Shown here piece by piece: positions 1-64,000 of a stretch of 64,000 bases of DNA (position 1 is its first letter; each line of letters begins with the position of its first letter). Location of the stretch: assembly GCF_963921235.1 (NCBI RefSeq), contig NC_086097.1, forward strand, positions 40,798,001 through 40,862,000, read 5' to 3'. The translations under genes were made by a program, and so were the position numbers. A model generated the notes under the pieces. That model ran no database searches. It saw only the letters and a list, made by a program, of their open reading frames with translations, and was not told the origin of the DNA. The stretch is from Mobula hypostoma (taxonomy: Eukaryota).

Positions 1-490
1 ACCCATTTTAATTCCACTTCCCATTCCCATTCCGATATGTCCATCCATGGCCTCCTCCACTGTTGTGATAAAGCCACACTTAGGTTGTAGGAACAACACC
101 TTATATTCCAATTGGGTAGCCTCCAATCTGACGGCATGAACATCAATTTCTCAAAATTCCAGTATTGCCACCCTCCCCTTCACCATTTCTTACCCCTTTT
201 TCCCTCTCTCATGTTATTTCCTTACTCGCCCATCACCTCCCTCTGGTGCTCCTCCTCCCAACCCTTTTTTCTTTCTTCTCTTTCACCTATCAACTTCCTA
301 GCTCTTTGCTTCACACCTCCCCCTTCAGGTTTCACCTGTCTCTCTCCCCTCCTCCCACCTTTCAAATCTACTCCTCAGCTTTTTTTCTCCAGTCCTGCCC
401 GCCGAAGGATTTTGGCCCGAAATCTCATCCGTGCTTTTTTCTGTGGATGCTGCCTGGCCTGCTGAGTTCCTCCAGCATCTTGTGTGAGCA
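1..490 (+). mobile_element. Penelope-like element (PLE) 3' fragment: GIY-YIG endonuclease C-terminus, pyrimidine-rich tract and terminal repeat with a decayed hammerhead motif
   Basis: Translates HFNSTSHSHSDMSIHGLLHC..ATLRL*EQHLIFQLGSLQSDGMNINFS. The same module occurs at 38045, 52160 and 55140, and on the - strand at 7960 and 35700. Decayed CAGTCCTG..GAAGG..GGCCCGAAA at ~390-422. Confidence 0.85.
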
Positions 491-1544
491 GCTTACTTTG
501 TATAGTTTTTGAAATAGCTGTGCACATTATAAAGGCTTTTAGCATACACTTTCTTTACGTGACTTGCACATTATTCTCAGGGTCAGTTCCATGTTACAAG
601 AGTTTCCAGTGCAAATTTTGATGGCCAGCAGTAAAATATTGTTTAGATATATACTTATGTATGAATCTTATGAGTAAGGTTCAGTGATGGATTTCAGACA
701 AACATAGTGGCCCAAAAAATATAATAATATTATTGGCCCAAAAAATAAATATTGAATGTTGAAAAACAGTTCACTAATTTGTAATCGTTTGCTTAAAGTG
801 TATTGCTAAACAGTGGCATTTTTGGCTTCACATCAGAGGCTATAAGCTCTGCAAGTGTGAGCACAAAGTTTCTGCTGGTAAGCCAGCGTCAGGACTGAGA
901 GAAAACAGAAGGGGCATGTGATCTGGGAAGGTTCCAGGTAACATTCCCAACTGAAAGCTCTCAATTGCGGAGGTGATCTGTTCCCTCCTTCAGAGGAAAG
1001 GCTTCTCTTGGCTGATGGAAATCGCCAGTTTTCACTGGGAAGCTGACAGTGCTGGGATGGGTGTCTCCGTCTCTCCCTGGAATTCTAACTGGAGCAAGCT
1101 GCCCCGTGTTGAGGCTGAGAGACAGGTACTGCTGCACTGTGTCAGCACAATGACATCACTGGATTTCTGTCTCTGTGGCTCACTCGCGACTGGCACCAGC
1201 ACAAACTACAGTGGATGCTAAAAATCTGAAAAGCAAACCGTAATTGCAAGGGGGAATGCCGTGAAGGTCAGGCAGTGATCCTGGGCAGTTAAACATTTGG
1301 TGCACTCACTCCACTGGGAATTCTGTTGCTGCATCAGAGCACTGGCGATGAACTACAGCAAATCATTGATACTGAAATAGAATTTTCATGTCTACAACAA
1401 AGCATTGGTTCAGATTGTGTGGGTTGTGATTGGCCTTTCAAAGTGTTGTTTCTAAAAGGTTTAGATTTGATTCAATATAACCTTCTTTCAACACTAAGAC
1501 CCTGTAACCCTGGCAGGGTCTTCAATGCCCTCACATGTTTACGT

Positions 1545-1805
1545 GTCTATGGAGTAGGCCCTTCCAGCCCTTTGAGCCGCGCCACCCAGCAGCCCCTGAT
1601 TTAACCCTAGCCTAATCATGAGACAATTTTCAATGACTAATTACCCTACCAATCTGTACGTCTTCAGACTGTGGGAGGAGACCGGAGCACCCGGAGGAAA
1701 CCCACGCGGTCACGGGGAGAACATGCAAACTCCTTAGGGGCAGCAGGGGGAGTTGAATCCAGGTTGCCCGCACTGCAAAGCCTTATGCTAGCCACTATGC
1801 TACGA
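1545..1805 (-). mobile_element. V-SINE (HE1-like tRNA-derived SINE)
   Basis: Reverse complement gives a tRNA-like head followed by the V-domain GGAGTTTGCATGTTCTCCCCGTGACCGCGTGGGTTTCCTCCGGGTGCTCCGGTCTCCTCCCACA. Confidence 0.85.
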
Positions 1806-2407
1806 TGGGGATTAAAGATCCTCATAATCTCCTTAAACAGTTATCACCGTCAAGGGATTGTTAAATATAATCATAATAGTTAAGTGAATGACATGATATT
1901 TTTACAGAATGCGGGCATGGTGAGTGCAACCCTGTGTGGAAAGTGAATTCAGAGAAGAGTTTTATTTACTTTACCTTAACAAATAGTTAAAACTCTTTAA
2001 GGTGGTAGTTCTATTGAAAATAGAGGTATTATTAAACCCGTTTATGGAGAAATTATTAAAATCTATTACATTTTGCGTATCGGATTCTGAAAGCCCTTGA
2101 GCGCATCAGGGTGCTCATTCGCTGGGCTTCAGTATGCAATGCTCATTCTCTGCTAGCAGGTGAGGTGAGATGGGGTGGTGGTCAGTATGTCTGGCCCTAT
2201 CCATCAGATAAAAGCAATGCTCAGACAGGAAAGGACATGAGGAAACAGGATGGTGTTGGAATAGTGAATAGGTATAGATAGGTTTTTAATATAAATGGGA
2301 GAATAATTTGGTGAGATCACAAAAGCAAGCTACAAGAAAGTATGAAAAACTAAGACAAAATGAAAAAAAAACAACTGAAAACAATATTTTGGATGAATTA
2401 AACTCAT

Positions 2408-2659
2408 GCTGGTGGCGCAGTGACATCAGTGCCGGACTCCGGAGCGAAGGTTCCCGAGTTCGAATCCAGCAGGGCCGCTCCCGGGCATGCTTTCCATCTG
2501 TGCCGGGTTGAGTGTTGAGCTCGCAACTCAGCCTCGTAAAATAAAAAACTGCGCTGTGAGAGGGATGTGGGGGACCACTAACAGAATCTTTCCTCCAAGA
2601 CAAGCACTTGAAAAAAGTGGTCGCTGAGGCTCTGGCAGAGTATGGCACACAAAAAAAAA
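2408..2659 (+). mobile_element. tRNA-derived SINE with poly(A) tail
   Basis: A-box-like TGGCGCAGTGA and B-box GTTCGAATCC. Core GCTTTCCATCTGTGCCGGGTTGAG is shared with copies at 53152 and 60314. A-run at 2651-2659. Confidence 0.8.
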
Positions 2660-3959
2660 GAGGAAGGAGGAAGTAGTTGTGCTTTTAAAAACAATCCATG
2701 CCTGATTATGTTTTGTTTGCAATATGCTGTCGTTGGAAAGAAAAGTCTGATAGAGACCCAAAAGGTCACGTTTCACTCAGTTACCTGAATGCTGAAATTG
2801 AAAGTGACACTGAAATTGAATCAGTATTGCGCCAGTAAAATAGTTAAGGATAAGCTTCTTCTCCTGGTGACATGTGCAGTTGAAATGATAAATCTGAAAT
2901 CCTGATAGCACCACTTAGAGGTTATGATTCACCTCAGAAAGCATTGGGAGCAGATTCTTTATCATGGGAATTCTTCTGTTGGCACCATGAAAGTTTCTCT
3001 TTGACTCCATGCCATTCCTCTGCATGAGAGAAAGCAGAGGCCTCAAGAAAGGCTGACAAAAATACAATAACTATTTGCATTTTATTTTATTAACCTGTAC
3101 TGATACAGTACAGATTTGTATATTTGTACTCCCACATCTCATTGCTCCTTGACCCCAGTTAAATAATTAAGATTAATTCATATTGAAATCGGATTCCTCA
3201 GAATAACCTGCAGGGAAATGTGTGTTAACAGTGAAACGGTCATTCTGCAACTTGATTGATGTTTGTTGGGAGCTTGTTACCTTCTTTCTGGGGATTGATT
3301 CTTCTTACTCAAGCCTGACCACCCAGTGTGCACCTGTCAGTCTGCAGATTTCCAACCTGTGTTTTAAATCATTAATGTAAATCAACAAATGTTGTAGTCG
3401 CAGCAGTCGTCCTTGTGAAATCCTGCGTTTTGCCCTTAGCCTGCTGAATAGTTCCCCTTTCTTTTTTTCCAGCAAAACCTTCTGGAACACGTGCTCAAAC
3501 TCTGCATACGCTGATCTTGTCCTTTTGATTATTGCAGGGTACAATATCACAAGCCCTTTGAAAATCTGCATATATCATATCCCCACCACTCTAATATTCT
3601 CTTGGCTATCTTGTCTTAGAATTTAATGAGGAGAGTAAAGCATGACATTCTCTTTTGAAACCTGTGCTGTCAAATAATTTTTGATGTTCAGTTAGTAAGG
3701 ATGATATATTTTTCCAATAGCCATGTTCAACCTGACTGACCGAACAGTTCAATCTTGGCTTCCAACCAGTTGTTTCACTGCCTAGAACTGCACTTGTATA
3801 GTACTTTTTTTCCAGTAAAAAATGATTTTGTGTAGAAATGAAGTTTAATTCCAATGGTTCTTAGGTCAAATAGTGCCATTCCAGAAATCCAGCTGAGCAC
3901 TTGTCATGAAATCGATCTACTTAGACCACAGTTGGAGAAAGTGAGCCCGTGTAGTTTTA

Positions 3960-4155
3960 ACACAAACACGATAAAATCTGCAGAAGTCGGGAATCAAAGC
4001 AACACCCACAAAATGCTGGAGGAACTCCGCAGGTCGGGCAGCATCCATGGAAAAGAGCAAGCAGTCAACGTTTGGGCAGAGACCCTTTAGCAGGACTAGG
4101 AATCTAGAAGCATCAACTCTTTACTCTTTTCCATAGATGCTGCCTAGCCTGCCAT
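3960..4155. mobile_element. Inverted pair of PLE terminal-repeat fragments with a decayed hammerhead on the - strand
   Basis: Left arm ACAAAATGCTGGAGGAACTC..GGCAGCATC and right arm CCATAGATGCTGCCT are inverse copies of the PLE terminus. Confidence 0.7.
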
Positions 4156-5169
4156 GAAGTTTTAAAGCCAGGCTGAGATTTGATAGCATTGCTTGCTCTG
4201 CAGTACACAACGTAAAGGGAGGCTTGCTGACTAGATTTCAGCACATTCTAGCACACTTCTGGCACTACGCCACAGGCTGCTCTCTCTGTTTACATGCAGT
4301 GTCTTAGCATCCCATGGTACCAAACCTCAACATGCTACTCCTCCCACTCACCAATCTCACAAATTCCATGCTCAGCCATTTGTCCTACGAATCCCAGAGT
4401 CACGATCAAACCTTCAACCGCTGATCACAGGCTTCCCAGTTAAGCAATTCTGTCCTGTCTCATCAATCTGCTGCCAGCTCAGTGACTTCACAGTTGCTGG
4501 TCAGTCAACAATGGGTCGACTTCCCGGCTGGTGAGTGACTCTGCTTCTGATCAGCTGTACTATGCCCTCTTGCTATTATTTGCTAGCAACTAATTCTTGT
4601 CCCAAGCAGCCCCTGCATCACAGGGGCCTGTGACCCCTGAACACTGTTGTGCCTGTAGTCTGCTTCTTATTTACTGTACCTTCACAGTATGGGAAAAGAA
4701 AACCTTACCTTGCAGTTGATTCAGTGGGAGTATGAGTACTGAATTTCCAAGCAGCAGACGCACGTTGGCAGACAAAATGTAGAAAGACTTATGCACATCT
4801 GAAGGCACTGGGGGCTTTAAAAAAAACCTACATCAGGACCTGGGTTTTAACCTCTTTAGTTTGTTTAAGATTTATCTTTTTTATATTAATTGTGGTTATT
4901 TAATTCCTATCCTTCTCTTCTGATGTCGTGTTCACTAGATTCGCTTTCCTTGTACTTACTGTTTTATATTGATCATTTAATTCACACCCCAGCTCTTTTT
5001 AATTGTGTATCTGTAGAGTTCTTTTACTTTAATTGCTTCCCTTTGCCTTCCAAATTGCTTTTTTGACATTTTTCCTGAACTGCCCAACATTTTCCCTTTT
5101 ATTTGTGCTTTTTCAGTGTCCAGATATTTGTAGAGGCACCAGGAATACATCTGGTCGAAACATAAAGGT

Positions 5170-6268
5170 GGTCGTCATAGTCAGACTTTATTGATCCTGG
5201 GGGAAATTGGTTTTCGTTACAGTTCCACCATAAATAATTAAATAGTAATAAAACCATAAATAATTAAATAGTAATATGTAAATTATGCCAGGAAATAAGT
5301 CCAGGACCAGCCTATTGGCTCAGGGTGTCTGACCCTCCAAGGGAGGAGTTGTAAAGTTTGATGGCCACAGGCAGGAATGACTTCCTATGACGCTCTGTGC
5401 TGCATCTTGGTGGAATGAGTCTCTGGCTGAATTTACTCCTGTGCCCAACCAGTCCATTATGTAGTGGATGGGAGACATTGTCCAAGATGGCATGCAACTT
5501 GGACAGCATCCTCTTTTCAGACACCACTGTCAGAGAGTCCAGTTCCATCCCCACAACATCACTGGCCTTACGAATGAGTTTGTTGATTCTGTTGGTGTCT
5601 GCTACCCTCAGCCTGCTGCCCCAGCACACAACAGCAAACGTGATCACACTGGCCACCACAGACTCGTAGAACATCTTCAGCATTGTCCAGCAGAGGTTAA
5701 AAGACCTCAGTCTCCTCAGGAAATAGAGACGGCTCTGACCCTTCTTGTAGACAGCCTCAGTGTTCTTTGACCAGTCCAGTTTATTGTCAATTCATATCCC
5801 CAGGTATTTGTAATCCTCCACCATGTCCACACTGACCCCCTGGATGGAAACAGGGGTCACCGATACCTTAGCTCTCCTCAGGTCTACCACCAGCTCCTTA
5901 GTCTTTTTCACATTAAACTGCAGATAATTCTGCTCACACCATGTGACAAAGTTTCCTACCGTAGCCCTGTACTCAGCCTCATCTCCCTTGCTGATGCATC
6001 CAGTTATGGCAGAGTCATCAGAAAACTTCTGAAGATGACAAGACTCTGTGCAGTAGTTGAAGTCCAAGGTGTAAATGGTGAAGAGAAAGGGAGACAAGAC
6101 AGTCCCCTGTGGAGCCCCAGTGCTGCTGATCACTCTGTCGGACACACAGTGTTGCAAGCACACGTACTGTAGTCAGCTAGTCAGGTAATCAAGAATCCAT
6201 AACACTAGGGGAGCATCCACCTGCATCGCTGTCAGCTTCTCCCCCAGCAGAGCAGGGCGGATGGTGCA
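5170..6268 (-). mobile_element. Rex1/Babar-type non-LTR retrotransposon, 5'-truncated RT
   Basis: ORFs 5792..6163 (GAPQGTVLSPFLF, LQKFSDDSA, YKYLG) and 5312..5683. The 3' end on the - strand reads GGATCAATAAAGTCTGACTATGAC. Confidence 0.85.
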
Positions 6269-7369
6269 GATGGAGGCTATTGAATATACATGATGAGATT
6301 GAGATTGGGGGAAAAAAAGCTGCTGGACATTAAGCTAAGTAACTACCCCTTTCAAAATGGTCATGGAAAAGAGGTATGTGAGAAAAGACTTCAGTAATCT
6401 TTGAGAAACATGGTTCGCTTAGTGTCAACTTTGCACACCTGAAAATACATCTCTAGAGGTAAAGGGATAGCCAATAGTTTGGATCGAAACCTGCTGCAGT
6501 TGAAACCATTTCTGCCCACGGTTTAGAGGAATGTGCACAGTCCAATCCAGTTCCATTCACTTTCTGGATAACAATGATGTCAAAGAGAGACTGAAACATT
6601 CAGGTCATATTAAGTGGTTATTAATAAGAAGACTTGGGTGCTAGGTGCAACCCTGACTTCTGAATGTACTTATACCAAAAAGTGTGCTTCGCCCTTCCAT
6701 AGAAATGCACTTTAATGGGGAGATGGGATGAGAAGGAGCTCAACCATTTTACTAAGCCATTTTAGCACTTTGTAAAATATGAATAGTCTTTTCAATGTGA
6801 TAAAAATGTGGATGTAGCCAACATCTGGTGATAGAATTGAATATATGCACTTCATAAAAATTAGTATTCAATTGTCCTAGACCATGGCACACAGATAATA
6901 AATCACATATACATGAGTATTATACACTTTGCTTGTCCTTGGAATCATAAATTTATTGAGAAATATTATAATAGTCTCTTGTTATGCTTGAGATTTCATA
7001 AAATGGAAATGGGACATTAAAATGCAAGGTTGGATTAGGCTTTCTATCACTCCACTGTGCTGAAACATAATTTAAGCAAAATAAACTAAATGTATCTGGA
7101 TGTTTTTAGGCTGTCTTTATGATATACATTGATATTTCTACTTGCTGATCTTGGTTGCTTGTGCCATTAACACGTCTGTAGCCTGTAATTTACTTTGGCT
7201 TGGCCAATGTAAATCACTTTGCCCCAACAGGTGGGGACGGAGCTTGCAGTAACACTCAGATAAGCAAATGAAAACTCTCCCAGCATAATGGGAAGAACTG
7301 GTCAGTTTTTAAACATTTTTTCAGAGTTTGAATTGCTGGTATAAAGTGTCACTAGATCTGTTGGTCTGG

Positions 7370-8110
7370 AGACACAAGAGACAGCAGATGCTGCAGCAGA
7401 GGAACTCAGCAGGCTGAGCAGCATTTATGGGGCGGTGGGTGGTAGGGAGGGAATTGTTGGCATTCTGTGTCAAAATACTGCTTCAGGACTAAGTGGGGAG
7501 GTGAGTTGCGGTAGAATGCGCATAAAGATGGGTGGACTGAGGAAAGGTGGAAAGTGTTGGGCAGCTGAAGCCAAGTCAGGGAGAGGGAAAGACGGAGTTG
7601 GAAGAGAGTAGCAGGTGGATGATTGGTGAGTGGCAGACAAACAGAAAAAGTCAGATGGAACAAAGTGGAGGGCGGGGAAGGCTGTAGATGAAGAGAGTAG
7701 GGAGGAAGGCCACCAGTGCTGGGATCTGATACGTAAGGAAGGTGATAGCATGAACCTTTAAGAATGAAATGAAAGGCAGATTGAAGCAGAACTTGGGGGT
7801 GTGGGGAAAAAACAGTGAGTAAAATATGTGATATGTGTGTGGATGTAACCAGGAGGGGGAAGGAAAATAGGCAGTAGGGAGCTGGTGAAGTGGGGGAATG
7901 GGAAAAGGCACAAAAATGAGAGGAGTGGGAAACAGAGAGGGTATGAGGGTCGCTGAAATTGGAAAATTCACTGTTCACACCATCGGGTTGTGGACTACTC
8001 AGGTGGAACTTGAGATGTTGTTCCTCCAGTGCGTTGGCTCTCACTCCAGCAGTGGAGAATGCCAATGATGGACTGGTTGATGTGGGAATGGGAAGGGGAA
8101 CTGCACGGAT
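7370..8110 (-). mobile_element. Degenerate PLE 3' fragment
   Basis: ORF 7406..8254 contains LEEQHLKFHLSSPQPDGVNSEFSNF, then a pyrimidine tract and the terminal repeat. Confidence 0.75.
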
Positions 8111-8149
8111 GTGCATACGGGAGCTCGGGTGAACAGAATGTAGGTTTCT

Positions 8150-8330
8150 GCGAATCAACAAGCAATTTACAGGAGGACCCCGCAGGTCAAGCTGCATCGG
8201 TGAGAGGAAAGGAACTGCTGTCATTTCGGGATGAAGCTCTGTATCAGGACTCACACAGATGCTGTTTGCCCCACTGAGTTCCCCCAGCAGTTTAGTGCTT
8301 CAGATTCCAGCATCTCCAGTCATTTATTTC
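8150..8330. mobile_element. Short inverted pair of PLE terminal repeats
   Basis: The - strand reads GTCCTGATAC..CCCGAAATGAC (decayed hammerhead). The right arm CAGATGCTG..TGAGTTCCCCCAGC..TTCCAGCATCT is the + orientation terminus. Confidence 0.6.
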
Positions 8331-8430
8331 TTTCCCACAGATCCTTCGCTTAGTCCTTGCCAAAGCAGAGGAGGCCAGACCAGGATGACAAATGCAGTAG
8401 CTGAAGTTGGAGGAGATGAATGTAAATATG

Positions 8431-9148
8431 TACCTGGGTGCCATTATACACCAGTCATTGAAAGTGGGCATGCAGGTACAGCAGACGGTGAAAAAGGCGA
8501 ATGGTATGCTGGCATTTATAGCAAGAGGATTCGAGTACAGGAGCAGGGAGGTACTACTGCAGTTGTACAAGGCCTTGGTGAGACCACACCTGGAGTATTG
8601 TGTGCAGTTTTGGTCCCCTAATCTGAGGAAAGACATCTTTGCCATAGAGGGAGTACAAAGAAGGTTCACCAGATTGATTCCTGGGATGGCAGGACTTTCA
8701 TATGAAGAAAGACTGGATGAACTGGGCTTGTACTCGTTGGAATTTAGAAGATTGAGGGGGGATCTGATTGAAACGTATAAAATCCTAAAGGGATTTGACA
8801 GGCTAGATGCAGGAAGATTGTTCCCAATGTTGGGGAGGTCCAGAACAAGGGGTCACAGTTTGAGGATAAAGGGGAAGCCTTTTAGGACCAAGATTAGGAA
8901 AAATTTCTTCACACAGAGTGGTGAATCTGTGGAATTCTCTGCCACAGGAAACAGTTGAGGCCAGTTCATTGGCTATATTTAAGAGGGAGTTAGATATGGC
9001 CCTTGTGGCTAAGGGGATCAGGGGTATGGAGGGAAGGCTGGGGCGGGGTTCTGAGTTGGATGATCGGCCATGATCATAATAAATGGCAGTGCAGGCTCGA
9101 AGGGCCGTATGGCCTACTCCTGCACCTATTTTCTATGTTTCTATGTTT
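8431..9148 (+). mobile_element. CR1 LINE 3' fragment inserted into a PLE remnant
   Basis: ORF 8407..8958 contains LYKALVRPHLEYCVQFWSP and RRLRGDLIETYK. Tail TTTCTATGTTTCTATGTTT. Nearly identical to the 3' ends of the copies at 17458 and 28360. Confidence 0.92.
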
Positions 9149-10344
9149 CACCCGGAAGGGTTGTTTATGGTCCCAGATAGTGTTGTTTTGCACCATCTGT
9201 TGTGACTGTCAATGAGGTGTAAATGGTCAATATCTGGCATAGAGATGTCCTTGTCTTAGATTGATGACTAGTTCTCAATTGTATTAACTGGCTACCATTC
9301 CTATCCCATAATTTCTGCAAAATGGCCATATCTAACAATGTAAGATGAACGGGAACTTAGTTCAGAACTAAGCCACTGAGGCACCTTCAGCAGTGTCTCA
9401 CTGTAAATATAACAGAATGGGTTATGTGTACTTTGTTGTCCTTTTGCCACTTGGTTAACACATGTTTTTAGATCAGAGCTAATGACTCAGACATCTGGTC
9501 ATATATTTCCCTCCGATGTCAAGGGAGAAAATCAGTGTAACAATCAAGCGAGGAAACGTTCTACTCCTTTAATCAATAGTAAACATATCCAGCTTTGTAA
9601 CAAAACAACGTTGCTTGTGTCACCAGAGATGTTTTTAGCCAGACTGAACCGTTGAGCTTCCCAGAAATAAAAGTGTCTATTCCCTTCTGCAATGTCAATT
9701 TAAGTTATTAGTGTAGACTTGTGACAACACTACATGCACTCATTGCCTGTCCCAGTAGGATAGAAACAATTAATAAAGCTGAGAAAAAAATAAACAAAAT
9801 TAGATTTTAGCAGCCATGTGGAGAGAGGGATCAATTTGCGTGAGCTGTAATCGAGACTTGTTTTGATCATACAAAAGAGATTATGAAAAATTGAAATGAC
9901 ATTTCTTGCAGTGTTAGCTTGACATGTTTAGTTGAAGACCATTATGAAGACTGAAATGAACACTTCTGTTTTTGTTTTCATTCCTGTCACATTACTGGAA
10001 TTTTCCCATCATACTGTCATGAAAAGATTTTGTTAATTAAATCCAACACATTTATTGTTTTAAGTCAAATTTTTTCAGCAATAATTTATTACCTCAGGGC
10101 AAATATACATGTTGTTGGTTTGTCTGGGTAATTGGTATCAGGACTCCATCTCACTCCCACTGGATTGGAAAAGTCGTTGAACCTTGCCTATCATGTGGGA
10201 CAAATAGATGATCGATCCCAGAAAAGTAGGATTTTAATAAAAGAAAATTGATGGCTGTTTGCAAGGGTTCTGCTTTGTGTGATTGTGGACCAGTGCTTGT
10301 ATGTGTAATGTGAGACTGAAAGCCACTGGTGTTGAAGTACCAAA

Positions 10345-11112
10345 TTTATCAACAGAAGAGATTCTGCAGATGCTGGAAATCTTTGAGTAACACACATAAA
10401 GTGGCAGAGGAACTCAGCAAGCCAGGCAGCATCTATGAAGGGTAATAAACAGTCAGGACTGGAAAAGGGTTCTGATAGAGATAGATAGATAGCTAGATAG
10501 ATACTTTATTGATCCCGATGGAAACTACAGTGTCACAGAAGCATTACAGGTGCACAGATACAAATATTAGAGGAAAAATCAAAATAATAAAAAAGAGTTA
10601 CCATGAGCAGTCTAACAGGAGGGGCTCATCACTTCCCCGGCTATAGGTTGACTCATTATAGAGCCTAGTGGCTGAGAGTAAGAATGACCTCATATAGCAC
10701 CCTTTGGAGCAGCGCAGTTGTCTTAGTCTATTAAGAAAAGTGCTCCTCTGTTCAGCCAAGGTGGCATGCAGAGGGTGAGAAACATTGCCCAGAGTTGCCA
10801 GGATTTTCTGTATGGTCCTTTGTTCTTTCACAGCCTCCAGTGTGTCCAGTTTGACTCTTATAACATAGCCACCCTTTCTAATCAGTTCATTGAGCCTGCT
10901 GGCATCACCCATGTTGATGCCATTGCCCCAGCACACCACCGCATAGAAGATTGTAATGGCAACAGCAGACTGGTAGAACATGTGAAGGAGAGACCTGCAT
11001 ACTCCAAAGGACCTCAGTCTCCTTAAGAAGAGTCTTGGCCCAGATCTTCAACTTTTTATTCCTCTCCACAGATGCTGCCTGAGCTCTTCCTGCATTCTGT
11101 GTGTGTGTTGCT
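10345..11112. mobile_element. Inverted PLE terminal-repeat pair split by a Rex-type insertion
   Basis: Left arm 10345-10465 (ATTCTGCAGATGCTGGAAATC..GGCAGCATCTATG) and right arm 11028-11112 (GTCTTGGCCC..CAGATGCTGCCTG). Confidence 0.65.
10478..11027 (-). mobile_element. Rex1/Babar-type LINE 3' fragment
   Basis: ORF 10598..10981 (MFYQSAVA..FYAVVCWG..SHPLH) is homologous to 5312..5683. 3' GGGATCAATAAAGT followed by an (ATCT)n tail. Confidence 0.8.
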
Positions 11113-11149
11113 AGTGTTGAAGTATTTTCCTTTACTGTCACTGGGGTCA

Positions 11150-11425
11150 TAGTGTACTAAACACAGAATCAGGCCATTTAGACCATCTAATCCATGTCAA
11201 TTTGATCTTCTGCTTAGTGCCATCTACCTGTACACAAATCCACCCCCACCCCCATCCATATACATATCCAAACTTCTCTTAAGTGTTACAATTGAACAGA
11301 CATCCACCTCTTCCACTGCTGGCTCATTCCACACTCATACCACCTTCTGAGAGAAAAAGATTCGTATCAAATTCCCCCTTTCACCCTAAACTATAACCTC
11401 TTGTTCTAGATTCACCCAGCCAAGG
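11150..11425 (-). mobile_element. Old CR1 3' end
   Basis: Decayed match to CR1 3' termini (CAGGCCATTTAGACC; CTCATTCCACACTCATACCACC). Confidence 0.55.
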
Positions 11426-11899
11426 TCGTCTCACTATCTACTACTATTTCCCGGTGGACATGCAGGAGTCAGTGTGAAAGTGATAATAATTTCCTCAATT
11501 ATGCACTGAAGGTCACCCTCACCATGTGGCCTCTTTGCTGTTGTAGGCATGCAGCCTTGGCTTGATTCAATGGTCACACTGACATCAGCCTAACACCTCT
11601 ATTGTCCCCACAAAAGATGGACTGGAGAGGAAGAGTTCTTGTTTCTGTTGACGATGTTGCTATGGATTGATCCTGACCTACTTGTTTTTAAATCAATTTG
11701 GCATGATTTGCCTTGTGTGAAGTGATGGTTTGAGGTCTTATGTCCATTAGCAACCCCCCTGCGTAGTCTTCAGTGCTCTGTTAATTAGTCAATATTTTGT
11801 TCTGGTGTCTGTTCTGTTTGCTCTGGGAGCTATGCATGCTTTACTCTGCTTCCAGCTCCTAAAACAACCAATTATGTAAGAAGATGATATTTCAGATTC

Positions 11900-12715
11900 T
11901 GCAGGATAGAAAAAAGTCAACTCGTCCATGCTGACAAAGATAACCACTGCCTGCATTTGTCCCAAATCCCTCTATATCTTCCTTTTTCATGTACTCGTTC
12001 AAGATTTTTCTTAAACGCCATAATTATACCTGCCTCAGTGACCTCCGCCACCAGCTCATTCCATATACCCACCATCTTGTGTGAAGAAAAACTTGCTTCT
12101 CAACTAACCTTTAAATCTTCTCTCTCTTGAACCTAGGCCCTCAGGTTTGAGACTTCCCTGTCCCAAAGGAAAAACACTGTGACTACTTGCCCTTTCTATG
12201 TCCCTTAAAATTTTATAAAGCCTGATAAAATACCTCTCAGTCTCCTTCGCTCCAAAGAAAGTTGTCCCCGTCTATTGAATCTCACCCCACAACTCAATTC
12301 CAGGCCAAATCCTGTCATTCACTGTGTAAATCCTGGGCTTGTTTAACACACCCAACTGCAACATTTCACACCATCTTAAGTTAAATTCCATCTGCCATTT
12401 AGGCCTACTTTCTGGGTTGATCTAGATCTTGGAAGCTGATAGTTTTCTTCGCCATCCACTATACAATCAATTTTGCAGTCACCTGTAAATTGACTTATCA
12501 TGCCACCTCCAGTCTTGTCCAAGTAGTTGACATTGATGGCAAACAACAGGAAACCAGCACTGATCCTTACTGCACACCGCTGGTTGCAAGCCTCCAATCT
12601 GAAAAACCACCCTCCACTACCACCCTCTGTCTCCCACCACCAAGCCAATTTTGCACCCGCTTGGCCAGCTTGCCTTGATCTTATGTGTTCCAGCTTTCTG
12701 GATCAGGCTATCATT
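11900..12715 (-). mobile_element. Degenerate CR1 RT and 3' fragments
   Basis: ORF 12376..12648 contains ISQFTGDCKI (SKFADDTKI homologue). 3'-end similarity over 11900-12300. Confidence 0.6.
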
Positions 12716-13021
12716 CTGCTTTTCTTCATATGGCTTTGCTGCTAGTCTTGGTAGTTCTTTATTTTTTTTATTTAATGCAAGCACATGGAAACATGCCTTG
12801 TAAACAAACCTATCTCAGACTTGTTTTTAGCTTAAATTTCCACGTCATCAGAAAGGGTGTTTTCACAATCTGCCATGGTGCTCTAAAATTCTCAGAGCAT
12901 CAAATGTTCCAGATGTATTCTGTCTTTTCTATTAAACTGTCTCATTAATTGTTCCTGTGTAGTGCCAATTCTTTTGCCGAGGTTTGGCTTGCCGTACTGC
13001 CCCCACTCAGCTTTATAGATT

Positions 13022-13190
13022 TACACTCAGTGGCCACTTTATTAGGTACATCTGTACACCCACTTGTAAATGCAAATATCTAATCAGTCAATCATGCGGC
13101 CTCAATTCAGTGTGTAAGAGCATGCAGCCATGGTGAAGTGGTTCAGCTCTTGTTCAGATTGAGCATCAGAATGGGAAGAAATGTGATCAT
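13022..13190 (+). mobile_element. Tc1/mariner left end
   Basis: TA plus terminal inverted repeat (TIR) CACTCAGTGGCCACTTTATTAGGTAC. The following sequence matches 22181-22340. Confidence 0.75.
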
Positions 13191-13409
13191 GTATCTCCAC
13201 CCGAAATGTATCTAACTATGCCCATTATCTCCATAGGCTGCAGTAATACTGCAGCAATACAAAACAGAGAATGGGAAATGTAACTGGGCACTCTATTTCA
13301 GAATGCCATGTTTTGAATGTGTGGATGAATCTGAATCAGATTCATGTTTATTACCCCTGACATATACTGTGAAATTTGTTGTTGTGTAGCAGCAGTGCAG
13401 TGCAAGACA

Positions 13410-13682
13410 TGTGGCACAGTAGTGTAGTGGTTAGCACAATGTTTTACAGTACCAGCGACCTGGGTTCACTTCCTGGCACTGCCTGTAAGCAGTTTGTACA
13501 TTTTCCCCGTGCTTGTGTGTCTCCTCAAGGTGCTCTGGTTTCCTCCCACAGTCCAAAGATGTAGCAGTTGATGGGTTAATTAGTCATTGTAAATCGTACG
13601 ATTGTTAGGCTAGGCTTAAATTGAGGCACGGCTCAAAGTGCCAGAAGGGCCTAATCTGCACTGTATCTCAATAAATAAATAT
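13410..13682 (+). mobile_element. V-SINE nested in a Rex-type 3' end (host 13326-13850, - strand)
   Basis: tRNA head GTAGTGTAGTGGTTAGC..GGGTTCACTTCC, V-domain GGTTTCCTCCCACAGTCCAAAGA, (AATA)n tail. Confidence 0.75.
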
Positions 13683-14495
13683 GATAACTTACAATTAAAA
13701 ATTAAAGAGTGCAAAAGAGGAATAGCAAAGTAGTACTCATGGGTTCATAGACTGATAGGAAATCTGATGGCAGAGGGAACGAAGCTGTTTCTGAAATGTT
13801 AAGCGTGGGGCTTCGGGCTCCGGTACCTCTCCCCTGATGGTAGTGAGGGGCAGGTGTTTGCCTGGCTTTTCCTGCACTTCTCCTGGATTTTTAAGTTCCA
13901 GTATGTGTTATCGCAGAATGCGGCAATGCAAGTTGTAGACTCTCCACACTGTAGATGCATTCCATGCAGTGTATGGCAGAAGTGCATTAGGTCTAGAACA
14001 GGACACGAGGATCAGAGATATGAGCATTGCCAGTCACCTCAGATATAGAACTATTCCTTAAAAGCACTGCATTGCGGAGACGTCTACAAAGTGCAAATTT
14101 ATAAATCTCAGTAAACCTTTTTTAGGTTGTATTGTATAGTAATGTCTTTTAACTGTGGACTTTTCACCAGCATTTCCATGTGTACCTACTTGCGCATTGT
14201 GCTCGAGGTGATTCACTATCAATTAGGGACTGAAATATTGAGGCACATAAGCACAGGAAGGGCATACAGTACTTGTACTTTAGCTTCCCTTCTCCATTTG
14301 GTTTAAGAGGAAGCATCCAGACATCAGATAGTGATGCAGGATTGTTGACTGGTAACATTGATGGCAATGCCAGCAGTCTTTCTAGTAAGTGTTTTGACCA
14401 TATTTAAGAACTACCTCAGAGTGCTGTGTGCATTGACTGTATGACAGCACAACATCACCTTGTAGTGCTCACATCTTTCATATCTGTCTCCACAG

Positions 14496-14528
14496 GACGT
14501 ATCAGGAGGACACAAAGAACAAGCATAG
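14496..14528 (+). other. Candidate 33-nt host exon (unassigned gene)
   Basis: Branch-like CTCAC at ~14468-14472, pyrimidine tract, CAG|GACGTATCAGGAGGACACAAAGAACAAGCATAG|GTATTG, in non-repetitive sequence. Confidence 0.3.
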
Positions 14529-15071
14529 GTATTGCTTGATTCGTTGAGTGGCTTTACTTTAACATTCTGTGAAAATTTGTAGCCACAGGATTAGAAACTC
14601 AAATTATTCAATTACAATACAACTACCAGACTGATTGTCCTTTCTGAGTAACATTGTCTCTGTCAGCAGCTGAACCTGCCTTGATGTTCTATAGTCACTA
14701 TAAGTACCTTGCATCTAATAAATGACCATGGTGTATTGGTAAGTAATGGGCAGGCTTTCGCACTAAGCTCTGTTAAGAGATGAACTGCTGGCCAGCTTGC
14801 CCTGAGAATGAATGCATCACTCTTTGAGGATGCTTGTGGGAGAAGCGACAAATGGAGGTGAGTACTGAGGAGATATCACACCTCCTGTGTGACCCTGCTG
14901 GCATTTGTGGAGGCCTTTCACCCCTCTTGGATGGATTACCATAGGTCAGTCTTTTTGCGAGGTTTGTCCATTGTAGTGTTGATAAAGATCAGTGACAACC
15001 TTGCTGAAAGCATGCAGCACTGTTATGGGTGGAATCAGATCTGGACACAGCAGACAGTTTATCCTGGATAA

Positions 15072-15255
15072 TATTGAGACAAGGTTGGATAGATTTTTGC
15101 ACAGTAGGGGAATTAAGGGTTATGGGGAAAAGGCAGGTAGGTGGAGATGAATCCATGGCCAGATCAGCCATGATCTTATTGAATGGTGGAGCAGGCTCGA
15201 TGGGCCAGATGCCCTACTCCTGCTCCTATTTCTTATGTTCTTATGCTCTTATGAC
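15072..15255 (+). mobile_element. CR1 3' end
   Basis: GAATGGTGGAGCAGGCTCGATGGGCCAGATGCCCTACTCCTGCTCCTATT followed by a (TTCTTATG)n tail. Confidence 0.8.
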
Positions 15256-15775
15256 TATTTATTGTTGCCTTGTAGAGAAATATGGCAGTCAGTCTACAAC
15301 ACAGCAGGCTCCAGTGGACAACAGTGAGATAAATAATCCAATAAAAATGATTAGTTAATTGATTTAGTGTTATTGAGCAATGAATGTCGGACAGCACTCA
15401 AAGAATTCCCCTGCGCCTCTTCACATAGTGACTTCTCTTGACAATCTGCAGGAGCAGTCAGAAATGTAGGCTTTGAAAGACTACACTTCTGACATTAGCT
15501 GTATCTGAGATCTGCCCTGAAGTATCATATTTGGGATGTGCTCAAGATTCTGGAGTCGGCTTTGTAAACATTACTTTCTAAGATGGGAAAGAGGAAAGCC
15601 TACAATTACCTCTTGATCAGTATTGACAATGGAGCTTCTTCAATATTTGCGAAAGGCGGGGCTAATGTGCTCAACTTGCTAATTTCTTCCTTCCTGGTTC
15701 TGAAAACATTTCACTATGAGATTTATGCTTTCTGTGCTATGGAGAGCACTGGCAGCATTTGCCCAACCCTGAGAC

Positions 15776-16590
15776 ATGTTGGAAAGTGTATGGTCATGCA
15801 CTTTGATGGAAGAACTAAATGGGCAGACTATTATTTAGATGGGGAAAGAATTCAAAATGCAGAAATGCAAAGAGACTTGGGAGCCCTTGTGCAAGTTACC
15901 CTAAAGGTTAACCTGCAGGTTGAGTCGGCTGTGAAGAAGGCGAATGAAATGTTGGCATTCATTTCTAGAGGTATAGAATATAAGAGCCAGGATGTGATGT
16001 TGAAGCTCTATAAGGCACTCGTGAGACCACACTTGGAGTATTGTGTGCAATTTTGGGCTCCTTATTCTAGAAAGGATATACTGACATTGGAGAGGATTCA
16101 GAGAAGATTCATGAGAATAATTCCAGGAATGAGAGGGTTAATGTATGAGGAACATCTGGCAGCTCTTGGGCTGTATTCCCTGGAGTTCAGGAGAATGAGG
16201 GGGGATCTCATAGAAACATTCCAAATGTTAAAAGGCCTGAACAGATTAGATATGGCAAAGTTATTTCCCATGGTAGGGTAGTCTAGGACAAGAGGGCACG
16301 ACTTCAGGATTGAAGGACGTCCATTTAGAACTGAGATGTGGAGAAATTACTTTAGTCAGAGGGTAGTAAATCTGTGGAATTTGTTGCCACAAGTGGCTGT
16401 GGAGGCCAAGTCATTGGATGTATTTAAGGCAGAGATAGATAGGTTCTTGATTAGCCAGGGCATCAAAGGGCATGGGGTGAAAGCAGGGGAGTGGGGATGA
16501 CTGGATGAAGTGGATCAGCCCATGATTGAATGGCGGAGCAGACTCAATGGGCCGAATGGCCTACTTCTGCTCCTAAATCTTATGGTCTTA
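15776..16590 (+). mobile_element. CR1 3' fragment (second subfamily)
   Basis: C-terminal part of ORF 15583..16281 contains KCMVMHF, QRDLG and LYKALVRPHLEYCVQFWAP. The 3' UTR ends CTTATGGTCTTA. Confidence 0.9.
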
Positions 16591-16721
16591 AGTTTTCATT
16601 CTCTGGAAAGAAAAAGGTTTAGGGCCTCCTTGGGCATCAAGCCCACACATTTTTTCATGGATTGTCAGGACTAAGGAAGAATATGGGTGGGAGAAGGACT
16701 AGCAACATTTTGGATGTTGTA

Positions 16722-17015
16722 GAAGGTAATATAGCAGTTAGCTGGAAACTATTACAGCCCGGAACGTTCCAGAGATCGGAGTTCTATTCCAGCGCCATTC
16801 TGCAAGGAGTCGCTGTACTCCTTACAGAACGCAGGAATGCTTGGGTTTTCATGGGCACTCCAGCTTCCTCCCACCGTCTAAAGATGTGCCAGGTAGGTTA
16901 TTGCAAATTGTCCTTGATTAAGTTAGAGTTAATCAGAATTGTGCGGTTGTTGAGGTGCCATCGCTCGAAGGGCCAGAAGGACGTACCATGTGCTGTACAG
17001 TTAAATAAAATTAAA
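16722..17015 (+). mobile_element. Degenerate V-SINE
   Basis: Decayed V-domain GCTTGGGTTTTCATGGGCACTCCAGCTTCCTCCCACCGTCTAAAGA; 3' part GAAGGGCCAGAAGG; A-rich tail. Confidence 0.6.
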
Positions 17016-17457
17016 TATTCAATTTTCATTGCTCAATGGCACTAAACACATTAGATGGAGTAACCCTTACCCTGAACCTGAGTATAACATCAGTGCAATT
17101 GTTTTGCTTTATTTTGTTCTTATCCTGGTTTCACATTAGATATCCCTTGCCTTCAATGCTATATGTTATATCTGCCGTCACCCATATTAATAATATTTGG
17201 CTACATACATGCTATTATGAAAAATAGAACAATGTTTACTGCTTTACAGGAAATTAAGGCAGTTTCATACCACCTGTGATTTCATTCATTGGGAATAGGA
17301 ATGTTTGTTCCTTTTTTTGACTCTGTACGTCTCCTCCTTTGACTTAATTTAAAAATAACTTTGAATGCATTGTGTATCATTCTTGACTTTTAAAGGCAGT
17401 CATAGTTTTTAAAAGATGAACCTAGTTATCCCTTTTCGTATATTTGGGATAAATGTA

Positions 17458-20321
17458 ACATAGAAACATAGAAAATAGGTGCAGGAGTAGGCCATTCGGC
17501 CCTTCGAGCCTGCACCGCCATTTATTATGATCATGGCTGATCATCCAACTCAGAACCCAGCCTTCCCTCCATACCCCCTGACCCCTGTAGCCACAAGGGC
17601 CATATCTAACTTCCTTTTAAACATAGCTAATGAACTGGCCTCAACAGTTTGCTGTGGCAGAGAATTCCACAGATTCACCACTCTCTGTGTGAAGAAGTTT
17701 TTCCTAACCTCGGTCCTAAAAGGCTTCCCCTCTATCCTCAAACTGTGACCCCTCGTTCTAGACCTCCCCAACATCGGGAACAATCTTCCCGCATCTAGCC
17801 TGTCCAATCCCTTTAGGATCTTATACGTTTCAATCAGATCCCCCCTCAATCTTCTAAATTCCAACGAGTACAAGCCCAGTTCATCCAGTCTTTCTTCATA
17901 TGAAAGACCTGCCATCCCAGGAATCAATCTGGTGAACCTTCTTTGTACTCCCTCTATGGCAAGGATGTCTTTCCTCAGATTAGGGGACCAAAACTGCACA
18001 CAATACTCCAGGTGTGGTCTCACCAAGGCCTTGTACAACTGCAGTAGTACCTCCCTGCTCCTGTACTCGAATCCTCTCGCTATAAATGCCAGCATACCGT
18101 TCGCCTTTTTCACCGCCTGCTGTACCTGCATGCCCACTTTCAATGACTGGTGTATAATGACACCCAGGTCTCGTTGCACCTCCCCTTTTCCTAATCGGCC
18201 ACCATTCAGATAATAATCTGTTTTCCTATTTTTGCCACCAAAGTGGATAACTTCACATTTATCCACATTAAATTGCATCTGCCATGAGTTTGCCCACTCA
18301 CCCAACCTATCCAAGTCACCCTGCATCCTCCTCACTGCTAACACTGCCACCCAGCTTCGTGTCATCCGCAAACTTGGAGATGCTGCATTTAATTCCCTCA
18401 TCCAAGTCATTAATATATATTGTAAACAACTGGGGTCCCAGCACTGAGCCTTGCGGTACCCCACTAGTCACCGCCTGCCATTCTGAAAAGGTCCCGTTTA
18501 TTCCCACTCTTTGCTTCCTGTCTGCTAACCAATTCTCCACCCACACCAATACCTTACCCCCAATACCATGTGCTTTAAGTTTGCACACTAATCTCCTGTG
18601 TGGGACCTTGTCAAAAGCCTTTTGAAAATCCAAATATACCACATCCACTGGTTCTCCCCTATCCACTCTACTAGTTACATCCTCAAAAAATTCTATGAGA
18701 TTCGTCAGACATGATTTTCCTTTCACAAATCCATGCTGACTTTGTCCGATCATTTCACCGCTTTCCAAATGTGCTGTTATCACATCCTTGATAACTGACT
18801 CCAGCAGTTTCCCCACCACCGACATTAGGCTAACCGGCCTATAATTCCCCAGTTTCTCTCTCCCTCCTTTTTTAAAAAGTGGGGTTACATTAGCCACCCT
18901 CCAATCCTCAGGAACTAGTCCAGAATCTAACGAGTTTTGAAAAATTATCACTAATGCATCCACTATTTCTTGGGCCACTTCCTTAAGCACTCTGGGATGC
19001 AGACCATCTGGCCCTGGGGATTTATCTGCCTTCAATCCCTTCAATTTACCTAACACCACTTCCCTACTAACATGTATTTCGCTCAGTTCCTCCATCTCAC
19101 TGGACCCTCTGTCCCTTACTATTTCTGGAAGATTATTTATGTCCTCCTTAGTGAAGACAGAACCAAAGTAATTATTCAATTGGTCTGCCATGTCCTTGCT
19201 CCCCATAATCAATTCACCTGTTTCTGTTTGCAGGGGACCTACATTTGTCTTTATCAGTCTTTTCCTTTTTACATATCTATAAAAGCTTTTACAGTCCGTT
19301 TTTATGTTCTCTGCCAGTTTTCTCTCATAATCTTTTTTCCCCTTCCTAATTAAGCCCTTTGTCCTCCTCTGCTGAACTCTGAATTTCTCCCAGTCCTCAG
19401 GTGAGCCACTTTCTCTGGCTAATTTGTATGCTACTTCTTTGGAATTGATACTATCCCTAATTTCTCTTGTCAGCCACGGGTGCACTACCTTCCTTGATTT
19501 ATTCTTTTGCCAAACTGGGATGAACAATTGTTGTAGTTCATCCATGCAACCTTTAAATGCCTGCCATTGCATATCCACCGTCAATCCTTGAAGTGTCATT
19601 TGCCAGTCTATCTTAGCTAATTCATGTCTCATACCTTCAAAGTTACCCCTCTTTAAGTTCAGAACCTTTGTTTCTGAATTAACTACGTCACTCTCCATGT
19701 TAATGAAGAATTCCACCATATTATGGTCACTCTTACCCAAGGGGCCTCTCACGACAAGATCGCTAATTAACCCTTCCTCATTGCTCAAAACCCAGTCCAG
19801 AATAGCCTGCTCTCTAGTCGGTTCCTCGACATGTTGGTTCAAAAAACCATCCCGCATACATTCCAAGAAATCCTCTTCCTCAGCACCTTTACCAATTTGG
19901 TTCACCCAGTCTACATGTAGATTGAAGTCACCCATTATAACTGCTGTTCCTTTATTGCACACATTTCTAATTTCCTGTTTAATACCATCTCCGACCTCAC
20001 TACTACTGTTAGGTGGCCTGTACACAACTCCCAGCAGCGTCTTCTGCCCCTTAGTGTTACGCAGCTCTACCCATATCGATTCCACATCTTCCCGGCTTAT
20101 GTCCTTCCTTTCTATTGCGTTAATCTCTTTTTTAACCAGCAACGCCACCCCACCTCCCCTTCCTTCGTGTCTATCCCTCCTGAATATTGAATATCCCTGA
20201 ACGTTGAGCTCCCATCCCTGGTCACCCTGGAGCCATGTCTCTGTGATCCCATCTATATCATAATCATTAATAACAATCTGCACTTTCAATTCATCCACCT
20301 TATTACGAATGCTCCTTGCAT
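17458..20321 (-). mobile_element. Young 5'-truncated CR1 LINE with near-complete ORF2 (APE endonuclease plus RT) and a single frameshift
   Basis: ORFs 18316..20298 ([57 protein letters not shown]) and 17550..18464. (TTTCTATG)n tail. Confidence 0.97.
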
Positions 20322-21149
20322 AAAGGACCTTGCGTGATATTCAAGGGAACCTTTAAATTATTAGAGCAAGGATTTGTGACATGAGCCACTGCTAAGTATC
20401 CTAAAAAACAGCTGTGCAGATTGTATTTGTATTTCAAGTTTTTGAGATGCCCCTCATTAGTGGTGCGGATGAGTAATAGGCATGGACTGCCCAGTTGAGC
20501 TTTCCAACATGTGCATTCAATTAGTCACCCAGAAAAAGTAGCTAAAGAGCATAATTCTGTCTCAGTAGTCCCACAACTTGAACTTGGCCATTTATAAACA
20601 TCAGATGTGTCTTAAGCAGTAAAAGAAGCAGGCTATAGAAAATGTATAGTTATCTGATGCTATGTTCATCTGAACACTTTGCATTTCTGAACACTGGTAG
20701 AGAGCCAGACAACTAAAGGAAGGAAAAGGGGTTTTAATCTTCTTTATCTTCATCACAATGGGGCCTAAAAGGCAAATATTCTGATTGACAGATTCAACTC
20801 TACCTCCTTCTGAGGCCCTGCCACTTGAAAGTCCAATCTTCAGCTAATTAATTTGATCCACATGATCCCTGTAAAAACTGAGTGCATTGGTACCATCATT
20901 GCATTGGGCCCTATAATATCCCCACTGTGCTCCTGAATCAGTTGTGTCTCAGTTATATCTTTCAGATACTCCCAGTAAAGCAGAAAGTTTCGGAACCGTC
21001 TGACCACAGCAATTCATTTGTTCCACTTACGGGAAATCAGCAGTGATGAAACTGGACACCCAAGGCACAGTCAAGTAACACTTCTTCAATGAGACATTCA
21101 AACAGATTTTGATTTAGATTTCACCAAGATCACTTAGTTTCAGAACGTA

Positions 21150-21590
21150 TTGCAGGTTTTGTCTGCCCTCAGCATCTGACATTACAGAGAAAACAACCCA
21201 AGTTTGACCAACATCTCCTGGTAGCTAATATCCATTAATTCAGGCTTTTTTGTTCTCAAAAGCCGTCTCCTTCCTGCAATGGGGTGACCAGAACTATGTG
21301 CAATACTCCAATTGTGACCTAATCAACGAATCATACAACTTCAATGAAGGTAAGCATGCCAACCACTCCATCTGCTTACATGGCCTCTTTCAGTGAGCTG
21401 TGGACTTACACCCACGATCCTCCTCTGTATCAATGCTGTTTCAGAGTCCAGCCATTTACTATATACATTTCCCTAACATTTGATCTATGAAAGTGCACTA
21501 CTTCACACTTGCCCAGTTTATGTTCCATCTGCCATTTCTCTACCCATAATTGTAACTGACCTAGATCCTGCTTTATCTTTTGAGAGCCTG
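21150..21590 (-). mobile_element. Old CR1 fragment
   Basis: GGTGACCAGAACTATGTGCAATACTCCAA is the reverse complement of the LEYC-QFWSP coding segment. Confidence 0.6.
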
Positions 21591-22180
21591 CACGTCAATA
21601 TTGATCATTGTAAATCCCAGGCAATAGTGATTTCCAACAGTGAAATGTACTGCACCTGTTCTTTATACTCAATGGTACAGTGTTACCTTCACTGAGTTCA
21701 TTATTAGCACCATCTATTTGGGATTTCTGGTGAGGGTGAAAAGAGACCATCTGTAGTAGCCATATAAGTCAGAGATGAGATCTTCAGTGGCAAATGCTAT
21801 CCCTTTGACATCCCAGAGCCTTTCCTGCATCTCCAAAGCACAGTGACAAAATGCCTTTTATTTGCCTGGATATATGTAGTTCTGAGATTTCACAGTAGCC
21901 CACTGGTTAGCATCTCACCTACTTCAAGAAGTATTCATTCCCTGATGTGTGCTGGCTGCCATGTGTAGAATCTATAGAACGTACTGGATTTGTTTGCAAA
22001 GACTACTCCAAAACTGTCCCATAGATGGTGAAAGGCAGAAAGAAGCTTGGGACATCATCACTCCACTCTTAACATGCCATTCACCCACTGTTGCTCTCCT
22101 GTTCCTGGAGTTCCCAGTGCTGTGGTACGACCTTCACCACCTGGTAGCTGAAGTTCATGACTTTGTCAAAAGCCAGACAG

Positions 22181-22735
22181 TAAGCTCAGTGGCCACTTTA
22201 TTAGGTATACCTGTACACCTAGAGCAAATATCTAATTGGATTATAATGTGGCAGCAAATCAATGCATAAAAGCATGCTGACATGGTCAAGAGGTGCAGCC
22301 ATTGTTCAGAGCAAACATCAGAATGGGGAAGAAATGTGATCTAAGTGACTCTGGCCATGGAATGATTGTTGATGCCAGACAGGGTGATTTCAGGCTCAGA
22401 AACAGTTGATCTCCTGGGATTTTCACACACAGCTGTCTCTAAAGTTTATAGGTAGGGAACGGTGAAAAAAAAACACAAATAAAATCCAGTGAGCGACAGT
22501 TTTGTAGGTGAAAATACCTTGTTAATGAGAGAGGTCAGAGAACAATGGGCAAACTGGTTCAAACTAACAGAAAGGTGACAGTAACTCAAATAATCACACC
22601 TCAAGATTCAACATTCTGAATTCACAACGTGTTGAACCTTGAGGTTAATGGGCTACAGCAGAAGAAGACCATGAACATACACTCAGTGGTCAATTTATTA
22701 GGTACAGGAGGTACCCAATAAAGTGGCTGAGTGTA
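22181..22735 (+). mobile_element. Non-autonomous Tc1-like DNA transposon
   Basis: TIRs CTCAGTGGCCACTTTATTAGGTA and TACCCAATAAAGTGGCTGAGTG-TA. Internal remnant ATGGGGAAGAAATGTGATCTAAGT (MGKKCDLS..GMIV) resembles a Tc1 transposase N-terminus. Confidence 0.8.
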
Positions 22736-24414
22736 CACTGGGTAAAGCAACAAACTCAGTTGGCACCCAAATGCCAATTGAAATATTTACACTAATCATG
22801 CTGCCTTCACCTATCCCTTAATGTCCAAGTGGTTGTGTGTCTTATGATTTAATCATGAATCAACGACAGCACCATTATTAAAACATAAAGTTACAGAGTT
22901 AATAGAATATTAAACAGTCCAATAGAACAAAGGGAAGCTCGATCGTATTTTGTGAGTTGATGTTCAACCTTGATCATTAAGTCATGAGAGCGGGAAGCAA
23001 TCCAAAGGAGCACCTGACTAAGACTAACACCAGAGCTTTGGTTTGTCAGCAAAATAACCAGCAGGAGCTCAGTACAGCCTTTTCTACATCGAGAGTAAGA
23101 GCAGCATGTTCAAGATTGCCCCAAGCTATCCAGAATTTTGAAATGCAGTCGTTCCTTGATCTTTACTGGGCACTGTCTGAAATCCCTTACCTTACACTTC
23201 TGTGAGAGTGACTTCACTGCATGAACTGCAACTCATCAAAAAACTTCTCCACTACTGCCAGGATGAGCAATAAGTGCTACTTTCAGGATCCTAAGAAGAA
23301 ATGAAATGAGTGGAGTTCAGTGTGAAGTAATCCACACTGGATCCAAGAAGAGTAAACTGGAATATTTTCTAATTGGGAAGAAATAGAACTCATGGAGAAA
23401 TTTGATTGTTCATCCATAAAAAATCATAAATAATGGGTAATCACTAATTCTCTCCCATACAGCGTTGTGGGATTGCCTTGACCAGAAAAACTGTATCGAT
23501 TCAGCAGATGCTCTCTATTGCCTTCATAAGCGATGGGCAATAACTGTGATGTTGCAGATTCTGCAATTTCTGGTCTCCAACACAATAGTGCAGTTATCTC
23601 AGTTGCTCCAGGTGATCCCTGACTTCCCTCTTCATTGTCTTCAAAGATCGGCCTCTCAGGCCTCTCTTTCAGTGAATCTTTTGATATGCCACTAGTCCAC
23701 CCAATCTGAAAACTTCAATTCATTTGTTTCTGCTGCAGAGCAGCTAAACCAGACCAAACACATTGCTGGATTGGTGCCGTGTTTGTGAAGTGGTCCAGTA
23801 CTGTGAAGCTTTTCTTTGCTTTTAATTGGAGAGAAACTCTGATATTAAAGTTTGAGGTGTAAATTAAAATTGTCATTTGATTGTGAACTAGATGACTTTG
23901 TTTTTTGGAGTTCTGACTGAAATTTTATAAAATGTATATACACTTTCAAATGCTTAAATTTTTTGATGTTTTTAAGCTGCTTAATCATTTTTTGGCAGAT
24001 TTCCCATATTGCTCTGTTATTCTTGAAAATTAGATGCTTAGTGACTAATAACCTATAATCATTGACTTCTGAGCTAACAATTGAACCAATAAAGACTGGT
24101 AAATAGTCACAATTAAATCTAAAAACTAAACTATTTGGAGAGTAAATTTGGGGTATAATTGTTGAAATGCTGGCAGTCTGACCACTGAATCAGAAGACAC
24201 GGATTGAAACCCACCACTGGCTCAAGTAGAAAATGTAGTCTTGCATTTCTCAGTGAATCCTGGAGAAGACTTCAAGAATGGGCTGTTTAATACATCAAGG
24301 AGAAGGTGATTTAGACAAGCAAAGTGTGATAAACTGGGCCAGGAAATGTAAATAAAAGTATGCAGCACAGAAAAAGTCTAGAGTTAATCTGAGTTGTAAA
24401 AGAAATCTAACTAT

Positions 24415-24660
24415 ATAGCATAATGGTTATCATACCACTATTACTGTGCTAGTAACGTGGGTTCATTTCTGCTGCTGTTTGGAGTTTGTACGTTCTCTCC
24501 TGACTATGTGGCTTTCCTCCGGGAGTTCTGGTTTCCTCCCACACTCCAAAGACGTACGGGCTAGTAGGTTAATTTGTCACATGCATGCAATTAGGCAGCG
24601 TGGACTCATTGGGGTGAAAGTGCATGTTACTGTGCTGTTCCTCTAGCTAGAAAGATAAAT
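24415..24660 (+). mobile_element. V-SINE
   Basis: GGAGTTTGTACGTTCTCTCC..TTTCCTCCGGGAGTTCTGGTTTCCTCCCACACTCCAAAGACG. Confidence 0.75.
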
Positions 24661-24779
24661 AATGTTTTTTTTAAATAAGGTTGATGATTTGATAGCACTT
24701 ATGAGTATAATTTAATTGTTCTTTTGGGGAACTGATTGGAGGGTGACCAGAACTTGGTACCTAATATTCCAGTTTATAC

Positions 24780-27720
24780 AGTATTCTAAAAAAAAACTGA
24801 GCAAAAGGAAAGAATGCACCTTCGCATAACTAATCAGAGTGGCGTTGAGTTGTGATATGAAGTCAGTGGATGGTAATGTTGAATCAGTTTGCGTTAAAAT
24901 AATAAATAGGGAAAGAAGATGTGGGTAGGAAAAGACCCTAAAATGTAACTTCTTGCTAGGGAAGAGCATAAATGGGGAACTATCTGGGATATATTTGAAG
25001 GGAATTGCAACTGTCATGATATATTTTAATATGCTGATCAATTGGGCAAAGTAAACTGGCAGTTGTAAAAGAAGAATTTCTGAAATGTGTGTTACAGAAC
25101 CTATTTGGAACAGGTTATTTAGTATTTGGTCATGTGTAATAAGGAAGGATTAATAAAAGCATTTGTGCTTCAAAGATTCCTTGAACTAAAGCGAATAATA
25201 GTGGTGTGGAAGTAGAGTTATATAAGATAGACTGGACAAATAAACTAGGAGGCAGATAAACAGTAATGGATATTAAAACAGCTGTTCCAGAACACACAGC
25301 AGGAACCTATGCTAATTAGGAAGTGAGGTTCTGAAAGAAAGGGACGCTGTTTATGGTTAACAAAGGTCAATGATAATGTTAATTTGAAAAGTAGGGCACA
25401 CAAAGTGGCAGGGACCACTAGAAGATCAGAGAACTGGTAAGTTTTTTTTCTCGGATCCAGCTGTGAAAGACTAAACAGTTCACAAGAAAAGAGAAAATTG
25501 TCATTTTAGCAAAAAAACTTGCATGTGATATCAAAACAAGCAGTGATAGTTTCAGTGTAGATATAATCAGAATGAAACGGACAAGGTAGGTGTGTGAGAG
25601 AATGAGCTGGTGAATTAATAACAGGAAACAAAGAAGTGGTAGAATATGGGAAATCATTTATTGCATCAGGCTTCAATGTGCAGGGCCATGTAAATATCTG
25701 TAAGATATGTTGGGATAATTTCAAGCAGCAGGAAGAACTAATGAAAAATACAAAATCCCAGTCAAAAATGATAAAGTATTAGAGAAGCCATGGGGCTAAA
25801 GATGGGCAGATCGCTGGGACCTGATAGCTTGCACCCTAGGATTTTAAAGGAAGTGGACCCAGAAATTGTGGACCCCAGTAACTGAAAATTTTCAAAACTT
25901 TCTAAATTCTGGAAAGGTACCAGAATATTGAAAGATAACCATTGTGAGTTCCCGTCTTCAAAAAGGCAAGCAGTTGTAGATTAGATTAGATTTATTAGTC
26001 ACATGCGACACAGCAGATTCAGTGTTCCAAGCGTAGTATTGGTATGGGCTGGAGTGATGGAACTCGTGGAATTCTCAAGCAGCACAGTCTGAAGATGTGG
26101 GGGGTGGGGAGCTGCAAGTGTCACCATGCTTCTGGCTCTAATATAGCATGCCCACAATGTTCAGCTGAACAACACACAGGCCACATGCAAGACAGACAAG
26201 ACACAACAACAGCAAAATAAGTCCCTCCTATCCCCAAACCCTATTGGGGATCTCTGGCTTTCATCTCCAGAGCCCAGTATTGTTGGCAAGATATTCAAGT
26301 CAATAATCAAAGAAGAAAGAATTAGTCATTTAGCAAAACTGACTCTTACTGAACCTATTCAACATGGTTTTATGAAAGGTCAAACATGTTTGACAAATTT
26401 GTTCATCTCCTTTGCAGATGTGGCAGAAGTGGTGGAAAGGAAGCTGTAAGTGCGTAGACTTTCAAAAGGCATTTGTCAAGCTGCCACTTAAAGGGCCAGT
26501 TCAAGAAAATTAAGAGCCCAAGGGTATTGGAGGAATTGTGTTAGCATGGATTGAAAACTGGTTGTCACATCGAAAACAGAGTTGGAGTAAAAGGGTTTTG
26601 ACTGGAGTGATGTAACCTGTGGAATTCCCAATAGATTGGTTTCTGGCACCTAAATGTTTATTATTTATGATTAATTTTCAGGAGGAAGGAACAAAATTTA
26701 AATGTTTCCCAGTTTCATGATGATACGAAAAATAATGTCGGGGCATGTTGTGATGAGGACATTGCAATATCAAAAGATTGAGTCACAATTGCAAGTGTAA
26801 ACCAAATCAGAAAGTCAGGTTCAGGGCAAGTCGATGCGAAGGGGTCCAGGCCGCAGAGCATTTTGAGGCAACTGAACCCAATATTTAGACGATGATTCAG
26901 GCACCGGATCAGATCGAAAAGGTCAGTGTGTCGAGGCCCGAGGCGAAGGTCAGGCCAGTTCAGCTCGCTGCTCAGCTCTGAGCTGAACTAAGGGTTCACG
27001 GACAAATGCTCTTTGTGGACTTCAGTTCTGAATGCTGTTTGCTTGCGTTTACTATTTGCATGATTTGTTTTTTTTCCTGCACATTGGGTTCTTCTTGGTT
27101 TCTTTGGTTCACGGCTGCCTGTTTGGAGGCGAATTTCAAGGTTGTATAATGATGATACGTTCTTTGATGATAAAGGTACTTTGAACTTTGAAACCTGGCA
27201 AATGGAGTTTAATGTGGGGAAGTATAGTCAAGAAGTTTGCTAAGAGTAGTCAAAAGGCACATTATTATTTAAATGGGGAGGATTTGCAAATGAGTGAAGT
27301 TCTGAGGGGTTTAAACATAGTGCAAGACTGACAAAAAGTTAGCGGGCAATGCAGCAGGTAGTTAAAAAGCCAAATGGCACTTTGCTCCTTGTTGCACAAA
27401 GCAGTTGGATTTTAAGAATAGAGGCCACACCCACATTTTTGTGAATAGTTATATTCCCCTTACCTGTAGCAACAAAATAAAGTGTCAGTCATTTCTGAGT
27501 GAGGTGCATAGAAATTTCTTCTATGAGAGCAGTAAATTGCACCTGGTGGATCACTAAGTATATTTAAGGTGGAGAAAGATAAATGTTTGCTGGATAAAGG
27601 AATTGAGGGTCTTGGGGGAATGGCATAGAAGAGGAGTTGAGGCTAGAAAGGATCAGACGTAATTGCATGGAATGGCAGGATAGGCCTGAGGAGTCTGGTG
27701 GCCTATTGTGCTCTTGGGAA
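24780..27720 (+). mobile_element. Ancient, heavily decayed CR1 ORF2 with nested insertions (~25978-26270 and ~26770-27192)
   Basis: Collinear remnants: GGGACCTGATAGCTTGCACCCTAGG (GPD-LHPR), CAACATGGTTTTATGAAAGG (QHGFMK), GACTTTCAAAAGGCATTTG (DFQKAF), GATGATACGAAA, then the 3' UTR. Confidence 0.75.
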
Positions 27721-28064
27721 ACTTTGGTCTTGGAGGAGCCAAATCGTAAGCACAAAAGAATCTGCAGATGCTTGAAATCATGAGTTTTGATAGAGGGTCT
27801 TGGCCTGAAAATTCAATTGTTTATTCCCCTCCAAAGAAACTGCCTAGCTTGCTGAGTTCCTCCAGTACTTTGATCTTGGAAATGAAGCTGACGTCTAATT
27901 TCCTTCCTCCGGTTGATGTAAAAGCTCTCTGAGAGTTCTAGCTGAAGCAGTGTCACTAAAACCAGATTATATACCAAATGTGTTGCCTTCTCTTTGTGAA
28001 ACCTTAACAAGCTAGCAGTTTTCCTTTTAATATGTGAATTAGTTCACTGCAATGCAATCGTTAT

Positions 28065-28361
28065 CATCATATGCTGTGTCTATGATGTAGGCGATATTGT
28101 CTCTTGACCATGATCTTGGCAATTTTTTCTACAGAGTGGCTTGCCATTGCCTTCTTCTGGGCAGTGTCTTTACAAGACAGGTGACCCCAGCCATTAGCCA
28201 TACTCTTCAGAGACTGTCTGAACCATAGGAAGGACTTGATATGTACCAGCTACTCTGATAGGCATCCAGCACCTGTTCCCATAGGTTCACATGAACCTCA
28301 TCGTGGGGCTAAGCAGGTGCTACACCTTGCCCAACGGTGACCTGCAGGCTAGTGGAGGGAA
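28065..28361 (-). mobile_element. RTE-tailed SINE-like element, 3' part (continues at 31651-31705)
   Basis: The - strand reads GAAGAAGGCAATGGCAAGCCACTCTGTAG..TTGCCAAG, which resembles RTE/BovB-type 3' tails. The sequence is interrupted at GGAGGGAA|GGAGCAC by the CR1. Confidence 0.6.
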
Positions 28362-30083
28362 ACATAGAAAATAGTTGCAGGAGTAGGCCATTCGGCCCTT
28401 CGAGCCTGCACCACCATTCAGTATGATCATGGCTGATCATCCAACTCAGAACCCTGTACCAGCCTTCCCTCCATACCCCCTGATCCCTTTAGCCACAAGG
28501 GCCATATCTAACTCCCTCTTAAATATAGCCAATGAGCTGGCCTCAACTGTTTCCTGTGGCAGAGAATTCCACAGATTCACCACTCTCTGTGTGAAGAAGT
28601 TTTTCCTAATCTCGGTCCTAAAAGGCTTCCCCTTTATCCTCAAACTGTGACCCCTCGTTCTGGACTTCCCCAACATCGGGAACAATCTTCCTGCATCTAG
28701 CCTGTCCGATCCCTTTAGGATTTTATACGTTTCAATCAGATTCCCCCCTCAATCTTCTAAATTCCAAAGAGTATAAGCCTAGTTGATCCAGTCTTTCATC
28801 ATATGAAAGTCCTGCCATCCCAGGAATCAATCTGGTGAACCTTCTTTGTATTCCCTCTATGGCAAGGATGTCTTTCCTCAGATTAGGGGACCAAAACTGC
28901 ACACAATACTCCAGGTGTGGTCTCACCAAGGCCTTGTACAACTGCAGTAGTACCTCCCTGCTCCTGTACTCGAATCCTCTTGCTATGAATGCCAGCATAC
29001 CATTCGCCTTTTTCACCACCTGCTGTACCTGCATGCCCACTTTCAATGACTGGTGTATAATGACACCCAGGTCTCGTTGCACCTCCCCTTTTCCTAATTG
29101 GCCACCATTCAGATAATAATCTGTTTTCCTGTTGTTGCCACCAAAGTGGATAACCTCACATTTATCCACATTAAATTGCATCTGCCATGAATTTGCCCAC
29201 TCATCTAACCTATCCAAGTCACCCTGCATCCTCTTAGCATCCTCCTCACAGCTAACACTGCCGCCCAGCTTCGTGTCATCCGCAAACTTGGAGATGCTGC
29301 ATTTAATTCCCTCATCTAAGTCATTAATATATATTGTAAACAACTGGGGTTCCAGCACTGAGCCTTGCGGTACCCCACTAGTCACTGCCTGCCATTCTGA
29401 AAAGGTCCCGTTTATTCCCACTCTTTGCTTCCTGTCTGCCAACCAATTCTCTATCCACATCAATATCTTACCCCCAATACCGTGTGCTTTAAGTTTGCAC
29501 ACTAATCTCCTGTGTGGGACCTTGTCAAAAGTCTTTTGAAAATCCAAATATACCACATCCACCGGTTCTCCCCTATTCACTCTACTAGTTACATCCTCAA
29601 AAAATTCTATGAGATTCGTCAGACATGAGTTTCCTTTCACAAATCCATGCTGACTTTGTCCAACGATTTCACCGCTTTCCAAATGCGCTGTTATCACATC
29701 TTTGATAACTGACTCTAGCATTTTCCCCACCACTGATGTTAGGCTAACCGGTCTATCATTTCTCTCTCCCTCCTTTTTTAAAAAGTGGGGTTACATTAGC
29801 CACCCTCCACTCCTCAGGAACTAGTCCAGAATCTAAAGAGTTTTGAAAAATTATCACTAATGCATCCACTATTTCTTGGGTACTTCCTTAAGCACTCTGG
29901 GATGCAGACCATCTGGCCCTGGGGATTTATCTGCCTTTAATCCCTTCAATTTACCTAACACCACTTCCCTACTAACATGTATTTGCCTCAGTTCCTCCAT
30001 CTCACTGGACGCTCTATCCTCTACTATTTTCGGAAGATTATTTATGTCCTCCTTAGTGAAGACAGAACCAAAGTAGTTATTCA
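28360..30083 (-). mobile_element. CR1 LINE, 3' (non-inverted) segment: RT and 3' UTR
   Basis: ORFs 29869..30084, 28732..29733 and 28446..28685. Highly similar to 17458-19180. Confidence 0.95.
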
Positions 30084-31653
30084 TTGGGACCTCTTTTGGC
30101 GCAGGTATGACCTGTACAAAAAGGACGGGTTACACTTGAATCCTAGGGGGACCAATATCCTGATGGGGAGATTTGCGAGGGCTACTGGGGTGACTTTAAA
30201 CTAGAGTGGTTGGAGGGTGGGAATCAAAGTAAAGAGACTAGGAGAGAGGAGGTTAGTTCACAACAGGGTGATGGGAACAAGTGCAGAGAGACAGAAGGGT
30301 GTAAAATGAGGGTAGAAGCTAAAAGTAGTAAGGTGGAAAGTAAAAGTGGCAGGCTGGCAAATCCAGGGCAAAGATCAAAAAGGGCCACTTTTCAACATAA
30401 TTGTATAAGGGCTAAGAGTGTCATAAAAGTGAGCCTCGAGGCTTTGTGTGTCAATGCAAGGAGCATTCGTAACAAGGTGGATGAATTAAAAGTGCAGATT
30501 GTTATTAATGAATATGATATAGTTGGGATCACAGAGACATGGCTCCAGGGTGACCAAGGATGTGAGCTCAACATTCAGGGATATTCAATATTCAAGAGGG
30601 ATAGACATGAAAGGAAAGAAGGTGGGGTAGCATTGCTGGTAAGAGAGGAGATTAACGCAATAGAAAGGAAGGACATTAGTTGGGAGGATGTGGAATCGAT
30701 ATGGGTAGAGCTGCATAACACTAAGGGGCAGAAAACGCTGGTGGGAGCTGTGTACAGGCCACCTAACAGTAGTAGTGAGGTTGGGGATGGTATTAAACAG
30801 GAAATTAGAAATGCGTGCAATAAAGCAACAGCAGTTATAATGGGTGGCTTCAATCTACATATAGATTGGGTGAACCAAATTGGTAAGGGTGCTGAGGAAG
30901 AGGATTTCTTGGAATGTATGCGGGATGGTTTTTTGAACCAACATGTCAAGGAACCAACTAGAGAGCAGGCTATTCTAGACTGGGTATTGAGCAATGAGGA
31001 AGGGTTAATTAGCAATCTTGTTGTGAGAGGCCCCTTGGGTAAGAGTGACCATAATATGGTGGAATTCTTCATTAAGATAGAGAGTGACATAGTTAATTCA
31101 GAAACAAAGGTTCTGAACTTAAAGAAGGGTAACTTTGAAGGTATGAGACATGAATTAGCTAAGATAGACTGACAAATGACACTTAAAGGGTTGACGGTGG
31201 ATATGCAATGGCAGGCATTTAAAGATCGCATGGATGAACTATTAAGAATTGTTCATCCCAGTTTGGCAAAAGAATAAATCAGGGAAGGTAGTGCACCCGT
31301 GGCTGACAAGGGAAATTAGGGATAGTTTCCATTCCAAAGAAGAAGCATACAAATTAGCCAGAAAAAGTGGCTCACCTGAGGACTGGGAGAAATTCAGAGT
31401 CCAGCAGAGGAGGAGAAAGGGCTTAATTAGGAAAGGGAAAAAAGATTATGAGAGAAAACTGGCAGGGAACATAAAAACTGACTGTAACAACTTTTATAGA
31501 TATGTGAAAAGAAAAACATTGGTTAAGACAAATGTAGGTCCCCTACAGACAGAAACAAGTGAATTGATTATGGGGAGCAAGGACATGGTAGACCAATTGA
31601 ATAACTACTTTGGTTCTGTCTTCACTAAGGAGGACATAAATAATCTTCCAGAA
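30081..31653 (+). mobile_element. CR1 LINE, inverted 5' segment: ORF1 esterase C-terminus, ORF1/ORF2 junction and endonuclease
   Basis: HWDLFWRRYDLYKKDGLHLNPRG..TLN*, then ORF 30210..31172 (NARSIRNK, ITETWL, YRPP, SDHN) and 31249 onward to [11 protein letters not shown]. Confidence 0.95.
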
Positions 31654-31711
31654 GGAGCACCCTATCCTTCATTTGGTAGGGATGTATCTTCACCCCGCCA
31701 CCCACAATGTA

Positions 31712-31950
31712 ATGCAACAAATAACCTGTTGGAGAAACTGAACATGTTGAGCAGCATCTGTAAGGGCAGAGAGAATGTTGATGTTTTGGATCAAAACCCA
31801 GCATGCGGACAGGTGCAGGGTTGTTTTCCTGATGCAGCCATTTGACCCAAAATATCAGCAGTTCATTTCATCTCACAAATACTGCTTGACCAGCTGAGTT
31901 TCCCCAGCAGATTATTTGTTGCTCCTCATTCCAGATTCTGCAGCCCCTTG
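31712..31950. mobile_element. Palindromic (MITE-like) unit built from two inverted PLE terminal repeats
   Basis: GCAACAAATAACCTGTTGGAGAAACT pairs with AGTTTCCCCAGCAGATTATTTGTTGC. Decayed CTGATG..CCCAAAA hammerhead-like centre. Confidence 0.65.
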
Positions 31951-32689
31951 TATTTCCATTAGAATGCAATATGTGGTTGTAAAATACTGAGGCATAACTT
32001 TGTAACATGATGAGACTTCAAGCAATTGTAAATTATTTGTTCTTGACCTAGTACTGATTATACACATATTCAAACAAATGTTCACATTCTGGTTGGCTGC
32101 AGTTGGCTCAAAGTATTGTCCTTGTCTGTAGATTATCTCTCAGTTTCATTTAAAATAATCCAGTGTATTTGTAAAGCATGTTAGTCAAAGAAAATTGCCT
32201 ACAAGTAAAGTGGCCAATTGTAAACTGATAGTAAGTGAGTTGGCTTGGGTTTGCCAATGGGGTGGAAACTTGCTTATGTCATGCAAATTTGCTTCGCCCT
32301 GTATGGATAGTGCATGAAGTGCATTTTATTAAACATGGGCAGGTAAGAGCAAAGATCAAATTTGATTGAAACTTTTGGCAGCAATAAATTTTCTTGGCAT
32401 GATAAAATGAAATTGTTGGATATTCTCTGTTTTAAAGGAGGTGGCTGCAAAGATAGTAGACCACAATATATGGTATTTTTATTGTAGTCTGATTCTAGAA
32501 CTCCAGGTGTTCAGTCGTGAATAGACTATAATTAAAATTATTCTAGAATTCTGGAATTATTAACTTATTATATAGAAAAAGGCCATTCTCCCCATCAGGT
32601 CTGTGCTGATGATCATTGGAGTAATCCCATAACCCCATTCTCCTCCTCGCTTCCCCCCGTTCATCCCTTTTCCTAACCACTAATAAAAC

Positions 32690-35250
32690 CATAAGACTAT
32701 AAGATATAGGAGCAGAAGTAGGCCATTTGACCCATCGAGTCTGCTCCGCCAGTCTATCATGGGCTGATCCAATTCTTCCAGTCATTCCCACTCCCCTGCC
32801 TTCACGTAATACACCTTGACTAATCAAGAACCTATCCATCTTTGCGTTAAATACACCCAATGACTTGACCTCCACAGTCGCTCATAACAACAAGTTCCAC
32901 AGATTTACCCCCCTCTGAATGAAGTAATTTCTCTACATCTCAGTTCTAAATGGACGTCCTCAATCCTGAAGCTGTGCCCTCTTGTCCTGGAATCCCCTAT
33001 CATGGGAAGTAACTTCGCCATATCTAATCTGTTCAGGCCTTTTAACATTCAGAATGTTTCTATGAGAGCCTTCCTCATTCTCCTTAACTCCAGGGAATAC
33101 AGCCCAAGAGCTGCCAGATGTTCCTCATACAGTAACCCTTTCACTCCTGGAATCATTCTTGTGAATCTTCTCTGAACCCTCTCCAATGTCAGTATATCCT
33201 TTCTAAAATAAGGAGCTCAAAACTGCACACAATACTTCAAGTATGGTCTCACGAGTGCCTTATGCAGCCTCAACATCACATCCCTGCTCTTATATTCAAT
33301 ATCTCTAGAAATGAATGCCAACATTGCATTCGCCTTCTTCACAACCGACTCAACCTGGAGGTTAACCTTTAGGCTATCTTGCACAAGGACATCCAAGCCC
33401 CTTTGCATATCTGCGTTTTGAATTCTCCCCCCATCTAAATAAGTCTGCCCGTTTATTTCTTCCACCAAAGTGCATGACCATACACTTTCCAACATTGTAT
33501 TTCATTTGCCTCTTCTTTGCCCATCCCCCCCAAACTATCTAAGTCTCTCTGCAGGCTCTCTGTTTCCTCAACTCAACCCACTCCTCCACCTATCTTTGTA
33601 TCATCGGCAAATTTAGCCACAAATCCAGTAATCCCATAGTCCAAATCATTGACATACATCGTAAAAAGCAGCAGTCCTCAACACTGACCCCTGTGGAACT
33701 CCACTGGTAACCGGCAGCCTTACAGAATAGGATCCCTTTATTCCCACTCTCATTTTCTGCCGACCAGCCAATGCTCCACCCATGCTAGTTCCCTGAAGCT
33801 TCACTTCCCTGAAACTCTTGAATGTCCGGTATACTGCAGATGTCTAACGCTGTAAAGACAGATGCAAAATACATATTTAGTTCATCTGCCATCTCTGCAT
33901 CTCTCATTACAATGTCTCCAGCGTCATTTTATATTGGTCCTATATCTACCCTCAACACTCTTTTACCCTTTATATACTTAAAAAATCTTTTAGTATCTTC
34001 TTTGATATTTGTCACCAGTTCCTTTCATAATTCATCTTTTCCTTCCTAATGACTTTCTTATTTTCCTTCTGCAAGTTTTTGAAAGCTTCCCAATCCTTTA
34101 TCTTCCCACTAACTCTGGCTTCCTTGTATGCCCTCTCTTTTGCTTTTACTTTGGCTCTGACTTCACCTGTCAGCCTTGGTAGTGTCCTTCTTCCATTCGA
34201 AAATTTTTATTTGGAATATATCTGTCTTGCACTTCCCTCATTTTTTGCAGAAATTCCAGCTATTGCTGCTCTGCTGTCCTTCCTGCTAGTGTCCCTTTCC
34301 AGTCAACTTTGGCCAGTTCCCCTCTCATGCCATTGTAATTTCCTTTGTTCCACTGAAATACTGGGTTCCAGGTTCTATATAACTGAAGATTTCAAATATA
34401 GAATAGACATACAGGGGAATTTATTTAGCCAGAGGGTGGTGAATCTGTGGAATTCATTGCCACAGGCAGCTGTAGAGGCCAAGTCATTGGGTATATTTAA
34501 AGCGGAACTTGGTAAGTTCTTGATCAGTAAGGGTGTTAAAGGTTATGGGAGAAGACAAGCAAATGGAGTTGAGAGGGAAAATAAATCAGCCATGATTGAA
34601 TGGTAGAGCAGACTCAATGGTTTGAAGATCATAATTCTCCTGTTATGTCTTATGGTTTTATGGTCTAGTGGTGCAAGAATAGCATAAAATAATTATTCAG
34701 TTCATCCACCATTTCTATGTTCACCATTACTCCTCTCCAATGTCTTTTTCCAGTGGTCTGATGTCCGCTCTTGCCTCTCTTTTGCTCTTCATGTATCTGA
34801 AAAGCTTTTAGTATCCTCTTTTATATTCTTCATTAGCTTATCTTCATGTTTCATCTTTTCTCTCGTTATTGCTTTTATAGGTGCCTACTGTTAGTTTTTT
34901 AAAGATTCCCAATCCTGCTAATTTTTGCTATATTTTATGCCCTCTCTTTGTTTTTATACTGTCCATGACTTCCATTGCCAGCCATGGGTGCCTCATCCTC
35001 CCTTTAGAATGATTCCTCTTCTTTGGGATGAACTCATCCTGTATCTTCCGAATTACTCCCAGAAACTTCAGCAATTGCTGCTCTATCATTATCCAAGATA
35101 GTGTCCTCTTCCAACCAATGTTGGCCGCTCCACACTGTGCACCTTTAGTTAGCTTTACTCAACTATAGTACAGATACATCCATGTTTAGCTTTTCCCTCT
35201 CAAACTGCAAGGTGAACCCTGTCATAGTATGATGACTACCTCCTAAAGAC
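32690..35250 (-). mobile_element. Mosaic of CR1 fragments (- strand) containing a + strand CR1 3' end at ~34410-34665
   Basis: ORF 33217..33495 contains [24 protein letters not shown] remnant at ~33690. + strand ORF end GNLFSQRVVNLWNSLPQ. Confidence 0.8.
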
Positions 35251-36235
35251 ACAAGCACAAGAGGTTCTGCAGATGCTGGAAATCCAGGACAACGCATTCC
35301 AAATGCTGGTGGAGCTCACCAGGTCAGGCAGCATCTATGGAAGGGAATAACTACTGACTTTTTGGGCAGAGACCTTTCATCAGAACTGGAAAGGAAGCAG
35401 GCAGAAGCCAGAGTAAGAAGTTGGGGGAGGGTGAGGAGTACAAGTTGGCAAGTAGCAGGTGAAACCAAGTGGGTGGGCAGGGGAGGGAATGAGGTGAGAA
35501 GCTGGGAAATGATGTGGAAAAGCTAAAGGGCTGAAGAAGGAGGAAAATAATAGGAGAGGAGAGCAGACAGACCCTGATAGAAAAGAAAGTAGGAGGGGCA
35601 CTAGAGGGAGGTGATTTGCAGGTGAAGAGAAGAGATGGGGTTGAGGGTAAGAGGGGAACCAGAATGGGGAATGGGAAAAGAGAGAAGGGGAGTAGGCAGA
35701 AATTAACAAAAGTTAGAAAAAATCTATGTTTATGCCATTGGGTTGGACGCTACCTAAATGGAACATGAGGCTTTGCTACTTCAGCTTGAGTGAGGCATCA
35801 TCATGGCAGTAGAGGAGGCCATGGACTAACATGTTGGAAATGAAATGGAATGTACAATTTAAATGGCTGGGCCCTGGGAAATCCAGCATGTTGTTGCAGA
35901 CGGACTGAAGTTGGTCGACAGAAAGGTCATCCAGTTTACCTTGGGTCTCACTGTTGTAGAGGAGGCCACACTGGGAGCACCTCATACTGTATATAATCAC
36001 GACAGGCTTGCAACTGAAGTGTTGTCGCACCTGGAAGGTCTGTTTGAGAGCCTGGTTTAGTGGTGATGGAGCAGGTGTAGTACATGTCCCACTTGTAAGC
36101 ATAAGTGCCAGGAGGGAGATCAGTGGGGAGGGACGAGTGGACAAGGGAGTCGCATAGAGAGTGAAGCATGTGGAAAGTAGAAATTGGGGGGAGGGACAGA
36201 TATGTTTAGTGGCAGGATTCTGTTGAAGATCATGG
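35248..36235 (-). mobile_element. PLE fragment: Cys-rich linker, GIY-YIG endonuclease and terminal repeat
   Basis: ORFs 35948..36169 (PGTYAYKWDMYYTCS) and 35776..36144 (QVRQHFSC..IIYSMRCSQCGLLYNSET). The - strand has CAGTTCTGATGAAAGGTCTCTGCCC. Confidence 0.85.
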
Positions 36236-36852
36236 AAAGTACTACCTCTTAAAGGTTCCCTTACCTTTATGAAGGATATTCAACATCCAGGGGCAGGCCA
36301 AAGGGCCTTCTTCTTTTGACAAGCTCAGCTTTCTAAACATAGCTGCTGTAAGCTTCTAAAGATCAAAGTATTGTATTAAAGTGAGTTAAACTTCCAACTA
36401 ACATTCTTTATTTAGCTTCTTGTTGAGCACAGGAGTCATTCTTCAGTTCTTAATGTAAGTGCAAGCAACAATCATTCTAAAGTTAAAAGAACAGCTTTGC
36501 AAACAGACAACATTGCCTATAGATCGATATATATTGTCCACAGATCGAGGCTAACTGCTTGAGAGATGCAATGTAAAACACTGGGTAGTGCTATTTGGCT
36601 TGAATCAATCCAGACAACTCTGGCTAGGTTGTTTAGTTCAAAGAAGCTTGCAGACCTGATTGATTTTATTGCTTAGCATATCAAATAGCTTATCTATTAA
36701 CAGTTGGAACATTTGTATATTCAGGGAGTCAGCATGCACAGCTTAATTGTGGGTTTCTGGGATAGCTGGCCCCAGAAGCTTTTAGGCAGTTTGTGTAAAA
36801 AAACTATCTGAAAAAAAATGTCACGTGTGATATCACTGAAGTGGCAAAAAAC

Positions 36853-37738
36853 TTCTACAAATTTGCTGATGATACAACCATTGTTGGTAGAATCTCAGGT
36901 GGTGACGAGAGGGTGTACAGGAGCGAGATATGCCAACTAGTGGAATGGTGCCACAGCAGCAACCTGGCACTCAACATCAGTAAGACAAAAGAGCTGATTG
37001 TGGACTCCACGAAGCGTAAGATGAAGGAACACATCCCAATCCTCATAGAGGGATCAGAAGTGGAGAGAGTGAGCAGCTTCAAGATCCTGGGTGTCAAGAT
37101 CTCTGAGGATCTAACCTGGTCCCAACATATTGATGTTGTCATAAAGAAGGCAAGACAGCGGCTATACTTTATTAGGAGTTCGAAGCAATTTGGCATGTCG
37201 ATAAATACACTCAAAAACTTTTATAGCTGTACCATGGAGAGCATTCTGACAGGCTGCATCACTGTCTGGTATGGAGGGGCTACTGCACAGGACTAAAAGA
37301 AGCTGCAGGAGGTTGTAAATCTTGTCAGATCCATCTTGGGCACTAGCCTACAAAGTACCCGGGACATCTTTAGGGAGTGGTGTCTCAGAAAGGCAGCACC
37401 CATTATTAAAGACTTCCAGCACCCGGGGCATGCCCTTTTCTCACTGTTACCGTTAGGTAGGAGGTACAGAAGCCTGGAGGCATGCACTGAATGATTCAGG
37501 AACAGCTTCTTCCCCTCTGCCATCTGATTCCTAAATGGACTTTGAAGCTTTGGACACTACCTCACTTGAATAATGTATTCAATATACATAATTGATTTAC
37601 TTGTTTATTTATTATGTTTTATTTTATTTTTTATTTTTTTTCTCTCTCTCTGCTCGATTATGTATTGCATTGAACTGCTGCTGCTAAGGTAACAAATTTT
37701 ACGCCACATGCCGGTGATAATAAACCTGATTCTGATTC
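36853..37738 (+). mobile_element. Rex-Babar-like LINE 3' fragment
   Basis: ORF 36841..37296 contains YKFADDTTIVG, LNISKTKELIVD, KARQRLYF and ESILTGCITVWYG. Tail GATAATAAACCTGATTCTGATTC. Confidence 0.85.
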
Positions 37739-38044
37739 GAGAGCAGTTCAGACTTTTTAGGAATGGTAAAGAGCACCAAGAAGAATGACAGAGACATGGG
37801 GTGAACTAGAATCCATTCCTCTGCCTTTGATTTCTGTGATGGGCAATTCATCTGTCTGCGACTCGTGGGTGTGTCTTTTCAGCTTATAGGAATTGTACCT
37901 ATGTTTTGGAAATCCTTTGTACTTAAGAAACCATTTGCAATTTGGAAATCTTTTATAAGATATAAATCCTCTGTGACATTTAAATAGGTTTTAAGAATTT
38001 TGTCTAGATTTAAATGGATATTGCTTGAGATAAATGATGTGTGT

Positions 38045-38630
38045 TTAAACTTCATTTTCCCATTCTGATATGTCTATCCATGGCCTCCTCTGCTGTCAAG
38101 ATGAGGCCATACTCAGGTTGGAGGAACGATACCTTATATTCCATCTGGGTGGCCTCCAACCTGATGGCATGAACATTGACATCTCTAACTTCTGTTAATG
38201 CCCCTCCTCCCCTTCTTACCCCATCTCTTTATTTATTTATTCTTTTTTTTTCCTCCCTCTGTCCCTCTCACTATAACTCCTTGCCTGCTCTCCATTCTCT
38301 GGTGCTCCCCTCCCGCTTTCTTTCTCCCTAGGCCTCCCGTCCCATGATCCTCTCCCTTCTCCAGCCTTGTATCCCTTTTGCCAATCAACTTTCCAGCTCT
38401 CAGCTCCATCCCTTCCCCTCCTGTCTTCTCCTATCATTTCGGATCTCCCCCTCCCTCTCCTACTTTCAAATCTCTTACTATCTCTTCTTTCAGTTAGTCC
38501 TGACGAAGGGTCTCGGCCCGAAGCGTCAACTGTACCTCTTCCTATTGATGCTGCCTGGCCTGCTGCGTTCCACCATGATTTTGTGTGCGGTGCTTGAATT
38601 TCCAGCATCTGAAGATTTCCTCGTGTTTGT
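38045..38630 (+). mobile_element. PLE 3' fragment with terminal repeat
   Basis: DMSIHGLLCCQDEAILRLEERYLIFHLGGLQPDGMNID; hammerhead motif at 38495-38532. Confidence 0.88.
38495..38532 (+). ncRNA. Minimal type I hammerhead ribozyme motif with a core mutation
   Basis: TAGTC-CTGACGA-A-GGGT(CTCG)GCCC-GAAGC-GTC-AACTG. GAAAC is changed to GAAGC. Confidence 0.6.
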
Positions 38631-38859
38631 GTTTAAACTACTTTGTTAACTGGAAGTGTCTCCTCCTTGGTTGGGGTGGGGGGGGGGGGGAATCCAATGC
38701 TCAGATAGTGGATACTGGCAGCTCAGCTCACCATGGACGATAAATGGGGAAGTGAACTAGTCTTTGAAGATTGGGTGGTTACAGGATAAACTCCCTTTAG
38801 TGAGGGTAAGTAGCTATCTATATTGGATAGGGCTTAAGATCTTCTTTTGAGTTCAGAAC

Positions 38860-40412
38860 CTTATAACCATATAACAATTACAGCATGGAAACAGGCCATC
38901 TCGGCCGTTCTAGTCCATGCCGTACACTTACTCTCGCCTAGTCCCACCGACCTGCACTCACAAGATCACAAGACAAAGGAGCAGAAGTAGGCCATTCGGC
39001 CCATCGAGTCTGCTCCGCAGCTCCTCCATGAGCTAAACTATTCACCCATCTAGTTCCAATTTCCGGCATTTTCCCCATATCCCTTGATACCCTGACTAAT
39101 TAGATACCTGTCAATCTCCTCCTTAAGCTCAGCCCATAACTCTCCACTCCTTTCCTGTCCATAGAGCTGTCCAATTTAACTTTAAACGACAACATCGAAC
39201 CTGCCTCAGCCACTTCTGCTGGAAGCTCATTCCACACAGCCACCACTCTCTGAGTAAAGAAGTTCCCCCTCATGTTACCCCTAAACTTTTGCCCTTTAAT
39301 TCTCAACTCATGTCCTCTTGTTTGAATCTCCCCCATTCTCAGTGGAAAAAGCCTATCCATGTCAACTCTATCTATCCCTCTCATAATTTTAAATACTTCT
39401 ATCAAGTTCCCCCTCAACCTTTTACATTCCAAAGAATAAAGACCCAACTTGTGCAACCTTTCTCTGTAACTTAGGTGATGAAACTCAGGTAACATTCTGG
39501 TAAATCTTCTCTGTACTCTCTCTATTTTGTCGACATCTTTCCTGTAATTTGGTGACCAGAACTGTACACAATACTCCAAATTTGGCCTCACTAATGCCTT
39601 GTACAATTTCAACATTACATCCCAACTCCTATCCTCAATGCTTTGATTAATAAAGGCCAGCATACCAAAAGCTTTCTTCACCCCCTATCCACATGAGATT
39701 CCACCTTCAGGGAACTACGCACCATTATTCCTAGATCCCTCTGTTCTACTGCATTCTTCAATGCCCTACCATTTACCATGTCTATCCTATTTTGATTAGT
39801 CCTACCAAAGTGTAGCACCTCACCTTTATCAGTATTAAGCTCCATCTGCCATCTTTCAGCCCACTCTTCTAACTGGCCTAAATCTCTCTGCAAGCTTTGA
39901 AAACCTACTTCATTATCCACAACTCCACCTACCTTAGTATCATCTGCATACTTACTAATCCAATTTACCACCCCATCATCCAGATCACTAATGTATATGA
40001 CAAATAACATTAGACCCAGTACAAATCCCTGAGGCACACCACTAGTCACCGGCCTCCAATCTGACAAACAGTTATCTATTACTACTCTCTGGCATCTCCC
40101 ATCCAGCCACTGCTGAATCCATTTTACTACCTCAATATTAATACCTAACAATTTAACCTCCCTAACCAACCTTCTGTGTGGGACTTTGTCAAAGGCCTTA
40201 CTGAAGTACATATAGACAACATCCACTGCTTTACCCTCGTCAACATTCCTAGTAACCTCTTCAAAAAAAATTCAGTAAGATTTGTCAAACATGACCTTCC
40301 CTGCACAAATCCATGTTGACTGTTCCTAATCAGACCCTGTCTTTCCAGATAATTATATATACCATCTCTAAGAATACTTTCCATCAATTTACCCACCACT
40401 GACGTCAAACTC
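38860..40412 (-). mobile_element. CR1 LINE RT and 3' end (third subfamily), with a nested CR1 3' end at 38961-39127
   Basis: ORFs 39678..40226 ([23 protein letters not shown]) and 39100..39681. The nested piece is flanked by a CTCA duplication (38957-38960 and 39128-39131). Confidence 0.92.
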
Positions 40413-41089
40413 GTAGATCTTGCATTCAGCAAACCCAGTACTATCACACCTTGTTCCCCAACCAAATCTGGTTCATTACACAACACCTAATCCAGAATCT
40501 CCTTTTCCCCACTCAGCTTGAGTACAAGTTGACCTGAAAATGTTGTGAATTCCTTCTCTTGGGGTCCATCACTAGCACAATTTTCCTATTCTATCCGCAT
40601 ATGGAATCCCCCATGATCATTGTGGGTACAAATGACAAGCCATAGAAAAGGCATGTAGAAAATGTGACATTGCCCTTTTTACACACCTTTTCTGTTTCCT
40701 GTTGTAATTTATATTCCACATCTGGCTTATGGCTTGGATCTTGTAGCTTCTTTTGACAGCCACTTTTTTCAGTATATCTTTTTGGTACTGACACATTTAG
40801 CATCTCACTCAGAGAATATGTTAGAGAAGACGACTTGAAAGCAGGCTAAAAGTCGCTGAGAGGCAAAGTGAGGGAGTATCACACTCTGTGACGTGCTTCC
40901 AACTAACTGAATTCCAAGTCGATAAAGTACGCTTAATCCTTTATTATAACACAACAAAAAATCATTTGACTCTTCTGTAAATCATGTATAACAAAGACAA
41001 GCGGTCAATGATAAGCTTAATTGGATCAAATTCAAGTAAGATGAGCGGTCAACAAAAAAATATACACTCCCTACTCACCCCCTCTCTAT

Positions 41090-41390
41090 TTGTTAAAAGT
41101 TAAAGCCTGTCCTGAGCCTTGTAGGCTCATCAGGCTGGTGCTTATGCTGGTTTCTGTGGCGTGAAGCAACTGAGAGTATGAGACTCACCCCCCCCCCAGA
41201 TAGGACACCAGTCTATCGCGAGGTTAACCTCCAACACTTTGCTGGTACCCATTTTCAGCTGGGTGGACTGGAGCAGTGTCTGGTTAAGTGCCTTTGCTCA
41301 AAGACACAACACGCTGCCTCGGCTGGGGCTCGTACTCACGACCTTCAGATCGCTAGTCAAACGCCTTAACCGCTTGGCCACACGCCACAA
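41090..41390 (-). mobile_element. Full-length tRNA-derived CORE-like SINE with 11-bp TSD
   Basis: A-box TGGCCAAGCGG, B-box-like GTACGAGCCC, CORE-like GTGTCTTTGAGCAAAGGCACTTAACC..CTGAAAATGGG. TSD CCCCTCTCTAT at 41079-41089 and 41391-41401. Confidence 0.8.
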
Positions 41391-43824
41391 CCCCTCTCTA
41401 TGCTGCCGTAGAATTGAACAGGTGTCCATATTCATTTATTTTTTACTGCTAGCCAAACCCATGTGACAAATTACTTTAACACAAGTACAATGCAGTACAG
41501 ACAGGCGATAAATAGATACATGGCTCCTGCAGTACTGTTAGGTGTCTGTGAGGCATAGTACATCACTCAGCTAATTGACTATAGGCCAACCTAATGCAAA
41601 TCAAGTTCACAAGGTTTGCATTGAAATACATTTGTCAGAGATTTGGAAGCTTAATTATTTTATAACAGGATGACATTTCCAAAGTACTTTGTGGACGGTC
41701 TCGTGCTTTATACATTCAGAGGTGGTGTAAGGAGCTACTGAATATAGAAACAGGAAACAAATAGAAACAATTCCTTCCAGAGTGAGGCATGCATGATATA
41801 CGCTTGCATCCTCTGCATTTGCTAGTTTCAGCAAAGTCCAGCAGGAAATAAGTGCATGGAACAGTGTGCTGTGACTCTTATGCCATAATCTTCCAGCTAG
41901 TGTCCTGGTAACAGCACCGTAGACACAACCCGAATCCTTGTATATTGCTCAATAACATGTGACTGTTATTTCAAACACCATGAAGAATACAAAGGAGAAA
42001 AAGCTATTTCACTAAACTATGTTGTGTTGATTTTCTCCCTGCCCCAAGCATTTGTCTTGATCCCTAGTTCCATTTACCATTCTTCCCATGTTCTTGACTA
42101 AACTAAATGTAAATGATGTGTGCTTTTCTTCAATCCCGAGTTTAGGTAATGCATAAAACATCTGCATGGACCAATCACAGCACTGCAGTGAGGTGATGGG
42201 CATATGTGGTCAAATAGAGATTGGTTCTGAACTCGTAATGTGGAGGGGCGCTCACAGACAGTGCATCATGAAAAATAACAGGTGCATAGCCCGTGATTTC
42301 CTGCCCAGGGTAATTTGCATGTGATCTCCTATGAAGTGATCCAAGCAAATGCACTTCCTATCGGGAAGCATGAAATTAATTTAGCTGTTTCACTGGAGCT
42401 TGTAACATATCATTAATATGTTTATTTTCCCTGTGGTTAGTGTGACCAAATAAACCTTACAAGCTCACAATTTTAGATGATACATTGGATCTTCCTGTCA
42501 ATCAATAACTGCAATACTACATGGTATTGTATTAATCAACAAAGCTGGTTAAAATGAGCTGGTATATCAATGGATTAAACGGGTATTGTTTTAATCTTTA
42601 ATAGGTAACTGATTTTGAGCATGCAACACTGCCATACACCATTTAATTGAAAAAATATCGCATTCTTGTGATTGTCAAAAAGCTTGGAAAGTTAGGCTGT
42701 TCACTTACATCTTGTTTGTCTTCACAAACTCAGAGCAGCTATTTGGGGCCTGTGATGATCTATGAACCCTGTCTCTAAGTTGCAAATGAAAAGACATATG
42801 TCCATATGCAAACTCTCTGCAATGATTGACCATACTTTTCTCTTTGTCTTCTCATTCCACTTTTTCTTCCTGTCTGATTGAGTGCAAAGTTCTTCCATCT
42901 GGCAAATCCCTCATGAGGTTGCTGCACCCTAAGTGATTTCTTCATTGATGAAACTTCAACTCAGTATCAGTCTTGTTGATGTCCATAAGAGTTTTGTACT
43001 TTCAGATCTTAGCGGTAGAGCCGTGGAGACCACTTGTCAAAGTTAATCCTTTAGCTTTGAAGATATCTGCCAGCTATAGTTTGGAAATGAGTTATTTTTT
43101 GTTCTCCTTGAGGATTGTGATGCTACCTAAGGAACATAATGGATTTTGACATGAGAGCTTAGACCACAGATAGTCTTAGTGTCATGAAAGATGGTTTGCT
43201 GTTTATATGTATCATGTCAATATGCAAACCATTGAATTTCTGTCATATTTCCACGGCACCAATTGTTCTTGATTTCAGAATTAGGTTTATTATCACAAAC
43301 ATGCACCATGAAATTGTTGTTTTTGTGCTAGCAGTACTGGGCAAGATATTTTTTAAAATACTAAAAATTACAATAAAAAATAAAATAAAAGAGGAATAGA
43401 AAGTAGTGTTTATGGGTTCGTGAACTGTAAAGAAATCTGATGGTAGAAAGGAAGGAGTTGTTCCAAAGCAATGAGTGTGTATCTTCGGACTCCGGTACCT
43501 ACTCCTTGATGGGAGTAATGAGATGAGGAACTGTCCTGGTTGGTGGGAGTCTTTAATGATGGATGGTGGAGTAGGATTTTTTTTTGCTAGTTGTCCTTGT
43601 GTTGAAGTTTTTGTTATCATTTGGGAGGACAGAGCCTTGGCCTTTTTGGCATTACCCAATTTTAATTCCACCTGCTTAGCTTCCAAGGTGACAACATTCA
43701 CTTTAACCCTCACTCCCCCTTTTGGCTTTATACGGTCTAATTTTTTAAATTTCTATGTTCTGATTTTATATTTTCTCCTATTATCTATCTTCCCTTTCTT
43801 TATTGCTTGCTTAGTGGTTCCAAA

Positions 43825-45095
43825 TGGTATGTTGCCTCCCAGGTGCCAGGGTCAGGGACATCTCGGATCACATATTCAGCATTTTGGAGGGGAGGGAGAG
43901 CAGCCAGATGTCCTGGTACATATTGGTACCAATAACATAGGAAGGAAAAGCAAAGAGGTCCTGAAAAGAGAAATTAGAAAGCTAGGCAGAAAGCTAAGAA
44001 ACAGGATCTCTAGGGTAGCAATTTCTGGATTGCTGACTGTGCCACGCGCCAGTGAGGTTAGAAACAGGATGACTTGGCAGATTAAAGCATGGCTGAGAAG
44101 CTGGTGCAGGGGGCAGGGCTTCAGGTTCTTGAATCATTGGGATCTCTTCTGGGGGAGGTATGACCTGTGCGAAAATGACGGGTCGCACCTGAACCCAAGG
44201 GGGACCAATATTCTCGCAAGCAGGTTTGTTAGAGCTGTTGGAGAGAGTTTAAACTAAGATGGCAGGGGGTTGGGAATCGGAGTGAAGGGACTCAAGATAG
44301 GATGGATGGTTTAAAAAAAAAACTGTCAGGAGGGGGAGGAAGATAATAGAACAAAATAGTAGCCAGCAGAGTGAGTATCAGTGCTTTAGGGATATAAAAT
44401 CAAAAAGGGTAGCAAATACAGCATTCAAAGTATTATATCTCAATGCACAGAGTATAGGAAATAAGCTGGATGATCTTGTTGCACTTTCACAGATTGTTAG
44501 GTATGATGTTGTGGCCATCACTGATTCATGGCTGAAGGATGGTTGTAATTGGGAGCTAAATGTCCAAGGTTACACGTTATATCAGAGGGATAAGAAGGTA
44601 GGCAGAGCGGGTGACATGGCTCTGCCAGTAAAGAATGCCATCAAATCAGTAGAAAAATGTGACATAGGATCAGAAGATGTTGAATCCTTGTGGGCTGAGG
44701 GTAAAAGGACACTGATGGCAGTTACATACAGGCCTCCCAACAGTGGCTGGGATGTGGACCACAATTTACAATGGGAAGTATAAAACAATATCAAAGTGGA
44801 TAGTAAAAGCTTTTCAAGCATGTAAAAATTAAAAGAGAGAGTGGATATAGGACCACTAGAAAACGAGGCCAGTTAAATAATAATGGGGGACAAGGAGATT
44901 GCAGATGAACTAAGTGAGTATTTTGCATCCGTCTTCACTGTGGAAGACACCAGCAGTGTTCCAGATATTGAAGGGTGTGAGGGAAGAGAAATGAGTGCAG
45001 TTACTATTACAAGGAAGAAGACTCTCAAAAAGTTAAAAGATCTAAGGATACAAAAGTCACTCAGACCTGATGAACTGCACCCTAGGGTTCTGAAC
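43825..45095 (+). mobile_element. CR1 5' fragment: ORF1 SGNH-esterase domain plus internally deleted endonuclease region
   Basis: C-terminal half of ORF 43475..44257 contains VHIGTNN and DGSHLNPRG. Downstream remnants include ITDSWL, YRPPN and YFASVFT. Confidence 0.88.
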
Positions 45096-45229
45096 TGCTG
45101 TTCCATTCTTTGATACATCAGATGTTTCTTGATATATTGTCTGTACCACTGTAATGTTATTATTTGGTTGTCTATAGACAACTCCCAATAGTGATATTAT
45201 ATTTTCTCTTTATTAGATTCATTCTGCTC

Positions 45230-46620
45230 CTGAGATCTTACATTATCTTTCACTGTTGCCCCGCTCACATCCTTGATTCGGAGTGCTACCCCACATCCCC
45301 TACCTTCCTACTTATCCTTCCATATTACTTGATACTCCCTGAATATCTAATTCACAATTATTTTCATCCTGCAACCACATTTTTGTAGTGGCCTTTAAAT
45401 CTTTACCCCTTTCTACTAATTTAGACCATAAGACCATAAGACATCGGAGCAGAATTAGGCCATCTGGCCCATTGAGTCTGCTCTGCCATTCAATCATGGT
45501 TGATCCTTTTTTGTTCTCTCTCCTCCTCAACCCTAGTTCCGGGCCTTCTCCCCATTACTGGCCTTGTTTCAAATACTACAGGCATTCAGATAAAGTGCTC
45601 TGATGGCTATCCTTTTAGAATCTAGTAACTTTTGTATATTTTGCATTTGAATTTTCTGTACTCCACTCTTGCTTTTCTCTTTTTTAACTTTTGCTTTGGT
45701 CTCCGTTTGGCTTCCCTCTGTGTTTCTGCATGGATACCCATCCCCAGGCCACATCCCAACAGCATGAGAAGTCAGTCCCCCTAGGACATTGATCACAGTC
45801 CTGTCAATGTTTAGATGGTCGTATTTGTACTGATCCTATTTCCCCCAGAGCCAGTGCTAATCCCCCAGGAATTGGAAACCCTCTCTCTTTCACCACTGTT
45901 CGAGCCATATATTCACCCTAACTATTCTGTTTTTTCTACTCTGACTTGCATGTGGCATGGGTAGCAATCCTGAGATTATTACTTTTGAGGTCCTACTTTT
46001 TAGTTTGCTTCCTAGTTCCATAAATCCAGCTTGTCAGACCTCCTGCTGCTTTTTTCCTATACTGATGGCATATACATGCACTGTGACAACTGACTTTTCT
46101 CCCAGAATGCCCTGCAGCTTGTCTGAGACATCTCTGCCCCTTTCACCTGTAAGGCAACACACCAAGCGGGTGGCCACGAAGCTCCTGTCTATTCCCTTTA
46201 CCATGGACTTGCCAACTTCTACAGCTCAGCCACTTCTGTTTCTGCACTCTTGTGCAGCAGAGCTACTCATGATGCCACGGCGTTGGCTGGTCCTGCCTTC
46301 CCCTGCTGAGCCATCTCCTACAACAGGGTCCAAAGTGGTATATCTGCTCTGGAAGGAGATAACTGCAGCAGGCTCCTACACTACCTTCCAGCTACCACTC
46401 TGCCTGTTGCCCATCCATTCCCTATCTTTCCTTACACCTTCCAGCTGCTGTGTGAACATGCTAAATTCATGATGTTTCTCCGCATTGCAGATTCTCTAAA
46501 GAGCTATCATGTGGTCTGAAAGGTGTGGTAGCTGGGCACACTTTCTGTCTGTGTAGTCATCAGGGACACTGGCCACCTCCCAGAGTTCCCACAGGAGGAG
46601 CACAATACAGGCCTGAGCTC
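45230..46620 (-). mobile_element. Decayed CR1 ORF1 and endonuclease region, with a nested CR1 3' end (~45422-45555)
   Basis: ORF 45569..45796 ends ALYLNACSI. 45312..45530 contains WLQ..CELDIQG. Esterase remnants at 45780-46100. Confidence 0.6.
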
Positions 46621-47444
46621 ATGTGCAATGTCTAAATCTTAGATAAACAAGTAGCGCTTTGATTAGACAGCAGACCCTTTCAAAATTACCATTGCAGAAC
46701 ATGAAAACTTCATTAAATGATCAATTTTGTCTTTTTTTTTGGTATTTTGACATTTCTAAATAATTAGCTAATTGAAAACTGATAAGCTATTTTGTGAATT
46801 GCAAGCTTATTGTTGCAATTATATGTGATTATTTCTCCCTCTGCACAACAATATAATTTGTTTGAGTGCTTTCCTCAACTTACAGCAAAAATAATTCTTA
46901 CCTAACTACAATAAAGTTTAAAAATAAGCCTGTGTTCTGTGATAGTGATCCCTACATTTTGCTCAGATCAGATTCCATGTTAACTCATCAGTCGCAAGTT
47001 AATCCAAACTTGGAGTTTGGATTTTGGCAATTTGGTATCAGGTAATGTGTCCACAAGATTGTTACCTAAAGCATGGTGCAGATTATCCACCATTAAACTG
47101 CACCGGGTCTCCGGGGAGTGAATGGCTTGGGTTGACAGAAGCTTCATGCAAAAACCTATGTGCTGCCCGGCCAAACTTCCACTTCCTGGTATTCCACAGC
47201 TCCCAAGCTGAATTTCAGTGTGAAAGCACAGTCTTCAGTACTTCCAGCTTTTCATGTGGTTGTGCTTGTTCTGCTATTCTGCGTGCTCCAGAGAAACAGA
47301 CAATACCAATGCTCTGCTGTGAAGACACTTAGCAAAGAGCATCGACACAATTATGTGAGGTGCTAAATGGATCATTCCTTAGCAGGATTTTTTTTTTAGA
47401 ATCAGATTAGATAATGTGTATTTATTAGTCAAGCATGGGTTACT

Positions 47445-49097
47445 ATGTTTGCAGATTACTTGAAGGTTAGTAATGTTGTGGAAAGTGTTGAAGGTTGTCA
47501 TGCATTACAGTGGGACATTGATAGGATGCAGAACTGGGCTGAGAAGCGGCAGATTAAGTTCAATCTTGAAAAGTATGGATTGATGCTCTTTGAAGGGTAG
47601 AGTACAAGGCTATTGGCAAGATTCTTAGCAGTGTGGAGGAACGAAGGGATCTTGGGGTCCATTTCAGTATCAGAATCCGGTGTAATATCATTGACATATG
47701 AGGTAGTGTTCCTAGGTTGGCTCATTGTCCTTTCAGAAATCTGATGGCAAAGAGGAAGGAGCTGCTTCTAAAGTGTTGAGCGAGTGACTTCAGGCACCTG
47801 TGCTGCCTCCTCTCTGATGGTAGTAGTAAGAAAAGTGCATGCCCTGGGTGAATGGGTCCTTAATGATGGATATTTCCTTTTTAAGGCATCGCCTTTTGAA
47901 GATGTCCTCGATACTGGGGAGGCTAGTACTCCTGATTCAGGTGGCTGAGTTTACAACTCTCTGTAGTTTTTTCCACTCCTGTGCATTAGCTCCTCCATGC
48001 TAGATGTTGATGCAACCAGGCAGAATGCTCTTCATGGTACAACTGCAAGAATGTGTCGGACATACCAAATCTCCTCCAATTCCTATTGACATGTAGCCAC
48101 TGACATGCCTTCTTCGTCATTGCATAAGTATGCTGGCCTGGGATAGATCTTCAGAGAACTAGAAACTTGAGTTGGAACTTGAAACTGCTCACCATTTCCA
48201 CTGCTGACCCATCGATGGGGACTGGTGTGTGTTTCCTCGACTTTCACTTTCTGAAGTCCACAATCAATTCCTTCGTCTGCCTGACGTTGAGTGCAAGGTT
48301 GCTGTTATGAATCCATTCAACTAGCTGATCTACTGTATCTTACTCCTGTGTATCTTCTCATCACCATCTGTAAATCTGCCAACAACAGTTGTCATTGGCT
48401 TGTTGATGGATCTCTTAAAATTGCCATGCAAATTGATAGGGTGGTTAAGAAGGCATATGGTGTGTTGACCTTCATTGGTTAGTGGATTGAATTCACGAGG
48501 CAAGAGATTATGTTGCAGCTCTAGAATACTCTGTTCAGACTACATGTGGAGTACTGTGTTCAGTTATGGTTGTCTCCTTATAGGAAAGATGTGGAAACTC
48601 CAGAGGGAGTGCAGAGAAGATTTACCAGGATGTTGCCTGGATTAGGGAGCGTACCTTATGAGGACTGGTTAAGCAAGTTAGGGCTTCTCCTTTTGGATTG
48701 AAGGATGGTGATTGGTGACTTAATTGAGGTGTATAAGAGGCATAGATAGAGTGGACAAGCATAGATAGAGTGGACAAGCAACATCATTTTCCTGGGACAG
48801 CAATGGCTAATATGAGGGGGCATAATTTTAAGATGATTCGAGGAAGGTATTGGAGGTTTGTTAGAGATAAGGTTTTTACAGAGAGTGGTGTGTGGAGCAT
48901 TGCCTGATGTGATAGAGGCAAATACATTAGAAGCATTTAAAATACTTCTAGATAGATACATAGATGAAAGAACAATGAAGGGCAATGTGGTAAGGAAGGG
49001 TTAGATTGATCTTAGAGTAGGTTAAAAGGTTGGCATAACTTTATGGACTGAATAGCCTGTACTTTTCTGTTTTATATTCTATATTTTATGTTCTATG
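47445..49097 (+). mobile_element. Decayed CR1 3' part interrupted by a Rex-type fragment (47665-48400, - strand)
   Basis: TTTGCAGAT, GGGATCTTGGGGTCC, GAGTACTGTGTTCAGTTATGG; tail TTTTATGTTCTATG. Confidence 0.7.
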
Positions 49098-51344
49098 TGA
49101 TTGTGGATTGTTCTGCAACAAGATATGAATGTACTTCTTGCAGGAAAATTTTTCATCCTCTTACACCTCCCACAGGAGAGCTGATTTGCAACAAGTTGAC
49201 ATTATCCAAGCAGAGAGCATACCCTTGGCCCTAGTCCTGAAGCCAAAATCAATACCTACTGAAACTGAGGAAGCATAACCTGGAATATGCCAGCCATATC
49301 ATTATTCAGTGCTCTTCATGTAAAAGATAATTATCTGACTGAAATTTGGCACCCAGCAAGAAATAGCCATTAGAATTTATCTTAATTAAAATAATAGTAG
49401 AGACAGTGCTGTGTTGATAAGGTTACAGTTTAATACATTGAGTTTTTGCAAGACCTGATCTTCTGTGGAATGGTGAAGCACAAATTGTATTGTTCCTACA
49501 ACTTGATTATTTTTGCCTCAGACTAATTCCCGAGTCAACAACTACTTCTTGTATTCATTTTAGAATGAACAAGCCTTGGTGAAACTGTTCTGGCTCTTCA
49601 GTAGGCAGGAGGGGATGTGACCTAACAGCTGCCGACGTAAGGGCGGAATTGGAAGGATGGCATTGGCTGCCATAAGTCAACATGATTGAGGAGCCTCCCA
49701 TAACCATTTAATCTGTACTCGGCAGATTGATTTCTGAGTGATGGCCACTGTCCATGTCTTTAGCGCTATGATTTTCATTGCATTGGTTCCTGTGATTTCC
49801 ATTGCTTTCAAGGTCTGTGCATTATGTTTTACTTTAATGGCAAATCAAGAATCGCTTTGTTGGTGGCTGCCGGCCAGCTGTTTCTTCTATAGCCTCTTCA
49901 TGCTGCAGTCACCTATTTTTTGCAGCTCATTCAGTTTTCTCCTGAATAGTAATTGATTGAGAAAGAGAGGCTAGTTCAGGTATACCATGCCCTTGCTGGG
50001 AGTGGCATCTCAAGTCAATTTTCAGGGAAGTTAGAAGGGAAAGATGATGACATCACCAGGCACAGGTTAGAGTTCATGCAGTTTATTTTATGCCTTTTGA
50101 TATGACTATGATGTCATGCTGTGCATGAATGAGCCAGGAGGTTTTCATGGACTGTCTATCTCAGGCTGTAACACCTTGTGGTAGAATTTTGTTCTTCGTA
50201 ACATTTTGATCATAGCAACTAAAAAATAGAGCAAAGTTTATCATGAGTACACATTATCCATATTTAACATGTGCATATAATCACACATTGTAGCTTCATA
50301 TGCAGATCTATCAAATGTAGAGGCATGCCTTGTATAATGTGTCATTAGTTGATATGATTGCTATTATCATCTGTGTTTTTTCTGTATGTTAAAAGCAGAT
50401 AAAAATCCCTATCAAAGGTAAAAGTGCACAGGGACTAGAAATAATGAGCGAAGATAAAATTAGACAAAACCTAATGAGAGAGCATGACATAAAGACTTTT
50501 ATATTGCCAAGTGAAGAGAAAATGGTGCCTGAGATAGATGGGAGGAATGTGTCCCTGCATAAAACTGCTAGGAACTCTCCCCAAATAAATGATTGCAACC
50601 TGCTTTGGAAAGAGGCATCACAATGGTTTTCCATCATTATTTTGTCCCAGTTTTGCATAATCAAAATATTATCTCTTCACATTATCTGATACTGATGCAA
50701 GGATATTGACCCAAAATATTACATCTGTTTCTTTCTGTCTGACTGCAGAATATTTCAAACATTTTCTGTTTTATTGCAGTGATGGGGTAGAGGACATGAC
50801 AGTCCTATTTTGGCTGCACTTCTTATCTGTTTCTTTCTGCTCCAGTGCAATGGAACAGCTTTATTGTGGTACAGCTAATAGACCTTTAGCTGCTGAAGGA
50901 ATGTATTCAACATGCATTGTCCACATCTTTACTCAAGACATGGCAGGAAACATTGAGCCATGGGTCAATTCAAGAAGATGCCAAGAGCTGAAATCAATAA
51001 AACCTGATGTGCACATGTACGATTAAACATATTGTGGTTTTAGTGACAGCAACTCTAAGTGACTGGCATTGTTTCCAATTATCAAGAGCACATATCATAT
51101 AGACTTTAACATTTAACCATGGGACAGGAAAAAAAATGTCAGATATGTTAGATCCCAATGTTGAGTCACAACCTTTTGTTAAAATGCTTGGAGAGAATGA
51201 TCTGCCTTTCATCAAAAAACAAAGAATTTGCCTAGAGGAACAATGGCTACTTGTGAGGTGCAGCTTTGTTCAATTTGGATATTTTTAAAATTATTTAATC
51301 CATCTTTATTAATTCTGAAACCTGATCTCTCACATGTTAAGCAT

Positions 51345-52672
51345 ATTCTCTTGGGGGAAAAATCAGTAAATACTGGAAACATTCAGCAGATATGGATAGC
51401 ATCTGTGGAGAGAGAAATATGGCCCATCCCCAAAACTGGTCAATATGGACATCAATATGCTCTCGATCTCTCTGTCTTCCGCCTACCGACATCTTTTATA
51501 AACCTACCAATTCTCAAGGCTATCTTGACTATATCTCTTCCCATCCGGTCTCCTGTAAAAATGCTATTTCCTTTTATCAGTTCCTTTATGCTCTCCACAT
51601 CAGAGATATCCTCCTCCTTTAAAGAACGAGATTTTCCTTCCTCCACCCTTAATGCTGCCCTCATCTGCATCATATCCATTTCCTGGACATCTGTACTCAC
51701 CCCATCTTCCTGCTGCCTTAACAGGCATAGAGCTCTTCTTCTCCTTATGTACTACTCCATCAGCTTCTGCATCCAACACATCACTCCTCACAACTTCTGC
51801 CATCTCCAAGGTGATCCATCAAAGACATCAGTACCTAACACCCCCGATTCTCCACTTTTCGCAGGGATTGCTCCCTCCATGTTTCCCTTGTCCATTCATC
51901 CCTCCTCACTAATCTTCTTCCTGGAACTTATCCCTGCAAGCGACCAAAGTACTGCACCTGCCTATTCACCTCCTCCCTCACCTCCATTCGGGGCACCAAG
52001 CAGTCCTTCTAGGTGAAGCAATACTTCACCTGTGAATTTGTCTATTGTATCTGGTACACCTGATATGGCCTCCCCTACACTGGTGAGACCCATTGTAAAT
52101 TGAAAGAACCATTTTATCAAGCTCCTCCGCTCCATCTGCCAATAGTGGAATTTCCTGGTGGCCAATCATTTTAATTCCTGCTCCCATTACCGTTCTGACT
52201 TGTTGGTCCGTGGCCTCCTCTTGTACCATGATGAGGCCGCTCTCAGGGTGGAGGAGCAACACCTCATATTCAGTCTGGATAGCCTCCAACCCGATAGCAT
52301 GAACATCAATTGCTCCTTCTAGTACTTCTTCCCTCATCCTTCCCTCTTCTTCTTTTCCCACTCTGGCCGCTTACCTCTTCTCAACTGCCTATCACCTCCC
52401 CCGGTGCTCCTCCGTCCCATTCTGCCATGCTTGATTCTCCTTACCTGTCAAATTCCTTCCTCTCTAGCGCTTTAACCTTTCCTATCCACCTAGCATCACC
52501 TATCACCTTCTAGATATCCTCCTTCCCCTCACCCCACCTTTTTATTCTGGCATCTTCCCCTTCCTTTCCAGTCCTGAGGAGGTGGTCTCGGCCCGAAACG
52601 TCAACTGTTTATTCATTTCCGTAGATGTTTCCTGGCCTGTTGAGTTCCTCCAGCATTTTGTGTGTGCTGCTT
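51345..52672 (+). mobile_element. PLE: RT thumb, GIY-YIG endonuclease and terminal repeat, preceded by an inverted terminal-repeat fragment
   Basis: TDIFYKPTNSQGYLDYISSHPVSCKNAISFYQFL; GTYPCKRPKYC; CIW..GLPYTGET; VEEQHLIFSLDSLQPDSMNI. Inverted arm at 51345-51420. Confidence 0.9.
52569..52607 (+). ncRNA. Minimal type I hammerhead ribozyme motif, core intact
   Basis: CAGTC-CTGAGGA-GGTGGTCTCGGCCC-GAAAC-GTC-AACTG. Confidence 0.7.
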
Positions 52673-53151
52673 TAAAAGGTTAACTGTGTCTTTCTCCATG
52701 GAGGATGAAAACATCTGATGGAGGAACTTAGCAGGTTGAGCATTATGAACTTTGAGATACTCCCACGGAGTTCAAAGTTTAGAAGTTTAAAGTTCAAGAT
52801 AAATTTATTATCTAAGTACGTATACTACAGTATATATCCATATACTACCTTAAGATTAATTTTCTTGCAGTCATCTAAAAGAAAAAAACAAATGCAATAG
52901 AATTTTATGAAAAGCTATACATAAACAAAGACTGACAAACAGCCAACATGCAGAAGACAACAAACTGTCCAAATAAAACAATACTGAGAACATGAGTTGT
53001 AAATAGTCCTTGCAAGTAAATCTGTGGGTTATAGAATCAGTTCAGAGTAGAGGTGAGTGAAGTTATCCACCCAGTTCTGGAACCAATGATTGTAGGGTAA
53101 TAACTGTTCCTCAACCTAGAGGTGGGGGACTTTAAGCTTCTGTACCTCCTG

Positions 53152-53423
53152 ACACGGCTGGTGGCGTAGTGGCATCTGCATTGGACTTCGGAACAAAATT
53201 TCCCAGGTTCAAATCCAGCCAGCCGGCTCCCCTGCATGCTTTCCATCCGTGCTGGGTTACGAGCTGGTGATCTCTTTGGAAACTCACCCAGCAGAAGGCA
53301 ATGCCAAACCACTGCTGTAACTTGCCTCGCACGCAATTCTCCACTACGTCAGAGGGGCGTGGAGGGAAATCATCCGCTAACTGGAGAAACTCCGGATGTG
53401 ACGTACCTCCCTACCTACCTACT
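53152..53423 (+). mobile_element. tRNA-derived SINE with RTE-like tail and (TACC)n end, nested in a Rex-type 3' end (host ~52770-53460, - strand)
   Basis: A-box TGGCGTAGTGG, B-box GGTTCAAATCC, tail GAAGGCAATGCCAAACCACT. TSD TACCTCCTG at 53143-53151 and 53424-53432. Confidence 0.85.
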
Positions 53424-53524
53424 TACCTCCTGCCCAACCACAGCAGCAAGAAGAGGTTCCCCAGCCGATTGTTGTTCCAGATTCTATTATCTACAGTCTC
53501 TTGTGCCTCTCTTTCTCCATTGAT

Positions 53525-54352
53525 TTAAGATGGCGCTGGTGAAACACAGCAGCGACTTGCTGGCAGCAAACAAAACTACTAGCTACTTTATTAACCACAC
53601 TTTTACTGGTAAGTGATCACTGCAATCAATAGTCTTTAACGTCCCTTTCTGAGCTGAGCTTTTAAACTGCCAGTACAATCTGGTCTTTTTGTAGTGGGAA
53701 CTAAAGTCTTGAAGGGCCTGGGAACGAGAGAGGGGAATAAGCCAATGTATAGTCATTGTTGGAGCGGACTTGGAACCTATTTGAAGTGGCAGAACTGATG
53801 CGACTTGAGCTCAGGCAAGACAGTATTAATGTGGCAGGGCCTAAGTGTGGAACAAGCCAATGTTTGACTGATTTGAGCGGTGGGCCGGATTCGAATGGTC
53901 AGGTCTGGGCCGAATTGAAGCAGCAGGTCCTAGGCCTGACAGTGTATCGAAGTGGCAAGGATTGGGAACGAGTGTGAGGAACGATCTGCTGCTTGATCAA
54001 TTTAAGTTTTGGGCCAGATTGAAATGGTCTGGGTGCCAGGGCTCTAAGAGAGGGATGGTCCAGTGTTCATCTTGCTGCCCGTGAGGTTTACTCATTCTGT
54101 ACTGAAATGAGGCTGTGGCTGGCTTTGTGACTGTGAACTGAATTTTGTGAACTTCAGTTCTGATTGTTAGTTGCTCTCTTTCATTGTTGGCACAATTTGT
54201 TTTTATTCTGCACATTGGTACTTGACAATCTTCTATTATAATGGATTCCATGGGGTTTTTTTTTGCGGCTGCCTGTAAGGAGATAAATCTGAAGGTTGTA
54301 TACAGTATACATACTTTGTTAATAAGTATATTATTAACCCTGAACTTTGAAT
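53525..54352 (+). mobile_element. Probable non-autonomous LINE derivative
   Basis: Starts AAGATGGCG. The 3' part GGCTGCCTGT..AAGGTTGTATA..TGAACTTTGA matches 27110-27192. Confidence 0.5.
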
Positions 54353-55139
54353 TTCACATTGATAATCTCCAGCATTTTATTTTCTCATTTTCAATTCACA
54401 TCTTCAGCAGGCTGAGGTTTTTGATGAGGCTCCTATGACTTGTACTCAGAAAGAGCCCATCCTGTGGCCAATTAATGGCCAGTTGCTGTTGTTCTGATGA
54501 GTTTACCCAAGCAACAACCGAATGGTGCCGGAAGCTCAGAGGTGAATAATTAACTGGAATCAACCACTGCATCGTTGCAGTGAAAAGAGATGAACAGTTT
54601 TAAATCGAGGAAGGTGGTAATAAATAGTAGGTGGATCTGTTATGGATTGCCTCAGGAAACAGTCAGCTGTCAAGACGAGTGGCATGACCTCCTCATATGA
54701 AATGGCATTTTAAGCGCAGTGGACAAATGCTCCTTCAGATCACATTGCGACTCTCTGCCTGGTCTAGAAGGAAGTATATGGCCACAGTCTCTTAATTCAT
54801 CAGTCACACTACCATGGTGGCCTGATGACCTTTCCGGATACCATTACAGCCTGTAGCTCCTTGGATTGTCCTTGCAACCCTTAGATGATGGAAAGACATT
54901 AGCCACTTTCTAGTCTTTGGAAACTTCACCAGTGGCTAATGATGAAGTAAATATATCTGCAAGGACCAAGGCAATTTCTTCTCTAACCTCCAACGAAGTC
55001 TAAAGATGCACTTTGACAGGCCCTGGCTATTTGTGCACTTTAATGTGCACATGTTATCCACTTCAATGTAAGACTGCATATATGTCCTCTATACGTGATT
55101 GCTTTCCAAAGTATCTCTCCTTGTTTCTCTTGTTCTTGA

Positions 55140-55735
55140 GCACAAAAGGTGGAATTTCCTGGCGTTTACACATTTCAATTCAACTTTGCATTGCTATTCC
55201 AGCACGTCAGTCTATGGCCTTCTCTACTGCCATGATGAGACCACTCTCAGGTTGAAGGAGTAACATTCATTTTATGTCTGGGTCACCTCCAGACTAATGG
55301 CATGAACATCAATTTATTTAACTACCAGTAATTTCCCAGCCTTTTTCCATTCATCATTCTGGCTCCACTCATCCCTTCTCTTCTTCTCACCTGCCTTTCC
55401 TCCTTCCCACCTGCCTTTCCTCCTTCTCGTCCCCATGGTCCAGTGTCTTACCCTATCAGTTTCCTTATTCTTCAGGTTTTTTTTAACCTTTACCACCCAT
55501 TACTTCCCAGCTTCTCACTTCATTTCCCCCCTGCCCCCACCCCATCTACAGTTCATTCACCTGGTTTCAAGGATAACCTGCCAGCTCCATCACCCTCCTC
55601 CTTATTCTGGCTTCTTTCCTCTTCCTTTCCAGTCCTGATGAAGGATCTTGGCCCTAAAAGTTGATGGTTTGTTCCCCAACATAGATGTTGCTTGACCCTG
55701 CTGATTTGCTTCAGCATTTTGTATGTGTTGGTCCT
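55140..55735 (+). mobile_element. Degenerate PLE 3' fragment
   Basis: CATGATGAGACCACTCTCAGGTTG..GGCATGAACATCAAT. CAGTCCTGATGAAGGATCTTGGCCC with the GAAA motif lost. Confidence 0.78.
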
Positions 55736-58696
55736 TCTCTGGTTCAAGTGCAACTCCTCGCTCTTGTATAGGATGCTTCTACCTCGGAGGTGATCCCAGT
55801 GGCATAAGAACCTGAATCCCTATCCACTGTGCCAGCTTCTCAGCCATAAACTCATCTGGCCAATCCTTACACTTCTGGCCTTGTCTGCACATGGCACTAG
55901 GAGGAATCCAAGATTGCTCCTTTCGAAGTCCAGTTTCTTCACTTCATATCGAACCTTTTACATATTCTGTAGGACCTCATCCCTTGTTCCACCTATATTG
56001 TTTGTACCAACATGTATATTGACCTCTGGTTTTCACTGTTCCCTTCAAGAATGTTCTGACTTTGGTTTATCAACCTTCCCAGCCCCATAACATAGACTAG
56101 AATTCATACATTTAGCATTTTAAAAAAATCATTTTCCAATATTCTTTCACTTGTGCTGAAAGGATAGCGAGATCACTGTCTCATAGTGGAGCAAATGTGA
56201 AGATTCAAGCTGATTCGTTTTACACAGATCTAATTTCTCTTGCCAGTGAAACAGCATGATGAGGTCATGGCTGCTTTGCACTAGTGTACTCTTGGTACAG
56301 TAACAACGTCTCAATGAACTCTTACAGCACACACATTTCAGAATAAGCAGAATGATTCATATTGCAGCAACGTAGTATGATGCAGACGGAGGCTATTGAT
56401 TGAGCTTATTGATTGAATTACATGGCACATAAAAATGGCCCAGTAAGTCAATGCTAACCATGAAGGGCTATCTTTTATCAGCACTTGGTTCATTGGGTCA
56501 CTTGAAGAGTAACTCAAAAGTCTTATTTCTTGGCTCTTTCCCCCATATCCCTGCATTTCTTTTCCCTAGGTATGTGTTCAATTGTTATTTGACAGCTGCT
56601 TAGAAAACACCATTACTTTCCATATCCTAACCACGTCACCTTAGTCATTGAGTTCATCTTGTCAGCTGGCGTTGTGTTCACTTGTCTACGTTTGCTACCT
56701 GTGCGAACTCTGCCCGCATTATTTGAAAATTCAGCCATTAGAAACAGTTTTCTCACCTTATCCGAATCCCTGACAATTTTAAACACTTCTACCAAGCCTA
56801 CTCTTAGCTGTCCTTTTTCTCAGGAAAACCAATTCCAGCTCCTCAAGGCTACTTAAATAACTGTACTGTTTCCTCAGTAAATCTCATCTTTATAATTTCA
56901 AAAGCCTTGTGTGTTTCCCCAGATGCACTGCCTGAAATTGGCTGTGAAATTCTGCCTATGACTGAGCTTGTGGATTTAGGGTCATTTCCTAGCTTTTCTG
57001 TGAGGTTGAAATTGACTTTTTTTTTTACTTTTGTAGACAAGTTATATCAATTGACTTGATGTATTGTGAAAAATGATTGATGTACTTAGAAAAATGTGAC
57101 ACAGAATACTTTTTTGGATTCTGTGCAGCATTATAGGAGGCTTTGGAGAGGGTGCAGAGGAGGTTCACGAGGCTGTTGCCTGGATTGAAGAGGTTGCCTA
57201 GAGCTCACCCTCAAATATATGCACCCACAAACATCACTGATACACACTGCTTGATGACAAAAGCAGGATGACCTTTGTTTTAGAGTGGATCTACAGGGTA
57301 ATTGGGAGACTGTTCAAATTAACGTGCCTTTGGTTTGTACGTCATTTAATGGGAGAAGTGAAATTGAAATCCTCCTAGTAAGCTTGTACATGACACCAAG
57401 TTACAGATTGCAAATTTAACCAAAAAGATATGTGAAGAATAGCACTGTTAGATCTAGTGCACAGATCATCCACCAAAATGGCTGCTTGAGGTTCCAACTG
57501 AGACCACTTACAGTAGCTGCATTGATGTCATTGAACTGATCACCAGAAGGCTTGTCAATGCTTAAGTAACTCTTCCTCTGGCATCTGCTACAAGGGAGAA
57601 AAGGTTTCCTTGGAAGTGAGGGGTGTTGACACTTTAGTCTATCCAGACACCCCCACCATTAGTGGCCTTTACCCATTGCAATCAAGTCTCTGGACCAGAG
57701 TCTTGCATGTCGGTAACAAAGATTCAATGTATGCAACCCTGAGATTTGTCTTCCCACAGACAGCCACAAAACAAAGAAACAAGCACATGTTTGTTTTAGG
57801 AAAAAAAATCTCTCTTCAGTTAAATGTGTGGTATATGGTCATGATGTCATTAGCTGCATGACAGATACCAGGGAAATACCAGCTGTGCTCTGTGGAATTA
57901 TCTTGGCAAATTTCTCTAGAAACAGCAATATAGATGATTGGGAGTAGGCCATTTGCCTCTTTGATCCTGTTCTGCTGTTTAACACATGATTGATCACCTA
58001 TCTTATTATCATATTAAAACACTCTCCCTATACCCTTTGTTGCCTCTTAGGCCTAGATATGTATATACTGTAAATTTATTCAGTGAGCTGGGCTCTACAG
58101 CTTTCTGAGGTAGCCAATTCCACATATTCAGCATCCTCCGAAAGAAGCCACTTCTCCACATTTTAGTCCTTAAATCTCACGCCCTGTGACCTGAGACTGT
58201 GATCCTTTGTCAGATGGAATGTCTTCCATACATCCAGTCCGACTAGCCTTCAGAAAGTTTGAACTGGATCCTATCTAATTCCTCCAAGTTGATGTGAACA
58301 TAAACCTAATGTTAAAGAGACTTTTAATTGCTGCTCATCCAGCCTCACCAACCAAAGAAACAGCCTGGGATCGTTAATAGGACCTCACATATGGAAAACC
58401 ATGTTTCCACTGGGTGCACGGAAACAACTTGGCATAAATAAGTTAAATTTTAAGGCAAGTGTGTTTTATAATGTGATACTTGTAATACAGAATATCCTCT
58501 AATTTACCATGAACAATCAATAGGAGATATGTAAATTTTGGTTATTTTAATTATTAATCATATTTGTTGAAGTCTGCTTGTATTCTTGTGGACAAGGATG
58601 GCTGCAGGGCATTTTGCATATCTCTATGTGGTGTGCAGAATACTTCTAAAATATGATCTCAAGTATTTGCCATTGAGAGAAAGAAAAACCAGTGCT

Positions 58697-58880
58697 GGCC
58701 CCCTCCCCCTCCAACTTTCAAATCCCTTACTCACTCTTCCTTCAGTTAGTCCTGACGAAGGGTCTTGGCTGAAACGTCGACTGCACCTCTTCCTACAGAT
58801 GCTGCCTGGCCTGCTCCGTTCACCAGCAACTTTGATGTGTGTTGCTTGAATTTCCAGCATCTGCAGAATTCCTGTTGTTG
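58697..58880 (+). mobile_element. Solo PLE terminal repeat
   Basis: Closely matches 38445-38625. Confidence 0.85.
58747..58783 (+). ncRNA. Minimal type I hammerhead ribozyme motif, core and stem I intact
   Basis: TAGTC-CTGACGA-AGGGTCTTGGCT-GAAAC-GTC-GACTG. Predicted cleavage after C58778. Confidence 0.75.
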
Positions 58881-59554
58881 CTGGCTGTTTGCTGCCTTCA
58901 GCTGGTTCTTGTGTTCTGCAGATGCCAAACGACAGGTGAATAAAGCTGGTGGATTCAACCCTGACCTCCAGTTGTTTGATATTCTCTCTGTGACTGTACT
59001 TCTCCAGGTGTTCGTATATTCTCGTTGCTCACACAGATTTATGGTTTGGTAGGTTTATTGACCATTGTACATTGGTCTTAGAATGATAACGTCTTCGAGA
59101 TTGTACAGGGTTGGATAATTGGAAGCACAAACTCAATGGACTATCCTTATGGTCTTCTAGGTTTTTGCCTCTCCTCTTTCATGAAGATAAATTTGTTCCA
59201 AAGATTTGTAATTGGGTCAGGGCAGGGAGGGAGCTGGGAGGCAATGCAAGGTTTTCAATTTGTGGGTGAAACATGCCTCTTTTGACTTTGCTGTTGTTTG
59301 TTGCCAGAATTCACAGGGTCATCTAAATCAATAAACATTGTGTGTTTAAACCTTATGATTTCTTTATTTGTTCAGGACGAGTGCTTTAGTATTGTTTCAT
59401 ACCTGGTGAAAGATTATCTGCTGCCTGACGCCCTTCCAATATAGGGTGGGAACCTGCAGTCATAATCTACCTTGCTAAAGCAGCCAGCATAATCAAAGAT
59501 CCACTCACCCCAGACATTCTCTCTCCCCTCCCCTCCCACTGTGCAGAAGATATA

Positions 59555-59850
59555 GGGCACCATAGTACTGTAGCAGTTGGCATGAGACTATTACAACTTG
59601 GGGCATCGGGATTCAGAGTTCAATCCAGTGTCCTCCGGAAGAAAGTTTGTACATTCTTCATGTGAGCGTGGTGGTCCTCCAAGTGCACTGGTTTCCTTCT
59701 ACAGTCCAAAGATATACTGGTTAGTAGGTTAATTGATCATTGTAAATTGTCCGATGATGAGGGCCAGAGTTAAATAGGTGTTCAGTGTGGCTCATTGGGC
59801 CAGAAGGGACTGTTCTGCACTGTATATCTAAATAAATAAATAAAATAAAA
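59555..59850 (+). mobile_element. V-SINE nested in a Rex-type 3' end (host ~59470-60135)
   Basis: GAGTTCAATCC B-box, GGTTTCCTTCTACAGTCCAAAGA, (AAAT)n tail. Confidence 0.7.
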
Positions 59851-60139
59851 TATAAAAGTCTAAACGAACATACTACCAGGCTCAAGGACAGCTTTTCTCC
59901 CACTCTTAGAGGACTTTTTAATACTTCTTTAATAGGATGAGATGGACTTTTGAAATTCACTTCATTATGACCTTGTACCTCTTTGTCTACTTGCACTATA
60001 TTTTCTCTGCAACTGGAACATTTCATTCTGCTTATCACTTCAACACTGTTATTTTACCTTACACTAACTCCATGCATTGTAGTAATGCATTGATCTGTGT
60101 GAACAGTATGCCAGTCAAGTTTTTCAATGTACTTTGGTA

Positions 60140-60313
60140 AAGAATAGCATCAGATCAGTAGAAAGATGTGACACAGGGTCGGAAGATGTTGAATACTTGT
60201 GCATTGGGTAAAGAAACTACAAGTAAAAGGACCCAGATGACAGTTATATACAGTCCTCCCAACAGTAGCTGGGATGTGGACTACAGATTGCAACATGAAA
60301 TAGGAAAGACATG
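60140..60313 (+). mobile_element. CR1 endonuclease fragment, left part
   Basis: VIYSPPNSSWDVDYRLQHEIGKTC; continues at 63465. Confidence 0.75.
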
Positions 60314-63300
60314 TTGGGCCGGCTGGTGGTGCAACGACATCGGTGCCAGACCCGGGAGCGGAGGTTCCGGATTCAAAACTAATTGGGTCCGCCCCCAGGT
60401 ACGCTTTCCATCCGTGCCGGGTTGAGTGTCAAGATCGCAACTCGACCTCGTAAGATAAAGGGAAAATACTGCGAAATTTCTGTGTGAGGAGTGGTGCACC
60501 ACACAGTCTCTCTCTCTCTTTCTCTTTCTCTCGCTCCGTGCCTTGTAAAAAAAACCATGAAAAAGACACCATCACGGACGCACGCACGGACACGCAGATG
60601 CACACACGCAGACGCACACTCACAGACGCACACGCACAGACTCGCACTCACACGCAGACTCGCACACACACAGACACACACACACAGACTCGCGCACACA
60701 CACAGACTCGCACTCACACACAGACTCGCACTCACACGCAGACGCGCACGCACAGACTCGCACTCACACACAGACTCGCACACACACAGACGCACACACA
60801 CAGACTCGCACTTACGCAAACGCGCACGCACAGACGCACACGCACAGACGGGCACACACGCAGATGCACACACACGCAGACGCACACACACGCAGACTCG
60901 CACACGCACAGACGCGCACACGCACAGACGCGCACACACACAGACACACACAGACGCGCACACACACAGACACACACAGACTCGCGCACACGCACAGACT
61001 CGCACACGCACAGACGGGCACACACGCAGACACGCACACACACAGACTCGCACACACAGACGCACACACACAGACGGGCACACACGCAGACGCACACACA
61101 CAGACGCACACGCAGACGGGCACACACGCAGACGCACACACGCAGACGCACACACGCAGACTCGCACACACAGACTCACACAGACGCACAGACACAGACG
61201 GGCACACACACAGACGCACTCACACAGACGCACACACACAGACGGGCACACACGCAGACGCACACACACAGACGCACACGCAGACGGGCACACACGCAGA
61301 CGCACACACGCAGACACACACACGCAGACTCGCACACACAGACTCACACAGACGCACAGACACAGACGGGCACACACACAGATGCACACACACAGAGACT
61401 CGCACACATACAGACGCACACACACAGACGCACACACACAGACGCACACACGCAGACGCACACACGCAGACTCGCACACACAGACTCACACAGACACACA
61501 GACGGGCACACACACAGATGCACACACACAGAGACTCGCACACATACAGACGCACACACACAGACGCACACACGCAGACGCACACACGCAGACTCGCACA
61601 CACAGACTCACACAGACGCACAGACACAGACGGGCACACACACAGATGCACACACACAGAGACTCGCACACATACAGACGCACACATACAGACGCACACA
61701 CACAGACGCACACACGCAGATGCACACGCACACACAGATGCACACACACACAGACGAGCACACGCACAGACACGCACACACACAGACGCGCACACACAGA
61801 CGCACACACACAGACGGGCACACACGCAGACACACACACACAGATGGGCACACACACACAGATGCACACACACACAGACGTACACGCACAGACGAGCACA
61901 TGCACAGACACGCACACACACAGACTCGCACACACACAGACACGCACACAGACGAGCACATGCACAGACACGCACACACACAGACTCGCACACACACAGA
62001 CGCACACACATAGACGGGCACACACGCAGACGGGCACACACACAGACGCACACACACAGATGGGCACACACACAGACGCACACACACAGACGCACACACA
62101 CAGACGGGCACACACGCAGACGGGCACACACGCAGACGGGCACACACAGACGCACACACACAGACGGGCACACACAGACTCGCACACACACAGACGTACA
62201 CGCACAGACGAGCACATGCACAGACACGCACACACACAGACTCGCACACACACAGACACACACACAGACGCACACACATAGACGGGCACACACGCAGACA
62301 CACACACACAGATGGGCACACACACAGATGTACACGCACAGACGAGCACATGCACAGACACGCACACACACAGACTCGCACACACAGACGCGCACACACA
62401 GACGGGCACACACGCAGACGCACACACACAGACGCACACGCAGACGGGCACACACGCAGACGCACACACGCAGACGCACACACGCAGACTCGCACACACA
62501 GACTCACACAGACGCACAGACACAGACGGGCACACACACAGAGACTCGCACACACAGAGACTCGCACACATACAGACGCACACACACAGACGCACACACG
62601 CAGATGCACACGCACACACAGATGCACACACACACAGACGAGCACACGCACAGACACAGACGCGCACACACAGACGCACACACACAGATGGGCACACACA
62701 CACAGATGCACACACACACAGACGTACACGCACAGACTCGCACATGCACAGACACGCACACACACAGACTCGCACACACACAGACTCGCACACACACAGA
62801 CACGCACACAGACGAGCACATGCACAGACACGCACACACACAGACTCGCACACACACAGACACGCACACAGACGCACACACATAGACGGGCACACACGCA
62901 GACACACACGCAGATGGGCACACACACAGACGCACACACACAGATGGGCACACACACAGACGCACACACACAGACGCACACACACAGACGCACACACACA
63001 GACGGGCACACACGCAGACGGGCACACACGCAGACGGGCACACACAGACGCACACACACAGACGGGCACACACAGACTCGCACACACACAGACGTACACG
63101 CACAGACGAGCACATGCACAGACACGCACACACACAGACTCGCACACACACAGACACGCACACAGACGCACACACATAGACGGGCACACACGCAGACACA
63201 CACACACAGATGGGCACACACACAGATGCACACACACACAGATGTACACGCACAGACGAGCACATGCACAGACACGCACACACACAGACTCGCACACACA

Positions 63301-63464
63301 CAGACACGCACACAGACGCACACACATAGACGGGCACACACGCAGACACACACGCAGACGGGCACACACACAGACGCACACACACAGATGGGCACACACA
63401 CAGACGCACACACACAGACGCACACACACAGACGGGCACACACGCAAACGCATGCCAACAAAAA
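60314..63464 (+). mobile_element. tRNA-derived SINE carrying an internal satellite expansion
   Basis: Head and core are homologous to the SINE at 2408. A-tail at 63460-63465. Degenerate 12-bp TSD at 60302-60313 and 63465-63476. Confidence 0.75.
60575..63450. repeat. ~2.9-kb complex (CA)-rich micro/minisatellite
   Basis: Units of (CA)n followed by GACG, GACGGG, GACTCG, GATG or GACGAG, with recurring higher-order blocks. Confidence 0.97.
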
Positions 63465-64000
63465 AGGAAAGATGCGAAAAGGGCAATGGTATGACAGTCA
63501 TGGGAGATTTCAATGTGGGAAAATCTGGTTGGAAATGGATCCCAAGAGAGTGAGTTGATTGAATGCCTGTGAGATGGCTATTTAGAGCAATTTGTCTTTG
63601 ACCCTAGTAGGGGATCAGCTATTCTGGATTGTGTGTTATGCAATGAACTGAAGGTGATTAGGTGGCTTAAGGTAAAAGAACCCTTAGGACGTAATGATCA
63701 CAATATGACTGAGTTCAACATGAAATTTGATAGGGAGAGAGTAAAGTCTGATGTAGCAGTATTTCAGTGGAGTAAAGGAAATTAGAGTGATATGAGAGAG
63801 GAGTTGGCTAAAGTAAATTGGAAGGAGATGCTGGCAGGGATGACATCAGAGCAGCAATCGTGTGAGTTTCTGGCAAAAATTAGGAAAATGGCAAAACAGT
63901 ACAACCCTGGCTGACAAGGGATGCCAAAGCTAATGTAAAAGCAATAGAGAGAGCATATAACAAAGCAATTATTAGTGGAAAGCCAGATGAAAGGGAAACT
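63465..64000 (+). mobile_element. CR1 endonuclease fragment, right part (runs off the window)
   Basis: EKGNGMTVMGDFN, AILDCVLCN, PLGRNDHNM. Confidence 0.8.

Follow-up and report, generated by a model that had tools for sequence, protein, structure and literature searches.

A candidate programmed -1 frameshift signal at the ORF1/ORF2 junction of esterase-type CR1 LINEs

How the second open reading frame (ORF2) of a bicistronic LINE RNA is translated is a long-standing question; for human L1 and silkworm SART1, the cases that have been studied, the evidence favours reinitiation (PMC2881922). A CR1 element in a stretch of 64,000 nucleotides from Mobula hypostoma (NC_086097.1, positions 40,798,001 to 40,862,000; hereafter the window, meaning the whole stretch analysed) raises the question anew. 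The initial annotation noted a heptamer of the coronavirus type, U_UUA_AAC, at its ORF1/ORF2 junction, and suggested that such CR1s may make an esterase-endonuclease-reverse transcriptase fusion by -1 frameshifting. The in silico checks that could be run support this suggestion. Judging from sequence comparisons, we put the probability that the junction carries a programmed -1 frameshift signal giving an ORF1-ORF2 fusion at roughly 70%. The slippery signal has been kept from sharks to birds, which argues that the copying enzyme of these elements is probably made by a one-base slip of the ribosome.

The heptamer had been placed in the X_XXY_YYZ phase of ORF1, and the window sequence and the ORF listing agree on this (Table 1). 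In the ORF1 frame, window 30193-30204 reads ACT TTA AAC TAG, and the ORF that ends at the heptamer-adjacent stop spans 29959..30204. The stop-to-stop ORF 30147..31172 is the -1 frame (TTT AAA CTA GAG TGG TTG ...), and its part 30306-31172 matches the endonuclease domains Exo_endo_phos_2 (E 5.8e-9) and Exo_endo_phos (E 1.7e-7) of Pfam. The ORF and the Pfam matches thus confirm that the -1 frame is the ORF2 frame and stays open to 31172 through the endonuclease. The G-rich tract described after a 6-nt spacer is also present, with GG at 30208-30209 and GGAGGGTGGG at 30212-30221, which are 6 and 10 nt past the heptamer.

The window copy itself is a dead relic, 5'-inverted, truncated and broken, and it has simply retained the signal. 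A 95% match links window 30081-31653 to element positions 1497-3068 of copy L019, and window 30087 down to 29689, on the opposite strand, matches element positions 3008-3416 at 92.7%. The direct segment begins at element position 3008 and shares 61 nt with the end of the inverted segment (3068). Family similarity on the plus strand persists past the ORF2 stop, to 31653, and a reverse transcriptase match (RVT_1, E 3.4e-30) was obtained for window 28732-29790 on the minus strand. Because the copy is 5'-inverted, its ORF1 is a 3' stump only, with family similarity beginning at 30081; the rest of the 81-codon "ORF1", upstream of that point, is a chance read-through on the opposite strand of the reverse transcriptase fragment. 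The -1 frame is open upstream to 30147 in the window only because of a private A>G at 30185; 28 of the 29 other copies that were compared have a TGA two codons ahead of the heptamer, which closes this frame. Two more private substitutions near the site lie at 30206 and 30214. The window contains a single occurrence of a 35-nt junction string (0 expected), and the chance of a phased X_XXY_YYZ heptamer within the 16-nt overlap is, by our own estimate, ~1-2%. The case against chance lies in conservation across diverged families and vertebrates and not in such single-site odds, and the slippery signal is a property of the window copy's family and beyond.

Table 1. Features of the CR1 copy and its ORF1/ORF2 junction, in window coordinates
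Feature	Position	Strand	Remarks
3' end of CR1 ORF1, SGNH/GDSL esterase C-terminus ...DGLHLNPRGTNILMGRFARATGVTLN*	30081..30204	+	truncated at 30081 by 5' inversion
Slippery heptamer T_TTA_AAC (U_UUA_AAC)	30195..30201	+	X_XXY_YYZ phase of ORF1
ORF1 stop TAG, adjoins heptamer	30202..30204	+	TAA in families B, C, D
G-rich tract GGTTGGAGGGTGGG	30208..30221	+	family majority GGTTGGGGGGTGGG; candidate non-canonical stimulator
Second G tract GGGTGATGGG	30266..30275	+	family majority GGGGGATGGG
First ATG of ORF2 frame	30306..30308	+	37 codons past heptamer; not conserved
ORF2 frame (-1 vs ORF1) with apurinic-type endonuclease	30195..31172	+	stop at 31170-31172 breaks frame
Direct 3' segment of same insertion: ORF2 reverse transcriptase part and C-terminus	28446..30087	-	similarity and minus-strand ORFs

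The junction belongs to a CR1 LINE of the esterase type. The full-length ORF1 of a sister copy (311 aa) matches Lipase_GDSL_2 (E 5e-17), and a teleost homologue used as the query matches the esterase of the zebrafish ZfL2-1 ORF1p in the PDB (4c1b, E 1.7e-27). Domain searches of the window identified ORF2 as an apurinic-type endonuclease followed by a reverse transcriptase. The label CR1, as opposed to L2, rests on the earlier sequence reading and on the description of CR1/L2 elements with an esterase ORF1 in PMC13343379, where CR1-group elements are also described as the dominant retrotransposon in most vertebrates.

Four CR1 families (A with its subfamily A2, B, C, and D) were compared in the M. 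hypostoma genome. Their ORF1 proteins are only ~40-60% alike, and matches of the full ORF1 to a Hemitrygon protein (P0050) were at 40-46% among the intact copies, a group that includes A2, B, and C, and at 55-64% in family D. In all four families the junction reads NNT TTA AAC followed by TAR, with GGGGGNTGGG 9-10 nt past the heptamer, and the same junction was found in 10 of 10 further copies of family C. Family A, to which the window copy belongs, has 4290 junction-bearing copies, and the heptamer is intact in 28 of 30 copies of this family. Agreement among copies that are 95% alike was rejected as evidence of selection, because the site is shared by descent. A codon control over the last 100 ORF1 codons of the four families revealed much synonymous change outside the heptamer; among 28 degenerate columns with an invariant residue, 9 use the same codon in all four families. 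Ten columns are invariant for Leu, and only the terminal one is codon-identical (TTA in all four), while the other nine vary synonymously. The codon before TTA is ACT, GAT, GGT or GCT, with T, D, G or A as the residue and T always at the wobble position. The question raised in the initial annotation, whether the heptamer is invariant at synonymous positions, is thus answered in the affirmative, as it is frozen in 4 of 4 families and the codon control shows that other Leu columns vary. No change in the length of the T run was seen in the 100 family A junctions listed, and therefore the fusion does not arise via an in-frame DNA variant. The nucleotide-level comparison covers this one genome, and other vertebrates enter by their protein termini only.

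A Leu-Asn (LN) terminus was found in 54 of 60 ORF1 homologues whose esterase block V lies close to the end, and in 43 of the 98 cluster representatives of an exhaustive profile search. Such proteins come from rays, sharks, a mormyrid teleost, coelacanth, frogs, a snake, turtles, Anolis, Varanus, and a swallow, and a chimaera ORF1 (Callorhinchus, P0083) ends in LNY. The extension of the comparison to amniotes is therefore borne out for the Leu-Asn terminus in squamates, turtles and a bird, at the protein level. An alignment of 19 sequences has L and N without exception at its final two positions, and in 30 of the 43 LN-ended representatives the end follows block V at a fixed distance of 26 residues. 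A set of 98 LN-ended proteins always has the stop right after the Asn codon. The residue before LN takes 14 different values in this set, and residues that have no U-ending codon (K, E, Q, M, and W) occur there in 1 of 98, compared with 48% at position -4 and 41% at position -5.

Other termini were also observed. Ten representatives end in GN (nine QGN and one SGN) and one ends in SKN; these termini would fit the classical heptamers G_GGA_AAC and A_AAA_AAC, with the stop directly after them. The terminus is not universal: esterase ORF1s with a block V of the DGLHP type have other ends, as do several further groups. The QGN family was not found in the M. hypostoma genome, where the best matches of P0138 were 32-39% identical and the 10 regions inspected were all of family C. 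Viral contigs gave no match to the QGN-class alignment, and a scan of genome contigs returned 2 bacterial hydrolases. Metagenome contigs matched the ORF1 alignment at 5 loci with 26-28% identity, which is too distant to inform; the loci with a readable complete ORF1 have another C-terminus and no heptamer, and one (L073) is broken by an esterase-internal stop.

As anticipated, ORF2 is in the -1 frame relative to ORF1 in each of the four families of the genome, and the start of its open frame coincides with the heptamer or slightly precedes it. A stop 1-2 codons ahead of the heptamer closes the -1 frame in A2, C, and D. Downstream, six of the 11 tabulated copies, with at least one each from A2, B, and C, keep this frame open from the heptamer as far as the endonuclease motif or beyond; the remaining five have a stop on the way, namely three decayed copies of family D, L067, and, by its translation, L068. 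The other two frames contain 3-10 stops over the same 60-83 codons. The first Met of the ORF2 frame is at codon 3 in family B, 15 in D, 37 in A, and 38 in C. The ATG equivalent to that at 30306 is kept in 28 of 30 family copies, and it is GTG in 16 of 16 copies of A2. These 16 copies have no Met for at least 108 codons, and the next Met, at codon 164-181, is inside the endonuclease. One A2 copy that was read further is open for 823 codons through the endonuclease and most of the reverse transcriptase, with its first Met at codon 181. A2 is the youngest subfamily, with at least 40 copies that are 98-100% alike. The variable position of the Met and the GTG of A2 agree with the earlier expectation that no ORF2 AUG would be conserved.

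The G-rich region past the stop is also shared. The core GGGGGNTGGG is common to 4 of 4 families, and its codon phase differs in family D. Its conservation could partly reflect a Gly-rich peptide, the different codon phase in D notwithstanding. The second G tract (30266..30275 in the window) directly follows the heptamer in family B, which lacks the ~60 nt that separate the two tracts in family A. A two-tier G-quadruplex was predicted from 6 nt past the heptamer in A, A2, B, and C; none was predicted in family D, and thus the prediction holds in three of the four families only. Folded as nested structures only, the 96 nt past the stop were no more stable than shuffled versions in any of the five sequences (z +0.22 to +1.15). 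The minimum free energy was -1.2 to -3.6 kcal/mol for the first 42-77 nt in B, C, D, and a 42-nt piece of the window, and over 77 nt it was -9.6 kcal/mol in A2 and -5.7 kcal/mol in the window copy.

From the anatomy, frame relations and conservation observed here, we infer slippage, its efficiency and a role of the G tract. Most ribosomes would decode ...U UUA AAC, terminate at the adjoining UAG or UAA, and release ORF1p, a coiled coil with an SGNH esterase. A minority may slip back one base on U_UUA_AAC, with the Leu and Asn tRNAs re-pairing on UUU and AAA. These ribosomes would continue in the ORF2 frame and give an ORF1p-linker-endonuclease-reverse transcriptase fusion, and the junction in the window's family would read ...TLN-LEWLGGGN.... 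In the manner of Gag-Pol, such a slip would keep the ORF2:ORF1 ratio low and hold the enzyme at the ORF1p multimer of the RNA that encodes it. How often slippage occurs may be modulated by the heptamer-adjacent stop and by the conserved GGGGGNUGGG tract, which lies 9-10 nt downstream, and the G tract could work as a G-quadruplex or as a factor-binding site.

The same region can also be explained by termination-dependent reinitiation, with no frameshift. The 40S subunit would be retained past the ORF1 stop, perhaps held by the G-rich tract (UGGGA), and would restart at an AUG or near-cognate codon of the ORF2 frame, giving ORF2p as a separate protein; such restarts have been proposed for human L1 and SART1. 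UGGGA resembles motif 1 of the calicivirus TURBS, which is complementary to 18S rRNA. It is found in the G tract of A, B, and C, with UGGGU in D, and these motifs are located 21 to ~90 nt before the first AUG. By our own count, an AUG lies 29 nt past a UGGGA in A and B, and 21 nt past UGGGU in D. In known TURBS the motif is upstream of the stop, unlike the CR1 motif, which is downstream. An in-frame AUG, or GUG in A2, lies past the stop in every family, as the initial annotation had pointed out for the ATG at 30306, which is present and leaves room for reinitiation. In family B, all 3 copies have UAAUG at the junction, and its AUG is in frame with ORF2; a restart AUG overlapping or adjoining the stop occurs in this family only, and thus it is not conserved among families. 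Human L1 ORF2 translation reportedly tolerates the loss of its AUG, a result attributed to Alisch et al. in 2006, so that a missing AUG alone leaves reinitiation possible. It is also consistent with reinitiation that no hairpin to drive frameshifting was predicted by nested folding, and that the ORF2 of bicistronic LINEs has been described as dependent on ORF1 translation with reinitiation (PMC2881922). However, reinitiation gives no reason for a phased heptamer that is frozen at its synonymous sites, for the avoidance of K, E, Q, M, and W before Leu-Asn (97 of 98), or for the slippery-heptamer spelling of the QGN and SKN termini. Its restart codon would shift among families (3, 15, 37, and 38) and would not be AUG in the youngest subfamily, and the ORF2 frame is open back to the heptamer in 6 of 11 copies while the other frames are filled with stops. 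We therefore regard reinitiation as a credible but unlikely account of the junction.

Another explanation is that the terminus serves a different function, as a C-terminal motif of ORF1p or as an element for RNA packaging or ORF1p binding, and that its slippery likeness is coincidental. ORF2 would then be expressed by an unrelated route, such as internal entry or a separate transcript. The invariant final L and N of the 19 sequences could equally come from a protein motif, and the fixed distance from block V to the end points in the same direction. However, a protein motif would permit CTN or TTG and AAT, and the terminal Leu codon alone stays fixed. No constraint would be expected on the wobble base of a variable preceding residue, and the constant -1 frame of ORF2 and its opening at or just before the heptamer would be unexplained. 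This makes a different function very improbable in our view. The idea that the heptamer is incidental to one decayed copy and meaningless beyond the window, which the truncated, inverted and broken state of that copy and its private substitutions might suggest, is scarcely credible and already contradicted by the family, codon and terminus evidence, since the same junction is found in 4290 family copies and in three other families and is mirrored by ORF1 termini across jawed vertebrates.

A programmed -1 frameshift at the CR1 junction would have parallels in known systems. Coronaviruses shift by -1 between ORF1a and ORF1b on U_UUA_AAC with a pseudoknot. CR1 has this very heptamer in the same phase, its polymerase-type ORF likewise occupies the -1 frame and lacks a conserved start of its own, and the downstream element begins 6-10 nt past the heptamer. 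Unlike the coronavirus signal, which belongs to an RNA virus, the CR1 signal is carried by a nuclear LINE, its zero-frame stop adjoins the heptamer in every family, and a conserved G-rich tract takes the place of a hairpin, none being predicted by nested folding. The Gag-Pol of retroviruses and LTR retrotransposons is similar to the proposed CR1 fusion in that an abundant RNA-associated first protein is made together with a scarce polymerase fused to it via a classical heptamer, and LTR elements with pol in the -1 frame have been surveyed (PMC5009743). In contrast, the CR1 ORF1 is a coiled-coil/esterase protein, there is no protease to free the enzyme, and CR1 is a non-LTR element that integrates by target-primed reverse transcription.

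Among LINEs, Dictyostelium TRE5-A and TRE3-A are described as requiring "a -1 frameshift" for ORF2 translation (PMC5911963). Like CR1 they are APE-type, as far as a comparison by description goes, but they belong to another LINE clade and another host. In the bicistronic RNAs of SART1 and human L1, ORF2 synthesis depends on ORF1 translation (PMC2881922), and UAAUG, which family B carries at its junction, is the stop-start motif of SART1 translational coupling according to the reference list of the same source. Unlike CR1, SART1 and human L1 are not known to have a phased slippery heptamer; UAAUG occurs in one of the four CR1 families, whereas the heptamer occurs in all four. A further difference is the constant -1 frame of the CR1 ORF2, which extends back to the heptamer without a stop in 6 of the 11 tabulated copies.

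Unusual stimulators of -1 frameshifting include the C-rich motif of arteriviruses, which is bound by a protein complex, and engineered G-quadruplexes. The short linear tract ~10 nt past the CR1 shift site is a candidate element of this kind in place of a hairpin. In contrast with the quadruplex stimulators, family D has no predicted quadruplex, and the CR1 quadruplex or factor is putative. Stimulators located 3' of the shift site, 12-15 nt downstream, that act with trans-acting factors have been reviewed (PMC5009743).

A wider and more tentative proposal is that all jawed-vertebrate CR1s might make the fusion via U_UUA_AAC, or via G_GGA_AAC and A_AAA_AAC in sister lineages. The slip would be driven, in place of a pseudoknot, by a "shifty stop" next to the heptamer together with the G tract, which would form a G-quadruplex or bind a host or ORF1 protein. 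We hold this general form to be somewhat doubtful. If true, it would reveal a natural non-canonical frameshift stimulator that is ~450 million years old, an age estimated from the taxa, and a Gag-Pol strategy in LINEs. We found no report of a slippery site at the CR1/L2 ORF1/ORF2 junction in the literature; the original chicken, turtle, and fugu CR1 papers may mention one. The word "frameshift" is absent from PMC13343379, PMC4120745, and PMC3905857.

If the frameshift reading is correct, a frameshift-made enzyme, fused to ORF1p, would have copied a large part of the DNA of vertebrates, and the cis-preference and the low dose of ORF2p would be explained in one step. For recoding research, the junction is a candidate for a deeply conserved -1 signal of eukaryotic cells that has no predicted hairpin and has an adjacent stop and a G tract. 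It is short and portable into reporter assays, and the question of how ORF2 is translated from the bicistronic RNA is now testable.

Four contig runs, whose RNA origin is a guess, cover the A2 junction. Among the matches listed, the heptamer and the stop were without variants, and several variants were found in the adjacent ORF1 codons. These runs were rejected as evidence of expression or selection, as the contigs are of uncertain RNA or DNA nature.

In Hypanus sabinus, two gene models read ...GG-FKL... across the junction and on into the endonuclease, and this is the -1-frame translation of TTTAAACTN. A search for longer proteins found 4, one of which is an ORF1-endonuclease read-through model. 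Because gene predictors favour copies with long open frames, the read-through models were rejected as evidence for a natural in-frame lineage. Gene models that read across the junction are currently filed as host genes, and the junction could be of use in their annotation.

At the ORF1/ORF2 junction of the CR1 copy in the window, the initial annotation had described a T_TTA_AAC heptamer in the X_XXY_YYZ phase, a -1 frame that is the ORF2 frame, a G-rich tract after a 6-nt spacer, and an in-frame ATG. The heptamer phase, the frames, the tract and the ATG were all confirmed, and that description was therefore correct. The ORF in the -1 frame encodes an apurinic-type endonuclease (Exo_endo_phos_2, E = 5.8e-9), and the 35-nt junction string occurs once within the window.

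Features of the window copy and ORF1/ORF2 junctions of the CR1 families (window coordinates)
Feature	Position	Strand	Details
CR1 segment 1	30081-31653	+	element positions 1497-3068
CR1 segment 2	30087 down to 29689	-	element positions 3008-3416 and beyond
Endonuclease ORF, stop to stop	30147..31172		
ORF1 end, ACT TTA AAC TAG	30193-30204		ORF end 30204
Heptamer T_TTA_AAC	30195-30201		
GG	30208-30209		6 nt past heptamer
GGAGGGTGGG	30212-30221		10 nt past heptamer
ATG, ORF2 frame	30306		
LINE ORF2 C-terminal fragment	28446-28748	-	
LINE ORF2 C-terminal fragment	33217-33501	-	
LINE ORF2 C-terminal fragment	34031-34606	+	
Junction, A / A2 (window's family)			GTG ACT TTA AAC TAG AATGGTT GGGGGGTGGG
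Junction, B			GAA GAT TTA AAC TAA TGTGGCA GGGGGATGGG; downstream, ORF2 of family A
Junction, C			GAG GGT TTA AAC TAA TTTGGCA GGGGGATGGG; different ORF2 N-terminus; 10/10 further copies agree
Junction, D			AGG GCT TTA AAC TAA ATAGTA GGGGGGTGGG; old, decayed; column majority, n=30 copies

The insertion spans 28446-31653 overall, and a 61-nt duplicated overlap is common to its two segments. This layout is that of a twin-priming 5' inversion, and the copy is dead on arrival. Because of the inversion, its "ORF1" comprises the last 41 codons only; its ORF2 is interrupted at 31172, and the reverse-transcriptase part lies on the opposite strand (RVT_1, E = 3.4e-30). Private changes in this copy include the loss of a TGA at 30185, the equivalent of which shuts the -1 frame two codons 5' of the heptamer in 28 of 29 other copies. 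The ORF2 C-terminal fragments in the window carry motifs such as ...NLWNSLPQ... and ...KALVRP.LEYCVQFW..., and many 5'-truncated CR1-type 3' ends are scattered over it.

The window copy is a member of a very abundant LINE family. The first search of its own 3.48-Gb genome returned 2922 candidates, and the exact junction pattern was found in 4290 copies, versus 0 with the reversed control. In full-length relatives, ORF1 is 311 aa long and combines CxxC motifs and a coiled-coil-like stretch with an SGNH/GDSL esterase; a ray protein, at 87% identity, is the nearest database entry. The heptamer was unbroken in 28 of 30 family copies; these are about 95% alike and inherited the site by descent, so this count is uninformative on selection, and diverged lineages were therefore sought.

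A genome search that used another ray's ORF1 (38% identical) as query, followed by junction retrieval, yielded families A (with its young subfamily A2), B, C and D. ORF2 lay in the -1 frame in all four, a check that the initial annotation had named. Among 11 tabulated copies, those of A2, C and D had this frame shut 1-2 codons 5' of the heptamer, and in B it was open 12-50 codons upstream. Starting at the heptamer, it stayed open at least as far as the endonuclease motif in six copies, with at least one each in A2, B and C; the other five (three decayed copies of D, L067 and, by its translation, L068) had a stop in between. The remaining two frames contained 3-10 stops across the same 60-83 codons. 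A (L063) and B (L061, L065, L068) differ in their ORF1 termini (TEVTLN versus VQEDLN) and have a nearly identical ORF2 start. The switch point is the G tract, where A has about 60 extra nt including a second tract copy; the arrangement suggests that ORF1 has been exchanged as a module at the junction.

Synonymous invariance of the heptamer, also raised initially, was borne out when the final 100 codons of ORF1 were compared between A2, B, C and D. These contain 28 degenerate columns whose residue is invariant, and 9 of them used one codon in all four families. Invariant Leu occupied 10 columns, of which the terminal TTA alone was identical in all. The terminal Asn was always AAC, and the other invariant Asn column mixed AAT and AAC. 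The preceding codon encoded T, D, G or A, always with a third-base T. Such a pattern is a prediction of nucleotide-level constraint on N NNU UUA AAC, not of a peptide motif.

Beyond this genome the evidence consists of protein sequences. Of 60 homologues of ORF1 whose esterase block V lay at most 45 residues from the end, 54 finished in Leu-Asn. When 1.84 billion cluster representatives were searched exhaustively with a profile, the best 150 matches included 142 new ones. Block V lay 20-45 residues before the C-terminus in 98 of the new ones, which ended in LN (43), GN (10; 9 QGN, 1 SGN), SKN (1) or diverse residues. Two representatives ended in EN. Among the named clusters ending in LN are a snake, two turtles, Anolis, Varanus, a swallow and a poison frog, with further matches in Xenopus, Hyla, Leptobrachium, Latimeria, Paramormyrops and many sharks and rays; Callorhinchus ORF1 (P0083) ends LNY. 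The residues K, E, Q, M and W have no U-ending codon. Across all 98 proteins that end in LN, the residue ahead of this pair took 14 values and was one of these five in 1 of 98, versus 48% and 41% at the two preceding positions. QGN and SKN are the termini that G_GGA_AAC and A_AAA_AAC would encode, so a slippery heptamer directly before a stop may be spelled by these alternative ends too. The QGN, SGN and SKN class comprises P0131, P0137, P0138, P0141-P0143, P0153, P0190, P0192, P0220 and P0163 (ENA contigs); three more representatives end FFR, one FFH and one FFN. At the protein level, both groups would be compatible with slippery heptamers of other kinds (G_GGA_AAC, A_AAA_AAC, U-rich). DNA encoding the QGN/SKN class was sought in the own genome and in genome, metagenome and viral contigs, and none was obtained.

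The initial annotation had regarded a conserved ORF2 AUG as evidence against frameshifting. The first Met in the ORF2 frame after the heptamer is codon 3 in B (as UAAUG), 15 in D, 37 in A and 38 in C, and A2 has GTG at the equivalent of A's ATG (16/16 copies); hence there is no conserved ORF2 AUG. Of the lineages sampled A2 is the youngest, with 40 or more copies that agree at 98-100%. Its ORF2 frame lacks a Met over 108 codons or more, and 12 of 14 newly retrieved copies are open along this stretch. Counted from the heptamer, the frame of one A2 copy runs 823 codons without a stop, across the endonuclease and most of the reverse transcriptase, and its first Met is codon 181, past the N-terminal endonuclease motifs.

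Taken together, programmed -1 frameshifting that produces an ORF1p-ORF2p fusion is the probable reading (about 70%). It accounts for a phased heptamer that is conserved at synonymous positions, for the restriction to NNU before Leu-Asn, for the other termini compatible with slippery heptamers, for ORF2 being constantly in a -1 frame that opens at the heptamer, and for the missing AUG. Termination-reinitiation at the ORF1 stop leaves all of these unexplained and seems unlikely, although it explains the downstream AUG/GUG, the UAAUG of B and the absence of a hairpin. Reinitiation in L1 and caliciviruses is said to tolerate non-AUG codons. In B (L061, L065, L068), and in no other family, the ORF1 stop overlaps an ORF2-frame ATG as TAATG (3/3 copies), the stop-start motif known from silkworm SART1. 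Frameshifting and reinitiation could also operate side by side. That the conserved terminus serves another function is improbable, and a chance heptamer is more improbable still; both fare worse than these two.

Watson-Crick structure 3' of the site was no better than in shuffles for five 96-nt segments (z +0.22 to +1.15). The GGGGGNUGGG core is kept 9-10 nt downstream in all four families, in a different codon phase in D than in A-C, which argues for RNA-level over peptide-level constraint. For A, A2, B and C, but not for D, ViennaRNA with G-quadruplexes allowed predicted a two-tier quadruplex (GGnnGGnGGnnGG) starting 6 nt past the heptamer. The UGGGA within the tract is reminiscent of the 18S-binding motif of calicivirus reinitiation signals.

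The -1 frameshift idea already exists for LINEs: a paper on Dictyostelium TRE5-A and TRE3-A (PMC5911963) states that ORF2 translation requires one. A recoding review (PMC5009743) covers LTR elements, HeT-A gag, TART and mammalian LINEs, and its accessible portion has no mention of a CR1 ORF1/ORF2 frameshift. Within the literature covered by our searches, no report of such a frameshift or slippery junction in CR1 or L2 was found, and the term "frameshift" is absent from the CR1/ORF1 papers PMC13343379, PMC4120745 and PMC3905857.

Two Hypanus sabinus gene models read ...GG-FKL... at the junction and continue into the endonuclease. In the -1 frame, TTTAAACTN reads FKL, which indicates the same junction in another genus; the in-frame reading was treated as an annotation or indel effect, either a 1-nt indel in the T run of the copies or a frame shift introduced by the models. 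These RefSeq-type models (P0271, "hydroxyacid oxidase 2 isoform X1", and P0034, "uncharacterized protein") run from CR1 ORF1 into ORF2 (...GG-FKL...LNARSVRNK...) and are thus LINE copies annotated as host genes. P0022 ("Pseudomonas aeruginosa SGNH/GDSL hydrolase", 4.2-kb contig; 56% identical to a ray ORF1) and P0059 ("Protopolystoma xenopodis"; 54% to Xenopus ORF1) are vertebrate CR1 ORF1s, most likely from host DNA contamination of the assemblies.
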